Part shown: in pieces, positions 1 through 64,000 of the stretch | Layout: the number at the start of each line of letters is the position of its first letter | Position numbering within the stretch: position 1 is the first letter of the stretch | Assembly (NCBI GenBank): GCA_965223905.1 | Contig: CBDCXV010000011.1 | Coordinates: 320,001 to 384,000, forward strand | Direction of reading: 5' to 3' | Length of the DNA: 64,000 nucleotides | Source: Candidatus Latescibacterota bacterium | GTDB taxonomy: Bacteria; Latescibacterota; UBA2968; UBA8231 | Position numbers and translations under genes: made by a program | Notes under the pieces: model-generated | Told to the model about the DNA's origin: nothing | The model's database searches: none | Seen by the model: the letters and a program-made list of their open reading frames with translations, nothing else

Positions 1-1580
1 GGACCGTACCTTATCGTCTGTCCGGCCTCGGTCAAGAGAAACTGGGTACGTGAGATCCTGATGGTTATTCCCGAAGCCGAGACGCATATCGCCGGCCCGG
101 CTCCGGTACCCGAGCCGGGGTACTGCGGCTGGGTGGTCCTCAACTACGACATCCTTCACCGGCAGATCGACGCACTGCTTGCGCACGACTGGAAAGGGCT
201 GGTGTTCGACGAAGCTCACTACCTCAAGAACCACCGCTCCATCCGCAGCCGCACGGCGACGCGCCTGATCTCCGAGGCCGCCTGCGACCCGGTCGTTCAC
301 GCCCTTACCGGAACACCGCTGACCAACAGGCCCCGAGACCTGTTTCCCCTTCTCCAACTGGTCGACCACTCCCTAGGGCGCAGCTTCCTGTCCTTCTCGA
401 AACGCTACTGCAACGGCCACAGGAATGACTACGGGTACTGGGAATCGTCCGGTGCCAGCAACGTACAGGAATTATCCGTGCAGCTTCACGGTACCATGCT
501 GCGCCGCACCAAAGCGGAGGTTCTCGACCTTCCTTCCAAGGTGCGGACCTGGATCGACATCGACGTTCCCCAGCGCGCAGTCGACCGCATGAACGAGGCG
601 GTCGGGCGGTTTCTCGGCCCCGATGCGGAGCGCGACCGGCGAGGCTACAGGATGGGATCGGCATGCTCCAGAGCGCCCGCCGAACCATGGCCGCGGTAAA
701 GGCGAGGCAGACCCTCGAATTCGCCAGAGGAGCTGTCGAACAGGGTGAGAAGGTCCTTCTGTTCTCCGGGTTCGTGAATCCCATCGAGCGATTCGCCCGC
801 CACTTCGGAAAGCAGGCCGTGGTAGTTTCGGGGGAGGTGCCGCAGTCCCGACGACAGACCCTCGTTGACCGCTTCCAGGAGGAGGAGGATGTTCGCGTGT
901 ACGTCGGGCAAATCCACGCAGGGGGCATGGGGGTCAACCTGACTGCGGCCAACCAGGTGATCTTCAACGATCTCGACTGGGTCCCGGCCAATCACTTCCA
1001 GGCCGAAGACCGGGCTCACCGCATCGGACAGACCGGCACCGTCAACGTCACTTACATGATCGCTAGGGGTACGATCGAGGAATTCGTCCGCACGGTCCTG
1101 GAAACCAAGGCACAACTGGTCGACGACGTCGTCGAAGGTCGCTCCCTGGCCCCCGACCTCAACACCGACGTCCTCGCCGAACTCAAGCGAATGCTGAAGG
1201 TCCTTGGGCGGCACATGGAGACAGCCGGGGAGGACCTTTCCGCGGATGATCTGCTTCTTCGCATGCGGGAAGCGAGCGACGCCTATTTCGAGGACCAGGG
1301 TAGCCATTTTAAGCCGGGTCTTCGGGCGGCTCTCACCCCGGTATCGGACCAGGCGGTGCGCGCCCTGGGCAGTGTGCTGACGGGGCCGCGGCGACAGCTG
1401 TTCCGCGCCCGTAGCTCGCGCCAGGCAGGCCGCTTCTACAGGCTCGAAGTCGTCGGTTCTGACATCATCTGTGAGTGCAAGGGGTTTTCCTACCGCGGCG
1501 CCTGCACCCACGTTCGCGAGTTGAAGGCCTGCCTGGTCGCCGGCACGGAGCTGCCGGACGGCTTCGAGAGAAGCGAGTGA
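1..1580 (+). CDS. SNF2-family DEAH helicase with C-terminal SWIM zinc finger; 5' end outside window, frameshift near 650-665
   Basis: Frame 1 is open from base 1 (LIVCPASVKRNW) and contains VFDEAHYLKN, ALTGTP and MLRRTK. ORF 663-1580 continues with GGMGVNL, QAEDRAHRIGQ and CECKGFSYRGACTH (SWIM CxC..CxH). Confidence 0.85.
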
Positions 1581-1736
1581 AGCGCTCTCCCCGAGGCTTC
1601 CATTAGACCCGGGAATGCGAACCAGGAAAATGCAAGGAGAATGCACGCCAGCGGCGGCCGCGTGCGCACGGCGCCGCACGACCGTTTGCCCCCGGCCAGG
1701 GGGCAACAATATCATGCGCTTCGGGAGACTCGAGAA

Positions 1737-3104
1737 ATGACTCAGAAGCAGATCGACACCGCTTCGGTACGGGAACGCGACCGCGCCCACGTCTGGCATC
1801 CGCTTTTTCAACACAGCCTGCTCGAACACCAGGACCTGATGGTGCTCGACAGGGGAGAAGGCTGCTTCCTCTTCGACAGCGATGGCCGGCGATATCTCGA
1901 CGGTTACTCCGGACTGTGGAACGTCAATGTCGGCTACGGACGCACGGAGATCGCCGCGGCCGTGCACGAGCAGTTGCTGCGGCTTCCCTACTATCCGCAG
2001 TCCCAGATCAACGAGCCCGCGGCGACGCTGGCCGCGCGCCTGGCGGAGATTCTACCCGGCGACTTGCACCATGTGTTCTATTCGAACAGCGGCTCCGAGG
2101 CGAACGAGACCGCCTTCAAGATCGCCCGGCAGTACGGCCGCCAGAAATTCCCGGGACAGAATCGCTACAAGATCATCTCACGATACCAGGGATATCACGG
2201 ATTCACCTTCGGGGCGATGTCGGCGACCGGCCAGACGAGCCGGCGCTCGAAGTTCGAACCCCTGGTGCCCGGATTCCTGCATGTCGATCCCCCTTACTGC
2301 TTCCGCTGTCCCCTGAAGCTGACGTACCCCGGTTGCGGTATTGCATGTGTCGAGGAAGTCGAGGAAGTGATCAAACGTGAGGATCCTGAAACAGTAGCGG
2401 CGGTGGTTGCCGAACCTGTCATAGGAGGGGGTGGGGTGATCGTACCTCCCGACGAGTACCTCCCTCGCCTGCGAGCGATCTGCGACCGCTACGGAGTTTT
2501 GCTGATCCTTGACGAGGTGATCACAGGTTTCGGCCGCACCGGAGCGCTCTTCGCCGCCCAGCATTGGGACGTGGTGCCCGATATTATGACACTCGCCAAG
2601 GGGGTGACGAGCGGCTACCTGCCACTGGCGGCATGCGCCGTGCGTCCCCAAGTCTTCGAGACCTTTATCGGGCAGCCCGAAGAGCGGCGGGAGCTGGCCC
2701 AGGTCTCGACCTACGGAGGCCATCCGGCCTGTTGCGCCGCGGCCTTGGCCAACATCGATATACTGCTGAATGAGCGATTGACCGAGAACGCCGCAACAGT
2801 CGGTTCCTATCTGCTGGAACAGCTCGCTGCGCTGCAATCGCCGGTGCTGGGAGAAGTGCGAGGGAAGGGGTTGATGATGGCACTGGAGCTGACCGAGCCG
2901 GAAGGCATGGAGCTGCTTAACGCCGATGCGACGGCGGCGGTAAAGGGTGCAACACGGGACGCCGGCGTCATCGTCGGGCAGATGAGCCACGTGATCCCGG
3001 CTCCGGAGAGCATCCTCTTCCTGGCGCCCCCCCTGATCCTGACCGAGGCAGAGGCAGATATGATCGTCGAAGCAGTAAAGGCGGGGCTGCACGCAACGGC
3101 GTAG
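1737..3104 (+). CDS. Class III (omega-amino acid) PLP aminotransferase
   Basis: GRRYLDGYSGLWNVNVGYG, SGSEANE, LILDEVITGFGRTG, PDIMTLAKGVTSG (PLP Lys), TYGGHP. ATG 1737 follows GGGAG. Confidence 0.92.
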   Translation: MTQKQIDTASVRERDRAHVWHPLFQHSLLEHQDLMVLDRGEGCFLFDSDGRRYLDGYSGLWNVNVGYGRTEIAAAVHEQLLRLPYYPQSQINEPAATLAARLAEILPGDLHHVFYSNSGSEANETAFKIARQYGRQKFPGQNRYKIISRYQGYHGFTFGAMSATGQTSRRSKFEPLVPGFLHVDPPYCFRCPLKLTYPGCGIACVEEVEEVIKREDPETVAAVVAEPVIGGGGVIVPPDEYLPRLRAICDRYGVLLILDEVITGFGRTGALFAAQHWDVVPDIMTLAKGVTSGYLPLAACAVRPQVFETFIGQPEERRELAQVSTYGGHPACCAAALANIDILLNERLTENAATVGSYLLEQLAALQSPVLGEVRGKGLMMALELTEPEGMELLNADATAAVKGATRDAGVIVGQMSHVIPAPESILFLAPPLILTEAEADMIVEAVKAGLHATA

Positions 3105-3117
3105 CACCGCTGCGTTC

Positions 3118-3822
3118 TCAACGCCCTTTGGAGAGATGGTAGACGATCAGGTCGGTCGCCTCTCCGGCGCTCATTCGGCCGGTGTTGATCGTCAAGTGGT
3201 AGAGCAGGAGATCGTCCCAGTCGGCTTCGTGGTGGTTCCTGAGGTACAGCTTGCGCCAACGATCGTGCTGTTCGACCAGCTCCTTCGCCTGATCGAAGCT
3301 GACATTCCGCGACTGCATCAGGCGCTCGCACCGGACCTCGAGCGGGGCGATGATCTTCACGTGCACGGCGTTGTCGCGGCCCGACAGAATCAACTGGCTG
3401 GCGCGGCCGACGATCACGGCCTTGCCCGCTTCGCCGTAGTCCTGAATCAGGGTGGTAATCAGGAGCTGGTAGGTACCGCGATCAAGGTAGGCGGCCTGTT
3501 CGCCTCCCTCCCTCTCGAGAACGTACGGGAATTCGAGCCCGAACTCGGGAAAATAGGCTGCCGACGAAAGGGGGAAACCACCCGGACTCATTTCGGGAAC
3601 TAGCAGTCGCTTCAGGAAATAGCGCACCCTGCCCTCTCCCTTCTCGTCGTACTTTTCCACCTCCTCGACCGAGGTGTCGGTTATGCTGGCAATCTCCTCG
3701 ACGAGCCGGCGATCGACATACTCGTAACCGAGGGCCTTGGCGACGTTCTCGGCGATGCGATCTCCCTCGCTGCCGAGCTGCCGGGAGACGGTGACTACAT
3801 CCAGTTCCACGTCGGATCCCAT
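3118..3822 (-). CDS. Cytidylate kinase-like family protein
   Basis: VVTVSRQLGSEG, VIVGRASQ, HVKIIAPLEVR, YHLTINT are the family pattern. Confidence 0.85.
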   Translation of the reverse strand: MGSDVELDVVTVSRQLGSEGDRIAENVAKALGYEYVDRRLVEEIASITDTSVEEVEKYDEKGEGRVRYFLKRLLVPEMSPGGFPLSSAAYFPEFGLEFPYVLEREGGEQAAYLDRGTYQLLITTLIQDYGEAGKAVIVGRASQLILSGRDNAVHVKIIAPLEVRCERLMQSRNVSFDQAKELVEQHDRWRKLYLRNHHEADWDDLLLYHLTINTGRMSAGEATDLIVYHLSKGR

Positions 3823-3940
3823 CCTGTTCCGGTCGCTGTCAAACTAACCAATCCCCCTGCCAGTGGCAACAAATCGAAGCGTCCCGAAGCGGTGGGAAAC
3901 AAGCGACGTGGAAAAAATATCGGATAGTGGTTATCTTTAG

Positions 3941-5296
3941 ATGAGTATTGCAGTTACGGCAATTCCAAGGGTGGCATATCCCACCTTTGGAAGCCCCCGG
4001 AAGCCCACGCAATCGACATTGCCCAGAAGCGCCCTCCGCATCCTCGTAGCCGTACAGAACCCCGCAACTGAAGAGGCCCTTGTGCGCCTGGCAGCGACCC
4101 TCGCCTCGCTGCCGGGAGGACAGCTGCATCTGACCCATGTCCTGCAATCGAACGGCACCAGCGAGGCCGAGCGCAACCGGACACTGTCGCGGGCAGCATC
4201 AGTGGCAAGGGAAACGGGGGCAGATGCGGAGCCCCACCTGCTGAAGGGCGAAGACGTCACCGAGGTCATCAGTTCCGCGGCCAGGAGTTGGGAATGCAAC
4301 ATGATGGTCATGGGCTGGTACGGGGATGTGAATCGCGAGGCCGTTCTCTCTTCCGACAACCGGGCCCTGGCAAAATCCGTCGACCTCGACACGCTGATCT
4401 TCAAGGAGAAGAGCTTCCGCCCCGGGCGCAGGATCATCGTTCCGACCGGGGGCGGCAGTCACTCGCTCATGGGGCTGCAGATCGCCGCGGACCTCGCCCA
4501 GGCGTGGGGATCGGAGTTGCGCGTGCTGCGGGTGGCTCGCGACCGTGAATGCCGGCCGCGAGATCCGATTCTGGAGCGCTACTGCAGCCAGGTGTACGCC
4601 GACACCGAGCTGCGGCTGAAGCTGCTCGGAATCGGGGCCGACATCGACGTCGTGCCTTCCGTCGACATAGTGGAACCGATCATCGAACGCACCCGCAAAG
4701 ACGACTTCCTCGTTCTCGGAGCTTCCAACGACTGGCGGCAGGAGGAGTTCCTGGCCGGCTCGATTCCGGATGAGATCGCCTTTGAATCCCCTTGCTCGGT
4801 TCTAATGGTGCGGTCGAGGTCAACCGAAAACAACAGGTTGAGCGGGATCTTTTTCGAAAACACCATCCGCCTGCAGCTGCAAACCCGGGACAAGTGGGAC
4901 GCCATATGCCAGATGGTCGATGTCCTTGTGGAGGAGAGACAGATCCCCGCCTCCCAGCGCGACTACGTCCTCGGCTCGGCGTTGAATCGCGAGCGCAAGA
5001 GCAGCACCGCCATGGGGAGGGAGACCGCGATCCCTCATGCGGCGATCGAGAACCTCCCCAGCATCATCGGCGCCCTCGGAATCTGCCGCGAAGGCGTCGA
5101 CTTCGACGGACCGGACGGCGAACCTGTGCGCTACATCTTTCTTCTCCTCACTCCGAGGCAGAACTACCGCAGCTACATTCCCGTGCTCGCCCAGATCGCC
5201 TCCCTGATGCGTGGAGAGGACACCCGCGCCAAGTTGCTCGACTGCCGCACCCCTGCCGAACTCACCGCCCTCCTGAAGCGCCGGGAGTCGGGCTGA
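3941..5296 (+). CDS. Tandem universal stress protein domains fused to a PTS EIIA (Ntr/Fru-type) domain
   Basis: ILVAVQNP, IIVPTGGGSHS and GSIPDEIA..PCSVLMVR (USP); RERKSSTAMGRETAIPHA (EIIA phospho-His) and GVDFDGPDGEPV. Confidence 0.85.
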   Translation: MSIAVTAIPRVAYPTFGSPRKPTQSTLPRSALRILVAVQNPATEEALVRLAATLASLPGGQLHLTHVLQSNGTSEAERNRTLSRAASVARETGADAEPHLLKGEDVTEVISSAARSWECNMMVMGWYGDVNREAVLSSDNRALAKSVDLDTLIFKEKSFRPGRRIIVPTGGGSHSLMGLQIAADLAQAWGSELRVLRVARDRECRPRDPILERYCSQVYADTELRLKLLGIGADIDVVPSVDIVEPIIERTRKDDFLVLGASNDWRQEEFLAGSIPDEIAFESPCSVLMVRSRSTENNRLSGIFFENTIRLQLQTRDKWDAICQMVDVLVEERQIPASQRDYVLGSALNRERKSSTAMGRETAIPHAAIENLPSIIGALGICREGVDFDGPDGEPVRYIFLLLTPRQNYRSYIPVLAQIASLMRGEDTRAKLLDCRTPAELTALLKRRESG

Positions 5297-5329
5297 GAGC
5301 CGCTGGAAAACCCTGTTTCCCCGCCCCTC

Positions 5330-5364
5330 GGATCCCCTGAAGGGCATTTCCTTCAAGGGGATCC
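5330..5364. other. Intergenic inverted repeat (stem-loop)
   Basis: GGATCCCC-TGAAGG / CCTTCA-A-GGGGATCC; no U-tract. Confidence 0.4.
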
Positions 5365-5383
5365 CCCCCCTGCCCTCCATGCG

Positions 5384-6421
5384 TTGAAGAGCCGGCACCC
5401 CAGCTCCTACCCCGCCGCGGCGGCCATCGATCTTGGAACCAATACCATCCTGATGGTTGCGGGCCGGAGGAGGTCGCCACGCCCTGGAGACATCGAGATC
5501 CTCGACGACGCTCACGCCATCGCGCGGCTCGGACAAGGGGTCGATGCAGAGCGGAGAATTCAACCCGAAGCGATCGATCGCGTCTGCGGTTGCCTTCTGC
5601 GCTACCGTGACAGGGCGGCCGGCCTCGGCGCGAGCTTGATACGGGCCTACGGGACCTCGGCGCTGCGCGATGCCTCCAACAAGAGGGAGCTCATCGCCGC
5701 AGTGGTCGAGAGAACCGGGATCGAAATCGTCGAGCTCTCCGGGGAGGAGGAAGCCCGCCTGACCTTCACGGGGGCGGCGTTCGGACTGGGTCTTCCGGAG
5801 CGCTACGGAGTCGTCGATATCGGCGGAGGTTCCACCGAACTAGCGCTCGGCAAGGGTGACGGCACGGTGGAACAATCGATCTCCGTCGATGTGGGCGCTG
5901 TCCGCGTCAGCGAGCGGTTCTTTCCCTCCCTCCCTCCCTCGCCGGGGCAGGTCGGGAAAGCGGCGGCGATGATAGCCAGTGTGATGGCGGGTCTCTTCGA
6001 GGTCCCCTCGGGGATTACGGTTCTCGGGGTGGCCGGAACCGTTACGACACTCGGGGCGCTCGACCGGGAGACCGAACGCTTCGACTCCGCGGAACTCGAC
6101 GGCCATGTCCTCGCCCGCAAACGCGTGGTGGAGCTGAGCGACATGCTTCTCGGGTTGGGCCTCGAAGAAATACAGGCCTTTCCTCAGGTGAGCGACCAGC
6201 GGGCCGACATAATCACCGCGGGCTCGCTCATCCTGCGCCGCTTCCTGGAACAGTTCGACCTGCCCTCGGTCATCGTGTCGACCAAGGGGATTCGCTACGG
6301 ACTGTTGCAGCAGATGCTTGCCGGAGAAAGCAGAGGGCGGAAGTCGCCTCGAGACGTTTCGGGAGGAGGCCGTTCTGACGATCCTCCCGGGTGGGATCAC
6401 CTGGACAGGCTGGGCCGTTGA
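5384..6421 (+). CDS. ppx: Ppx/GppA family exopolyphosphatase
   Basis: AAIDLGTNT, RLGQGVD, TSALRDASN, SGEEEARL, DIGGGSTE, GVAGTVTT, RADII. Confidence 0.9.
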   Translation: MKSRHPSSYPAAAAIDLGTNTILMVAGRRRSPRPGDIEILDDAHAIARLGQGVDAERRIQPEAIDRVCGCLLRYRDRAAGLGASLIRAYGTSALRDASNKRELIAAVVERTGIEIVELSGEEEARLTFTGAAFGLGLPERYGVVDIGGGSTELALGKGDGTVEQSISVDVGAVRVSERFFPSLPPSPGQVGKAAAMIASVMAGLFEVPSGITVLGVAGTVTTLGALDRETERFDSAELDGHVLARKRVVELSDMLLGLGLEEIQAFPQVSDQRADIITAGSLILRRFLEQFDLPSVIVSTKGIRYGLLQQMLAGESRGRKSPRDVSGGGRSDDPPGWDHLDRLGR

Positions 6422-7659
6422 TCCATATCCGACATCCCGGGGGGATCAGGGCTTCCCCCCGACTCGGATGCCACGCTGTCCGCTTCTACACCCCACCGGT
6501 ACGGACGGCCCTTCCAGTCGAAGCGGCCAAGCGCCCCGAACAGGCCGATGGCGACGATGTAGAGCGGATGACTCAGGGTCCAGGGCAGAAACTGCCAGTG
6601 GAGATCCCGGCGCTGGAATACCTGCCTGGACCGCGCGAACAGCGCTCCCTCAGCGGCGCTCTTCAAGAGCCAGGCAGCCGCGACGGAGAACCAGCTGACG
6701 GTCCCCCACCAGGCGAGGACGGGTGTCGCCAGGAGCATCGCACTCATGGCAAAGGTGCAGGCCAGGTAGGAAAAGAAGGGCGGGTCGAGCAAGGCTTGGC
6801 AGGAAGCGTTCGAAGCCCAGCGGCAGCGCTTGGCGAGAAGCCCCGACAGGGACGGGGAGGGCGGGTGAACCACGTGCCCGTCGGCATCTCCCGCAAACAG
6901 GATACGCCACCGTCGCGTGCGCCGGATGAGCTGCATCAGGAGGACGTCGTCGCCCGAACCCCGGTGCATGATGCGGCCGTATCCGCCGACCTCATCGTAC
7001 GCCGCCTTGCGAAAGCCGAGACTCTGCCCCGACGCTGCCAGCGCCCGCCCGCGACCGGCGCCGGCCGCGGCCGCGGCCATCAGGTTGAGGTAATCGACCG
7101 CCTCCCAACCTCCCAGAGCTCCCAACCGGCCGGTGTCCCGGCGTATCCCGGAGTAGCCGATGACCATTCCGACAGTGTCGTCGTCGAAGCGGACCGCCAT
7201 GGAAGCCGCCCAAGTGGGAGGCAGGCGGCAGTCGGCGTCGGTGGTCAGGACAACATCCCCTCCCGCCTTCTCGACGCCGAGCGACAGGGCCCTCTTCTTC
7301 GATCCGACCCGCCCCGGAAACCCGGACGTCCCGAGAATGGTCAGGCGAAGGTCGCGACCGCGGGCGAACTCCCTGGCGAGCTTCGCGGTGCGGTCGGTCG
7401 AGCCGTCGTCGACGAGGATCACCTCGTATTTCTCCGATGGCAGGGTCTGACGGTCCAGCCCCCGCAGGCAGGCGACGATGTTGTCCTCCTCGTTGCGGGC
7501 CGCGATCACAATCGAGATTTCCCGCCGGGGGTGGGTGGGCTTTTTCCGGATTCGATTGACATCCTCGCGGGAGGCGAGTCCCTGCCGGAACCAGATGACG
7601 GCGGCGGCGTAGACGGCAGTGAGCCCTGCCAGCGCGACCTCGATGCCAGACGCGTCCAC
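6397..7659 (-). CDS. Membrane glycosyltransferase family 2
   Basis: SIVIAARNEE, VDDGSTD, KKRAL, TTDADC, SGDDV, KRCRW plus TM segments. The start GTG 7659 is inferred. Confidence 0.88.
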   Translation of the reverse strand: MDASGIEVALAGLTAVYAAAVIWFRQGLASREDVNRIRKKPTHPRREISIVIAARNEEDNIVACLRGLDRQTLPSEKYEVILVDDGSTDRTAKLAREFARGRDLRLTILGTSGFPGRVGSKKRALSLGVEKAGGDVVLTTDADCRLPPTWAASMAVRFDDDTVGMVIGYSGIRRDTGRLGALGGWEAVDYLNLMAAAAAGAGRGRALAASGQSLGFRKAAYDEVGGYGRIMHRGSGDDVLLMQLIRRTRRWRILFAGDADGHVVHPPSPSLSGLLAKRCRWASNASCQALLDPPFFSYLACTFAMSAMLLATPVLAWWGTVSWFSVAAAWLLKSAAEGALFARSRQVFQRRDLHWQFLPWTLSHPLYIVAIGLFGALGRFDWKGRPYRWGVEADSVASESGGSPDPPGMSDMDQRPSLSR

Positions 7660-7673
7660 CGCCTGCAGCCGGG

Positions 7674-8747
7674 CTAACCGCGCAGCTCTTTGACGAGCGA
7701 GAACATGCCGCGGTACCCCTCGGAGCAGTTGCGGCACATGTCGACCGACTTGCGATCAGCCAGGATTTTTCGCCGGAAGTCCATGTACGCCCGTCCGCGC
7801 CAGATGCCGCGGAAGTCCTGGCGGGGATCGAAGCTGTCCCCCATGCCGAAGTCTACGTCCTTGTCGAAGCAGCAGGGAGCCACGGCCCCGTTCCAATTCA
7901 CCATAGAGGAATACCACAGCACCTTGCATCCCTTGCTGGGCTGACCTTTGACGAGCAACTCCCCCGAGGGGGAATCCTCATAGCGCCGATAGTCGCCGTC
8001 TTCGGGCAGAAACTCTTCCACTTCGTCCGGAGAGTACACCTGCGCGGTCTTGACGAGGAACTTCTCCGCGCCCAGTTCCCCTGCCAGTCGCTCCGCCTCG
8101 GCGATGTCCCCCTCGTTGTGGCGAAATACGATGAACTGCAGGTTGACGAGGGGGGTTCTGGAGCCGAGCTCCGATTTGGCCTGGGCCAACAGGCGGGCGC
8201 CGCGAATGACGTAGTCGAAACGCCCCCCGACGCGGTAGCGCTCGTACGTCTCCTGGTCGACTCCGTCGAGCGAAACGATGATTTCGTCGAGTCCGGAAGC
8301 GATGATCGCCCGGGCCTGCTCAATGTTGCGTATGTAATGGCCGTTGGTGCTTGTCATCGTCGGGATCCGTCTGTCCCGGGCGTAGCGAACCATGTCGACG
8401 AAACCCTTGTTGATGAACGGCTCCCCCTGGTTCCACAACATCAGAAGGACCAAGTGCTCACCGACCTCGTCGATGAGCCTCTTGAAGTCGTCGAGGTTCA
8501 TGTGGCCGCGGGCCCGTTTCATCTCCCCGTTGCCCGAAGGACACAAAGGGCACTTCAGATTGCAGAAGTTCGTCGGCTCGATCATCATCATGAACGGCCG
8601 GCCCCAGACGATGGGACGACCCGTGGCCGACGAGAGTCCCATCGAGGCGAGCACCTTGCCCGCGTTCCACAGTCGTTTCCAGGTAAAGGCGTACCCGTAG
8701 CGTTCGATGTACCTGGGAATCGCCTTGGGGGACAGCAGAAAGGCCAA
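7674..8747 (-). CDS. Radical SAM / SPASM-twitch domain protein
   Basis: EPTNFCNLKCPLC (CxxxCxxC), QGEPF, STNG, SLDG; C-terminal C..W..VNWNGAVAPCC..CRNC. The start TTG 8747 is inferred. Confidence 0.9.
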   Translation of the reverse strand: MAFLLSPKAIPRYIERYGYAFTWKRLWNAGKVLASMGLSSATGRPIVWGRPFMMMIEPTNFCNLKCPLCPSGNGEMKRARGHMNLDDFKRLIDEVGEHLVLLMLWNQGEPFINKGFVDMVRYARDRRIPTMTSTNGHYIRNIEQARAIIASGLDEIIVSLDGVDQETYERYRVGGRFDYVIRGARLLAQAKSELGSRTPLVNLQFIVFRHNEGDIAEAERLAGELGAEKFLVKTAQVYSPDEVEEFLPEDGDYRRYEDSPSGELLVKGQPSKGCKVLWYSSMVNWNGAVAPCCFDKDVDFGMGDSFDPRQDFRGIWRGRAYMDFRRKILADRKSVDMCRNCSEGYRGMFSLVKELRG

Positions 8748-8803
8748 TGGAATCTGTTTCCGGTGTCGGTGGTTGGCCGCGCGGGCCGATCGGCAGTGAC
8801 GCC

Positions 8804-9946
8804 CTATGGCGCCGGGAATTCCTCTTCCTCCTCCCCCTCCTCGCGCCAGCGGAACCAGCCCGCGGTGCCGGCGGGCACGAACAGCAGGACGTACGGAATA
8901 TAGAGAAATTCGAGAATCGGCAAAAAAAGGATCAGCCTGCGGTCTTCGGCTGTCGGGGCAAAGCTCCGCAGCAGGAGGAAATCGATCAGCCAGCGACCTC
9001 CCCAGACTGCGGGAAAAGCGGGCGGCACCTTTTCGAACAGGAAGGTCTGAACTACCCCCCACAGCAGGGTCAGGTGAAAGAGGTAGACGGCCGCGCCCAG
9101 CACCTTCGCCGCCCCTCGATAGTGCCCAGCCTTGGAGGCGTGGCGCAGTTTCTGGTGCATGAGCCCCGACCAGGATTCAGGTCCGGGATCACATGAAACC
9201 ACCGCCTCCGGATCGCGGCAGAAAACGAATCGCCAGTCAGTGGCCTCGGCTACCAGCCGGGCAAAGTAGACGTCGTCGCCGGCGACGAGATGGCCGATCG
9301 AAGCGTACCCTCCGACCTCCTCGTACACGCGCCGCCTGTAGGCGAGGTTTCTACCCGTGCAGGAGAGCACGGCCCCCCTCCCGATGCTGCCGGCCGCCAG
9401 GGCGCTGACGGCGAGGTTGTCCAGGGCCAGTACCCGATGCCGCAGCCACCTCGTCCTGCGCGGCCTCGCGCACCCTGCGACCAGCCCGACCCCGTCGGCG
9501 AACATCGAGGCCGTTATGCGCACCCATCCCGGTGACGGCTCGCAGTCCGCGTCGGTGAACAGCAGCAGCTCGCCGGAGCTGGCGGCGATCCCCCGTGCCA
9601 GGGCGCTCTTCTTCGGGCACTCGAACTCCCCATCCCCCTGGCGCAGCGACACCGGCTTGAGAGCGGGCCACTTCCCGGCGATTTCCCGGAGAATTTCCGC
9701 GGTTCGGTCACTGGAGCGGTCGTCGACCACCACGACTTCGAGCCTGCCCGCATAGTCCTGGAGTTGAAGCGACCGCAGGCAGGTGGAGATCGAGGCCTCC
9801 TCGTTGCGCGCCGCGATAATAACGCTGACGTCGGGGGTCGTCCCGGAGGACGCCGGGGGCACTCGCCGGAGCCCCAGCAACAGCCATCCGACGGCAGCGG
9901 CGTACGTGCATCCGAGGAGGATCATCGCCGCCTGAAGCTCAAGCAT
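8804..9946 (-). CDS. Membrane glycosyltransferase family 2
   Basis: SVIIAARNEE, VDDRSSD, PKKSAL, FTDADC, AGDDV, QKLRH; paralog of 6397-7659. Confidence 0.9.
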   Translation of the reverse strand: MLELQAAMILLGCTYAAAVGWLLLGLRRVPPASSGTTPDVSVIIAARNEEASISTCLRSLQLQDYAGRLEVVVVDDRSSDRTAEILREIAGKWPALKPVSLRQGDGEFECPKKSALARGIAASSGELLLFTDADCEPSPGWVRITASMFADGVGLVAGCARPRRTRWLRHRVLALDNLAVSALAAGSIGRGAVLSCTGRNLAYRRRVYEEVGGYASIGHLVAGDDVYFARLVAEATDWRFVFCRDPEAVVSCDPGPESWSGLMHQKLRHASKAGHYRGAAKVLGAAVYLFHLTLLWGVVQTFLFEKVPPAFPAVWGGRWLIDFLLLRSFAPTAEDRRLILFLPILEFLYIPYVLLFVPAGTAGWFRWREEGEEEEEFPAP

Positions 9947-10006
9947 CGATCACGAGGGGGAGGGGGAAGGCGAAAGGGCCTCCAGGGCCTGATCTTGCCC
10001 TGGAGG

Positions 10007-11788
10007 TCAGAAATAACCGTAACGGAGATCGAAGCTGACATGCCGGCTCGAGCCGTCGCCGTAACCCGTGCGGCTCTCCAGGGCGATGTTCGGCCGCCAC
10101 CTGGGAGGCAGGGGGACGTTGGTTCCCCATTCATGGGCGTATCCGACCGCCACCCCGAGGGCGGGGCGCACCCTCCATTCCAGCATCAGCGACAGTTTCG
10201 TCCAGAGGTGGAGGTTTCCAGCGAGGAATTCCTTGGATTCACGGTCGTCCAACGGACGCCAGCCGCGGTGCAGGTCACCGCCGACATTGAGAATGGTACC
10301 GTCGTCCAGAATCTCGTTGCTCCCGTGGCGGGTGCGCGACAGGCTTGCGCCGAGACTCAGATCGCGGCTGAAACGGCGGCTCGCGGTGATCTCCCAGCGG
10401 TCTGAGTTCGGGCCGAGCGAATGTCCGAGCGGGGAATCGAAATGCCGGAAGGTGTTGATCGGGAACTTGTGCGTGTAGATCCAGGGCTCGATCCGCACGT
10501 ACTCGGCGCGCAGATCGGTATCGCGCAAGCCGGCCGGATCGACCCACAACAGGCCCGTCTGCAGCGAGAATTTGTTGGCGAAGTCATCGCTGAAAATGCG
10601 CAGCTTCTTGATGTCGTCGACGACGTAGGCGAGGTAGAACTTCACCCCGTTTCCCGGATGGAGGTCGAAATCGATCCCCATCATCAGGTTGTCCTTGTCA
10701 CCCTGGTAGCTCTGCGCCGCCCAGTAGAACATCACCGGGTTGAGGTAGGTCGGCTGCGGGGGGCGGTCGCCGTACACCAGGACCTCGTGGAATCCGACGT
10801 CGAGCCAGTCGAAAAAGGATGCTTCCACGCGGTGAGCGGCGAGGTACTTGCCGCGCTCCAAGGGACGCCTGACTCCGTTTACGATATACGACGCGGAAGT
10901 ATCGCCGACGCCGGCGCATTGGGGGGAATCCGGCCGGTCGGGACATGGGCGGAGAGCCCCGGCGATGCTCACCAGCTTGAGTATTCCGAACTGCCCGCGC
11001 AGACGGATCAAATCGAATGCAGGAGCGTTGTCGCTCAACCCGAGGTTGTCGCTCGCCGCCGGGCCCCAGCTCGCCTGACCTTTTCCCACCTCGACCGTGA
11101 GATCCCGCAGCGGCGAAAAAAACAGCGCCGCTGTTCCCTCGTGGAAATCCGCTAGATTGCCCTTCAGCTGCGGAACCTCCAGGCGGCGCTCGAAGACGTC
11201 GTCCCTAATCTCGTAGCTGCGGGTCCCCTGCTCGCGCGTCTGCAAAAAGGCGATGCGGAAACCGACGCGTTCCCAGGCTTCACCCCAAAGCACCCCGCCA
11301 AGACGGTTGCGGTACACCCGCTCGCTGTCGGCACGGCCCAACCCGGAAAGGACGTCGATCTGATGTCGCAGCAGGAGATCGGCGAATAGCTCCCCCTGGG
11401 GACCGGCGTAGCGCACCAGTGGTTCGCCGCGGTTCACCCGTGCCGGCGCGCTTGCCCCGGAGCGGTCCGCCGCCTGGCTGCCTGTGGGGGAAGCGGCATC
11501 CTCGAGACCGAACTCCCGGCGCAGCAGGTCGAGCTCTGATTGCTCCACCTCGCTGAGGCGATCGCGGCGCTCCTCGATCCGCCGAAGGGCCGCGGCAATC
11601 TCGGATCGTGTGAACGGCTTGATGCCGTCCCCCAGGCGCACGAGCACCCCTTTCGTCTCACAACGTTCGAGAAAGCGGTAGCTCCAGTGAGCGATCGGAA
11701 CATGGATGGAGCCACCTCCGGCCGCCCCGGAATGAGTGTGCGCCAAAATCGCGACGAGCGCACCTAAACCCAGTCTTGACAGTATCAT
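10007..11788 (-). CDS. Capsule assembly Wzi-family outer membrane protein
   Basis: Signal peptide, KPFTRSEIA, WGP..LGLSDNAP, HRVE, YLNP, DKDN, LGHSLGPNSD, C-terminal aromatic beta-barrel end (DLRYGYF). Confidence 0.75.
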   Translation of the reverse strand: MILSRLGLGALVAILAHTHSGAAGGGSIHVPIAHWSYRFLERCETKGVLVRLGDGIKPFTRSEIAAALRRIEERRDRLSEVEQSELDLLRREFGLEDAASPTGSQAADRSGASAPARVNRGEPLVRYAGPQGELFADLLLRHQIDVLSGLGRADSERVYRNRLGGVLWGEAWERVGFRIAFLQTREQGTRSYEIRDDVFERRLEVPQLKGNLADFHEGTAALFFSPLRDLTVEVGKGQASWGPAASDNLGLSDNAPAFDLIRLRGQFGILKLVSIAGALRPCPDRPDSPQCAGVGDTSASYIVNGVRRPLERGKYLAAHRVEASFFDWLDVGFHEVLVYGDRPPQPTYLNPVMFYWAAQSYQGDKDNLMMGIDFDLHPGNGVKFYLAYVVDDIKKLRIFSDDFANKFSLQTGLLWVDPAGLRDTDLRAEYVRIEPWIYTHKFPINTFRHFDSPLGHSLGPNSDRWEITASRRFSRDLSLGASLSRTRHGSNEILDDGTILNVGGDLHRGWRPLDDRESKEFLAGNLHLWTKLSLMLEWRVRPALGVAVGYAHEWGTNVPLPPRWRPNIALESRTGYGDGSSRHVSFDLRYGYF

Positions 11789-11942
11789 ACGTGCCGGATA
11801 GTTTGCCCCGCCCGCAAGCGGGAGAGATGTGGTCGAGGGACGGATTCCCCCCCGGGCTGCAACGATTCCCAAAAGTGCTCAGCCAGCCCGAGCGGGGCAA
11901 ACCCCTGAAAAATACCCCAGTGAAGCGATCGGCAGGTGAACC

Positions 11943-13240
<1,298 letters not shown>

Positions 13241-13317
13241 CCCATCCCAACCCACCGGCTCAGACCCCCGCTCATCGACCCGTTTCCCTCGGATACGGGC
13301 GACGGCAATCCATGATG

Positions 13318-14652
13318 CTACCTAAGTTTTTTCTGATTAAGTTTTTCTGATTTGGGTGTTTTCTCGCTGTTCTGCAGCGAGAAATCCTCAACAGTGGTCA
13401 ATGCGATCCGAGGACTGCGGCTAACATCGGGCGCTTCCGCGGAACGCGCCACGGCGATATCTAGCGCCAAGTATCCAGCGAACACTCCCGCCAGCACCCC
13501 GGCCCCGACCCCCCCTTCAAATGCGTTGAACAGCATCAGTGCAGCCAGAAGCGAGAGCTGCTCCGATTCGATGAGGTTTGCCCCAGGATGACGAGAACCG
13601 GTGGACCCCCTTCGCGACAGTAGCTTGACGACCGAGGCCGAGATGAATTTCACGGCTGGACGCAGCAGGACGACCACCGCCAACGTAATGGCGAACGATT
13701 CCCAGTCGATTCCAGCAGCCTGAAGCCGGTTACCGAGAAGCCAACCCAGGGCCAGTGGCAGACCGAAGCGGGCAAGTGGTCGGCTGCGTTCGACGACCCG
13801 GAGGATGTCGAGTCGCCTGAGAGTGCAGTTGATCAACCAGATGCCGGCCAACGCCCCCGTCCAGAGCGGCTGCAGACCAAGGGCCCCCGACATGCCGGCA
13901 CCGACGAAAGCAAAGGTTGCCAGGAGGAAGAAAAGGGGCCCGGCAGGGTGATGTTCGCGCGAGGCAAGATCGCAGAGCAGGCCGATGAACCCGCCTAGTA
14001 CAGATCCCCATAAAATTTTTTCAACCCCCTCTATTGCAATATTTTGAGAGAATCTTGAATAGGGTGAAATCAGCTCGAAGACAGGGGCCGGCACAAGCGT
14101 CGAAGCCACCCCGAGAGAGGCGATGGCTGCCACTGCTGAAAGGGATGGGTGCCGGAATTCCCGGCGATGCGCAGCCCGAAACGAACCGCGGCGTTGCCAG
14201 ATCGAGGATGGACCCGCAATGCATACCGCGGCCAGAACCAGGGCTGCGGCCGGGGTAGCCAAGTTCCCACCGACTCCCGGAACCCTGCTCAGGGTGTACA
14301 GAAAGAGGGGTACCAGTACCAGGGCGATGAGGGATTGATATAGGCCGGGGAGCAAGCCTGAACCCCCTGCAAGGCGAAGGACGCGGAAATCCAGAACACA
14401 ACCGCAGGTAAAGCCGATCCATCCTGCGAAAAAGAGGGAAACCAGGGCCGCGGCATCCCCAAGGCCGGACAGCCATGGCATTCCGCTACAGCCCAAAAGG
14501 AGCCCGACCAGGGCGCATAAATGGCGTTCACAGACAACCGCGGCAATCCCCGGACTGGCGGCCTCCCGCAGCAACGAGTTGCGTACCACATACCCTCCGT
14601 ACGCTGCTACGATGGCGGCGGCGACCAGAAATGCCGGGGCCAGCGAGGACAT
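13318..14652 (-). CDS. Multi-pass membrane protein (possibly cation:proton antiporter-like)
   Basis: About 12 hydrophobic segments; abuts the upstream gene. Family assignment is weak. Confidence 0.55.
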   Translation of the reverse strand: MSSLAPAFLVAAAIVAAYGGYVVRNSLLREAASPGIAAVVCERHLCALVGLLLGCSGMPWLSGLGDAAALVSLFFAGWIGFTCGCVLDFRVLRLAGGSGLLPGLYQSLIALVLVPLFLYTLSRVPGVGGNLATPAAALVLAAVCIAGPSSIWQRRGSFRAAHRREFRHPSLSAVAAIASLGVASTLVPAPVFELISPYSRFSQNIAIEGVEKILWGSVLGGFIGLLCDLASREHHPAGPLFFLLATFAFVGAGMSGALGLQPLWTGALAGIWLINCTLRRLDILRVVERSRPLARFGLPLALGWLLGNRLQAAGIDWESFAITLAVVVLLRPAVKFISASVVKLLSRRGSTGSRHPGANLIESEQLSLLAALMLFNAFEGGVGAGVLAGVFAGYLALDIAVARSAEAPDVSRSPRIALTTVEDFSLQNSEKTPKSEKLNQKKLR

Positions 14653-15516
14653 TCAGACCGCCCCATCTATCGGCTGTCCCGTGTCGAGGTCGAGATTGGC
14701 GAGATCGGCAAACCGCCTGGGCAAGGCGTCGGCAAAGTCGCTCAGGGCAGCCCGACCACCCGTCATCATGCGGTGCGTCGCCTCTTCACTCGGCCGTTTC
14801 GGGTTTACGAGGCCTGCCGCATTTTCGAAGAATTCGATCGGCGCCAGGAAGCGGCCCAGTGCCCGGGCGAAAGGAGCTGTAAGGCCCCCTGCAAGTCCTG
14901 CCGCAGGGCTGTGTCCGGCCGGCTTGGCGGACCCCGTCCACTTGAAGATTGCCGGCATTCTTCCGACCCAGCTCGCCAGTGAACGCCATCCGCGACAAAT
15001 GACTACGTCGTCGGCCAATGCGGGAAAATGCTCGCGCGCCGCCTGTGTGAGCTGACACTCTTCTCCCGTCCGCAGCGGCATATCGATCTCTACCGCCCAC
15101 TCCGCAGCGGAGCTTTTTTCCAGGACATGGCAGTCCAACCCCCACTCCAGGCTCTTGTGCCACAGGTCGGACCGCCTACTCAGTGCCCCACTGCCTGCGG
15201 CGGCAAGCGCGACCTCCTCGTTTATCAATGGGTGAATCCGAATGTCGGTGTAAAGGTGGAGGGCCCACCCGGCCGCGAAGGCCTCCTCTGCCGGGGTTCG
15301 CGACAGGAAGAGGAGATGCCTGGCGAAGTCACCGGTGCTCTCGTGGTGAATGCGGTGGGAAAGGCGCCGGGGGCCGCCGGGGAAAAAACCGATATCGGGA
15401 GCTACCGATCCGGCCTGGAATGCGGTCAGAAGCAGGCCGTCTTCCTTCGGGTTTCCTGTCGCCAGCGCGGGGAACGCGCGGCGGGCGAGCCACAGGTGAT
15501 AGACGCTTCCAGCCAA
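14653..15516 (-). CDS. Zinc-dependent phospholipase C family protein
   Basis: N-terminal H, GSVAPD, GWALHLYTDIRIHPLIN, HKSLEWGLD. Start codon uncertain. Confidence 0.8.
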   Translation of the reverse strand: MAGSVYHLWLARRAFPALATGNPKEDGLLLTAFQAGSVAPDIGFFPGGPRRLSHRIHHESTGDFARHLLFLSRTPAEEAFAAGWALHLYTDIRIHPLINEEVALAAAGSGALSRRSDLWHKSLEWGLDCHVLEKSSAAEWAVEIDMPLRTGEECQLTQAAREHFPALADDVVICRGWRSLASWVGRMPAIFKWTGSAKPAGHSPAAGLAGGLTAPFARALGRFLAPIEFFENAAGLVNPKRPSEEATHRMMTGGRAALSDFADALPRRFADLANLDLDTGQPIDGAV

Positions 15517-15576
15517 TCGGGCAACCCGATACGAAACGCCGCCGGTGACACCCCGTGGGCCGGCGAGCGGAGGGAG

Positions 15577-16050
15577 TCAGAACGGGAGGTCGTCGGCGGC
15601 GTCGGTTCCACTCCCTTGGGCGAACCCCGAACCGCCGGAGTTCCCACCCCCTATCTCAGGGGGAGGAGCGGGGGGAACCGGCGGCCCCCCGGCGGCACCC
15701 TCAGCTTGCTCCCCACGACCGTCGAGCATCTGCATGTCGTTGACGACGATTTCCGTGGTGTAGCGCTTCTGGCCGTTCTGGTCCTCCCAGGACCGGGTCT
15801 CGATCCTGCCTTCGACATAGACCTTGCTTCCCTTGCGCAGGTACTGTCCTACGATCTCCGCCAGCTTTCTCCAGAAGACCAGGCGATGCCACTCGGTCCT
15901 TTCCTGCCGTTCCCCGTTGCGGTCGGTCCAGGATTCGTTGGTCGCCAGACTGACGTTGGCTACCGGGACGCCGCTCGGCGTGTACTTCACTTCCGGGTCG
16001 GAACCGAGGTTGCCGACCAGGATCGCTTTGTTGACACCCCCTCGGGACAT
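15577..16050 (-). CDS. ssb: Single-stranded DNA-binding protein
   Basis: [31 protein letters not shown], acidic tail DDLPF; RBS AGGAG. Confidence 0.97.
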
Positions 16051-16361
16051 TGGAAACTCTCCTTTCCTCGCAAACCAACCCGAGTCCGCGAGGGCCGCCA
16101 CATCGCGAGCATGGACCGGTGGAGTTTATGTTCCGAGGTACGTAAACCGGTCGGTGAAACCGGGTCAAGAGATGCGTCCCGCAGTCCCTCAACGGATCTT
16201 CGCGGGCTTTCCCCTTGCCGATTCGTCCCGGCCGCGGCCTTTCACCCAATGCTCCAGTTCCACCTGGTAGGGGCTGATCGCACACCCGAGTGCCTTCGAT
16301 TCTACATAGTCGCACGCCACATCACCTCAGCCCGATCACCCTCAATTAGCGGGAAGCCATC

Positions 16362-17477
16362 ATGAGCACTCCAACCATGTACCATCGCCTGGGACTGCGT
16401 CCCTTCATAAACGCCCGGGGCACCATAACCACCCTGGGCGGCTCGATCATGCCCCCGGAGGTGGTCGGAGCGATGGTCGAGGCTTCTCGGCAGTTCGTAC
16501 ACCTCAACGAGTTGCACGAAAAGGCGGGTGCCCGCATCGCCCGGCTCACCGGAGCGGAAGGGGCATTCATTTCGGCCGGAGCGGCCTCGGGCATGTTCCT
16601 GGCCGGCGCCGCTTGCCTCACCGGCGAGGACCCCGAAGCAGTCAGCCGTCTCCCCGATACCTTGGGACGCGCCAACGAGTTCGTGATCTCCCTTGTTGAC
16701 GGCCACTACTACGTGCACCAGGGGTTCCAGGTGTGCGGAGGCACCCTGGTCAAGGTTGGCACCCCCCAATCCGTACGCGCCCGGGACTATGCCGACGGGA
16801 TCTCCGAGCGCACCGCGGCTTGCGTCTTCTTCCTGGGCAGCCAGTGCCGCGAGCAACTACCCGAGATCATCGAGTTGAGCCATGCCCGCGGAGTGCCCGT
16901 CATCGTCGATGCCGCGGCCCAGCTTCCTCCGCGCGCCAATCTGACCGAGCTGACCGCCATGGGAGCCGATCTGGTGATCTTCAGCGGAGGCAAGGGTCTT
17001 TCCGGGCCGCAGTCCACGGGCCTGATCCTGGGCAGGGCGAACCTGGTGCGTGCCTGCCGTATCAACAGCAATCCCCACTCGGCGGTGGGACGCGGCATGA
17101 AGGTGGGCAAGGAGGAAATATGCGGGCTGTTAAAGGCCGTGGAACTGTTCTTCGAGCAGGATGAGGAGGCTGTTGTTGCCGAGTGGGTGCGCCGCTGCCA
17201 CCTGATCGCCGAAGCCGTGGCCGGTATCCCGGGGGTAGAGCCGGACTACCAGCCACCCTACGCCAACCAGTTTCCTCCCGCCTCCCCCCTGATTCACCTC
17301 GTCTTCGGCCCACACGCACCCATGACCGCGGACCAAATGGCCCGGGAGCTTGAAGCAGGGGAGCCGTCGGTAATGGCCGGGTGCGCCCGGAATGGGGTGA
17401 GTGTGGGGCCACAAACCTTGCAGGATGGGGAAGCTGAGATCATCGCAGCGCGGCTGCGGGCGATTCTGTCCGGGTGA
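16362..17477 (+). CDS. SelA-like / DgaE-family PLP-dependent enzyme
   Basis: FINARGTITTLGGS, VIVDAAAQ, DLVIFSGGKGL (PLP Lys), GRGMKVGKEE. Confidence 0.85.
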   Translation: MSTPTMYHRLGLRPFINARGTITTLGGSIMPPEVVGAMVEASRQFVHLNELHEKAGARIARLTGAEGAFISAGAASGMFLAGAACLTGEDPEAVSRLPDTLGRANEFVISLVDGHYYVHQGFQVCGGTLVKVGTPQSVRARDYADGISERTAACVFFLGSQCREQLPEIIELSHARGVPVIVDAAAQLPPRANLTELTAMGADLVIFSGGKGLSGPQSTGLILGRANLVRACRINSNPHSAVGRGMKVGKEEICGLLKAVELFFEQDEEAVVAEWVRRCHLIAEAVAGIPGVEPDYQPPYANQFPPASPLIHLVFGPHAPMTADQMARELEAGEPSVMAGCARNGVSVGPQTLQDGEAEIIAARLRAILSG

Positions 17478-17558
17478 GTTTCCGCCAGAGTGATTTATGA
17501 AGCAGGCGCCGCGAATCGAGGGCGGCACAAGCCATACAGACAACCACAGGAGCCATTC

Positions 17559-18068
17559 ATGCACCTCAAGCATATGCGTCCCAACCAGCTAAGCGACATG
17601 GTCGCCGGGGGGAACCCTCTCCTGGTCCCGGCCGGCTGCATCGAGACCCACGGCCCGCACATGGCGATTGGCCACGACACCCTCATCGTCGAGGAAATCT
17701 GCGACCGCGTCGCCGCGCGCACCCCCTGCGCAATTGCCCCCTCCTTCGACTACGGCCCCACCGGCTACGCTCTTGGCGGCCCCGGGGACGGCACCATCGA
17801 TCCGGACTACGACTCGTTTGGCCGCTATGTCAAGAGCATCCTCCGCAACTTCGTCGAGATGGGCTTTCGCAAGACCTACGTAATCGTCATGCACCAGGGG
17901 ATGGGCGGCCCCCTGGCCCTGTCTTTCAGCAAAGCCTCCGCTCACGCCCCCTGGTACTGCCTTCAGGACGAAGAGAAAAACAGCCGCACGGCCAACGCCC
18001 GACACGGCCGGGAGATGTTGAACGCCGTGGTCCACACCTGGGTCGCCAAAATCGATCGGGAGCGCTGA
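17559..18068 (+). pseudogene. Creatininase-family protein, apparently internally deleted
   Basis: PAGCIETHGPHMAIGHD and HQG are present, but it is only 169 aa and lacks the usual HAG..ETS block. Confidence 0.6.
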
Positions 18069-18477
18069 GGACACCCGGGTCGATTTCTGTCTCCTTTTTT
18101 CGCTCACGCGGCCTCACGCGCATCCCGGATCCGTAGGGGACCCTCCGACCGGACCTCCCAACAAGGTCCCGGAGAGTACCCCTGATGGGACCCTTACGAT
18201 GTCTCCTGCTTGACATTCCGCGCCTCCATTGCTATCCTGAACGAAGGCGCGACAGATTAAGAAGGCCGCGGAAAGTCTCCCTTTCCCCGGCATTTTTTTA
18301 CCCCTTCTGGCGCGATCTCCTCCCGATTCCCCCGGGGTTCTCCCCCGCCTCAACCAGTCAAGCCGGGCGCGCCACCAAACGCCTTGGCAGAGGTCGGATT
18401 CCGACTTCCCAATCGCGTTCTCAAGGTCGAATCGGACTTTCACTGCCGGTTACTTGGGCCGCGTAGAAACATCGCTC

Positions 18478-19695
18478 ATGGGATCTCCTGTAGTTGTGCT
18501 CGACATCGGCGCCTCAAAGGTCCACTGCTTGGTGGGTGAGGCTGTCGATGAGGTCGGGCTAAAAATAATCGGAATGGGGTTGAGCCCGTGTGAGGGAATC
18601 CGTCGAACCGTCGTCATCGACATGCCGAAAATGGTGGAGGCGATTCGTTCCGCCGTACGCGAGGCGGAGCGCTCCGCCGGCCTAAAGATCGTCGGCGCCT
18701 ACGTCGGCGTGGCCGGCGAGGATATTGAAACACACACAAATCGGGGCGCCGTAGCCATTTCCGGAAGCTCCAACCCCATCGACGAAAACGATGTCCAGAG
18801 AGCCCTTGCGGCCGCGGAAGAAGCCTCCTCTCCTCCCGGAAGCGCGACCGTTCTTCATCGGTTCGTGCAGAACTACACCCTCGACGGCGAACACGTGCAG
18901 AATCCGCTCTGGCTCCACGGCAGCCGCCTCGAGGTGGAAACGCTCAGCGCAACTGCCCCGGCGCACGTATGCACGACGCTGCGGCGCGCCGTTTCCCAGG
19001 CCGGCGTCGACATCGCCGGCTTCATCCTGGAGGCAGTCGCCGTGGGTTCGGCGCTGCTGTCGGTGGACGAAAGGGAAATGGGAGTCGGCATTCTCGACAT
19101 CGGCGCTGGAACTTCAGACCTGTCGATATATCGCGGATCGTTCAGGTATCTCGCCGAGATCCCCTTCGGAGGAGAGGACATCACAAAAGACCTCTCCGTC
19201 GTTCTCAACATGTCGCCGCGAGAGGCCGAGGGATTGAAGCGCGAAGAGGGTTGCGTCCGCTGCCCGGCAGAGTCGGCCGATGAAGCGGTTTCATTCAGTA
19301 CCACAGCAGGACGGCCGCATACCCTGGTCAGACATCAGCTCAGCGCGGTCATCGAAGCGCGCCAGCAGGAGATTCTGGAGTTCGCAGCCAAGGAGATTAA
19401 GCATTCCCAGCAGGGGCATCTCATCTCAGCGGGCATGGTTCTGACAGGAGGCGGTGCACTGCTGGGCAACCTCGACAAGCTGGGGGAAGAGGTTCTGGGA
19501 ATGCCGGTCAGGATCGGTTCACCCCAGGATGTCGTGGCCCTGGAAGCCTCGGACCCCACCTTCTCCACCCCCGTCGGATTACTGCGTTTCGCCACCGAGC
19601 AGCACGATTCACCTGGCAGCATACTGCCCGCCGGTTCTGGCCGCCGCGGCGGATTTTTCGGCCGCCTCACTAGGATTTTCAGCTTCCTTACGTAA
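18478..19695 (+). CDS. ftsA: Cell division protein FtsA
   Basis: LDIGASKV, EAERSAG, LDIGAGTSD, GGEDITKDL, EAEGLK, IEARQQEI, VLTGGGA, PVRIGSP, amphipathic tail FFGRLTRIFSFL. Confidence 0.93.
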   Translation: MGSPVVVLDIGASKVHCLVGEAVDEVGLKIIGMGLSPCEGIRRTVVIDMPKMVEAIRSAVREAERSAGLKIVGAYVGVAGEDIETHTNRGAVAISGSSNPIDENDVQRALAAAEEASSPPGSATVLHRFVQNYTLDGEHVQNPLWLHGSRLEVETLSATAPAHVCTTLRRAVSQAGVDIAGFILEAVAVGSALLSVDEREMGVGILDIGAGTSDLSIYRGSFRYLAEIPFGGEDITKDLSVVLNMSPREAEGLKREEGCVRCPAESADEAVSFSTTAGRPHTLVRHQLSAVIEARQQEILEFAAKEIKHSQQGHLISAGMVLTGGGALLGNLDKLGEEVLGMPVRIGSPQDVVALEASDPTFSTPVGLLRFATEQHDSPGSILPAGSGRRGGFFGRLTRIFSFLT

Positions 19696-19805
19696 GAGTA
19701 CCGAGTTGCTGGATTCGAAGCCTGCTTCTGTCGCTTCGTTGACAGAATCCGCGGTGCCTGCGAATATTGGCTGACGCCGCGAGGTGCGGCGCCAGCCAAT
19801 CGACT

Positions 19806-19881
19806 GCCACCCTAGCTCAGTTGGTAGAGCAACTCACTCGTAATGAGTAGGTCGCCGGTTCGAATCCGGCGGGTGGCTCCA
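19806..19881 (+). tRNA. tRNA-Thr (anticodon CGT)
   Basis: Acceptor stem GCCACCC/GGGTGGC, TAGCTCAGTTGGTAGAGC, anticodon arm ACTCA-CTCGTAA-TGAGT, GGTTCGAATCC, CCA end; 76 nt. Confidence 0.97.
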
Positions 19882-19970
19882 ATAAAAACAACAACTTACG
19901 TACTTTCTTGTCAGACGGCGAGTAAGGCCGTGTCAGTATAATGTCAGTAGACTGGAGGGAATGACAGGGC

Positions 19971-20549
19971 ATGCGGATAAGGATGGCAGTAGCTCTGATC
20001 CTGGCGCTGCTGGGCTTTGCCGGGCTGGGCTGGGCGGAAACTTGGATGGGGCTTGAGATTGCCCCGGAGGATCGGTGCTCCCCATACGACCGGGACAAAG
20101 ATTACCCTTACTCACAGTCCTTGGAGCCTCAGATCCTGGAGCGAATGGGCGGGGAGATCCGATGCCGATATACCGACCAAGTCTACGACAGCTTGAAAGA
20201 GACTGACATCGAGCACGTGGTCGCAGTTAGCGAAGCCCACGACTCCGGTCTCTGTGCCGCCGACGCGGAGACCAAGAGGACATTCAGCAGCGACCTGGAC
20301 AACCTCACCCTGGCCGATCCGGACGTGAACCGCTACGAGAAGGCCGGCAAGGATGCTGCGGAATGGCTACCGGAGCTCAACCTGCTTTGGTACGTGGAGA
20401 CCATCATCAAGGTGAAGAAGAAGTACAGTCTTACGGTGGACCGGGCAGAAATGGAGGCGCTCAAGGGAGTGCTGGAGGATGTGGAGACGGCCATCCGAGC
20501 ATGTTCCTTTGGGGCCGTGAAGGACGAACACTTGAAGGAAACCCGATGA
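19971..20549 (+). CDS. Secreted HNH-type (DUF1524-like) nuclease-fold protein
   Basis: Signal peptide; [49 protein letters not shown]. Confidence 0.75.
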   Translation: MRIRMAVALILALLGFAGLGWAETWMGLEIAPEDRCSPYDRDKDYPYSQSLEPQILERMGGEIRCRYTDQVYDSLKETDIEHVVAVSEAHDSGLCAADAETKRTFSSDLDNLTLADPDVNRYEKAGKDAAEWLPELNLLWYVETIIKVKKKYSLTVDRAEMEALKGVLEDVETAIRACSFGAVKDEHLKETR

Positions 20550-21114
20550 TATACCCCCTCAAGGCACACTCTTTCTACATCCCATAATTTCGTATAACAC
20601 AATAAAGGGACTGCCGCGGGAGCCCTTGGTAGGTCAGGACGTTCTCTTGTCCTCTCGACTCACTCAAGGCCCTGCCACTTCGGGCCTCGTCCAGGTCGAC
20701 TCCGGCCTCCACGAGGGAGCGTAGCGCCTACGCCCTTCCGGTCACGTCCGAACACGGTCAGGCGGGACAGGGTAACCGTTAAGCCCGGCCGGTCCAGCTT
20801 GTAGCGGACCTCTTAGACCATCCCCTCAAGCACGTGCAGCACCACGGTTGCGTATGCGCGTCGGAAATGTTCTCGAGCACCCCCCATCCCCAGAGCTCGA
20901 GAACAGCCCGGGCGGAATGCTGAAGGAAACCAGGACCCGCTGATACGCGGAATCCCACAGCAGCGCGCCGGTTCGGCCGTGAGGTTGCGCGGCTGCCAAT
21001 CGGACGACCCGGTTGCCCCAACACCACCCTGCTGTCGCGGGCGCTTTCCACGACGCCGTGGCCTAAATGTCCCGTGCGCTCTCCGTGGAGGTATCGCCCA
21101 CCAGAAAATCAGTC

Positions 21115-21326
21115 CAACATATTGATTATTCTGCACTTACTAAAATTGTAAAAATGGAGTTATGCCTGGTGTTATCACATGCCGAATAGCCTGGAAGAGA
21201 TCTGATTCCGTGTCGATGGCCGTGCGCCCCCGAAGACGCCGCCTCCACCAAACAACTAAGACAACTTGTTGAATTTAAACAACTTATGCAGGTTGGCAAA
21301 CTGGGGTTATACTTTCTGTTATCACA
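21115..21326 (+). repeat. Two copies (21115-21179, 21262-21326) of a 65-bp AT-rich element; third copy at 28186-28250
   Basis: Ungapped alignment YAACWTRTTG-N31-GGRRTTAT-N7-GTTATCACA in all three copies. Confidence 0.65.
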
Positions 21327-21450
21327 TTGGATGGAGGAACAGCAAAAGAATACCTTCCGTGGCCTGAAAACCACCCAGAAAGCCGCTTGGCATCTGTACT
21401 TGTCAACGGAGGATTTGGGTGTCAACGACTGCCCATTACGGCGGATTCGG

Positions 21451-22041
21451 CTACCGATGGCTCTCGATGTCGGTGGGAGTAGCAAGAGAGCGGGCATTAC
21501 GGTGCCCTGAGTGGCGAAGATCGGGGCAAGCCGTCGACCTTCTTGTAGGTCCAGGGGGTGATCGGCGGCGCGTGACGGGCCACCATGTCGGCCGACTCCT
21601 CTCCAATCGCGGCTTCCACTGTCCGGACAAGGCATCGAGCCGCTGCCGCAGGATGGCCGCGGACGGCACCGCATCCAGGCCCAGCGCCTGGCAGAAAAAG
21701 GGGTCGGTACGAAATCCTTCCACGGCCTCGAAATCCGGCTTGCCCAGCGCCAGCAAACCGATCATCGACGCCATCACGTCGCCGTGAGAAACCTCGGGCT
21801 GAGGACGCTCCGCCAAGGTGATCTCATCCACCCGCGCGGCTAGGCGCGTGCACCCCATCAAGGCCCCGATCAAGGCCAAAACCCGAATGCGAGGTCAGCG
21901 CTTCTTCGCCCTGCGTAATGTGAAACGAAACCGGTCTCAAGAATTCACCTCCAGGGTGAGTCCAAATCCTCCTCTACTATATACCCTGGATTCCCCTCCG
22001 AAAACAACCGAAAATCTGGCTCTTGACTTCACGGATTCAGG
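21451..22041 (-). mobile_element. IS1380-family remnant (left end and N-terminal transposase fragment)
   Basis: LTSHSG (shifted frame), LGKPDFEAVEGFRTDPFFCQALGLDAVPSAAILRQRLD; end CCTGAATCCGTGAAGTCAAG on the minus strand from 22041. Confidence 0.75.
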
Positions 22042-22317
22042 ATGAATACGATTTGGATGAGGTCCTTGGGGATGAACTAACAGGATGGATGATGGATATT
22101 TATCCCGGATCCGAGGTTAATCCCCATATACTTCCGGAGCCAGGTACGCAAGAAACGCTATGGAAAAGCCGATGCCCGAGGACAGATTGAAACCGAGTCA
22201 GCATCGACCAGCGCCCGGCCATCGTCGAGTGCGGTTTCGGGTGCTCTCGCCGTGGTCGGCCGGGAAACCGCGATGTCAGCCGGCAAGGTTCCCTAACATG
22301 ACGATGGGGAAAATAAA

Positions 22318-23013
22318 GTGACGCGCGACACTCCGAACCGTGGAGCCGCGGACTGCGGCTTGGTGGCTCGTCTGTCCGAAGACGCGCTCAAGGTGCAACG
22401 CTATTTTCCGACGCTCATTTTTTCTCTGGAAGTTCCGGGCAGCGAGATTCTGAACGCCCACCTGATCGAGGCGATCTACGCCGAACGAGAACGCGACAGA
22501 ACAGGGGTGCGCAAGTCGAACTTCCCGGAGCTGGGGAGTTGGCACAGCCACGTCAAGCTGCACAAGGACGTCACGTTTGCGGGATTGGTTGAATACGTCG
22601 ACGCGGCCTCGGCCATGATGTGCCGTGAGCTCGGATATCACAGGTCCTATCAACTGAGAATCGGCACCATGTGGTCGATCATCAATCCACCGGGTGGCGT
22701 GAACCGGGCTCATATCCATCCCGGCTGCATCTGGAGCGGCGTCTACTACGTCCAGGCACCCAGGAATTCGGGTGGAATCGAGTTCATCGATCCGCGCACC
22801 CAGAACCTGATGAGTCCCGTCGAATACATCCCCGACACCAAGCGCCCACGAATCTGCTGGACGAAGGTCCAATACAAACCCGTGGCCGGAAAAATGCTGG
22901 TCTTCCCGAGTTGGCTGTACCATAGCGTGGGTCCGAATCGATCCAGGGCCAAGGGGAAGGACGCCGATCGGATCATCGTGAGCTTCAACCTGTCTCAGGA
23001 AAGGCGCAGATAG
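22318..23013 (+). CDS. TIGR02466-type 2OG-Fe(II) oxygenase
   Basis: HIHPGCIWSGVYYV, FIDPR, VFPSWLYHSV, RIIVSFN. Confidence 0.85.
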   Translation: MTRDTPNRGAADCGLVARLSEDALKVQRYFPTLIFSLEVPGSEILNAHLIEAIYAERERDRTGVRKSNFPELGSWHSHVKLHKDVTFAGLVEYVDAASAMMCRELGYHRSYQLRIGTMWSIINPPGGVNRAHIHPGCIWSGVYYVQAPRNSGGIEFIDPRTQNLMSPVEYIPDTKRPRICWTKVQYKPVAGKMLVFPSWLYHSVGPNRSRAKGKDADRIIVSFNLSQERRR

Positions 23014-23155
23014 TCACGCACGGAAGCTGCGGTAAGGCGCCGGTACGTCGCTGCTATGGGATTTCGTAAACGGCTTCTATTATTGCGGGTTGTAGCACCA
23101 TCATAATCATATATTTTCTCTCGGAGTTGTCCTTCTTCCCCAAGAGGAGCCAGAA

Positions 23156-24376
23156 ATGAGACACCTAAGGCGATTTATTTCCCTCGTGAGCATAATGATC
23201 TTGATGACTTTGGGTCGGCCTTCCTCTCTTTTCGGGCAGAGTGTAAAAGACACGCCGTTGGGTGACCAGATCTCGCCCCTCCTTAGAAGCGAAGCTTCAG
23301 CATCAGTAGCTTCCAGTGACGACGACGACGACGAAGGCGACGAAGGCGACGAGGACGACGAGGACGACGAGGACGATGATGATGATGACGACGAGGACGA
23401 GGACGAGGGCGATGAGGGCGATGAGAACGACGGCGACGAGGGCGATGAGAACGACGAGGGCGATGAGGGCGACGAAAACGACGAGGGCGATGAGGGCGAT
23501 GAGGACGACGGCGACGAGGGCGACGAGAACGACGAGGGCGATGAGGGTGACGAGGACGACGGCGACGAGGGCGATGAGGGCGACGAAAACGACGAGGGCG
23601 ATGAGGGCGATGAGGACGACGGCGACGAGGGCGACGAGGGGGATGAGGGCGACGAGAACGACGAAGGGGATGAGGGCGACGAGGGGGATGAAGGCGACGA
23701 GGACGACGGCGACGAGGGGGATGAGGGCGATGAGGACGACGAGGGGGATGAGGGCGATGAGGACGATGAGGGCGATGAGGACGACGAGAACGACGGCGAC
23801 GAGGGCGACGAGGGCGATGAGGACGACGAGGGCGATGAGGACAACAACGGAAGCGGAGGGTCGTCAGAAGCAACCAGGACATTCGCGCCGCTTAGGGGGG
23901 ATTTCGATGACGATGGAAAAGTCAGTTTTTCCGACTTCTTCCTCCTTGCCGATGCTATGGGCAGCAGCGACCCAACCTTTGATCTCGATGGCAGCGGCCT
24001 AGTTGATTTCTCGGACTTCTTTCTGTTTGCCGACTCTTTCCCACCGTCGGCGCGGGCCAAGTTGCTGGATCTTGCGCGGGATTTGATCGAGCTGCCCGTT
24101 GGCGCCCAGTTGCACCAGAACGCACCCAATCCCTTCAACAGCGAGACGGTTCTTTCCTTCATCCTCCGGGAACCGGGCCCGGCGCGCCTGGAGATCCTCA
24201 CGGTAACCGGGCAACGGGTGAAGGTCTTGAGCCATGGTGATCAGGAGGCGGGTTACCACCGGATCTCCTGGGACGGCTTGGATGACGCAGGCCAACCGTT
24301 GGCAAGCGGCGTCTACCTGTACAGACTGGCGACGACCGAAGGCGTATTGACCCGCAAGCTGGTTCTGCTGCGCTGA
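23156..24376 (+). CDS. Secreted acidic-repeat protein with dockerin/EF-hand-like repeats and a C-terminal FlgD-Ig/T9SS-like domain
   Basis: Signal peptide; about 175 aa D/E/G/N tract; GDFDDDGKVSFSDF and DLDGSGLVDFSDF; LHQNAPNPFNSET..WDGLDDAGQPLASGVYLYRL..RKLVLLR. Confidence 0.85.
   Translation: MRHLRRFISLVSIMILMTLGRPSSLFGQSVKDTPLGDQISPLLRSEASASVASSDDDDDEGDEGDEDDEDDEDDDDDDDEDEDEGDEGDENDGDEGDENDEGDEGDENDEGDEGDEDDGDEGDENDEGDEGDEDDGDEGDEGDENDEGDEGDEDDGDEGDEGDEGDENDEGDEGDEGDEGDEDDGDEGDEGDEDDEGDEGDEDDEGDEDDENDGDEGDEGDEDDEGDEDNNGSGGSSEATRTFAPLRGDFDDDGKVSFSDFFLLADAMGSSDPTFDLDGSGLVDFSDFFLFADSFPPSARAKLLDLARDLIELPVGAQLHQNAPNPFNSETVLSFILREPGPARLEILTVTGQRVKVLSHGDQEAGYHRISWDGLDDAGQPLASGVYLYRLATTEGVLTRKLVLLR
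23318..23843 (+). repeat. Coding tandem repeat of 9-bp units (GAY GAG GGC / GAY GAG RAC) encoding DEG/DED/DEN
   Basis: Directly visible; frame is preserved and synonymous positions vary. Confidence 0.95.
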
Positions 24377-24392
24377 CCGGGCCGATCCCCGA

Positions 24393-25805
24393 ATGGCTTC
24401 GACCCCAAGAAGCCGCACGGAAATCGCCAGGGAGGTATTGACACGACAGGTCGATCCCGCCCCTGTCGTGTTCTTCAGAGTCCTCTTCGGCACGCTCATG
24501 GCCGTGGAGGTCATTCGATACTGGGTCCACGGCCGCATAGCGCGTTACTACATCGAGCCGACGTTCCTCTTTTCTTTCGTGGAATGGATCGAACCCGTCG
24601 GCGCAGGGATGTATCCGGTTTTCCTCCTCATGGGAGCTGCCGCGCTTTTCCTGGCGATAGGATTCCACTACCGGGCGGCGTCGATCCTGTACTTCGTTCT
24701 CTACACCTATGCGTTCCTTCTCGACAAGGCGCAGTACAACAATCACTACTACCTGATCTGTCTGCTGGCCTTTCTTTTCGCGGTGACGAATGCGGACCGG
24801 GGATTTTCAATCGACGCCGTGCGGCGCAGGCTTCCCTCCCAGGTTCCCGCCTGGCAGGTTTACCTGTTTCGCCTGCAAGTCTGCATCGTTTTTTTTCTAT
24901 GCCGGGGTGGCAAAGATCAACTCCGACTGGCTGTCGGGTGAACCGGTCAGAACGTGGCTGGCCGCAAGGTCGGACTATTTCCTGATTGGACCTCTCCTGT
25001 TGAAGGAGTGGTTCGTTTTTTTGTACGCCTACGCCGGGCTGTTGTTCGATCTGGGGATAGGGTTTGCGCTGCTATGGTCCCGGACCCGGGGGGCCGGCTT
25101 CGTGCTGCTCCTCGGGTTCAATGTCCTCAACAAGTGGTTCTACGACATCGGGATCTTCCCGTATCTGGCGATGGCGACGTTCGTCCTCTTCATGGACGGT
25201 ACCAGTATCAGGGGCCTGTTCAGTCGCTGGGTTCGCACGCGAGCCGTTGGCGGTGCTGTGGTGCGCGATCTGCTGGGGGAGCGGGTGGAAACGGGAGCAA
25301 ATCCCCGCAAACCAAAACCCTGGACGGAACTGCTCTCCAGGTTGGGCCCGGTCGGAATCGGAGCCAAGGCGGTTCTGATTTCCGGGTTCGTTTTCGTGCA
25401 GCTCCTTGCCCCGCTTCGCCATTTCGCCATTCCAGGCCATGTGGCCTGGACCGAAGAGGGCCATTTGTTTTCGTGGAGGATGAAGCTGCGGGACAAGCGC
25501 TCAGATGAGATTGTCTTCTATACCAGAGACCCGCAGAGTGGAGGAGTTATCGATTTACCGACGGATAAGCTGACCAAAGGCAGAAAAGAAAGATGTCCAC
25601 GCGGCCCCATATGATTGTTCAATACGCCAGACACCTTTCCGAGGGTCTCGGGAAAAGTGGCTTCGAGAACGCGCCCGTGTACGTCAGAACCTCGGTGTCC
25701 CTGAACAGCCGCGATCCCAAACCGCTGATCGACGAGAGAGCCGACCTTGCAAACGTGCAATTCCGGTCCTTTGTGCATAACGGCTGGATAACCACCCTCG
25801 AATAG
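24393..25805 (+). CDS. HTTM-domain vitamin K-dependent gamma-glutamyl carboxylase-like protein, two frameshifts (~24895 in a T8 run, ~25590)
   Basis: DPAPVVFFRVLFG, LLDKAQYNNHYYL, YAGVAKINSDWL, IGIFPY, WTEEGHLFSWRMKL, PHMIVQYARHL, VSLNSR..LIDERADL across three frames. Confidence 0.85.
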
Positions 25806-25945
25806 TTGCCGCGGCGAGGGGTTCAGTCCGAATCGGATTACCTGTGGGATACTGGACCTGCACGTCGAGGCGCGGCTTGAGGCTTACGGGACACCCCTTG
25901 GAAACCGGCTCCTGCCATCTTTGGTAACGCCCGGCCTTTTCGGTC

Positions 25946-26440
25946 TCAAATCGAAGCCTTCGGGGACACGCGGATGCCGGAGGCCACCATTTCGAATTTT
26001 AGGACCTCCGCAAGCCCGGGCGGCTGCGCGGAGGATTCCGCCTGATAGTGCTCCTCCGCGCCCTGGTCAGCCACCTGCAACAAGCCATGGACAGTGGCCA
26101 AACGCCCGCTGATCTCTTGCGGCACTGTATAGGCGTAACTCCCATCCTCATGGCGCGCTACGTGCACGCGCAATCCCGCTGCGGTATCCAAGGCGCGCAA
26201 CACGAGCCAGCAGCCGGCTTTTTGGCATACCTCATGGACGGTACCCGTAACGGTAACCGGCTGGTCCAGATACCTTTCGGGCTCAGCCAGGACAGCCTCT
26301 ACGGGCAAGGCTTCCTGCGGCATGTCGGCTGCGCCGAAGAGATCATCCTCCGATGTGTCCAGCCGTGCGCAAGCCGCGCAAACCAACAGGAGCACGAGGC
26401 TCGCCCAACGCATGGTTTGCATTGTGGCAGCGTGTTTCAT
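25946..26440 (-). CDS. DUF4920-like OB-fold lipoprotein
   Basis: Lipobox-like LVCAAC; VTVTGTVHEVCQKAGCWL. Confidence 0.7.
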   Translation of the reverse strand: MKHAATMQTMRWASLVLLLVCAACARLDTSEDDLFGAADMPQEALPVEAVLAEPERYLDQPVTVTGTVHEVCQKAGCWLVLRALDTAAGLRVHVARHEDGSYAYTVPQEISGRLATVHGLLQVADQGAEEHYQAESSAQPPGLAEVLKFEMVASGIRVSPKASI

Positions 26441-26499
26441 ATCAAAGCTGTCAAACATCCAAGGAACAAGTGGCGTCGAATGGCGTCGAAATTTGCGAT

Positions 26500-26791
26500 C
26501 CACTATCTGGTCAAAGCGTACAGGAGATCCAACGCCAAGTTCTCAGTGATTCCTATACACCTGCGGAGGTTCGTGATTTCTTGGCATTCTGAAAAGGAAA
26601 ACTTTCCCTCTTGCCCCCTGCCAATCGACGCTCAGACCAATCAGCATCCCAAGCGGTCCCGGGGCCGCCCTGTCGAGTATCCGATGCCCGAGGCCATAGA
26701 CGACACCCCGGAGAACGTCGCCAAGGCCATTATGCGGAAACCGCCGAAGAAGGAATGGCGGTATCTGAAGGAATCAGGGCGCAAGCGGTAG
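26500..26791 (+). pseudogene. Degenerate IS1595-type 3' remnant with small basic ORF
   Basis: LVKAYRRSNAKFSVIPIHLRRFV resembles LKRAYHGTYFRMSFKHLQRYV of the IS1595 transposase at 34 kb. It is followed by RGRPVEYPMPEAIDDTPENVAKAIMRKPPK. Confidence 0.4.
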
Positions 26792-27219
26792 CCCACGGCA
26801 GCCTCGCGGTGGGAAAGTTTGTATATGGTTCCCTTCGAAATTCGGCGTCAAATCAGGCGCCCATCGGACCGAGCTGCCTGTCTACATACAGCGGTCTCCA
26901 GCGTCCGACCTCAGCGCCCTCTTTGGACCGGCCCCTCGGGGAATCCCCCTGGGGCCGGTCCCGCACGTGTTGGCGTCGTGCAGGTTGAGCAAGTTCTCGG
27001 CGAGCACCTGTCGCTCGTCCGAGTGCTTGAAGGAGTGGAGCAGGTGGAAAAGGGCTTCCCAGTTCGAACAGAGTAGACAGAACATCGAAATTAGCAAAAC
27101 AGCCCGCACTCCCGCGCTGCCACCTATCCTATGACGAACGGATAAGGGCCCTGAGAGGGGCCCCCCCGCCCCCTTTCGCCCATGCAACCCATCCGGCACG
27201 GCACCTGGTGATTGAGTCA

Positions 27220-27633
27220 TCAGGCACGGTGGCGGTTCTTTTGTCCCCCTTCCCCAGCGGGCCGTCGTTCGTCCTGCCGTTTCCCCCTCTCCCTGGATAG
27301 CCTCCAGCGCGGTATTCCACGCAAAGACGCCATGATCTGCTGCTGCAGACGCTGGTGGTGCGGTTTGCCCACGGCCAGCTCTGCCAGCCTGATCCAGGGA
27401 GCGCGCTCCAGCACGTGGCTTTCGGCCCTCTCCAGATGTGTTCTCACCGCCTCCTCGGTTAAGTCGAGAAAGCGCGCGATCTCCTTGCACGAACTCCCCT
27501 CGATATGGAAGAGCACCAAGATCAGGCGGCTTTGCCGGGGAATCTCGTCCAGGAGTTTCCAGAGTTTCCCCGGAACCTCGACCCATTTCTCGGGATACTG
27601 ATCCTCCGACCTCAGCGCCCTCTTTGATAACAT
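27220..27633 (-). CDS. Sigma-70 region 4 (ECF-type) HTH protein or fragment
   Basis: LDEIPRQSRLILVLFHIEGSSCKEIARFLDLTEEAVRTHLERA; no region 2. Confidence 0.65.
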   Translation of the reverse strand: MLSKRALRSEDQYPEKWVEVPGKLWKLLDEIPRQSRLILVLFHIEGSSCKEIARFLDLTEEAVRTHLERAESHVLERAPWIRLAELAVGKPHHQRLQQQIMASLRGIPRWRLSRERGKRQDERRPAGEGGQKNRHRA

Positions 27634-27721
27634 TGGCTCGTCCCTTGCAAGGCTGTTCTTTTTTCGGTTTCACCTTTCTGACGGAAATGGAAAGCGAAGT
27701 ACTAGGTGATTGTGGAGAACG

Positions 27722-28050
27722 ATGAAAACCTCCCTGTCGGCATTATGGGTTTCCAACGTGGCCCTGATCTTTTGGGTTCTCGCCTCTCCGCTGTTCTCCG
27801 AGATCTGGATGGGCCTGGAAGTCGAGCCCGAAAACCGGTGTTCCCCCTACAACCGTGATCGGGACTACCGTTATTCTCAATCTCTGGAGCCGGCCATAGC
27901 CGCCCGAATGGGAGGCATCCGATGCCGGTACACCGGCAAGACCTACCGAAGCCTCCGGCAGACCGACATCGAGCACGTGGTCGCTGTGAGCGAGGCGCAT
28001 GACTCCGGTCTGTGCGCAGCGGATGCGGCCACCAAACGCAGATTCGCCAG
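27722..28050 (+). pseudogene. Truncated paralog of the secreted HNH protein at 19971
   Basis: [43 protein letters not shown], after which homology stops. Confidence 0.85.
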
Positions 28051-28174
28051 CCGTCGAGCTCAGCCCGCTGAATCTTGTCGGTTCCCCAATCGGTCCAGTA
28101 GATCTTGCCGCCCGCGACATCGATGGCCAGGCCGTAGGGCTCGTTGAGCCCGGAAGTGACCAGGTCTTCCACAA
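28051..28174 (-). pseudogene. YWTD / LDL-receptor class B repeat fragment
   Basis: [40 protein letters not shown]. Confidence 0.8.
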
Positions 28175-28185
28175 AAGTATATACG

Positions 28186-28250
28186 TAACATGTTGTTAAT
28201 TAGTCATCTATGAAAATAAATAAGGAGGGATTATTTCTGCCGTTATCACA
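28186..28250 (+). repeat. Third copy of the 65-bp element
   Basis: TAACATGTTG-N31-GGGATTAT-N7-GTTATCACA. Confidence 0.6.
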
Positions 28251-28889
28251 CGGGAGTTTTTCTTCTGTGCGACCCAGATGCGGGGATTTTACTGTTGAAT
28301 TGCGCTACGGCTCGTGCGGTTTTTGAGGGTTTCACCGCCTCCCAGTATGCAGATTACCAATCCTGCTGACCGACGGACTCCGGATTCACGAACAGTTTGA
28401 CGAGACTAAGGTTCTACGTCTTGGTCGGCCCTTACTTCTGGCTTCAACGGACCTGCGCCTACTGGATACTGGATGGCGGTCGATGAAGACGACGGCCTTT
28501 GTGGCAACTTCCCGCTATTGGATGTCGGCGCCACCTGGGGCACGGGCATCCGGGTCAAGATTCCCCGAGGCATAGCCTGACTGCATGGGGGCTGTTCATA
28601 CAACCACGCCAACGTGGTCATTGCGGACGTAAATCGTCCTCCAGGGGAAGTCCGTCGACCCGACGAGGACGGCATTTATCCGCTGAATGACCGCCGGATT
28701 TTCCTGGGTTGGGGCCTCCCTGACAGTCAAGCGATTCCGGCCCTCCGCCGGAATGTGGCCCCGTTCTGGTTTCACACCATCGGAGGCGACTGCGGTTATT
28801 TGAAGAAATTGGGCACTGCCTTCAGGCGGTTCAGTATGTGATTAAATACCGATCAAATCCCCGCCCGAGCAGCACATCGTTGATTGGTG

Positions 28890-29651
28890 TCAGGCCGTAG
28901 CAGCCCTATTGAGACCGACCAGAACTTCCTGATCGAGCCCGTGGCGGGTTATCTCAAGAGCCTTGCAGCCTTCCAGCTCCCTCACTGGAGGTGGTGCAAT
29001 CTCGAACGGGAAGAGATGAGGGCCTCGCAGCGCGCCAGACGGTGAGAGGGGTTTTTCGCCCTTGGCAGCGAGAACGGCCTTTACGGCCCAGATGATGAGG
29101 GGCATGTCATTGATAACCCGTTTGGAAGGTCCGCGATAAATCCCTTTGTCGACGGTCTCGACGAGTACTTCCCAGTCAACTAACGCCCGTACGATGCGCC
29201 TTGCAGCTCTCGATACGGTTTCGCGTTCACCCAGCTGTTCACGGACCCTGCGCTGCACTTGAGCCGCCGCAGCCGTCCCCTGCAAGTGAAGAAGTCGCCC
29301 GGTTGCTTCCGCAACGGTGCCGAAGAACGGGTAGACCGCCATGCACATACACCAATGCACTAACATTCGGTCACCCGCGGGTGGGCGTTGAAGGAGTTCG
29401 AGTCCTTCATCCCGGAGCCCTTGAAATTCGCTTGGAACCGTCACCCAAACCTTCGTCAGAATCGTGATGGCCTTTTCGCGGTTCCCTCGTTCCGAGTCGC
29501 TCCCCACCGACAGTCGGTCCCGCAGCCGTTCCCTCAGAGCAGCAACGATGTCGTCTCTCGAATTTCCAGCCAATGCGAGGTTCCCGGTGTACTCCAACCA
29601 ATCCAGTCGGATGCGCTGGCTGAAACCGATCATCTGTTCCTTGCGTTTCAT
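28890..29651 (-). CDS. brxA: BREX type 3 BrxA-like protein
   Basis: ATGA overlap with the pglZ 3' end; HWCMCMAVYPFF, LGERETVSRAARRIVRALVDW, LFPF. Position matches BREX-3 gene order. Confidence 0.65.
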   Translation of the reverse strand: MKRKEQMIGFSQRIRLDWLEYTGNLALAGNSRDDIVAALRERLRDRLSVGSDSERGNREKAITILTKVWVTVPSEFQGLRDEGLELLQRPPAGDRMLVHWCMCMAVYPFFGTVAEATGRLLHLQGTAAAAQVQRRVREQLGERETVSRAARRIVRALVDWEVLVETVDKGIYRGPSKRVINDMPLIIWAVKAVLAAKGEKPLSPSGALRGPHLFPFEIAPPPVRELEGCKALEITRHGLDQEVLVGLNRAATA

Positions 29652-30950
29652 TTGGCCAGCCGTTCGATCTGAACCATTGGGACGACGACTTCCTCGATGG
29701 AAATGCCGCCATGCCCTACTGTGCGTTCGCCTTCGCGAACGAAAGCTGATCGACCCGGTGCCAGCAGTGCCCAATAGTCCTCAGGAAGCCCAAGCGCAGG
29801 CCACTCGAGCGCGTGTGAGAATCGTTCCTTTACGCGAGATCGCAAGAGCTGGTCCGGGTAGACCCGTGCGCGTTTTCCTTGAAGATCGGCGACCGCACCC
29901 TCCGATGGCCGACCACGGCCTTCCGCCTCGATGTTTCCGTGGTCTGAGGTAAGGGCCACATCGAAGCCGTGATCAAATAGAACATCGAATAAACCTGCCA
30001 TGAATTGTTGATTCGCCCATTGATTAACTTGGTTGTGCATTCCCGCTGTGCCGAGCTCCCCCTCGGCGTCAATTGCCCGGCGCTTCTCGTTCCGGATGAC
30101 AAAGGGCTGGACCCGCTCGCGGGTGACAGACCCGACATCGGGAAAGGCGTCTTCGTCAAGGAAAGAAACCAGCCTGTGAAAGGCTTCGGTCTTGCCTTGG
30201 TGCGGCGTTGCCGAAAGCAGCAGCAGGTATGGCGCCGCCCCGGCGAGACCCTTGCCCAACTTGTACCTGGCGACCTGATCCGTACTGCCGGCGAGGCGGT
30301 GCGCCTCATCCACGATCACCAAGTCCCAGCCGGCGGCGATCAGGTCCTCGAACCGTTCCCGATTGTATTCGTCCAACCTCTGCCGTGACCAACCGCGACG
30401 GCCTTCCAAGGGCTTCACAGAGTCAAGCGGCGTCACTACTTGATCATAGACGCGCCAGATGTTGTCTTCCCTGGCGATCCGGCGATAGGCGGAAAAATCG
30501 CTCGGGACGAGCAGCCGAAACTCCTCGCCGAAGTGGGTCTGCATCTCTGCCACCCACTGCGTCACAAGTCCTTTCGGCGCGATTACCAGGGTGCGCCGCA
30601 CGAGACCGCGGAGCTTCAGCTCGCGCATGACGAGGCCCGCTTCGATGGTCTTGCCGAGCCCCACCTCGTCGGCCAACAGGTAGCGGACGCGGTCGTGCTC
30701 GATCGCATGACCGAGCGCCCTGATCTGATGGGGTAACGGGATGACGGATGCCTCGATCGGCGCCAGAAGCATGTCTTGGGACAAAGCGTCCGCCACCCTG
30801 CCCGCGGCAGCCACGTAGGAAACGGCCTCAGGCCCTTGGACGAGGGATTCGTCGGGCCGCTTCAGTTGCTCAGCGCGGACCCGGACGACGGCATCCTGGG
30901 CGGGAAGCCATACGCGACACGATGATCGGCTGGCCCCGGAACAGAAATAC
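29648..30950 (-). pseudogene. In-frame deletion fusion of a BrxHII-like SNF2 helicase N-half and the PglZ C-terminus
   Basis: PLPHQ, LLADEVGLGKT, DEAH, LSATPHQG, then after AIDAEGE (~30055) GMHNQV, LTSDHGN, HGGISIEEVVVP (PglZ). Confidence 0.8.
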
Positions 30951-31590
30951 GAGTTCGACCTGCGGGATACATCGTCCTGAAGGGCCACTACGACGAGGAG
31001 GCAGTGGCGGAGTTCCACGCCGGCATGGGCGTGAGCTTCAGGCGATCCCCATAGACTACGCGACCTACACCCGGCTCGGGGTCGCCACTATTTCCTGGCT
31101 CCGCCGATGTCCGACCCCTGAGCACCCGTTCTGGAAGGGGGAGCATCGGCCCGACCAGAGCCCCAACCCGGAGACCGGCGGCATCGGTCGGGTCGACCCC
31201 GCCCTGTGCGGAACCGCCCGGTTCGACCTAAAATGGAAACTTGATTCTCTCGTAAAAACCCTACGTCGCTCAGAATGCCCGGTTTGTCATACAACATATA
31301 GTGCATGCGTTGTCTTCGTTGGCCAATATATAGTGGCGCTCTAATGTGCTGAATCGCTGAACATCCTCAAAATGGGGTTTATACGAAGGAGTCAAACTTG
31401 ATGAAGCGGAAAAAACGGGGCCCGGCTCGGAAATCTTCCTGAAATCAATGGGCGCTCCGAAGAACTGACGCGGTCCCTGTTGCCCGGGCGGAGGCCCCGT
31501 ACCTCCTTCGCCGGATACACAACCAACCCAACCCGAGGGAAGGGAACAGAATTGCTTCACCACCTCATGGCAAGCCCGGAATTACCGGAA

Positions 31591-32577
31591 CGGAACGTGT
31601 CATGGGAATGAGACACTTCGCGAAAAAGTTTACTGTCCTATTCGTGCGCATTCGATGGTGGTCGGAGGTGGGTTGATCCACACTTCGGCCGGTATTTTCG
31701 GCGCCTTAGGAGGACCCTTTACAAAGCGCTCGGGATGTCGTGTGTAGGCATCCTCGAGGATGCGTTGCCGCGCTGACTGGAGCTCCTCGGCGCGCCCCTG
31801 ATGTACTGCCTCCGGGGTCAGCAGGCCCAGTCCACTATGACGATGCTGGGTGTTGTACCACAGAAAGAACGAACGCAAATAGGTCCGCGCCTGCTCCGGG
31901 TCGGCAAAGCGGCCCGGGTACGTCGGTGCGTATTTCACCGTCTTGAACTGGCTTTCCGAATAGGGGTTGTCGTCGGCGGTTCGCGGGCGGCTGTAGCTGG
32001 CCAGGATCTCGAGATCGACCAGCAGCTGCGAGAAGGTCTTGGCCGTCATCGGGGCGCCCCTATCCTGGTGCAGGGTCAGCTGGCCCGGCTCGATGTCCTG
32101 CTTGTGGCAGGCGGCCCGGATCAGGCGTTGGGCGCGGCCGGCGCTTTCCCGGGTGGCCACCATCCAGGCGACGACGTAGCGGGAGAACAGATCGAGCACC
32201 ACGTAGAGCGGGTACGTCTCCCATCGGCGCGGCCCCGCCAGGCGGGTGATGTCCCATGTCCAGACTTGGTTGGGGGCCGTAGCCACCAGCCGCGGCGGTT
32301 CGGCCCGAGGGTGGCGGCGCTGGCGGCGGCGTTCCCGCACCTCGCCGGCGCCGTGCAGCAGACGATACATCGTGCGTTGGGAGCACAGGTAGCGTCCTTC
32401 CTCCAGCAGGCTCGCGTACACGGCGGCAGGGGCTTGGTCGACGAAACGGTCCTCGTGCAGGGTGGCCAGCACGTGGGCGCGCTCCGCCGGCGACAGGGCG
32501 CGAGGCGAGCGCCGCGGCGCCGCGTCCCGGCGCGGCAGCGGAGGCTTTCGGTGCCGATAGACCGCCTGCTGGCGCAC
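31591..32577 (-). mobile_element. IS3-family transposase OrfB (DDE) with right end
   Basis: PNQVWTWDIT, LDLFSRYVVAW, LHQDRG, DNPYSESQFKT, HSGLGLLTP; end motif TGACACGTTCCG at 31602-31591. Confidence 0.9.
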
Positions 32578-33089
32578 ACGCGGAGCATGGTTTCTGACAG
32601 GTCGATCCCGCAGTAGTTCTGTGGCCTGAGGTCCGGATTGTTCCTGAGCAGCCAGCCGGTGCCGCAGCCTACATCGAGGATGCGCTGGCCGGTCAGATCG
32701 CCCAACAGGGCCCGGAGGGGCTCGCCTCCGTGGTCATTGGCCATCGCCTGATCGTACTGGTGGGCCACTTCGTCGTAGGGCGTCTCGTAGTGCATCCGGG
32801 CGCGGTTCAGGATGGTCGTATCCTTCGGCTTCCAGCCCATCGTCCAGTAGTAGTGCCCGTTGACCGTCAGGCTTTTGTAGTACTGCCGATTCCCGTACCG
32901 ACGCCGGTAGCCGTAGGTCTGCACGGCCGTGACGACCTCCTCGAACTCGGCTTCCGGCCAGTTCACCCTGACGGTGTACCAGTGAGGTTTCTCCGGCATG
33001 GTCTTGGCAAACCGGAAAGAGGCCGCCCCTACCAGCTCGGCCACCCGGAACAGGCGCTCGTGCCCTATGGCATGATCGTTGTCGAACAT
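32578..33089 (-). pseudogene. Class I SAM methyltransferase with an uncharacterised N-terminal domain, truncated at IS3
   Basis: FAKTMPEKPHWY..YWTMG..LNR then ILDVGCGTG, GIDLSETML. Confidence 0.7.
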
Positions 33090-33090
33090 C

Positions 33091-33633
33091 TCAGCCCAAC
33101 AGGATGGCGATATAGCCAAAGAAGATGACTCTATCAGGATCAGAGATTACGAGTTCTCCGTCACTGACCGAGTAGGACGGCTGAGTCTGAAATGACGGCG
33201 TGAACAGATCCGCCCAGGCATCAAACTCCATCCAGTTGTACCCTTCCATGTCGTCCACGTTGACTTCGTAGCTTCGCTGGTAATAGACCGCTTTGACCGT
33301 GCTCTCTGAGATCGTGTCACTATCAATGGTCCATCCGCCGTTTCTGTAGTCGGATGAGAAAAGGGTGACGCGCAGGAAGGCGAATTGATCCCCCAGTGCG
33401 TTCCCGCTCGTATCGACCATAACGGTGTCGTAGACCGTCACGGTCATGGTGTCGGGGTTATCGCCTTCGTAGATGATGTTCTCCCCCGTGATGTTGATCA
33501 CCACCTCACAGCCCGTGGTATCAGCGGCTTGTTCGGCGGCGGTCTTCGGGGAGTTGGCCGGGCCCATAGGGCCCTCGGGGCCTTGGCAGGCGAGCAGCAG
33601 GTAGGCGGCGATGAGGATGGCTGAATACTGCAT
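33091..33633 (-). CDS. Lipoprotein with a short collagen-like GPEGPMGPA stretch
   Basis: Lipobox LLAC, RBS GGAG, acidic mature domain. Confidence 0.7.
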   Translation of the reverse strand: MQYSAILIAAYLLLACQGPEGPMGPANSPKTAAEQAADTTGCEVVINITGENIIYEGDNPDTMTVTVYDTVMVDTSGNALGDQFAFLRVTLFSSDYRNGGWTIDSDTISESTVKAVYYQRSYEVNVDDMEGYNWMEFDAWADLFTPSFQTQPSYSVSDGELVISDPDRVIFFGYIAILLG

Positions 33634-33832
33634 GGTCCCTGTCTCCTTGAGGCGGGTAGGGGTTGACTTCCCGGCTCCGCTGTGGGGCCGGGCCTGTCAA
33701 GCCTACACGCCAAGAGACAGCGGGAAGGATCCTGCTATTTGCCAGACAAGAGGTAGCTAGCCCCTCATCTCGGATGGTACGGCTGTTCTATTCACAGGAG
33801 ACCCGACATCAGGGACCCCTGGCGCATAGACT

Positions 33833-34893
33833 TGACGCACTCAATATAGTGAAAAAGGGAACCAAACTGAGCATTTTTCCTGTAATATCGCCATCAGACC
33901 GCAACGCCCCGCTCGCCCTCGATCAGGTCCTCGTAGCGTAACCGTTTTCCGATCATACCTCGGGCCAGCAGACACATCTGCTCGATGGTGTCCTTGTCGC
34001 GGATGCGGTGGCGGCCAGCAAACTCGTTCACGTACCGCTGCAGGTGCTTGAAGCTCATTCGGAAGTACGTCCCGTGATAAGCCCGTTTCAGCACTGCCCA
34101 GAAACTTTCGGCGCTGTTGGTATGGGCCATGCCCCTGACGTATTCACCGGCACCGTGGTTCACGGATTCGTGGTTTACCATCCCCTTGTAGGCGTAGTGC
34201 TCATCCGTGTATTTCTTGGCTGTCAGATTGACGTGGGCCAGCACCTGACCCTGTAGCGTATCGGTTTTCAGGTCAGGCACCAGTACGGCCTGAATCTCAT
34301 TCGTTTTTCGATCCACGAACGTGACGACCGCCTGCTTGCCGACGGTTCCGCGCCCGGCGTGCAGCTTCTTGTCCGCGTGTTTGTTCTTCTCTTTCCCGCC
34401 GAAAAACGCCTCATCAATCTCCACCGGGCCATCGAACTTCTCAGCGGTGTTCTTCACGAATGCTTCCCGGATGCGGTGCATCAGGTGCCACGCTGACTGA
34501 TGAGTGATCCCCAGATCACGATGGACGTGTATGGCGCTTGTGCCCCTCAGGTTCGTGGTAGTCAGATACAGGGCATATACCCACTTCTGGTACCCCAGAT
34601 TGCTGGACTGCATCACGGTGCCTTTCCGTACCGAGAAGAACTTCTGACAGTCTCGACACCGGTAGGGCATCCTCGGGTGCTTCGAGACCGACATGCTGCA
34701 CGAGCCGCAGTCAGGGCAATACCGCTCCCCATTCGGCCATCGCTGCTCCTCGAACCACTTTTCCGCCGCCTTGTCGTCGGGGAACATGCGAGCCAGTTCG
34801 GGGAGACTGATGCTCTTACGGTAAGCCCGTCCGGGGCCCTTTGTGCTGAAGTTTGTAGGAAATTTTGCCATATCACTATATGCTCGTTCGTCA
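33833..34893 (-). mobile_element. IS1595-family element (transposase 34871-33894)
   Basis: CPDC..CRDC, VEIDEAFFGG, YTDEHYAY, HTNSAESFW, HLQRYVNEF; imperfect IRs TGACG-N6/7-ATATAGTGA at 33833 and 34893. Confidence 0.9.
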
Positions 34894-35071
34894 CTGTAAT
34901 AAATATCGGGCATTTTGAGCTTTTTGTCAAGGTTTAAGTTGTTGTTTTTGAAGGGTTTAGGCTTCAAAAGGCGATGGGGAATCGCTCGTTTCGGTTCCTC
35001 CGGTACACCCGGTGGATTGCCCTTGACTTTCCGGCCATGAGAGTCGAAATTGTACATACTTAGCCCTCCTC

Positions 35072-35113
35072 TACTGAGGTTAGGTGAGGTCATACTGAGG
35101 TTAGGTGAGGTCA
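35072..35113. repeat. Perfect 21-bp tandem duplication TACTGAGGTTAGGTGAGGTCA
   Basis: Two exact adjacent copies. Confidence 0.9.
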
Positions 35114-35412
35114 GCAAAAAGCTCAGTCCCTCGTTGGGTGGCTTTTTGCTGACCGGTGAAGAGAGAATCAGCGGAGTCAGCCGATCATGTCGTCGTAAGC
35201 GACCTGATCGGCTTTTTTCGTGCTTCTCTCGGGATTCTTACAAATATAGGCATTGGACGGCATGCAGGATACAACACACGCATGAGAAAGTGCTGAATAT
35301 CAGGGTAGGGCGGGAAGGTACGCGTCCCCCCCCCCCCCCCCCCCCCCGCCCCGCCCCGCCGCCGCTGGTTGCTACGTGCTCAGGCGTTCAGTTCAACCCG
35401 CCAAATCTCGGC

Positions 35413-35441
35413 TTGACGGGCTGTTTCTCCGTCCGTAGAAT
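35413..35441 (+). promoter_or_regulatory. Sigma-70 promoter upstream of the TA pair
   Basis: TTGACG-N17-TAGAAT. Confidence 0.6.
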
Positions 35442-35607
35442 TATGATAATCACAATTACATAGCGTGGAACCCACGCCACTTCCCACGATGCTGTTCTGG
35501 TGGACTACTTTACGCTGGTTGCACCTCGAATCATTACGTCAGGTACCAGTGCGCCCCTTGCCGCCATGTATTAGCTATTTGCTACTCTTGAGATGGGAGT
35601 CCTACGG

Positions 35608-36057
35608 ATGGCAAACGTATTCGATGTAGCCGCCTGTATCCTTCAGAAACAGGGTCAGATGACCACATGGAAGCTCCAGAAACTGGTCTATTACTGCCAG
35701 TGCTGGTCGCTCGTGTGGGATGATGACGAGCTGTTCCCTGAAGAGATTGAGGCATGGGCCAATGGACCAGTCTGTCGCGATCTGTACCGTGCTCACGTCC
35801 GAAAATTCCGCCTGTCCCCTTCCGATTTAAGACAGGGAGATCCGGAAAAACTGACCGAAGACCAAAGCGAGACTGTGGGTACTGTACTGAATTATTATGG
35901 AAAAGAGTCTCCACAATACCTCAGCGATCTCACACACATGGAAGATCCATGGAAGAATGCCCGTAAGGGTGTTCCCGACAGTAAGCGTGGAAAGATCGTC
36001 ATCCCAAAGGCAGACATGGCCGAATACTACGGCAGCCTTTTGCCAGACCCTGATTAA
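35608..36057 (+). CDS. Panacea (DUF4065/SocA-like) antitoxin
   Basis: ANVFDVA, KLQKLVYYCQ, LFPEEIEAWANGPV, LSDLTHMEDPW. Confidence 0.9.
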   Translation: MANVFDVAACILQKQGQMTTWKLQKLVYYCQCWSLVWDDDELFPEEIEAWANGPVCRDLYRAHVRKFRLSPSDLRQGDPEKLTEDQSETVGTVLNYYGKESPQYLSDLTHMEDPWKNARKGVPDSKRGKIVIPKADMAEYYGSLLPDPD

Positions 36058-36564
36058 ATGGCCAAGGGAAAGCCAGCCAGTCGACAGCTAAACCGGGACA
36101 AGTCTAACAGAAGAGAAGTCGATCCCGAGAAAGCTAAACAGGGGCGCGGGAAAGACACCGAATCACCTGATCAAGAAAAAATCGCATGGGCGTTCGGTGC
36201 GATGGACAAAGATGGAGATTGGGGCTGGCGTACTCAGGCAAGTGCAGCATGGTGGAAGGAACTCCTACCCAAATTACAGAATTTTGAGACCATGACTTGG
36301 ATCCAGATCATGCAGGCAGCCGGTGGTAGGCGTAGAGGCAATAACCACCACCCTGTATCTGTTGAAGATCTGACTCCACAGGCGAGAAAGCGTCTTAGTC
36401 AAATCAAGCAGAATGATGTCGAGAAGTTATTTTCTCTGCGCTTAGATGGCACTAAGCGCATTTACGGAATACGTGATCGACGAGTCTTGAAGATGCTCTG
36501 GTATGATCCAAATCATGGAAATAACGCTATGGCTGTATGTCCAGCAAATAAGATTCGCACCTGA
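36058..36564 (+). CDS. Putative toxin partner of the Panacea antitoxin (RelE-like fold suspected)
   Basis: Abuts the antitoxin; LFSLRLDGTKRIYGIRDRRVLKMLWYDPNH. Confidence 0.65.
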   Translation: MAKGKPASRQLNRDKSNRREVDPEKAKQGRGKDTESPDQEKIAWAFGAMDKDGDWGWRTQASAAWWKELLPKLQNFETMTWIQIMQAAGGRRRGNNHHPVSVEDLTPQARKRLSQIKQNDVEKLFSLRLDGTKRIYGIRDRRVLKMLWYDPNHGNNAMAVCPANKIRT

Positions 36565-36654
36565 GCAGCGGTCACGGGGCCAGGCGGCCTTTTTCAGAAA
36601 CCCCGGAACAGCAGCCAAAAGCTAAGAATCATCCCTTCGTTACCATCCCGTATA

Positions 36655-36997
36655 AGTTCCTTTTTTTGGATCTCGAGGATCGCCTGGGCCTGCTCCAGAC
36701 GCCCCCGCAGACGGGCGTTTTCTTTGCGCAAGCGCTCGTTGTCGCTGGCCACCGGGTCCCGACGACGGCCCTGGGGGCCCCGCGGCGTGGCCAACGCCTG
36801 CAACGAGCCTTCGCGGCGCGCCCGTCGCCAGGCGGCTAGCTGCGAGGAATACAGGCCTTCGCCGGCGCAGTAAGGCGCCTACCTCCCCCGGCGCCCGGCA
36901 GGCATCGGCTTCTTCCAGTACCCGCAGCTTATACTGCGCACTGAAGTGCCGGCGCTTGGCCCTCTCGGGCACTTCCGGGTCCGGACGAGAACCCTCA
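36655..36997 (-). mobile_element. IS3-family OrfA fragment (frameshifted)
   Basis: DPEVPERAKRRHFSAQYKLRVLEEADAC..GALLRR / GLYSSQL..LRKENARL..LEIQKK, ending at an A7 slippery run. Confidence 0.8.
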
Positions 36998-37014
36998 GGG
37001 GAGGAAACGAGATA

Positions 37015-39561
37015 ATGGTACATGGGGCTTGGGGAAAGACCGTCAAGAAGACAGCAAGCGTTCACCCCCTGGCGCATCACTGTATGGATGTGGCAGCGGT
37101 GTTTGAGCGTGTGGTGGAGTTGCCCGTCATCCGCGACCGGCTTGAGAGGGCTATGGATGCGCGGCTTACGGCTGCGGCATGCCAGCGGCTCTGCGCACTC
37201 GTCTTCCTGCATGACATCGGAAAGCTGCATCCGGGTTTTCAAGCGAAGGGATGGCAGCCCGGCATGTGGAGCTACCCGACCCGAGAACATCTGAAAGAAG
37301 GCTGGGCGTTCCTGGAGCTGGCGGCGAAATGGCCGCAGCACCCATTCCACGAAACGATGCAACGGATAATGGAATGGGGGGAGGCTGTCGTCCCTCTTTT
37401 TTCGGCGATTTTCGCGCACCACGGGCGCCCTGTAGAGCCACCGTCGGCTCCGATGCTTAAGGAGTGGCCGTGTCTTCCACATTACGACTGGCAGGCGGAG
37501 ACCGGTGTGATGTGCGCAGCCCTTCATGGCTGGTTCGCCGGCGCTTTCGAACCCGGGGGTGCACCTCTGGCTGGAAAGCCGCAATTCCACCATGCAATTG
37601 CCGGTCTGGTGTCGCTGGCCGACTGGATCGGTTCGGATACGAGGTTCTTCCCTTTCACCGATCCGTTCGACCTCTCCTACAACTCGGTGACGCGTGATGC
37701 CGCACGGGATGCGCTGAAGACGATCGGTCTGGACCCGGGTGCTGTCGTCACTCGTCCCGCACCGAATTTCCCCACACTGACCGGATTTCCCGAGGCCAAT
37801 CCGGCACAGGCCGTGGTGGGGGCTGTTGGGCCGGAAGCCCGGCTGCTGATCCTCGAAGCCGAAACCGGCTCGGGAAAGACCGAGGCTGCGCTGTGGCGCT
37901 TCACCCAACTTCTGGCGGCAGGAGCAGTGTCGGGACTCTACTTCGCTGTGCCGACCCGCGCCGCGGCCAGGCAGCTTCACGGCCGCGTGGACAAGGCAAT
38001 GCGCCGGGTATTCGGCGCGGCGGCACCCGAAGCCGTACTGGCCATCCCCGGGATGCTGAGGTCCGGCGAGTTCGAAGGCCAAGGCCTGCCCCATTGGGAG
38101 GTTAGATGGGACGACGATACGACATCGGCCCCGCAGCGATGGGCTGCCGAGCACGCAACGCGGTTCCTGGCGGCACCGGTCGCTGTAGGCACCGTTGACC
38201 AAGCGATGCTCGCCGGTCTTCAGGTAAAGCACGCGCACCTGCGCGGCAGCTCTCTCAACCGCAGCCTTCTGGTCATCGACGAGGTTCACGCTTCCGACGC
38301 CTACATGACCGAGGTGCAGGCGCAACTTCTGGAAGGGCACCTAGCCACCGGCGGATACGCGATGCTGATGTCCGCGACCCTGGGCGCCCGAGCGCGGGTG
38401 CGCTGGACAGGGGAACCGTTGCCGGAGTTTGGTACCGCAAGGACGACTCCCTATCCGGCGGTGTGGGTGAAAGGAGAAAACGGTCCGCGTCAGGCGCCGG
38501 ATGGAGGTCGACCCAAGACAGTACATCCGGAGGCCGTGCCGACGATGGACCCGGCGGAGACCGCACGCCGTGCCGTCTCCGCAGCGGAGCAGGGAGCGCG
38601 GGTCTTGGTGATCCGCAATACCGTTGACATGGCGGTCGACACTTGGCGCGGTGTTAGGGAATCCGGTTCCGAAACGCTGCTGATGCAGGCGGGGGCGGGG
38701 CCGGCGCTGCATCACGGACGTTTTGCCGTGGAAGATCGCGCGCTGCTCGACCAGACGGTGGAAGAAGCGCTCGCACCTCTTGGGACTCGGGAAACACAGG
38801 GCTGTATCGTGATTGGGACTCAGACGTTGGAGCAGTCGCTCGACATCGACGCCGATCTTCTGATTACCGACCTCTGCCCGATGGACGTGCTGCTGCAACG
38901 GATTGGACGGCTTCACCGACACGACCTACGCCGGCCCGAAGGCTTCGAGACGGCCCGCGCCCTGGTGCTGCTGCCGGAAGACGGGCTAGACCGCCTCACG
39001 TGCCCGGATTTCGTGAACGGGATTGGAGGGTGGGTAGCTGAGGATGGAGGGTTCAACGGTATCTATACCGATCTCGCGGGATTGGAGCTGACTCGACACC
39101 TGATCGAGCAACCCGTCTGGCGGATCCCGGAGATGAACCGCCGGCTCGTGGAGAGCGCAACCCACCCCGACCGCATCGGCGCCCTGATCGCTGAGAAGGG
39201 AGAGGACTGGGAACGGTACGACAGGCTCCACGGCGGCGCGAAGGCAGCGGAAAGAATGGTTGCCAAGCTTGTCGTTCTGGACCGCGAGGAACCGTTCGAT
39301 GATCACCTACGGTTTCCCAATTCGGACGAGAAGATCATGACCCGGCTGGGGGAGGAGGGTGCGATCCTGGAACTCGATCCGCCGCCGGATGGCCCCTTCG
39401 GCTGCCCGGTGACGCGGATCGCTGTGCCCGCACGATGGTCGCAAGGAATTACAAAAGATGACCGGGTAGAGATTACGCGGGATGAGGCCGGTTTGATCCT
39501 GTCGGTTGCAGAACGCCGATTTCGTTACTCGCGGGAGGGACTGTCAAAATTCATCGGTTGA
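37015..39561 (+). CDS. cas3: Cas3 HD nuclease-helicase
   Basis: HPLAHHCMDV, LHDIGK, SLADWIGS, AETGSGKT, GTVDQ, DEVH, SAT, QSLDID, QRIGRLHR; RBS GAGG. Confidence 0.96.
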   Translation: MVHGAWGKTVKKTASVHPLAHHCMDVAAVFERVVELPVIRDRLERAMDARLTAAACQRLCALVFLHDIGKLHPGFQAKGWQPGMWSYPTREHLKEGWAFLELAAKWPQHPFHETMQRIMEWGEAVVPLFSAIFAHHGRPVEPPSAPMLKEWPCLPHYDWQAETGVMCAALHGWFAGAFEPGGAPLAGKPQFHHAIAGLVSLADWIGSDTRFFPFTDPFDLSYNSVTRDAARDALKTIGLDPGAVVTRPAPNFPTLTGFPEANPAQAVVGAVGPEARLLILEAETGSGKTEAALWRFTQLLAAGAVSGLYFAVPTRAAARQLHGRVDKAMRRVFGAAAPEAVLAIPGMLRSGEFEGQGLPHWEVRWDDDTTSAPQRWAAEHATRFLAAPVAVGTVDQAMLAGLQVKHAHLRGSSLNRSLLVIDEVHASDAYMTEVQAQLLEGHLATGGYAMLMSATLGARARVRWTGEPLPEFGTARTTPYPAVWVKGENGPRQAPDGGRPKTVHPEAVPTMDPAETARRAVSAAEQGARVLVIRNTVDMAVDTWRGVRESGSETLLMQAGAGPALHHGRFAVEDRALLDQTVEEALAPLGTRETQGCIVIGTQTLEQSLDIDADLLITDLCPMDVLLQRIGRLHRHDLRRPEGFETARALVLLPEDGLDRLTCPDFVNGIGGWVAEDGGFNGIYTDLAGLELTRHLIEQPVWRIPEMNRRLVESATHPDRIGALIAEKGEDWERYDRLHGGAKAAERMVAKLVVLDREEPFDDHLRFPNSDEKIMTRLGEEGAILELDPPPDGPFGCPVTRIAVPARWSQGITKDDRVEITRDEAGLILSVAERRFRYSREGLSKFIG

Positions 39562-39586
39562 CACATCAACCCCTACATGGTATATT
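39558..39586 (+). promoter_or_regulatory. Near-consensus sigma-70 promoter for the cas8e operon/leader
   Basis: TTGACA-N17-TATATT, overlapping the cas3 stop codon. Confidence 0.75.
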
Positions 39587-39603
39587 GCTGTTCCAGTTAG
39601 AAT

Positions 39604-39627
39604 AACTATGTAATAGGTTCGACTCCC
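39604..39627 (+). promoter_or_regulatory. Predicted Cascade operator: AAC PAM plus partial protospacer for the mini-array spacer
   Basis: AAC-TATGTAATAGGTTCGACTCCC vs spacer GATGTCACAGGGTCGACCCCC; 16/21 identity, mismatches at 1, 6, 8, 12, 18. Confidence 0.75.
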
Positions 39628-39808
39628 AATTTTATATATATATTACTCATTTAGTGATGAGATTCAAAAACGGAGAATGCAAACGGAGAATGCAGGAGAA
39701 TGCAATGGTAGGCATACGTTTTGAATTCGAATTGGCAAGACGACTCAAAGGCTGGCTCACTTCCAGACGAGTGACTTTGGCGGTAATGCTCGATTCATGC
39801 ACTACGCG

Positions 39809-39901
39809 TTTTTCCCGAAACGGCCTTCGGGATAGTCCCGATGTCACAGGGTCGACCCCCCGCGATCGGGTGGATTCCCCATTGTTCATGGGGTCATCTA
39901 A
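39809..39901 (+). ncRNA. Degenerate mini-CRISPR (crRNA-like regulatory RNA, CreR/CreA-type)
   Basis: Pseudo-repeat 1 stem CCCGAA/TTCGGG with handle ATAGTCCC (array: ATAGACCC); 32-nt spacer 39840-39871; pseudo-repeat 2 GGATT-CCCCAT/ATGGGG. Confidence 0.78.
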
Positions 39902-39916
39902 GGCTCGGATCGACCG

Positions 39917-41455
39917 ATGAACCTCACCACCGATCCAGTTCTGACCCTCGCGGGCGGCGAGAAGGTTACCCTCCCGGCCCTGTTCGCGGCAATGGCGAGG
40001 GGTGAGGTGCGCGGGTTTCCAGCCTTGCGGCCTCATCAGCGCCCCGCGTGGCACATGTTTCTTGTGCAGCTGGGCGCTCTGTCGTTGTGGACTGCGGGTC
40101 GAGACCGCCTGCCAGATGATGCCGCGAGCTGGACGGCGGACCTGCGGAAGCTGACCCCAGACTACCCCGACGATGCGCCGTGGAGCCTATTCATAGAAGA
40201 ACGAAACAAGCCGGCCTTCCTTCAGCCTCCGGATCCGGGTGGCCTCAAGTGGAACACGGTGGAAACGCCCGACGCCCTGGATCTGCTAATAACCGCTCGC
40301 AATCACGACCTGAAGCAAACAGTCGCCAAGCAGGCGACGACGGAGGACTGGGTGTTCGCCCTGGTGTCCCTGCAAACATCTGCTGGCTACGACGGGCGGG
40401 GAAACTGTGGCATCGCGCGTATGAACGGGGGATCATCGAGCCGGCCTATGCTTGGCCTGACTCCCGCGCGAGACGGGGATCTATCTCTCGACCCTTCCGC
40501 ATGGTGGGCGCGTGACGTGGGGCGCCTGGTTACTGCTCGTAAATCGGGGAAACCAGGCCTAGTCGGCAGGGTGGGCGGGCCAGCACTCCTGTGGTGTTTC
40601 GACTGGCCGGAAGGCCACCAACTCGACTTTCGTGAACTGGATCCGTGGTTCGTCGAGGTCTGCCGCAGGGTCCGGCTGATGAACACCAAGGGAGCGGTTT
40701 CTGCTCAGCGCAGTACGTCGAAAACCGCGCGAATCGACGCTAAGGCATTCAAGGGCAACGTGGGCGATCCGTGGGCTCCGGTCCATAAAACTGAAGAAAA
40801 GAGCCTTACGCTTGGCGGGGGTGATTTCGATTACAAACGGCTCTGCGAGCTGATGTTTTCCGGGGATTGGGCAGTACCCCTTCTCGCCCAGCACGGAGGC
40901 GATGAGACCGGAGACATGCTCCTGGTGGCAGAGGCTCTTTCACGCGGGAACAGCAAGACCGAGGGTTTCAAATCCCGCGTCGTACAAGTACCGGGAAAAG
41001 TCGTGCGATTTTTTTCGACGGAGACCGCCGCAAGTCTCTCGAAGGCGCAGCTGGTCGAGATCACCGGATTCGACGCAGCATTGCGGTACGCGATCGCGCT
41101 CGCGGCAGCAGGGGGGGATAGGGACGGCGTAAAGAGGGACCATTTCAAAAGGGCGGCCCCTGCGAGTAAACGATTCGATCGTACAGCTGACCGCCTGTTT
41201 TTTCCGAGCCTTTGGAGACGAGTTGAGGCGAGGGCTTTGACCGACCCGGATGCGGAGGAGACAGCAAAGATCCAGTTCCTGAAAGATCTGTTTGAAGCAG
41301 CAACCGCCGAGCTTGAATCCGCGCTGCCGGCCATCCCTTGCCCGACGATCCAGCGTCCGAGAGCGGAGGCACGGGCTTGGCGGGCCTTCGGGTCCAGGGT
41401 AGGAAAAGAGTATCCTGTGCTTTTTGAGAAGAAGGAGACCCATGGCGCTGCATGA
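39917..41455 (+). CDS. cas8e: Type I-E large subunit Cas8e (Cse1/CasA)
   Basis: MNLTTDP start, HMFLVQL, PAFLQP, LVSLQT, DPW; size and position in the operon. Confidence 0.88.
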   Translation: MNLTTDPVLTLAGGEKVTLPALFAAMARGEVRGFPALRPHQRPAWHMFLVQLGALSLWTAGRDRLPDDAASWTADLRKLTPDYPDDAPWSLFIEERNKPAFLQPPDPGGLKWNTVETPDALDLLITARNHDLKQTVAKQATTEDWVFALVSLQTSAGYDGRGNCGIARMNGGSSSRPMLGLTPARDGDLSLDPSAWWARDVGRLVTARKSGKPGLVGRVGGPALLWCFDWPEGHQLDFRELDPWFVEVCRRVRLMNTKGAVSAQRSTSKTARIDAKAFKGNVGDPWAPVHKTEEKSLTLGGGDFDYKRLCELMFSGDWAVPLLAQHGGDETGDMLLVAEALSRGNSKTEGFKSRVVQVPGKVVRFFSTETAASLSKAQLVEITGFDAALRYAIALAAAGGDRDGVKRDHFKRAAPASKRFDRTADRLFFPSLWRRVEARALTDPDAEETAKIQFLKDLFEAATAELESALPAIPCPTIQRPRAEARAWRAFGSRVGKEYPVLFEKKETHGAA

Positions 41456-42056
41456 AACTCCCACTGCGGCTGCAATCGATGCCGCCGCGACGCTCCAGCA
41501 CCTCGACCCCGGCCCGCTCGCGGAGTTGCGTCGAATGGACCACGGGACGGGTGCACCGGCATTTTGGCGACTCGTAGCCAAACATCCGGCCACCATAGGT
41601 CGACAGGACAAACAGGAACAGTGGATGGGAATCATCCGCATCCTCGCCATCCTGACACCAAAGGGCAGGCGCCCACAATCCGTCGCCGCTTCTGGCGAAG
41701 ACCCGGACCTGCGTGAGCACTTGCACAATCCCCGCCGCCGTCTCGGCGCCGTGCTGTGCGATGGCGGGGACCCGGACCCTTCCTGGCCAAGGGAAGGGGG
41801 AACGGTAAGGCCGATGTTGAGCGAATCCCGGCTGTCAAAGCTCATGGCCGCGCGCGGACAGCAACGTGCGATCCTCCTCAAACATGCGGCACAGATGATC
41901 TTGCGCAGTCGCCAAGATATTGGAGTCAACGTCGCCGATATCGCACTGGTATTACTCCAACCTGCCGATGGGCGGCGGTTGGCCGAACCTTATTACCGCC
42001 GTCTCGACCGTGCAGAGCTGGCGACAAAGGAATCCGAGAAAGGAACCATCCAATGA
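41442..42056 (+). CDS. cas11: Cas11 (Cse2/CasB)
   Basis: GPLAELRR, AFWRL, LSESRLSKL, LAEPYY; position. Confidence 0.85.
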   Translation: MALHETPTAAAIDAAATLQHLDPGPLAELRRMDHGTGAPAFWRLVAKHPATIGRQDKQEQWMGIIRILAILTPKGRRPQSVAASGEDPDLREHLHNPRRRLGAVLCDGGDPDPSWPREGGTVRPMLSESRLSKLMAARGQQRAILLKHAAQMILRSRQDIGVNVADIALVLLQPADGRRLAEPYYRRLDRAELATKESEKGTIQ

Positions 42057-43183
42057 CACAACCGCGTTTCCTGCAGATACACACGCTCAGCCCGTATACC
42101 GGTGTGCTTCTCAACCGCGACGACAGCGGGTTGGCGAAGCGCCTTCCGTACGGCGGCGGCTTGCGCACCCGGGTCTCCTCTCAGTGTCTCAAGCGGCATT
42201 GGCGGATCACCGACAACGACCCGCACTCCCTGCATGCCATCGACGGTGCACCAGCGGCCTACCGGTCTCGTGAATTGGTGACGCAAAAGGTCATCGGACC
42301 ACTGCGCAAGCAATTCCCGGAGGAGGTCGTCGCCGCGCTCGAACGGGAGATCCAGATGGCGGTCTACGGCGACAAAGGCACCACAAAGCAAGGCCGTCAG
42401 ACCTTGCTGTTCGGTGCGCCGGAAATCGCGTGGCTGTGTCGCGAGGCAGAGGGCCTGGCTGAGCGGGCCAATGGAGAGGCTGAAGTGGCAGCTGCGGCAG
42501 CACAGGAATGGAGAAAGGAGTTCCGCTCGAACATCAAGGCAATGCGCGACGGTGCCACGCTGCCAGCCGGCCTCACGTCGGCGCTGTTCGGGCGGATGGT
42601 CACATCGGACACCGACGCCAACATCACGGCACCGGTGCATGTCGCCCATGCTTTCACAGTCCACGAAGAAGAGCCGGAAAGCGACTACTTCACTGCCGTC
42701 GACGACCTCTCCGGGGACGAGCCGGGGGCGGACACCATTCAAGAGACCGAGCTGACCTCCGGCCTGTTCTACGGCTACGTCGTGGTCGATCTGCCGACCC
42801 TCTTGTCAAACCTCGGCGGGGACGTGGATCTGGCGGGGCAGGTACTGCACAACCTGGTCTACCTGATCGCCGAGGTCTCCCCCGGTGCCAAGCTCGGCTC
42901 CACGGCCCCTTACGGCCGGGCATCCTTCATGCTGCTGGAAGCCGGGGACAGGCAGCCCCGGAGTCTGGCCGAAGCCTACCGGCGCCCCTGCGAGCCCCCC
43001 CACATCGACCCGGCTGTCGAGGCCCTGTGTGCGCATCTCGCGTCCCTGGACGAGGCCTACGCCACCGGGGAGGAGCGGCGGGTGATGTCCCTGGTGAGTG
43101 GCGAGGTACCGGGGGCCGAACGCGGTTCCCTGGCCAGTCTCGCCGAATGGGCGAAGACTCTGCCGGAAGAGGCGGCGTCATGA
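42053..43183 (+). CDS. cas7: Cas7 (CasC)
   Basis: FLQIHTL, LNRDDSGLAK, RVSSQCLKRHWR, ALFGRM, VAHAFTVH, DYFTAVDD. Confidence 0.95.
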   Translation: MTQPRFLQIHTLSPYTGVLLNRDDSGLAKRLPYGGGLRTRVSSQCLKRHWRITDNDPHSLHAIDGAPAAYRSRELVTQKVIGPLRKQFPEEVVAALEREIQMAVYGDKGTTKQGRQTLLFGAPEIAWLCREAEGLAERANGEAEVAAAAAQEWRKEFRSNIKAMRDGATLPAGLTSALFGRMVTSDTDANITAPVHVAHAFTVHEEEPESDYFTAVDDLSGDEPGADTIQETELTSGLFYGYVVVDLPTLLSNLGGDVDLAGQVLHNLVYLIAEVSPGAKLGSTAPYGRASFMLLEAGDRQPRSLAEAYRRPCEPPHIDPAVEALCAHLASLDEAYATGEERRVMSLVSGEVPGAERGSLASLAEWAKTLPEEAAS

Positions 43184-43902
43184 ACTTTCGCTGGCTGGTC
43201 CTGCGGCTTGAAGCGCCGCTGATGGCCTTCGGAGGCGTGGCAATCGACCAGTTCGGCCCGGTGCGGGATTTTCCAGCGGCCTCCATGCTGGCCGGGCTGA
43301 TTGCCAACGCCTTGGGCTGGCACTGGTCGGACCGAGCCGAGAATCAGGCGATCCAGGATCGTCTGATCTTCGCGGCCCGGCGCGAACGGGAAGGGGACGT
43401 GCTGACCGACACGCAGAACGCACAGCTTGCCAAGACCGACAAGGGCTGGACGACAGGCGGGGAGCCGGAGGGAAGGGCAGGAGCCACCTACGATGCTCCC
43501 CATCGAAAAACCCGCGACTACCACGCCGATTTGTCCGTGCGGGTCGTGCTGCGTCTCGACCCGGAGGAGGAGACGCCAACCCTCGACGCCTTGGCCGAAG
43601 CCTTCGACAGGCCCGCACGGCCCCTGTTTCTCGGTCGCAAGCCCTGCCTACCCTCGGCGTTGTTGCTGGCGAATGGGCCGGACCGCTGGGTGATGGGGGA
43701 TACCGCATTTGAAGCGCTTCGCAGGGTGCCAGGTGAAGGGGAAGGGCTCCGCGCACAGTGGCCGATGGGGCAGGGCCCGGAAGCAGGCGAAAGCGTGGGC
43801 CCTATCGTAGATCTGGCTGACATGAGGAACTGGCGCACTGGTCTGCATGGCGGATCGCGCCAAGTGGTAGAAGGACGGATTTCTCCGGAGAGGAACGAGT
43901 GA
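43180..43902 (+). CDS. cas5: Cas5e (CasD)
   Basis: LRLEAPLMAFG, GLIANALG, RDYHAD, PLFLGRKPCLP. Confidence 0.95.
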   Translation: MNFRWLVLRLEAPLMAFGGVAIDQFGPVRDFPAASMLAGLIANALGWHWSDRAENQAIQDRLIFAARREREGDVLTDTQNAQLAKTDKGWTTGGEPEGRAGATYDAPHRKTRDYHADLSVRVVLRLDPEEETPTLDALAEAFDRPARPLFLGRKPCLPSALLLANGPDRWVMGDTAFEALRRVPGEGEGLRAQWPMGQGPEAGESVGPIVDLADMRNWRTGLHGGSRQVVEGRISPERNE

Positions 43903-44684
43903 TGGAACTCAATCTGGTTCGTGTACCGATCGCTACGCCTTCCCTCGCTCGCTGGGCGGGCGAGCGCGGCTGGGTCCGGCGGCGAGGCAACTTTACGGAC
44001 TTCGACGAAGGCCGCGCCCTCCATCACCTCTTGAATGAAGTATTCGGACCGGGCTCGGTTCGGCCCTTTCGTCTACTTGTGCCGCCCCGGTGCACTTCGG
44101 GAAACCTGTATGCGTACTCCTCCATGGACGCGGATTCCCTGTGCGCAGCCGCTCGCGTTCATGCCCTGCCGGACCATCTTGGCGTGCTGTCGCCCGACCG
44201 GCTGGAGACCAAGTCCATGCCTCAAGACTGGCGACCCGGGCAACAGGTGGGCTTTGACGCTCGCGTGCGGCCCGTCAGGCGATTGGGTAGCGATCTGGAG
44301 AGCCCAGACGGGGTGATCGGCAAAGGCTCGGAAATCGATGCCTTCCTGGTGGAAGCCCTTCGGCGACACCCTGCAGAATCTGGTGGGATGGCCCAGCAGA
44401 ACCGGACCCGCGAGACTGTCTATCTCGACTGGCTGACCGAGCAACTCGCCCCCGCCGCAGAGCTTGAGCGCTCAGCAAGCCGCCTTGCCCGGTTCCGCCG
44501 CGTCCGCGTATCGCGTGGAAACAGCGGACCCGAAGGCCCGGATGCCACGATCCACGGAACATTGACGGTGGGCGATCCAGACGCTTTTGCCTCGTTATTG
44601 GGGCGCGGAATCGGCCGCCATCGGGCCTATGGGTACGGCATGCTGCTGCTGCGTCCGCCCAACCGCCCGATCCCGGAGCGCTGA
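43899..44684 (+). CDS. cas6e: Cas6e (CasE/Cse3)
   Basis: LHHLL; C-terminal Gly loop GIGRHRAYGYGML. Confidence 0.93.
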   Translation: MMELNLVRVPIATPSLARWAGERGWVRRRGNFTDFDEGRALHHLLNEVFGPGSVRPFRLLVPPRCTSGNLYAYSSMDADSLCAAARVHALPDHLGVLSPDRLETKSMPQDWRPGQQVGFDARVRPVRRLGSDLESPDGVIGKGSEIDAFLVEALRRHPAESGGMAQQNRTRETVYLDWLTEQLAPAAELERSASRLARFRRVRVSRGNSGPEGPDATIHGTLTVGDPDAFASLLGRGIGRHRAYGYGMLLLRPPNRPIPER

Positions 44685-45569
44685 ATGCTCAAAGGCCGGC
44701 TTGGCATCGACAGTGCCAAAGTCCCTTACAAGGACAGGGCCGGACTGCTCTACCTCGCGCGCGGAGCCCTGACCGCTCGTGACGGCACGCTCGCTTTCAT
44801 GCAAGGGGAGGCGACCGAGGCCGACGCACTCACGCCCGGAGATCACGCGATCCCGCTTCAGGGGGTATCGATGATCCTGATCGGCCCCGGTTCCACTGTC
44901 AGTCATGATGCACTGCGGCTGCTCGCCCATGCTCGGACGGCCCTGGCCGCCATCGGCGAAGACGGCGTTCGACTCTACACCGCTCCACCCCTGATCCCAG
45001 ATCATTCCGGTTTGGCGCGAACCCAGGCGCGGATTTGGGCGGATGAGGACCAGCGTTTGACCGTCGCCCGGCGCATGTTTGTCTGGCGATTGGGTGAAGT
45101 CCTGCCGCACAGTTCTCTCAATGTGCTGCGGGGGACCGAAGGCGCGCGGATGAGGCAGAGCTACCGCCTGCTTGCCCAGCAGATCGGGGTGGAGTGGAGC
45201 GGCCGGCGCTATGACCGCGCCCAGCCAAACGCCGCGGATCTCCCCAATCAGGCGCTAAACCATGCATCCAGTGCGGTGGAGGCTGCCGCCGCTATCGCCG
45301 TCGCTGCAACCGCGACCATACCACAATTAGGCTTCATCCACGAGGACCCCGGACAATCATTCGTTCTGGATATTTCCGACCTCTACCGGGACACCGTTAC
45401 CATTCCCTGCGCCTTTCGAGCGGCCAAGCGTGTCGCCCAGCGACCAGGAGAGAACATCGAGCGAGTCACCCGCCGTCTAACGGGACAGGCCCTTGTTAGC
45501 GAACAGGTGATTCCCGCGATGATCGACCGGATCAAGTCCCTTTTCGACGAACCTGCGGAAGGGGAGTGA
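44685..45569 (+). CDS. cas1: Type I-E Cas1
   Basis: IGPGSTVSHDA, GEDGVRLY, LRGTEGARMR, NQALN, LGFIH, FVLDISDLY. Confidence 0.96.
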   Translation: MLKGRLGIDSAKVPYKDRAGLLYLARGALTARDGTLAFMQGEATEADALTPGDHAIPLQGVSMILIGPGSTVSHDALRLLAHARTALAAIGEDGVRLYTAPPLIPDHSGLARTQARIWADEDQRLTVARRMFVWRLGEVLPHSSLNVLRGTEGARMRQSYRLLAQQIGVEWSGRRYDRAQPNAADLPNQALNHASSAVEAAAAIAVAATATIPQLGFIHEDPGQSFVLDISDLYRDTVTIPCAFRAAKRVAQRPGENIERVTRRLTGQALVSEQVIPAMIDRIKSLFDEPAEGE

Positions 45570-45576
45570 TGGGCTA

Positions 45577-45870
45577 ATGCCGACTACTATGGTCGTCACT
45601 CGAAGCGTCGAGGACCGTTACCGCGGCTTCCTTACTTCGATCATGCTGGAAATCGCACCCGGCGTATATGTGGCGTCGGATCTGTCGGCAGCTGTCCGAA
45701 CACGATTGTGGTATGTGCTCTCATCCTGGTGGGATACGTTCGGGACAGGGTCGATCACCATGGTGTGGCGCGATACGCAAGCCGTCGGAAACCTGTGTTT
45801 CGAGAATCTCGGAGAACCCCCGAAAGAGATTGTGGACGCCGACGGCATCCTACTCGTAAAACGCAATTAG
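45577..45870 (+). CDS. cas2: Type I-E Cas2
   Basis: RGFLTSIMLEIAPGVYV, VDADGILL. Confidence 0.95.
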   Translation: MPTTMVVTRSVEDRYRGFLTSIMLEIAPGVYVASDLSAAVRTRLWYVLSSWWDTFGTGSITMVWRDTQAVGNLCFENLGEPPKEIVDADGILLVKRN

Positions 45871-45923
45871 GCCCCCCTCAGCTCTACGTCCCGCCCCTAA
45901 TTGGTACAGTGAACACTTGAACA

Positions 45924-48900
45924 GCTTCCCCCGCATGCGCGGGGATAGACCCTCAGGACCCCCAGGCAAAGCACCCTGAAACACGCTTCCCCCGCATGCG
46001 CGGGGATAGACCCGCTCCAGGTATTGTCGAAAATGTAACCGGGAAGCTTCCCCCGCATGCGCGGGGATAGACCCCTTACCAGCCGCTCGGAGCAGGAATG
46101 GTCGCAGCTTCCCCCGCATGCGCGGGGATAGACCCCCAACCCCTAGGCAGGGAGAACCACAAAGAATGCTTCCCCCGCATGCGCGGGGATAGACCCACGT
46201 ATGGCACTGGCAGGGATAGGGTTTACGTGCTTCCCCCGCATGCGCGGGGATAGACCCTTGATACTTGTCGCAGACCAATTCAGGTCGAAGCTTCCCCCGC
46301 ATGCGCGGGGATAGACCTGTGTTGGTTTCCTTGTCTCTGATCCAAAATTTGCTTCCCCCGCATGCGCGGGGATAGACCTCATTCAAGCGAGAGGGGAAAC
46401 CGTGCCGATTCGCTTCCCCCGCATGCGCGGGGATAGACCCAAGACGAACAAGGCTTAATCGGACAGCTCGAAGCTTCCCCCGCATGCGCGGGGATAGACC
46501 CGAAGAGAAAGCCTGGCTGGTGCGGTGCTGGCAGCTTCCCCCGCATGCGCGGGGATAGACCCCCGTTCCCCACCGATGCAAGTTCTCCGACCCAGCTTCC
46601 CCCGCATGCGCGGGGATAGACCCATCGCCCAGCTGGTGCAGTCCGGCGCTGTGTTGCTTCCCCCGCATGCGCGGGGATAGACCCTGGCCCGGCTCCAGGC
46701 CGGGGGCGCAGTTGCCGGTTCCCCCGCATGCGCGGGGATAGACCCCCGCCGGGCAGAACTACGAAATCTTCGGCCGTGGTTCCCCCGCATGCGCGGGGAT
46801 AGACCCTCACCGTCCTGCGGCTGATTAGACCGCCACCAGGTTCCCCCGCATGCGCGGGGATAGACCCCAATGAAGGTGACGACGCGCCGAAATTCTCGTG
46901 GTTCCCCCGCATGCGCGGGGATAGACCCCCGTCATCAGCAACAAGGACTGGAACGCTTTGGGTTCCCCCGCATGCGCGGGGATAGACCCTGGAAATCTTC
47001 GTTGGCACCGGATCCGGAACTGGTTCCCCCGCATGCGCGGGGATAGACCTTCGCTTCATCCCTTCGCGGCCGAAGATCCAGGGGTTCCCCCGCATGCGCG
47101 GGGATAGACCCAGGGAGAGATCGAACATGAAATATTGGATCAAGGTTCCCCCGCATGCGCGGGGATAGACCCCTGGGAAGACAAGCCTTCCTCACTTGGG
47201 GAATGGTTCCCCCGCATGCGCGGGGATAGACCCCTCTCGGGGAAGGCGGTCTTCAGAAAGTAAGTGGTTCCCCCGCATGCGCGGGGATAGACCCCCGCAT
47301 GCGCGGGGATAGACCCTGCGTTTTCTCTTGTTCTTTCTCGATTACAATGGTTCCCCCGCATGCGCGGGGATAGACCCGTCAGAGATAAGGGAAAAAACCA
47401 GAAAATGACGGTTCCCCCGCATGCGCGGGGATAGACCCCCATTCAGGAGGGACAAGGCTATGAAGGAGATGGTTCCCCCGCATGCGCGGGGATAGACCCG
47501 TGGCACATCGTTTGCTATGGAAACAGGGTATGGTTCCCCCGCATGCGCGGGGATAGACCCCTGTGGGAGGACGACAAGATCGAGACCAAGGTGGTTCCCC
47601 CGCATGCGCGGGGATAGACCCGCTGCAACGTAGGTCGCGCAGGTTGCCGGAGAGGTTCCCCCGCATGCGCGGGGATAGACCCAAGGCGGCCCATATCTGA
47701 CTTGCGGCGGTCTTGGTTCCCCCGCATGCGCGGGGATAGACCCCAGATGGGTGGAGGGGCCAACAACCTCACCATGGTTCCCCCGCATGCGCGGGGATAG
47801 ACCCTCTCCAGATACATCTATCATTCGTACGAGATAGGTTCCCCCGCATGCGCGGGGATAGACCCCCACAAGCAAGGGAGACAATCCAAGAATGGGCGGT
47901 TCCCCCGCATGCGCGGGGATAGACCCTCGATACCACCTAAAGTAAGACAGGTACCGAAGGTTCCCCCGCATGCGCGGGGATAGACCGATGGGCAATGCGG
48001 TTGCCGATGACGTGGCGGCGGTTCCCCCGCATGCGCGGGGATAGACCCAGGACGAGAGCCTCCTCGTCAAAGGTGTCTACGGTTCCCCCGCATGCGCGGG
48101 GATAGACCCGAGATATTCGGCAGGGCGCGGGCCGCGGCCTTGGTTCCCCCGCATGCGCGGGGATAGACCCACGCCGGAGGACCATGACCAAGAGGTATCG
48201 CCGGTTCCTCCGCATGCGCGGGGATAGACCCCGGTCACGACCCCTTTCTTACGCGGTGCTTGGGGTTCCCCCGCATGCGCGGGGATAGACCCGCTCCGGA
48301 CTACGCTCGCTCGGTCGCTGAATTGGTTCCCCCGCATGCGCGGGGATAGACCCGAAGAAGGACTAAAGGACGAAGACCCCATAATGGTTCCCCCGCATGC
48401 GCGGGGATAGACCCTCGTACATCAATTTCCAAGGCTTGATCCAGATGGTTCCCCCGCATGCGCGGGGATAGACCCTTTTCGACCTGTTCCACTATTCTTC
48501 CCAGGGCGGTTCCCCCGCATGCGCGGGGATAGACCCGTGGGGAACATCCGCCTTGCGGCAAAGGTCAAGGTTCCCCCGCATGCGCGGGGATAGACCCTTG
48601 TCGAGGCGCACGAGTTCGATCTGCTGGCCGGTTCCCCCGCATGCGCGGGGATAGACCCCTGACCGCGCCGACGATGACTCAGGCGGGGATGGTTCCCCCG
48701 CATGCGCGGGGATAGACCCGCGGCGCGTGTGATCGCCAGGAGTCGGAGTGCGGTTCCCCCGCATGCGCGGGGATAGACCCAAAGGGGTCTCCGACACCGT
48801 GGAAACCCAGATGGTTCCCCCGCATGCGCGGGGATAGACCCTCGGCATCAGCATTGCCGTATACGCCTACGTTGGTTCCCCCGCATGCGCGGGGATAGAC

Positions 48901-50428
48901 CCGGGAGCAGAATTGCAATGGCGTTTCTTGGGCAGGTTCCCCCGCATGCGCGGGGATAGACCCGCGGCGTCGGCCAGCACCACTTGAACGGCTTTGGTTC
49001 CCCCGCATGCGCGGGGATAGACCCGGCGCCGACGGGAGCAACGAGCCCATCGGAATGGTTCCCCCGCATGCGCGGGGATAGACCCCTGCCATCCGAGTTT
49101 CTGGGCCTCCATGTACTGGTTCCCCCGCATGCGCGGGGATAGACCCGTGCCATTCCCCGGTGCGCCACCGATCCTTATGGTTCCCCCGCATGCGCGGGGA
49201 TAGACCCCACATGACTCTCTTGCGCGACGCCATGGAACCGGTTCCCCCGCATGCGCGGGGATAGACCCTCAAAGCCGGCACTCCGGTCAAGGCGCGAGAA
49301 GGTTCCCCCGCATGCGCGGGGATAGACCCCATTTCCACCTCGGTATCGACGAGCACCCACAGGTTCCCCCGCATGCGCGGGGATAGACCCATTGATGTAG
49401 GAGCGGATCAAGCCCAAGTCGTGGTTCCCCCGCATGCGCGGGGATAGACCCCTACAAAATTATACACAGGGCGACAATTGGAAGGTTCCCCCGCATGCGC
49501 GGGGATAGACCCAACGCGCTGGTCGACTGGGGCATGTATCAGGTGGTTCCCCCGCATGCGCGGGGATAGACCCGTGGCCGACGATTGACCCGGCCGTAGA
49601 AGATTGGTTCCCCCGCATGCGCGGGGATAGACCGTAGGGCCGGAAGCGTTCCCAGCGGGCTTCCAAGGTTCCCCCGCATGCGCGGGGATAGACCCCTTGC
49701 CCTGGGTTCGGCAGCCCTCCAGGACACGGTTCCCCCGCATGCGCGGGGATAGACCCGATATGCACGTTGTCAGCGGGCTGAACGCCTTGGTTCCCCCGCA
49801 TGCGCGGGGATAGACCCGAGGAAGGGCTACTAAAAGACACCCTTTCCGCGGTTCCCCCGCATGCGCGGGGATAGACCTTGGGAATACCGTCTGGCTTGCC
49901 CCGAAGAAATGGTTCCCCCGCATGCGCGGGGATAGACCCTGGCCGGCGGTGCGCCGGGCCATGGCCCTCGTGGTTCCCCCGCATGCGCGGGGATAGACCG
50001 GCCGCCCCTCTCGAACATGCCAGGCCGGTCTGGGTTCCCCCGCATGCGCGGGGATAGACCCGTGAGCTATCGCACAGTGACCAGAGTCTTCCAGGTTCCC
50101 CCGCATGCGCGGGGATAGACCCCTCCTAGACACTGACGAGGCGGATGGCACCAAGGTTCCCCCGCATGCGCGGGGATAGACCCGCCCTCTACTTCGTCGC
50201 CGGCCGCGGCCACGAGGTTCCCCCGCATGCGCGGGGATAGACCCCTGAAGATCCTCCTGAAGATCCGGCTGATCCGCGGTTCCCCCTCATGCGCGGGGAT
50301 AGACCCGAGGCCGGCAACGGCTTGGACGTGGGGCAGCAGGTTCCCCCGCATGCGCGGGGATAGACCCCCCTGTGGTAGGGTTGAATGCCCGGATCTTATG
50401 GTTCCCCCGCATGCGCGGGGATAGACCC
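45924..50428 (+). CRISPR. Type I-E array: 74 full 29-bp repeats G(G/C)TTCCCCCGCATGCGCGGGGATAGACCC, 73 spacers of 32 bp (one of 33), plus one 22-bp partial repeat
   Basis: 61-bp period; 73x61+22+1 equals the distance between first and last repeat starts; 53-bp leader after cas2. Confidence 0.98.
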
Positions 50429-50453
50429 GTAGGCGGCAGTTAGACTTGCTACG

Positions 50454-51724
50454 GGTACGGTCCAGGTACATGGTTTACAGATCAGTCCAGGTACATGGTT
50501 TACAGTTTCGCCCACCTTTGGGCACCTCAAGGAGGTGCTCACATGCCCTGGAACGAAACCTCAGCCATGGACCAACGAATGCATTTCATCGCCGATTACC
50601 TCGAGGACTTCTTCCCCTTTTCCGAGCTGTGCCGTCGCTACGGCATCAGCCGTCCCACCGGCTACAAGTGGGTGCAGCGGTATGTCGACGCAGGCGCTGC
50701 CGGCTTGATGGCGCAGTCGCGTAGACCGGTCCGTTGCCCGCACGCTACGTCTTCCGACCTCGTAGAGGCGATTCTCGGGCGCGCCGCACACACCCGACGT
50801 GGGGGGCCAAGAAGCTGCTGGCGCTCCTCTGGCGATCGCAGCCGCATCGCCCCTGGCCGGCACGCACACCGTCTGCGACATCCTCAAACGCCATGGCCTG
50901 GTGCCGACGCCGCGGACGCGGCGCCGGCCGGGCTCTGCGGGCAAACCCCAGGCGGCCCTGAGCGCGCCCAATCACGTCTGGACCGCCGACTTCAAGGGGC
51001 AGTTCAAGACCCTGGATGGCCGCTACTGCTACCCGCTGACCGTCGTCGACGGCTACAGCCGCTTCCTGCTGGGGTGCCAAGCCCTCGACGCGCCCCAGGG
51101 GCAACTGAGCCGGCCGGTCTTCCACCGGCTCTTCCGCACCTACGGCCTGCCCCGCATCCTCCGCACCGACAACGGCGCCCCCTTCGCCTCCTCCCAGGCG
51201 CTGGGACGGCTCTCCCAACTGTCGGTCTGGTGGATCCGGCTCGGCATCTTGCCCGAGCGCATCCAGCCCGGCTGCCCGCAGCAGAATGGGCGCCACGAAC
51301 GCCTGCATGGCACGCTCAAGCGGGAGGCGACGATTCCCCCCGCCGCGTCCCGCTTCGGACAGCAATACCGCTTTACCCGCTTCCGTCACGAATACAACCA
51401 GGAACGACCCCACGAGGCCTTGGGACAAAAACCTCCGGTCGAGTTCTACCAGCCTTCGCCACGTCCTTTTCCCGGAAAGCTGCCGCCCCTACACTACCCT
51501 GCGCACTGGGAAGTTCGCCTGGTCAGTACTAACGGAGGCATCCGATGGAAGACCCATCGAGTAGCCGTCAGTAACGCCTTGCGTCAACAACCCATCGGCT
51601 TGGAACCCATTGACGACGGAGTCTGGGAGGTGTGGTTCGGTCCCCTTAGACTGGGTCGCATGGACGAACGACAGCTCACCATCACCGACGCTTTGGCTAA
51701 AGCCGCTCGCCGGAAACTGTACAC
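50454..51724 (+). mobile_element. IS481-family element (transposase from 50543, frameshift ~50780, right end truncated)
   Basis: Doubled GTCCAGGTACATGGTTTACA end motif; MPWNETSAMDQR, WTADFKG, PLTVVDGYSR, RTDNGAPF, QQNGRHER, RPHEAL. Confidence 0.9.
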
Positions 51725-51822
51725 CACAGACCCAACGGTCGCCGTCCCCGTCACGCATGTCGATGTACGCCGGATGATCTTGGGGCACCGGGGCGATCCC
51801 GTGCCTTCTGACCTCAGCCTAC
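51722..51822 (-). pseudogene. Excalibur-like calcium-binding domain fragment
   Basis: T*AEVRRHGIAPVPQDHPAYIDMRDGDGDRWVC (DxDxD..C). Confidence 0.55.
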
Positions 51823-51877
51823 GTGAAAGCCACGACGATGTTGTGCCGGACACAAGGCGCCTTGTCAGACGTTGGCG

Positions 51878-52369
51878 TCAAGTACCAAGAAACTCATCGA
51901 ATTCCCGTTTTGCCTCTGTAACCGCCCAATCTTCGCAGGCATGGGCAGCCTGGGCGGTCGGCTCATTTCGATCTGTGGGAACCGATAGACCGAGCTGACG
52001 AAGTGAAAATTCAACCGCCTTTCGAAGCCGTGATGCCTCCCACATCCATTCCTCGGAGTTTAGATACAATATAGGCATCGAAGTTACTTCTCCCCGGCCG
52101 GCAAGCACCTTCAACAACAGGTCTCGTGATGCGTTGCGCCGGTGGCACTCAAGTCCGATCTCGTAGCGGAGCATCTCGTCACGGTAACGTTCCACCCGCT
52201 CTTGGACCAACAACCGTTGATCCGTTGTCAGTCCCACAGTTTCCCTGGGGCAGAGGATCCCCCGCTTTCCTTTGCTTCGCCGAGTCCACTGCACTACTCC
52301 AAAAAAGACAGCTATTCCAACGGAAAGAACACCCGCTATACCAACGAATACAGTGGTTGCATCAGGCAT
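51878..52369 (-). CDS. Hypothetical protein with an N-terminal TM helix, coupled to the dynamin gene
   Basis: Overlaps the dynamin stop codon; RBS GGAGGA. Confidence 0.65.
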   Translation of the reverse strand: MPDATTVFVGIAGVLSVGIAVFFGVVQWTRRSKGKRGILCPRETVGLTTDQRLLVQERVERYRDEMLRYEIGLECHRRNASRDLLLKVLAGRGEVTSMPILYLNSEEWMWEASRLRKAVEFSLRQLGLSVPTDRNEPTAQAAHACEDWAVTEAKREFDEFLGT

Positions 52370-54341
52370 TCACATCCTCTTCGTACTCGACTTGAAGATT
52401 TTGGACTTCCAGTTTCCGTTTCTCCAGTTCCCGTAGTTTCTTCCTGAGTTGCACTTCTTGTTCTTTGTCCACCAAGTCACCCTTCTCCAGATCATCAAGC
52501 AGTTCTCTCCTTCGTTCAAGGATTTCACGGCAGCTATTCTCCATCGATTGAAGCGCCTCTTCGCCGAGTTTATTCAACTCTCGTCTTGTGTGTTCAGGTA
52601 GGTTGCGCAGAGCTTCTCCAAGGATACTTTCCAGTTCAGGCTTCAGGCGCTCAACCGCAGCCTCCCGCCCGGCGTCTGTATTGAAAATGCGCTGCCACCA
52701 TTTAGTTGCTTCATCAACAACCTTATTAAGAGAATCTCGATCAAGATCCTTTATTAGTCTGTCTTCTGCGTCCTTGCAGATGGTCCGGGAACTGACAGGT
52801 AGCAGATAAACCCTGGGTACGCGGACACCGAGGCCACTTGCCAAGAGTGTGTCAGAAAGCTGGTTTTCCGCATTGTTTAGCACCGTCTCCATCTGATTCA
52901 CCAAGACACGAATTCCCTTTGCCAGAATTATCCGTTCCTTATACAGCGCATCTTGGAGACCCCAGCGCGCTTGTCCTTCCAAGTTACGGATGTTCCCCAC
53001 TGTTCTGATTATCTCGGTAATCCTTCGAGAGACGTTGTCGCTTATCGCAATAATACTGTCATCCAAGATACTATGGAACTTGTCGAGTTCATTTTGGAAT
53101 CCAATCCTTGAGTTCCTGATATGTAAAGAAATGGAAGCGATACTATCGTTCACTTTCTTTCGTTCATTAGCCCGATCCGCATTGGAAGCGTTCACGGCAT
53201 CGATGTTGCTCCTCAAGACGTCCTCATCCTGCGAAAGTCGTGAAGCAACGCGCTCAAAGACGCTGTCCAACCGGCGTTGATGGACTTGGATGATACCGCT
53301 TCCTCTGATGTCGATTATTCGTTGCTCAACGAGGGCACGGAGTTTCTCCAAGCCATGTAGTTCGGGTTCCAAGTAGCCCTTGGCAGACAGTTTCCCTGCA
53401 TACCATTTCATATCCTCGCATAGCGGAAGTCCGGTCTGTTGCATTCCCGAAATGAGTGCCCCAAGGCCGCTGACGAGCACGATCTGATCGTCATCACCGA
53501 GGAGATTATTCATCCTCAAGTCGTCACTGTTCTGGATCTTCAGGATGTGATTCCAAATGGCCTCGGTATTGGGTTGTTGATCGCACTTGTTGACCGCGAT
53601 GATACGCCGACGGGGGTCAATGTGCGCCAAATGTTCATCGATGAACTTTACGTCCGAATCGGTTATTGCTTGTCCCGCAAAGGTCACGTACACCACCGCA
53701 TCGGCCTGCTGAATCCATTCCCGGGTGATCCTGTCACGCTCCGGATTCGGATCATCGGTCCCAGGTGTGTCTGCTACTGTAACCTGATGGAGCCACGGTC
53801 GATCTGCCCATAGTCGCACCAACTTGACATAAACGCTGAATATCCCTCCTTCATTGCAGACGGCCGCAAATTTGCCGAGCCCTTGAAGACCCTCTTCGGG
53901 CAGTACCCGAGCAGGTTCGGTAAGGATTTCGATTTCCTTGATACCTGCGGCGCCAGCAGTCTCTCGTGCCTCGGCAAGCTCTTCCTCTGCCAGAGTATCT
54001 GAGCTGCATGCATCCTTCACTTGTTGAAACTCGTCAGGTGTGTACAACGTAGCCTCTATGCGCTCCCGCGTATCCCCTTCCATGAGTGAGATCTTTGCCG
54101 TCATGGTAGTAACGTGACTGGGAAGCACCTCTTCCTCGAAAAGGAGGGCGTTTAGAAGGGTCGACTTTCCGCTGTTCATTGAACCACAGACTGCCACGAC
54201 AAACCGGCCAGCATACAGGTTGGACTTGGAGTCGCGGAGAGCATCTATGTCGGCCTGAAAAAGTTTATCGGCTTCAATGATACGGTCGTACCACCCGCCG
54301 AGCAGTTCCTTGCGCTCCTGGTACTCTTTCAGATTCATCAT
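52362..54341 (-). CDS. Dynamin-like GTPase
   Basis: G1 GSMNSGKST, G2 TTMT, G3 DTPG, G4 NKCD, long helical stalk. Confidence 0.88.
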   Translation of the reverse strand: MMNLKEYQERKELLGGWYDRIIEADKLFQADIDALRDSKSNLYAGRFVVAVCGSMNSGKSTLLNALLFEEEVLPSHVTTMTAKISLMEGDTRERIEATLYTPDEFQQVKDACSSDTLAEEELAEARETAGAAGIKEIEILTEPARVLPEEGLQGLGKFAAVCNEGGIFSVYVKLVRLWADRPWLHQVTVADTPGTDDPNPERDRITREWIQQADAVVYVTFAGQAITDSDVKFIDEHLAHIDPRRRIIAVNKCDQQPNTEAIWNHILKIQNSDDLRMNNLLGDDDQIVLVSGLGALISGMQQTGLPLCEDMKWYAGKLSAKGYLEPELHGLEKLRALVEQRIIDIRGSGIIQVHQRRLDSVFERVASRLSQDEDVLRSNIDAVNASNADRANERKKVNDSIASISLHIRNSRIGFQNELDKFHSILDDSIIAISDNVSRRITEIIRTVGNIRNLEGQARWGLQDALYKERIILAKGIRVLVNQMETVLNNAENQLSDTLLASGLGVRVPRVYLLPVSSRTICKDAEDRLIKDLDRDSLNKVVDEATKWWQRIFNTDAGREAAVERLKPELESILGEALRNLPEHTRRELNKLGEEALQSMENSCREILERRRELLDDLEKGDLVDKEQEVQLRKKLRELEKRKLEVQNLQVEYEEDVNA

Positions 54342-55765
54342 GGCGTATTCTCCTTCAATTCTTCGATGCGTCGTTGGAGCTTGGCCATTTCACCGGATCT
54401 TCCTTGGTTCTGTGACAAATTTCTTTCGAGGAAACTGATGACCGTTTCTTGTAAGCGATCAATTTCGACTTGAACAACGTGGGTGAGTGCCAAGTTCAAT
54501 TCAGGCGACAGCTGTTCATACCTATCAGATATTTCATTATAGAGTTCATCACGGGCTTCGTCGTCATCCTTGAACTCCTTACGGAAAAATCCCTTTTCTT
54601 CGACCTCCCAGCCACCATCTTTGGCACTTTCCTCAACACCTTTTTGAAAGCCACGAATCAACTTCACACATTCCTTCCTCAGTTCTTTAGCGAGTATGTT
54701 CTGAGGCGGGTCTGGAATAGTTCCGGTCAGCTTTTTCAAGAAAGACAACAGGTTTTTGTTCACATCAGATATTCGATTCCAACGATCGCGATCAGCCACT
54801 AACTTGTGCATCCTATCAAATCGGATATCGATCCTGTGAAAAGTATTAACGAAAAACCACCCCTCTTCCGTTCGTGGTGGACCCTTTATTACTATTTCAT
54901 CGATTGCTTCATTTATAATTTCATCGACTTGCTCCAATATTTGGGATTTTGACGTATCGATCCTTTCAAGTGCCTTGCTCTTGATATCGTCGGTACGGTC
55001 GCTAACTCCACTGGATTCCCTTAGCTCCTTTTGAAGAGCTTTATCCAGTTGGAAGCAAGTTTGTTGCCACTCTTTCTGGAGTTCGGTTGTACTCCGCTGA
55101 AATTGCCTTTCAAGAAGAAGGTGCCGCTCCGCCGCTACGGACCGGACCATTTCTTCGAGTTGTTCCCGGGATGCTAGGCTGCTGTCCGATGAGGCGGGTG
55201 CTTCGTACACCTCGCCGTCGATTTTCATCCTGTAGATCTCAGTTCCCATCTCCGCACTTACCTGGGCCGACATCAATGCTTCGAATGGATCTCGGCGCAT
55301 GAGCGCGTCGCGGATTCGTCGCATCGCTGCCTGGAGAGCATCGAGTGGAGCCGCATCGTCGGAGTCATCCAACCGCAAAGCAGAAATCAGGGTTACGTCA
55401 CGAAACCGATCACCATGCCGAGTCTTGCATACCCTTTTTACCTCCGTACGCTTTGTCGGGGGCGATTCTTCAGCCTTGTTGAGCAGTAAGAATATCGGAG
55501 GAGGCGGCTCCTCTTCCGTATTTTTCCGTAACCGGTCCAACTGTTTCAACAGGCTTTTCCTCGGATTGCCAATGTTTGTGTCCATTAGTACGAAGAGCGC
55601 ATCGGCTTCTGTGGCGGCAGTCTCCGTTACCCTCGTATCTTGGCTGTTGGGAGGAGGAGCGTTGAATCCCGGTGTATCAACGAGACGAATATGCTCAAGG
55701 ATGGGAGAGTTCACGTAGATGTGAAAAACGTACGGTTCTCGGTCACCCCTCTTGTCTCGACAAAC
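54338..55765 (-). pseudogene. Second dynamin-like GTPase, N-terminally truncated
   Basis: Has LVDTPG and LLNKAE but no P-loop; the frame closes near 55770; ATGA overlap with the next gene. Confidence 0.75.
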
Positions 55766-55888
55766 CAGTTATGCGAAGTTAAAACCCCGCCAAAAGGGTG
55801 CACGTCCGAGCACCTTTTCAGACAGGGGCCTGGCAGGTTGGCTAATGGGCCAGGGGGATCGGGCTGGGGCGCTGCTTGCCGAGTTCGC

Positions 55889-56449
55889 TTATGGGCGATT
55901 CGACGACGTGGAGGACCTGCGCCAAACGCTGGTAGGATCGGTCGAATCGTAGTGTCGGGGAAGACTTCTCGCACCGATGCGGCTGGCTCGCTTGCGCACC
56001 GCCGCAGGGGTCCGCCTCATCTGATCGGCGAGGTCCTTCAAGCGGCTGACCCACACATACTTCCCGTCGTCGTCCAGGCACAAGAGGAAGGGGCCTTGCG
56101 TTGCGTTGAAACGCGCCGCCCGGCGTATTTCCTCGTCCTCGGCTTCGGTCCAGGGCCTGCCGCGTCCTCCGCATCGCCGTTTCGCTCTCTCCTTCGGCGG
56201 CATCGCTCTTATCCCCTTCAATAATTCCCGCAATTCGGGAGATCGGCGTGGACGGTAACTCTCGGCGCCGATACGACTGGCGCGCTTCAACACGGCCGCG
56301 TAGGACCGCCCCAACTCTTCGGCGATCTGCCTGAAACGGCCATGATACCGGCGGCGGTGCCCCCGTATCGAAATCCCCTTGGCGTTCTCCTTCGCAAGGG
56401 CGCGAAGACGATCATCTTCTTCGCGTGTCCAAATGCGACCGCGTGCCAT
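55889..56449 (-). CDS. Basic protein with two Myb/SANT-like HTH repeats
   Basis: WTREEDDRL..IAEELGRSYAAVLKRASRI; WTEAEDEEI..LADQMRRTPAAVRKRASRI. Confidence 0.7.
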   Translation of the reverse strand: MARGRIWTREEDDRLRALAKENAKGISIRGHRRRYHGRFRQIAEELGRSYAAVLKRASRIGAESYRPRRSPELRELLKGIRAMPPKERAKRRCGGRGRPWTEAEDEEIRRAARFNATQGPFLLCLDDDGKYVWVSRLKDLADQMRRTPAAVRKRASRIGARSLPRHYDSTDPTSVWRRSSTSSNRP

Positions 56450-56451
56450 TC

Positions 56452-56760
56452 TCAGACCATGGTATCGAACTCATTCCAGTAGACGATCTCCCCATCCGGG
56501 ACAGGGTCGCTGATCGGCTCCTCAACAGGCTGCGGAGGCGGAGGTGCGGGCGCCCTGGGCACCGGCGGCGTCTTCTCTTCGATGGGGTTTGACTGCTGCC
56601 GGTGCACGCCGATGCGCTGAGCACGTCGGCGCACGGCCTCGGGGGTTCGGCCGAACTCGTCGGCGAGCTGCCGAATGCGGTCCAGGTAGCCAGGATCCGA
56701 ACCGGCAATCCGGCGGATTTGTGCGTCCTCTTCCGGCGTCCAGAGGCGTCCTCGAGCCAT
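56452..56760 (-). CDS. Myb/SANT-like HTH protein (one repeat, Pro-rich tail)
   Basis: MARGRLWTPEEDAQI..LADEFGRTPEAVRRRAQRI; paralog of its neighbour. Confidence 0.7.
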   Translation of the reverse strand: MARGRLWTPEEDAQIRRIAGSDPGYLDRIRQLADEFGRTPEAVRRRAQRIGVHRQQSNPIEEKTPPVPRAPAPPPPQPVEEPISDPVPDGEIVYWNEFDTMV

Positions 56761-57244
56761 TGTTCACCCCTTTTTCGTGGATTTTCCTCATTCAGATCCC
56801 AATCGACGTTCGAATGGAATTATGTGATAAAGGAGAACAAGAAGTCCCATCCTGAAAACTCGGATAACTCCTTATGAAATATAGGGATAGTTTGAAATGG
56901 ATAGTATTGTCATAAGTTGGATTCGTTTCTGCGAGGGTGCCAAAAGACAGCGGGAGGATACCCCCCTGACCCGGGGGTGTCTCCATTGTTCACCTTCACC
57001 AGGGGTTCCCTTGGTTTACCTTCTTTTTCCGGATATCATCTGTTGCAAGTCGAGGGGTTATGAGAAGGATCAAGGGTTTCACCTCGGCTTTGGTGTCGGG
57101 TGCCTCCCTTCGAGCAGTTTCTTACCCCTTCTCCCCCAACCCTTCCTCACTGGAATCGCCATCGGGGCGAATCGGAAGGCGGGAATCTTCGGGAATGATC
57201 CCCCCGAACGCCCGATATGGAAGTGATTCGCTTCCCCAGAAGAC

Positions 57245-57549
57245 GAACCGAGAGGGGGGGTATACAACCCCCTCTCGGTTCCGTCCCTACTAGGATCGTA
57301 GGGACGTAGGGTAGTCCCCTTTTTTTTGATCTGTTCTTGTTTTTCAACGACTTACAACAAAAACCTGAGTTTTCAGTGTGAACGTTTGGCAGGGTCAGTG
57401 TGAATGTTTGACAGGTCAGTGTGAACGATTTTGCCACTGATCGTCGAAAAAGGAGGGAAGGGCTTTAGGGTCACCCCGTAAATTGAGTTGATCTGTTGTA
57501 ATTACAATGGCTTACGATAAAAAATCAGCTCTTTTCAGCGTGAATGTTT
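57245..57549. other. Putative replication origin: two hairpins, iterons, IHF-like sites
   Basis: 14-bp IR GAACCGAGAGGGGG; 9-bp IR CGTCCCTAC; TCAGYGTGAAYG at 57373, 57395, 57416, 57535; TTTCAACGACTTA. Confidence 0.65.
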
Positions 57550-59398
57550 AGTCAATTTGTAGCCTGTGGATCAAGTGCGAACCCGGTAACCGACGGTCTT
57601 CTCCGCCATTCCTTCCAGCCTTTTGCAAGCGACAGCCGCGGGCGGAGGCCCGGACCGTCAAGCCACCTGGATGGTTTCGGCCTCCTTTTACTTGGCGAAG
57701 GATTTCAATCGTGTCTCCGGCAGCGGCTGGTTTGCCATCTAGGCAGAAATACCCCGCGGCGCGTATCTCTTCCACTCGCTTCTTGTAACGGTGCCGCTCC
57801 AGGCTTCTACTCCTGTAGCTCTCTTGGGTCACGTTTTCGCCCGCGAATCGAAGCAACTGCCAGTTTTTGACAAACACCTCGGGGCCGGGCCCCCCGGAGT
57901 AGACAGAGCGAAAGCAATTCGACACTCGACCCCCCATTTTTCTGGCTGCTGTCGGACCATACAGCAACGCCAATTCAAGCCCGTTCAGAGTCCGGTAAAG
58001 TCCCGCGTTCCGAATACTTCCATGGAGGCCTGGCAAACGAGCTATGGCAGCTGACAGCTTGAAGTGCATCGGGCCAGCTTTTTCTATCCACCACAGTGGG
58101 GGACCGAGCGTGGCCACGGCACCGGCTGCTTGGGCATCGAAAAGGTCATATCGCCCACCATGACGGCCGACTTTCATGTGGAGGTGCCGCATGACTTGGT
58201 GGACGGCCCAGAAACGGCGCCGGTTCGCGGGGGTATCGCGGCCTCCTACCAAAATGGCACCCACGTCTTCGGTAATTATGGCGGGGGTAGACAAGGCATA
58301 AGCAATGAGCCCAAGCCGGCAGAGGTCGCTTCTAAGTGGCGATCGATAATCCCCAAGGTCTATTTCGGATAACAAGCCAATCCATGTCCCTTGCGTCGTA
58401 TTTCCTTGCAGAGTCAATGGACCGGGAAACAGGGTTCGTTGGAGGGGAATGATTGGCTGGTAGCGCCGAACCGTGGGTCTCGAGGAAATCGATTCGGGCG
58501 ATGGAGTTGCGACCAGGTCACCCTCTTGGTCGAGTCCCTGCAGAGGTGCTTCCATCAGGCTGACTACTCCTGGGAATCGGGCCAAGATGATAGACGGCGA
58601 CTCTGGCGAACCCCTTGTCTCCTCTCTTGAAAGCAGGGTCGCCCCTACGAACGAAGGGGGAACGTCCTTCATTCGGCCGACTACCACGGCCAAGGCTGAC
58701 AATCCTGGTGCGACTGGTGTTTTCTCCAAAGCCTCGATGACCCATGCCAGTGGTCGTGCATCGGGGTACCACCGTCTGCCGAGATTGTCGAAAACCGGCC
58801 GTAGACTTCGCCGTAATGACTCATTGAACAGGTGCTTGGCGAGCTCGGCATCTTGGGGCGGCCAGGATCCTTCCGGTGTCATCTCCTCTGGCAAGAAACT
58901 GCGTACATGTTCCCATATAGCCCTGCACAGGCTTTCCCATCCAAGGGGGTGAGTAATCCAATGGGTGACAACAGGGTCAGGATCAGGATCAGGAGTAGAA
59001 ATCGAGAAGTCTATCGGTTGGCTTGGGGGTTGGCCAGGAGGTTTGTCTGGGAGTTGGGAGCGCTCCTGAATCGGCTTTCTACCTATGATTCCGGGTTCTC
59101 CCTCCCCCTCCTTCCCCCAAGTCCCAGATACTAGAAACAGACTGTCGTGCACCCGGTACCGTCCCGGCAAAGCGGGTGTTTCTACCAGCTCGATAGGAAG
59201 AAAGGGGTCCCGACAAGCGTAACGTCGGTCGTTGATCTCGCGGCCTTGCAGGCGCTCGGCTAGATCCTCGGCTTTGTCGTTTCCCGTCGCTTTCCACTCT
59301 TCCAAACGGTCAACATCTTCAAGGGCTGAACAGACCACGGCCACGGGATTTCTTTTCGCAATGTCTCGAGCGCGTTCGTTGCGCTTTTTCGCGATCAT
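57548..59398 (-). CDS. Large hypothetical protein, candidate replication initiator
   Basis: 616-aa ORF coupled to the helicase stop and ending at an iteron; no motif recognised. Confidence 0.55.
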   Translation of the reverse strand: MIAKKRNERARDIAKRNPVAVVCSALEDVDRLEEWKATGNDKAEDLAERLQGREINDRRYACRDPFLPIELVETPALPGRYRVHDSLFLVSGTWGKEGEGEPGIIGRKPIQERSQLPDKPPGQPPSQPIDFSISTPDPDPDPVVTHWITHPLGWESLCRAIWEHVRSFLPEEMTPEGSWPPQDAELAKHLFNESLRRSLRPVFDNLGRRWYPDARPLAWVIEALEKTPVAPGLSALAVVVGRMKDVPPSFVGATLLSREETRGSPESPSIILARFPGVVSLMEAPLQGLDQEGDLVATPSPESISSRPTVRRYQPIIPLQRTLFPGPLTLQGNTTQGTWIGLLSEIDLGDYRSPLRSDLCRLGLIAYALSTPAIITEDVGAILVGGRDTPANRRRFWAVHQVMRHLHMKVGRHGGRYDLFDAQAAGAVATLGPPLWWIEKAGPMHFKLSAAIARLPGLHGSIRNAGLYRTLNGLELALLYGPTAARKMGGRVSNCFRSVYSGGPGPEVFVKNWQLLRFAGENVTQESYRSRSLERHRYKKRVEEIRAAGYFCLDGKPAAAGDTIEILRQVKGGRNHPGGLTVRASARGCRLQKAGRNGGEDRRLPGSHLIHRLQID

Positions 59399-60594
59399 CA
59401 GTCTACTTCCCAATCCTTGGGATTCTGTTTCGAGGAGGGCTTTTTTCCCTTACGACTGTTTTTTTTTCGTACTTCCTTTTGCCATTCATCTACGTCTTTC
59501 TCAGTCATCTGTTCCTTCAGTTTCAAACCAAACTCCCCGTCCTTCTTGCACTCCTTCAGGCGGGCTCCCCAACCGGTGCGGCCATAATTCGCCTTGGCAG
59601 AGAATACAACACGCTCACTTTTCGATAGCGGATCACGCGCCAATACCAGCACACCGCGGGCGGCATCGTACCACGCCGCCGAGCCGCCTGCCGGATCCGC
59701 TGCCGCCGTTTCAAAGTCCCCATGAGCTATCGCCGAACGGGTGGCTTTGGAATTGTGGGCCACAATCAGGACACCGCATCCTGCCCGTCTGGCTTCCAGA
59801 GTCGTTTTACGCAGAAAGGAACGCACTGGACCGGTTTCCGATGTAGACACGTCGGCGAGTGCGGCCGACGCCGGGTCAATAATCAACATCACTGCCTCGA
59901 TTCGACGGATCTGGTCCCACAGGTCGTCCCACTGATCTGACGGTTGACTGCTCCCTCCCCGTTCGGCTTCGGCCTGCCACAAAGGTTCCGGATCGGGCCA
60001 TAAATACAAGCCGTCGGGAACCGAGCCATGGAGTTTGAGGCGCGCCGCTATACGCTCCGGGGCATCTTCGTAGCTGACCACCCCTACCCGACCGGGTGCT
60101 ATTCGCAAGCCGCAAGCCGAGCCGAAATCTTTGCCGCTTTGAGCCGTGCAGGCCGCATGGGCCAATGCCAGCGATAAGCAAGACTTGCCGATACCACCGG
60201 CGCTGCTCAGTAGGCAGACTTCCCCCGCTGACACCACGACGTCGGCATAACGGTCTTCCGGGTTGTCACGCCACAGTATGGGGCGCGGTACTTCGGCGCC
60301 TTCCCACCCGGATGCGGGTCGCAGCAGCTGCGGCTTTTTCTTGTCAAGAAAGGCGAGCATCGCTGCCGGGTCTTCAGGGTTCTCCTTCCATACCTCGTGA
60401 GCAGCATCCAAGATCGCAGCAGTCGGGTCGGGCTCAGTCGGGCGGGGTTCCTTAGGTAGGGATACTGCCAAGGTGCGCAGTCGCTTCAGGAGTTCTGGGG
60501 CTGGGTTTTGGGGGTCATTACGGCGGGTTTCCCACTCGGTGAATAACGCGCGCGCGTTGTCTCGCCAAGGTTTGGCATTTGAGCCTTCGTTCAT
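59398..60594 (-). CDS. AAA_25 / RSF1010 RepA-like replicative helicase
   Basis: SAGGIGKS, SYED, LIIDP, VLIVAH, GSAAWYDAAR, KANY. Confidence 0.85.
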   Translation of the reverse strand: MNEGSNAKPWRDNARALFTEWETRRNDPQNPAPELLKRLRTLAVSLPKEPRPTEPDPTAAILDAAHEVWKENPEDPAAMLAFLDKKKPQLLRPASGWEGAEVPRPILWRDNPEDRYADVVVSAGEVCLLSSAGGIGKSCLSLALAHAACTAQSGKDFGSACGLRIAPGRVGVVSYEDAPERIAARLKLHGSVPDGLYLWPDPEPLWQAEAERGGSSQPSDQWDDLWDQIRRIEAVMLIIDPASAALADVSTSETGPVRSFLRKTTLEARRAGCGVLIVAHNSKATRSAIAHGDFETAAADPAGGSAAWYDAARGVLVLARDPLSKSERVVFSAKANYGRTGWGARLKECKKDGEFGLKLKEQMTEKDVDEWQKEVRKKNSRKGKKPSSKQNPKDWEVD

Positions 60595-60614
60595 CTCTAA
60601 TCCCCCCTCGTTCC

Positions 60615-61769
60615 CTATCGGCCAAACCAAGGGGGCCAAAGTCGACTTGGCGGCCATGTTTCGGCGGCCTCGACTTCGGCCATTTCGCGGGTCAGCCCAC
60701 CATCGGTCTCCATAAGCGCCGCACGCTCGAGGCGTGGGTAGCACACCATGTCCGCCCACTCCTCTGCCAAATCCCCCTTGGTTCGCCAGTTTACCACCAC
60801 TGACACCCCGTTGAACTCCAGGGCATCGCGCACCTTGGCGGCCGCTGTCCTTCCGGGGCCGTCGCCGTCGGCTTCAATGCGCACAGTGTACCCGTCCAGC
60901 TTGGCGTCGGGTTTCCTCAAGGTGCCACAACAACACCATACTTCCGCACCACTCCAACGCCAGGTTGCCGCTAATGCGTCAAGAGGACCTTCGACCAGAA
61001 CTAACAGGCGTGTGTCGTGGGCGGTTCGGGGGGGCAATCGCAGAAAGGACCCTGCCAAGCGGGAACCCTTGGCGGTCAGGCGCTTTGCCGTTCCGAAAAA
61101 CAGAAGACGCCGGGCGTTGGCGTCGAGGGCTTCCAGTTGAACGCCAGCCAACTCTCCCGTCGCCGTATCGAATCGATACACCAAGGCGCCGACAGCTCCG
61201 ATTGGGAGAGGTTGTTCGACTTGTCGGGCGGCTTTACAGAACACCCATCTCACTGCGGCCGGCAGGGGGGGAGAGTTGGGCACGTCGATGCCGGGCCAAC
61301 AGCAGCGTCCAGCCAGGTAGGCTCGGGGGACGGGGATTTCGTCGGCGCAGACGCTCAACTTCCACAGAACCCGGGGCCGGTCTCCAGCAGCCGTGCCTGG
61401 ACGGTTCCGATCCGTTTTCAACCAAAGACGGGGAGGTTCTTGTCGGTTCGTCTGCGGTTCGACAGGCCGCGACGACTGCTTTCCATTCGCTGGTATCACT
61501 CCCTTGCCCCGCACCCAATCCAGAGCCTCGGAGCGATTGCAATTGAGCACTTTCTCGATCAATTCCAGTACGTTGCCGTGCTCCCCGCTCTTCCAGTCGG
61601 ACCAAGTGCCAGCCAAACTTCCCTCAACATGCAATGACAGAGAGCGACCCCTGCCGTACCGCCAGTTTTTTCCGCTGTTCTCGATCGACGTGGGATCTCC
61701 GAGCAGCATGCGGGCAACATCCGGCATCAAGGCCGCCCAGTCTATGTCACAAGCATGGCGTTCCATCAA
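60615..61769 (-). CDS. Toprim-domain primase
   Basis: GTWSDWKSGEHG, AYLAGR, LVEGPLDALA, EADGDGPG, KGD. Confidence 0.8.
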   Translation of the reverse strand: MMERHACDIDWAALMPDVARMLLGDPTSIENSGKNWRYGRGRSLSLHVEGSLAGTWSDWKSGEHGNVLELIEKVLNCNRSEALDWVRGKGVIPANGKQSSRPVEPQTNRQEPPRLWLKTDRNRPGTAAGDRPRVLWKLSVCADEIPVPRAYLAGRCCWPGIDVPNSPPLPAAVRWVFCKAARQVEQPLPIGAVGALVYRFDTATGELAGVQLEALDANARRLLFFGTAKRLTAKGSRLAGSFLRLPPRTAHDTRLLVLVEGPLDALAATWRWSGAEVWCCCGTLRKPDAKLDGYTVRIEADGDGPGRTAAAKVRDALEFNGVSVVVNWRTKGDLAEEWADMVCYPRLERAALMETDGGLTREMAEVEAAETWPPSRLWPPWFGR

Positions 61770-61960
61770 CCATCACGACCAGGGGCCCTACCTCACCGGG
61801 TTGCATGTTGCAGCTCCGTAAGTCGCCGGCGAATACCACAGCACCTGCGGCTGACCTCGTTGCTTTTTCCGCTTCTTTCCCTGCCCCGTCCCAAAACGGG
61901 TTCGACCGTTTCCTTTTGACACGAGTCTGCCTACTTGGATTAATTTTCGTATTGAAAGGA

Positions 61961-62917
61961 ATGATTATGGACGCTCCCGCCGTACCCATCGCCGTCAAAC
62001 AAACGCAGTCGCTGGCTGCCTCCAAGCAGGCCCTCGAGCTCGTCGAGGCCAGTATTTCCGCCAACACCAAGCGGGCCTACAAGGCCGCCCTGAAGAAATT
62101 TGACGAAGCGGTCAGCGGCAGATCCGTCACCGATGAGGTCGTCGCTAACTACCTCGCGGCCCTGTACGCCAACGAGGAGTCGCCGGCCTCGCCGGCAACG
62201 TGCTCCCAGGTCGTTGCTGCGCTCAAGTTCCGGGCAAAACTGCAGGGGGCTCCGCCGCCGGTCGGTCCCGCAACCAGCCGGGTCCTTTCCGGGGTCCGGA
62301 GACAGGGCCGCGACCGAGGGCGGGGCCAAGTCCAGGGGGTGGATTTCGCGCAGGCGGACGCCGCAGCAGCCGTCGCCGGCAGCGACGAGTCTCTCCACGG
62401 CCTGCGCGATGCGGCCATCATCGCGGTCATGTCGGACGGGTTGCTGCGGGTTTCCGAACTCGCCGCCCTCCAGGTCGACGACGTCACTTTTGAACCCGAC
62501 GGTGGCCGGGTCACCATCCGGCGCTCGAAAACCGACCAGGAAGGAACCGGGGTTGTGCTTTACCTGGGTCCTCCTACCGTGGCCAGGGTCAGGACGTGGA
62601 TGGAGGCGGCCAGGATCAACGGCGGGCGGCTGTTTCGCCGCGTCCGTCGAGGCGGTAAGAGGGTCGGGGACCAAGCCTTGAGCACCGTAAGCGTCCGGCG
62701 GATCATCAAACGGCGGTGTGCCGATTCCGGATTGGAAGGGTCGGTGTCCGGTCACTCGCTGCGCGTTGGAGGCGCTCAGTCGCTCGCTGCCGGGGGCGCC
62801 TCCCTTGCCGAGATGCAGACGGCCGGCCGATGGCAATCGCCGGCAATGCCGGGCCATTATGCTCGGGGCCAGCTTACAGCTCGTGGGGCCGTCGCTCGCA
62901 TCCGCTACGGCAGGTGA
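61961..62917 (+). CDS. Cre-like tyrosine recombinase
   Basis: SANTKRAY, RDAA, LRVSEL, RSKTDQ, GHSLRVGGA, GRW, HY. Confidence 0.9.
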   Translation: MIMDAPAVPIAVKQTQSLAASKQALELVEASISANTKRAYKAALKKFDEAVSGRSVTDEVVANYLAALYANEESPASPATCSQVVAALKFRAKLQGAPPPVGPATSRVLSGVRRQGRDRGRGQVQGVDFAQADAAAAVAGSDESLHGLRDAAIIAVMSDGLLRVSELAALQVDDVTFEPDGGRVTIRRSKTDQEGTGVVLYLGPPTVARVRTWMEAARINGGRLFRRVRRGGKRVGDQALSTVSVRRIIKRRCADSGLEGSVSGHSLRVGGAQSLAAGGASLAEMQTAGRWQSPAMPGHYARGQLTARGAVARIRYGR

Positions 62918-63149
62918 ATTGGCGATTTCGTTCGTTCTGGCATTCCCCGATTCGGACTGCGAGTCAAGGACAGCGGGCCGGTTTAGGAAGCCACGCTCGA
63001 TTTCCGAATCCATCATCCGATAGCGTGTGTCGACAGCCTCACGGCTCCGGGAATCTACCGGCCTTGACCGCGCGCGGCCTTGTCGTGAATCGCCATCGGT
63101 TCTGATGGCAAACTGGAACCCCCGCCGATCACACCCGTGAGGGGCTTTT

Positions 63150-63350
63150 TCATTTGTTGGATGATTTAGGCTCGACGCGGTGCTGATCGAGCCACTGATT
63201 CAATGCGCAACCCTCGTACAGCACTCGGTTCCCGAAGCGGATATAACTCGGCCCTTCTCCCCGATGGCGCCATTGAGACAGCGTGCCGCGCGTGGCGATC
63301 ACCGCGAGGGCGGGATCGTCCGTTCTGTAGTATCTGCCGTCCTCAAACAC
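63150..63350 (-). CDS. Excisionase/AlpA-like HTH protein
   Basis: TLSQWRHRGEGPSYIRFGNRVLY..LNQWL. Confidence 0.8.
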   Translation of the reverse strand: MFEDGRYYRTDDPALAVIATRGTLSQWRHRGEGPSYIRFGNRVLYEGCALNQWLDQHRVEPKSSNK

Positions 63351-63759
63351 GCTCTCGCTTCCTCAGTTCGTCCGGTCCAGCTCCTTCCGGATCAACCAGC
63401 ATGACAATTACCGGCTTCGGGTGAAGGATGTTCCACCCTAAGCCCTGGGACAGGTTGAACCCGTTTTCCCGCATTTCTTCGACTTTTTCTTTCTCGGGTT
63501 CGCCCCAAAAGGCGCAGGCGCTTTCGAGTCGGATCATGGACGCGGGCTTGTCTGTCAACCATAGCTCAAGGGGAACCTCGACGTTTCGCACTCCGATTGC
63601 CTTGCGCACGGAAGCCCCGGAGATATTCCACAACGCCCGGACCGCCAAGGGGGTCAAGAGTTCGTCCTTTTGGTTTTCTTTATAATTTTCCGGCAGCCAC
63701 TTTAAAACCGCTCCGCCGGTCACTTGCTTTCCGATTAAGCCCCGGATTCTGTTTTCCAT
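63343..63759 (-). CDS. Hypothetical protein (possible DNA-binding)
   Basis: 138-aa ORF with RBS between int and xis. Confidence 0.55.
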   Translation of the reverse strand: MENRIRGLIGKQVTGGAVLKWLPENYKENQKDELLTPLAVRALWNISGASVRKAIGVRNVEVPLELWLTDKPASMIRLESACAFWGEPEKEKVEEMRENGFNLSQGLGWNILHPKPVIVMLVDPEGAGPDELRKRERV

Positions 63760-63800
63760 GTTCCCCGTCCGTTTGTGGCGAGCTTGAATGAAGGGGAAAT

Positions 63801-64000
63801 CTACAGAGGAGGTTGCGGTTGCGCAACCTCAATCTCCCCCATCATTGCCGCAATCTCCGACCCGACTTGCTCCCTGGCTTCCTTTACCGGATTTCCGACC
63901 GCCCTGACGTACCGGTCGGCCATCGCCGTCGTCTTGTGGCCGAGCAGGTCCCGCAGCACGTGGACCCCGATTCCGGCCGCAGCGGCCCGGGTCATCACCG
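63801..64000 (-). CDS. Tyrosine integrase, C-terminal part
   Basis: DLLGHKTTAMADRY (box II H..Y); begins beyond the window. Confidence 0.85.
   Translation of the reverse strand, partial: VMTRAAAAGIGVHVLRDLLGHKTTAMADRYVRAVGNPVKEAREQVGSEIAAMMGEIEVAQPQPPL

What the first reader, a model, noticed from the sequence alone, without database searches (positions are those of the whole stretch)
39558..39920. Hidden mini-CRISPR targeting its own cas promoter region: RNA-guided autoregulation (CreR/CreTA-like) in a type I-E locus
Seen: (1) promoter TTGACA-N17-TATATT at 39558; (2) two pseudo-repeats with different stem sequences but the array's geometry (6-bp stem; the first ends ATAGTCCC vs ATAGACCC), enclosing exactly 32 nt; (3) spacer GATGTCACAGGGTCGACCCCC matches TATGTAATAGGTTCGACTCCC at 39607 in 16/21 nt; (4) three of the five mismatches fall at 6, 12 and 18; (5) the target is preceded by AAC, fitting the C-ending PAM implied by the array; (6) pairing stops after nt 21. 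Known: I-E Cascade flips out every sixth crRNA base, partial R-loops bind without licensing Cas3, and CreA/CreR RNAs repress promoters this way. Inference: Cas6e matures a crRNA-like guide that parks Cascade about 15 bp after the predicted start site, giving negative feedback relieved by crRNA competition or anti-CRISPRs. The class is known; this instance looks unannotated. Seed mismatches at 1 and 8 may weaken binding.
Basis: partly seen in the sequence, partly recalled or inferred. Interest (0 to 1): 0.92.

Follow-up and report, generated by a model that had tools for sequence, protein, structure and literature searches.

The report
Mini-CRISPR that represses its cas operon
A two-repeat mini-CRISPR just upstream of the Cascade genes encodes a guide RNA that partly matches the operon's own promoter region; this is a known kind of CRISPR self-regulation, here conserved in many uncultured bacteria and lying inside a small conserved reading frame.

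Summary
The 355-nt cas3-cas8e spacer of this type I-E locus holds a strong sigma70-like promoter (39558-39586). It also holds an AAC-flanked site (39607-39627) and, 233 nt downstream of that site, a mini-array. The mini-array is psiR1 hairpin + handle ATAGTCCC, a 32-nt psiS, and a psiR2 hairpin (39814-39893).

The same module sits at the same distance from cas8e in at least 30 of 161 related loci from several phyla. Both hairpins covary. In 25 of 26 distinct systems psiS has its own PAM-flanked partial match in the same spacer, usually just after a TTGAC -35 box. Guide and target change together between lineages. Positions 6, 12 and 18 are almost never matched (10 of 69), against 284 of 345 at the other positions, which is the fingerprint of I-E Cascade binding.

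This is a CreR-type cas autorepressor, a known class, so a new family member. No RNA data exist, so processing and repression remain inferred.

New here: the mini-array lies inside a conserved ~70-codon reading frame with a strong ribosome-binding site. That frame ends at the cas8e start codon, which suggests an added translational layer.

The parts
36946..39561 (+). cas3 (helicase-nuclease); its stop codon lies inside the -35 box of the next promoter
   Evidence: NCBIfam Cas3 core and HD domains; sequence
39558..39586 (+). sigma70-like promoter TTGACA-17-TATATT with TG extension; predicted start near 39593
   Evidence: 11 of 12; only hit in 39300-40100. A TTGAC box lies 17-58 nt upstream of the target in 17 of 23 related loci
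39604..39606 (+). AAC, the PAM-like trinucleotide 5' of the target
   Evidence: in related loci the PAM is AAC in 16, AAT in 4, TAC in 2 and TCT in 1 of 23
39607..39627 (+). target (protospacer-like) site: 16 of 21 identical to psiS nt 1-21; 16 of 18 when positions 6, 12 and 18 are set aside
39668..39705 (+). three tandem copies of a 13-nt unit (AAACGGAGAATGC), each carrying a GGAG; the last one supplies the Shine-Dalgarno of the small reading frame
   Evidence: sequence
39705..39920 (+). 71-codon reading frame (SD GGAG at 39695-39698, ATG at 39705) that runs through the whole mini-array; its stop TGA overlaps the cas8e ATG (ATGA)
39814..39831 (+). psiR1 hairpin, CCCGAA / TTCGGG with a 6-nt loop
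39832..39839 (+). 5'-handle-like ATAGTCCC (array handle: ATAGACCC)
   Evidence: A25, T26, C30 and C31 invariant in 27 sequences
39840..39871 (+). psiS, the 32-nt spacer-like guide
39872..39893 (+). psiR2: GGATT + hairpin CCCCAT / ATGGGG with a 5-nt loop (3'-handle-like); the predicted mature RNA is 39832-39893, 62 nt
39917..41455 (+). [quoted passage not shown]
43899..44684 (+). cas6e, the presumed processing enzyme
   Evidence: TIGR01907, E 1.4e-9, below the curated cut-off
45924..50428 (+). canonical array: 74 repeats of GGTTCCCCCGCATGCGCGGGGATAGACCC with mostly 32-nt spacers

Best explanation
This is a CreR-type cas-regulating mini-CRISPR of a type I-E system. The promoter at 39558-39586 starts a transcript that carries the mini-array in the cas8e leader. 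Cas6e is inferred to cut after the psiR1 and psiR2 hairpins. That would release a 62-nt crRNA-like RNA (39832-39893) made of the 8-nt handle AUAGUCCC, the 32-nt psiS, and a 3' hairpin. Loaded into Cascade, this RNA would recognise AAC plus 39607-39627 through about 21 nt of PAM-proximal pairing, about +14 to +34 from the predicted start. The pairing is too short to license Cas3, so Cascade would sit there as a roadblock and repress its own operon. The loop would loosen when canonical crRNAs or anti-CRISPRs take Cascade away.

Shown here: the sequence anatomy, its conservation, hairpin covariation, guide-target co-variation, and the every-sixth-base signature.

Inferred: processing, binding, repression and relief.
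For: Locus: a complete I-E locus with a 74-repeat array.

Anatomy and chance levels.

Family:
- A geometry scan finds the same module in 30 of 161 loci (the window plus 160 fetched loci). The handle starts at -85 from cas8e in most of them.
- L012 is also a member.
- Model hits add L071, L032, L089 and L083.
- The hosts are labelled Latescibacterota, Bryobacterales, Trueperaceae, Spirochaetia, Pseudomonadales and others.
- All detected psiS are 32 nt.

Hairpins:
- 87.3% of cells are paired, against 79.0% in shuffles.
- The covariation score is 0.234 against 0.123 in shuffles; 0 of 500 shuffles reach it.
- Slid controls give at most 60% paired.
- RNAalifold on its own recovers psiR2.

Targets:
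- 22 of 26 distinct psiS score 8 or more on a + strand site in their own spacer.
- L018 scores 7.
- L076 and L160 have AAC-flanked sites on the other strand, scoring 11 and 12.
- The locus's own psiS ranks first among the 26 in 21 of 26 regions.
- Shuffled psiS reach 8 or more in 1.5% and 10 or more in 0.1% of 5200 trials.

Per-position matches in 23 pairs:
- positions 1-5: 20-23 matched; position 6: 1
- positions 7-11: 18-23 matched; position 12: 5
- positions 13-15: 15-19 matched; position 18: 4

The sixth positions were not scored when sites were chosen, so their 10 of 69 matches is an unbiased figure.

Relatives' canonical repeats keep CCCCGC-4-GCGGGG + ATAGACC or ATGGACC, so the psiR are a separate conserved lineage.

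Model R1 scores the window element at 83 bits, against at most 40 bits for array units.

The class is experimentally established for I-E in S. enterica (passages read).
Against: - No RNA run holds the locus, so there is no evidence of transcription or processing.
- The window's pair has two non-sixth mismatches in the seed, at positions 1 and 8. Position 8 is mismatched in only 1 of 23 family pairs, and that one is the window itself. This copy may therefore bind weakly.
- Its target starts 20 nt after the -10 rather than over it.
- AAC as an interference PAM could not be confirmed from real protospacers.
- The psiR upper stems and loops differ from the canonical repeat, and Cas6e tolerance of this is untested.
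- The closest relative (Cas8e 92% identical) has no such spacer at all, so the module is dispensable.
- L012 has the mini-array but no detectable target.
- The loci are related, so counts across them overstate independence.
Confidence: 0.85

Rival explanations
1. CreTA-like addiction module. The 71-codon frame under the Cascade-repressed promoter encodes a toxin, and the mini-array is its antitoxin guide. Loss or inhibition of Cascade would then unleash the toxin.
For: A conserved open frame with a strong SD lies between the repressed promoter and the mini-array. Toxin genes controlled by crRNA-like RNAs are known (passages).
Against: - The peptide is poorly conserved outside the part dictated by the RNA elements; nonsynonymous codon changes outnumber synonymous ones in 11 of 12 pairs.
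- It has no family hit, and the atlas gives nothing above 0.79.
- It has no tandem rare codons after the start, unlike the tRNA-sequestering CreT as I recall it.
- It is not hydrophobic in the window.
Confidence: 0.06
2. The element acts mainly in cis on the mRNA. Cas6e binding or cleavage at the two hairpins in the cas8e leader, in competition with ribosomes translating the overlapping frame, sets Cas8e translation. Under this view the DNA match is secondary.
For: - The distance of the mini-array to the cas8e start is fixed.
- The frame ends within -11 to +5 of the start in 25 of 26 systems.
- The cas8e SD is weak (mean -4.6 kcal/mol) and the frame's SD is strong (mean -7.7).
- Loci without the module have cas8e abutting cas3.
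Against: It does not explain guide-target co-variation, the PAM, or the sixth-position pattern. It may well be an added layer rather than a rival.
Confidence: 0.05
3. A small protein gene only; the RNA-like features are by-products of its coding sequence.
For: The frame is open in nearly all loci. Motifs such as RDSP..VTG and DSPSLMG recur.
Against: - Those motifs coincide exactly with the handle and the psiR2 hairpin.
- The stems show two-sided compensatory changes.
- The N-terminal half evolves with no third-position bias.
- A coding constraint cannot produce a matching PAM-flanked site 150-390 nt upstream that co-varies with psiS.
Confidence: 0.02
4. A decayed remnant of an old array, or a chance resemblance, with no function.
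For: Model R1 also hits canonical repeat-spacer-repeat units, which shows common descent from a CRISPR unit.
Against: The chance expectations are 1.6e-4 and 4.5e-5. The module is conserved in position, length and structure across phyla and has co-varying targets.
Confidence: 0.02

Closest known systems
CreR of the Salmonella enterica type I-E system (Liu et al., bioRxiv 10.1101/2023.03.10.532045; abstract and passages read)
   Same: - A degenerate two-repeat mini-CRISPR in a type I-E cas locus.
- psiR1 keeps the 8-nt 5' handle and psiR2 keeps the 3' handle.
- psiS has limited PAM-proximal identity to a PAM-flanked site in the casA (cas8e) promoter region.
- It is proposed, and there shown, to make Cascade repress its own operon.
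   Different: - There the PAM is AAG, with 15 consecutive matches about 140 bp upstream of casA. Here it is AAC, with a 21-nt interrupted match 310 nt upstream.
- Different repeat family and hosts (uncultured Latescibacterota and others).
- Here the mini-array abuts cas8e at a fixed distance and lies inside a conserved reading frame. I could not tell from the passages whether the Salmonella element shares these two points.
- Nothing is tested experimentally here.
Regulatory mini-arrays of class 1 systems (Shmakov et al., PMC10120712; passages read)
   Same: - Mini-arrays in long cas3-cas8 spacers of I-E loci (19% of 3741 loci).
- Partial spacer matches to the cas8 promoter with a PAM.
- Mismatches at every sixth position noted (there for I-F1).
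   Different: - In their E. coli example the target lies downstream of the mini-array. Here it lies upstream, so the guide is probably made from the promoter it represses.
- Their pipeline needed at least 16 matching nt to the repeat, discarded hits overlapping ORFs, and used complete genomes. This family may therefore have been missed.
- Their supplementary lists could not be seen.
CreTA of Haloarcula hispanica type I-B (recalled; mentioned in passages)
   Same: A crRNA-like RNA with a degenerate repeat pair guides Cascade to a promoter by partial complementarity.
   Different: There the repressed gene is an RNA toxin. No toxin hallmark was found here.
tracr-L autorepression of Cas9 in Streptococcus pyogenes (cited in a passage; otherwise recalled)
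   Same: A natural non-canonical guide makes the effector repress its own promoter through a partial match.
   Different: Class 2, a single protein, and a tracrRNA isoform rather than a mini-array.

Membership tests
CreR / regulatory mini-array of type I-E | Lies in an intergenic region of a type I-E cas locus (cas3-cas8e) | tested here: met
CreR / regulatory mini-array of type I-E | Two repeat-like sequences enclosing one spacer-length segment | tested here: met
   32 nt between psiR1 and psiR2, as in the array; model R1 links it to repeat-spacer-repeat units
CreR / regulatory mini-array of type I-E | psiR1 keeps the 5' handle; psiR2 keeps the 3' hairpin | tested here: met
   The handle matches 7 of 8. 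The lower stems CCC/GGG and CCCC/GGGG are kept. Handle columns are invariant or nearly so, and both hairpins covary
CreR / regulatory mini-array of type I-E | Partial, PAM-proximal match of psiS to a PAM-flanked site at the effector-gene promoter | tested here: met
   the same holds in 25 of 26 related systems
CreR / regulatory mini-array of type I-E | Cas6e-dependent maturation to a crRNA-like RNA | not testable with these tools
   no RNA run holds the locus
CreR / regulatory mini-array of type I-E | Cascade-dependent repression of the cas promoter, relieved by crRNA excess or anti-CRISPRs | not testable with these tools
   needs reporter assays
CreTA toxin-antitoxin RNA pair | A toxin gene under the promoter repressed by the crRNA-like RNA | tested here: inconclusive
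   A conserved frame is there, but it has no family hit, no conserved peptide and no tandem rare codons after the start
Adaptive CRISPR array | Identical repeats, with variable spacers acquired from invaders | tested here: not met
   The two psiR differ from each other and from the repeat. psiS is inherited and matches the host's own promoter region
Any Rfam family | Match to a curated covariance model | tested here: not met
   0 matches at E up to 10 in 39400-40100

The most novel reading that the evidence does not exclude
The guide RNA gene is embedded in a translated leader frame. That frame has a strong ribosome-binding site, is about 70 codons long, and stops on the cas8e start codon, so it hands ribosomes to the weakly initiating cas8e.

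On each transcript, ribosome passage (which melts the two hairpins) and Cas6e cleavage (which cuts the frame away from cas8e and releases the guide) would exclude each other. The module would then sense Cas6e post-transcriptionally as well as sensing free Cascade transcriptionally. It would replace the cas3-cas8e translational coupling seen in loci that lack it.
Probability: 0.3. Interest if true: 0.75.

Novelty: new member of a known kind. Interest (0 to 1): 0.5.

Why it matters
It extends RNA-guided cas autorepression, tested so far in a few model systems, to a conserved family carried by type I-E loci of uncultured bacteria from several phyla.

It also supplies 23 natural guide-target pairs. 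Their pattern shows directly which positions Cascade needs: positions 1-5 and 7-11 are kept, and every sixth position is free.

The overlap with a conserved reading frame that ends at the cas8e start codon, if functional, would link crRNA-type processing to translation of the effector. I did not find that arrangement described in the passages I read or in my paper search.

Tried and rejected
- Rfam scan of 39400-40100: no match.
- ARAGORN on 39000-40200: no tRNA. I ran it because the target contains GGTTCGACTCC, which resembles a tRNA T-arm, and a genome-wide near-hit of psiS looked like a T-arm too.
- No RNA holder listed for the locus, so expression and processing could not be examined.
- PAM confirmation from real protospacers failed. 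Array spacers against the organism's own genome gave only one partial hit, with a CGC flank and seed mismatches, plus low-complexity hits. The whole array against the phage collection gave no match.
- Internal promoter for the mini-array: a promoter-like site between target and psiR1 in only 2 of 23 loci and none in the window.
- A helix inside psiS: I saw complementary stretches in several psiS by eye, but RNAalifold finds no shared helix there. Dropped.
- A weaker cas8e Shine-Dalgarno in loci with the module than in those without: no difference (mean -4.64, n=22, against -4.21, n=23; p=0.51).
- The small frame as a known protein: Pfam gave 0 families for 4 of 5 members and one sub-threshold hit. 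The atlas best score was 0.79.
- The whole-construct fold of 39800-39916 is no more stable than shuffles (z -0.51). Only the two local hairpins are supported.
- Paper search was swamped by 'Cretaceous' papers and gave nothing new.
- One search (Cas-regulating / crRNA-like with uORF, leader peptide, translational coupling or small ORF) listed no paper that joins the two topics among the 12 shown of 622.
- Supplementary files of the two key preprints are closed. Their lists of I-E mini-arrays and creR candidates may include relatives of this family.

Rows dropped before counts:
- The per-position profile uses 23 of the 26 distinct systems. It leaves out L012 (no target) and L076 and L160 (targets on the other strand).
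- For L030 the top-scoring site (TCT flank) was used, although an AAC-flanked site 8 nt away scores the same.
- Identical psiS from duplicate records were counted once.

Full report
**Locus.** The window carries a complete type I-E system on the + strand. It comprises cas3 (36946-39561), cas8e (39917-41455), cse2, cas7, cas5, cas6e (43899-44684), cas1, cas2 (45577-45870) and an array of 74 repeats (45924-50428). The repeat is GGTTCCCCCGCATGCGCGGGGATAGACCC and spacers are mostly 32 nt. The repeat's last base is C in most copies. Between cas3 and cas8e lie 355 nt whose G+C drops to about 40% in a 64% genome. The closest named relative of the locus is a Latescibacterota MAG.

**Checking the observation.**
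- Promoter: TTGACA-17-TATATT at 39558-39586, 11 of 12 matches plus TG.
- psiR1: hairpin CCCGAA/TTCGGG followed by ATAGTCCC.
- Guide: a 32-nt segment.
- psiR2: GGATT + hairpin CCCCAT/ATGGGG.
- Target: a 16 of 21 match between the first 21 nt of that segment and 39607-39627. The mismatches are at 1, 6, 8, 12 and 18, the site is preceded by AAC, and only 1 of 11 positions matches beyond nt 21.
- The only correction is that the loops are 6 and 5 nt rather than 4.

Chance is an unlikely explanation even for this one locus.
- The hairpin-plus-handle pattern occurs 6 other times outside arrays in 15.85 Mb of both strands.
- One other genomic site equals the target's score.
- That gives expectations of about 1.6e-4 and 4.5e-5 for the spacer.
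- The chance that all three sixth positions are among five mismatches is 0.0075.

**Related loci.** A Cas8e alignment brought in 80 loci from genomes and 80 from metagenomes.
- A geometry scan looked for a hairpin, a handle within 3 mismatches beginning AT, 31-33 nt, 5 nt, then a hairpin. It found the module in 30 of 161 loci, the window included. In most, the handle starts exactly 85 nt before cas8e and psiS is 32 nt.
- L012 has it with an imperfect stem. A covariance model adds L071, L032, L089 and L083.
- The hosts are labelled Latescibacterota, Bryobacterales, Trueperaceae, Spirochaetia, Pseudomonadales and others.
- The closest relative (Cas8e 92% identical) has cas3 and cas8e almost touching and no module.
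- In the sample that holds the window's sequence, one contig reproduces 39484-40375 without a difference. Other contigs join cas3 to cas8e without the spacer. The module is therefore gained or lost as a unit.

**Structure.** Twenty-seven distinct sequences align without gaps when anchored on the handle.
- For the two hairpins, 87.3% of cells pair (79.0% in shuffles).
- Twenty-two cells show two-sided changes (7.7 in shuffles).
- The covariation score of 0.234 is reached by 0 of 500 shuffles, and sliding the partner drops pairing to 60% or less.
- psiR2 varies as CAT/ATG, CAC/GTG, CAA/TTG and CGT/GCG above an invariant CCCC/GGGG base.
- RNAalifold finds psiR2 unaided but not psiR1, whose loop geometry differs in the more distant members.
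- The handle columns are invariant or nearly so.
- The canonical repeats in four relatives keep CCCCGC-4-GCGGGG + ATAGACC or ATGGACC. The pseudo-repeats are therefore an inherited, separately conserved lineage, not fresh decay of each array.

**Guide and target.** I scored sites by PAM-proximal matches and ignored every sixth position.
- Of 26 distinct psiS, 22 have a + strand site scoring 8 or more in their own spacer. L018 scores 7. L076 and L160 have AAC-flanked sites on the other strand, scoring 11 and 12. L012 has none.
- Shuffled guides reach 8 in 1.5% and 10 in 0.1% of 5200 trials.
- The locus's own guide ranks first of 26 in 21 regions. High cross scores are almost all between obvious relatives.
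- Guides as different as GGGAACGCTGAAATAGT, GTGGTTTCCGAGAC and the window's GATGTCACAGGGTCGAC each have their own matching site, so guide and target co-vary.
- The flank is AAC in 16, AAT in 4, TAC in 2 and TCT in 1 of 23.
- A TTGAC box lies 17-58 nt upstream of the site in 17 of 23, so the site overlaps or closely follows the promoter core.
- In the per-position profile of 23 pairs, positions 1-5 and 7-11 match in 18-23 pairs. Position 6 matches in 1, position 12 in 5 and position 18 in 4.
- The high values are partly built in by how sites were picked. The sixth positions were not scored, so their 10 of 69 matches, at or below the 25% expected for free drift, is an unbiased sign that they are unconstrained.
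- From recalled structural and biochemical work on E. coli Cascade, this is the behaviour expected of I-E Cascade, which flips out every sixth base.

**The window's own pair.** It has the longest pairing in the family (21 nt) but also two non-sixth seed mismatches. The G-to-T mismatch at position 1 recurs in L018 and L090. The mismatch at position 8 is unique to the window. Its target starts 20 nt after the -10, as in L013, L017 and L035.

**Mechanism.** The evidence fits a CreR-type autorepressor.
- No promoter-like site lies between target and psiR1 in the window, and only 2 of 23 relatives have one. The guide is therefore probably cut out of the leader of the very transcript it represses.
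- No promoter-like or terminator-like site lies between cas2 and the array either, so crRNA supply may hang on the same promoter. That is a conjecture.
- Processing by Cas6e, binding, repression and relief by crRNA or anti-CRISPR competition are inferred by analogy with the tested Salmonella I-E CreR (passages).

**An unexpected feature.** In the frame that reads the handle as GAT AGN CCC, an open reading frame runs from about -212 to the cas8e start.
- In the window it has SD GGAG at 39695-39698 and ATG at 39705. It is 71 codons long, and its TGA overlaps the cas8e ATG.
- An in-frame ATG lies between -191 and -216 in 21 of 26 distinct systems. The frame ends within -11 to +5 of the cas8e start in 25 of 26.
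- In the 40 codons upstream of psiR1, outside the conserved RNA elements, the frame has 5 stops in all, against 44 and 36 in the other two frames. It has no stop in 22 of 26 loci, against 4 and 6.
- The peptide is barely conserved there. Differences are spread evenly over codon positions, and nonsynonymous codon changes outnumber synonymous ones in 11 of 12 pairs.
- It matches no family.
- Its SD is strong (mean -7.7 kcal/mol, n=20), while that of cas8e is weak with or without the module (-4.6 and -4.2). Loci without the module have cas8e abutting cas3.
- The simplest reading is that what matters is translation of the frame rather than its product. It may carry ribosomes to cas8e. If so, ribosomes and Cas6e would compete for the same RNA.
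- A toxin role (CreTA-like) is not excluded, but no hallmark was found.

**Comparison and novelty.** Regulatory mini-arrays in cas3-cas8 spacers are reported for 19% of 3741 I-E loci, with predicted cas8-promoter targets (passages). CreR-guided autorepression was shown for a Salmonella I-E system. All sequence-level defining features are met here, so this is a new member, indeed a new conserved family, of a known kind. The published pipeline required at least 16 nt of repeat identity, dropped hits overlapping ORFs and used complete genomes, so it may have missed this family. I could not see the supplementary lists. The position of the target upstream of the guide, the fixed distance to cas8e and the overlapping frame are the points of difference. 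I found no paper linking crRNA-like regulators to leader frames (12 of 622 listed).

**Verdict.** Interest is moderate because the class is known. It is raised somewhat by the clean natural guide-target data set and by the embedded reading frame.

Noticed in passing
window 39705-39920: A 71-codon reading frame with a strong SD overlaps the whole mini-array and stops on the cas8e ATG. It is open in 22 of 26 related systems, but its peptide is poorly conserved.
   Followed up: yes
window 39668-39705: Three tandem copies of AAACGGAGAATGC, each with a GGAG and an ATG, just before the small frame's start. I did not look for this triplication in the related loci.
   Followed up: no
L010 / L002 (G020), and window 39513-39917: The closest relative (Cas8e 92% identical) lacks the whole 355-nt module. 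Contigs of the same sample join cas3 to cas8e without it, so the module is an insertion/deletion polymorphism.
   Followed up: partly
window 39559-39563: The cas3 stop codon TGA lies inside the -35 hexamer TTGACA. A TTGAC box right after the cas3 end recurs in relatives.
   Followed up: partly
window 45871-45923: Only 53 nt separate cas2 from the first repeat, with no promoter-like or terminator-like site. The array may be read through from the cas operon and so fall under the same autorepression.
   Followed up: partly
window 45924-46600 and 47265-47290: The first 11 repeats start GCTT instead of GGTT, a leader-side variant. One unit has 83-nt spacing with a partial extra repeat.
   Followed up: no
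G000 C10:57442-57593 and C9:2942-3151: A small orphan array of 3-4 repeats with a variant repeat (…CACGCGCGGGGATAGCCCC), and two further model hits on C9. Only one cas8e was found in the genome with the window's Cas8e as query.
   Followed up: no
window 33894-36564 and 50495-51998: The locus is flanked by an IS1595-family transposase gene, a SocA/Panacea-domain antitoxin-like gene with a neighbour of no known family, and an IS481-like transposase/integrase downstream of the array.
   Followed up: no
L076 and L160/L162: In these two systems the AAC-flanked target lies on the opposite strand of the same spacer (scores 11 and 12), a different geometry of repression.
   Followed up: partly
window 39607; L018, L090/L091: A G (guide) to T (target) mismatch at position 1 recurs in three of the 23 pairs counted; an equally scoring AAC-flanked site in L030 shows it too. 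This suggests position 1 is not needed, or is selected to be unpaired.
   Followed up: no
window 39615-39627: The target contains GGTTCGACTCC, which resembles a tRNA T-arm. ARAGORN finds no tRNA there.
   Followed up: yes
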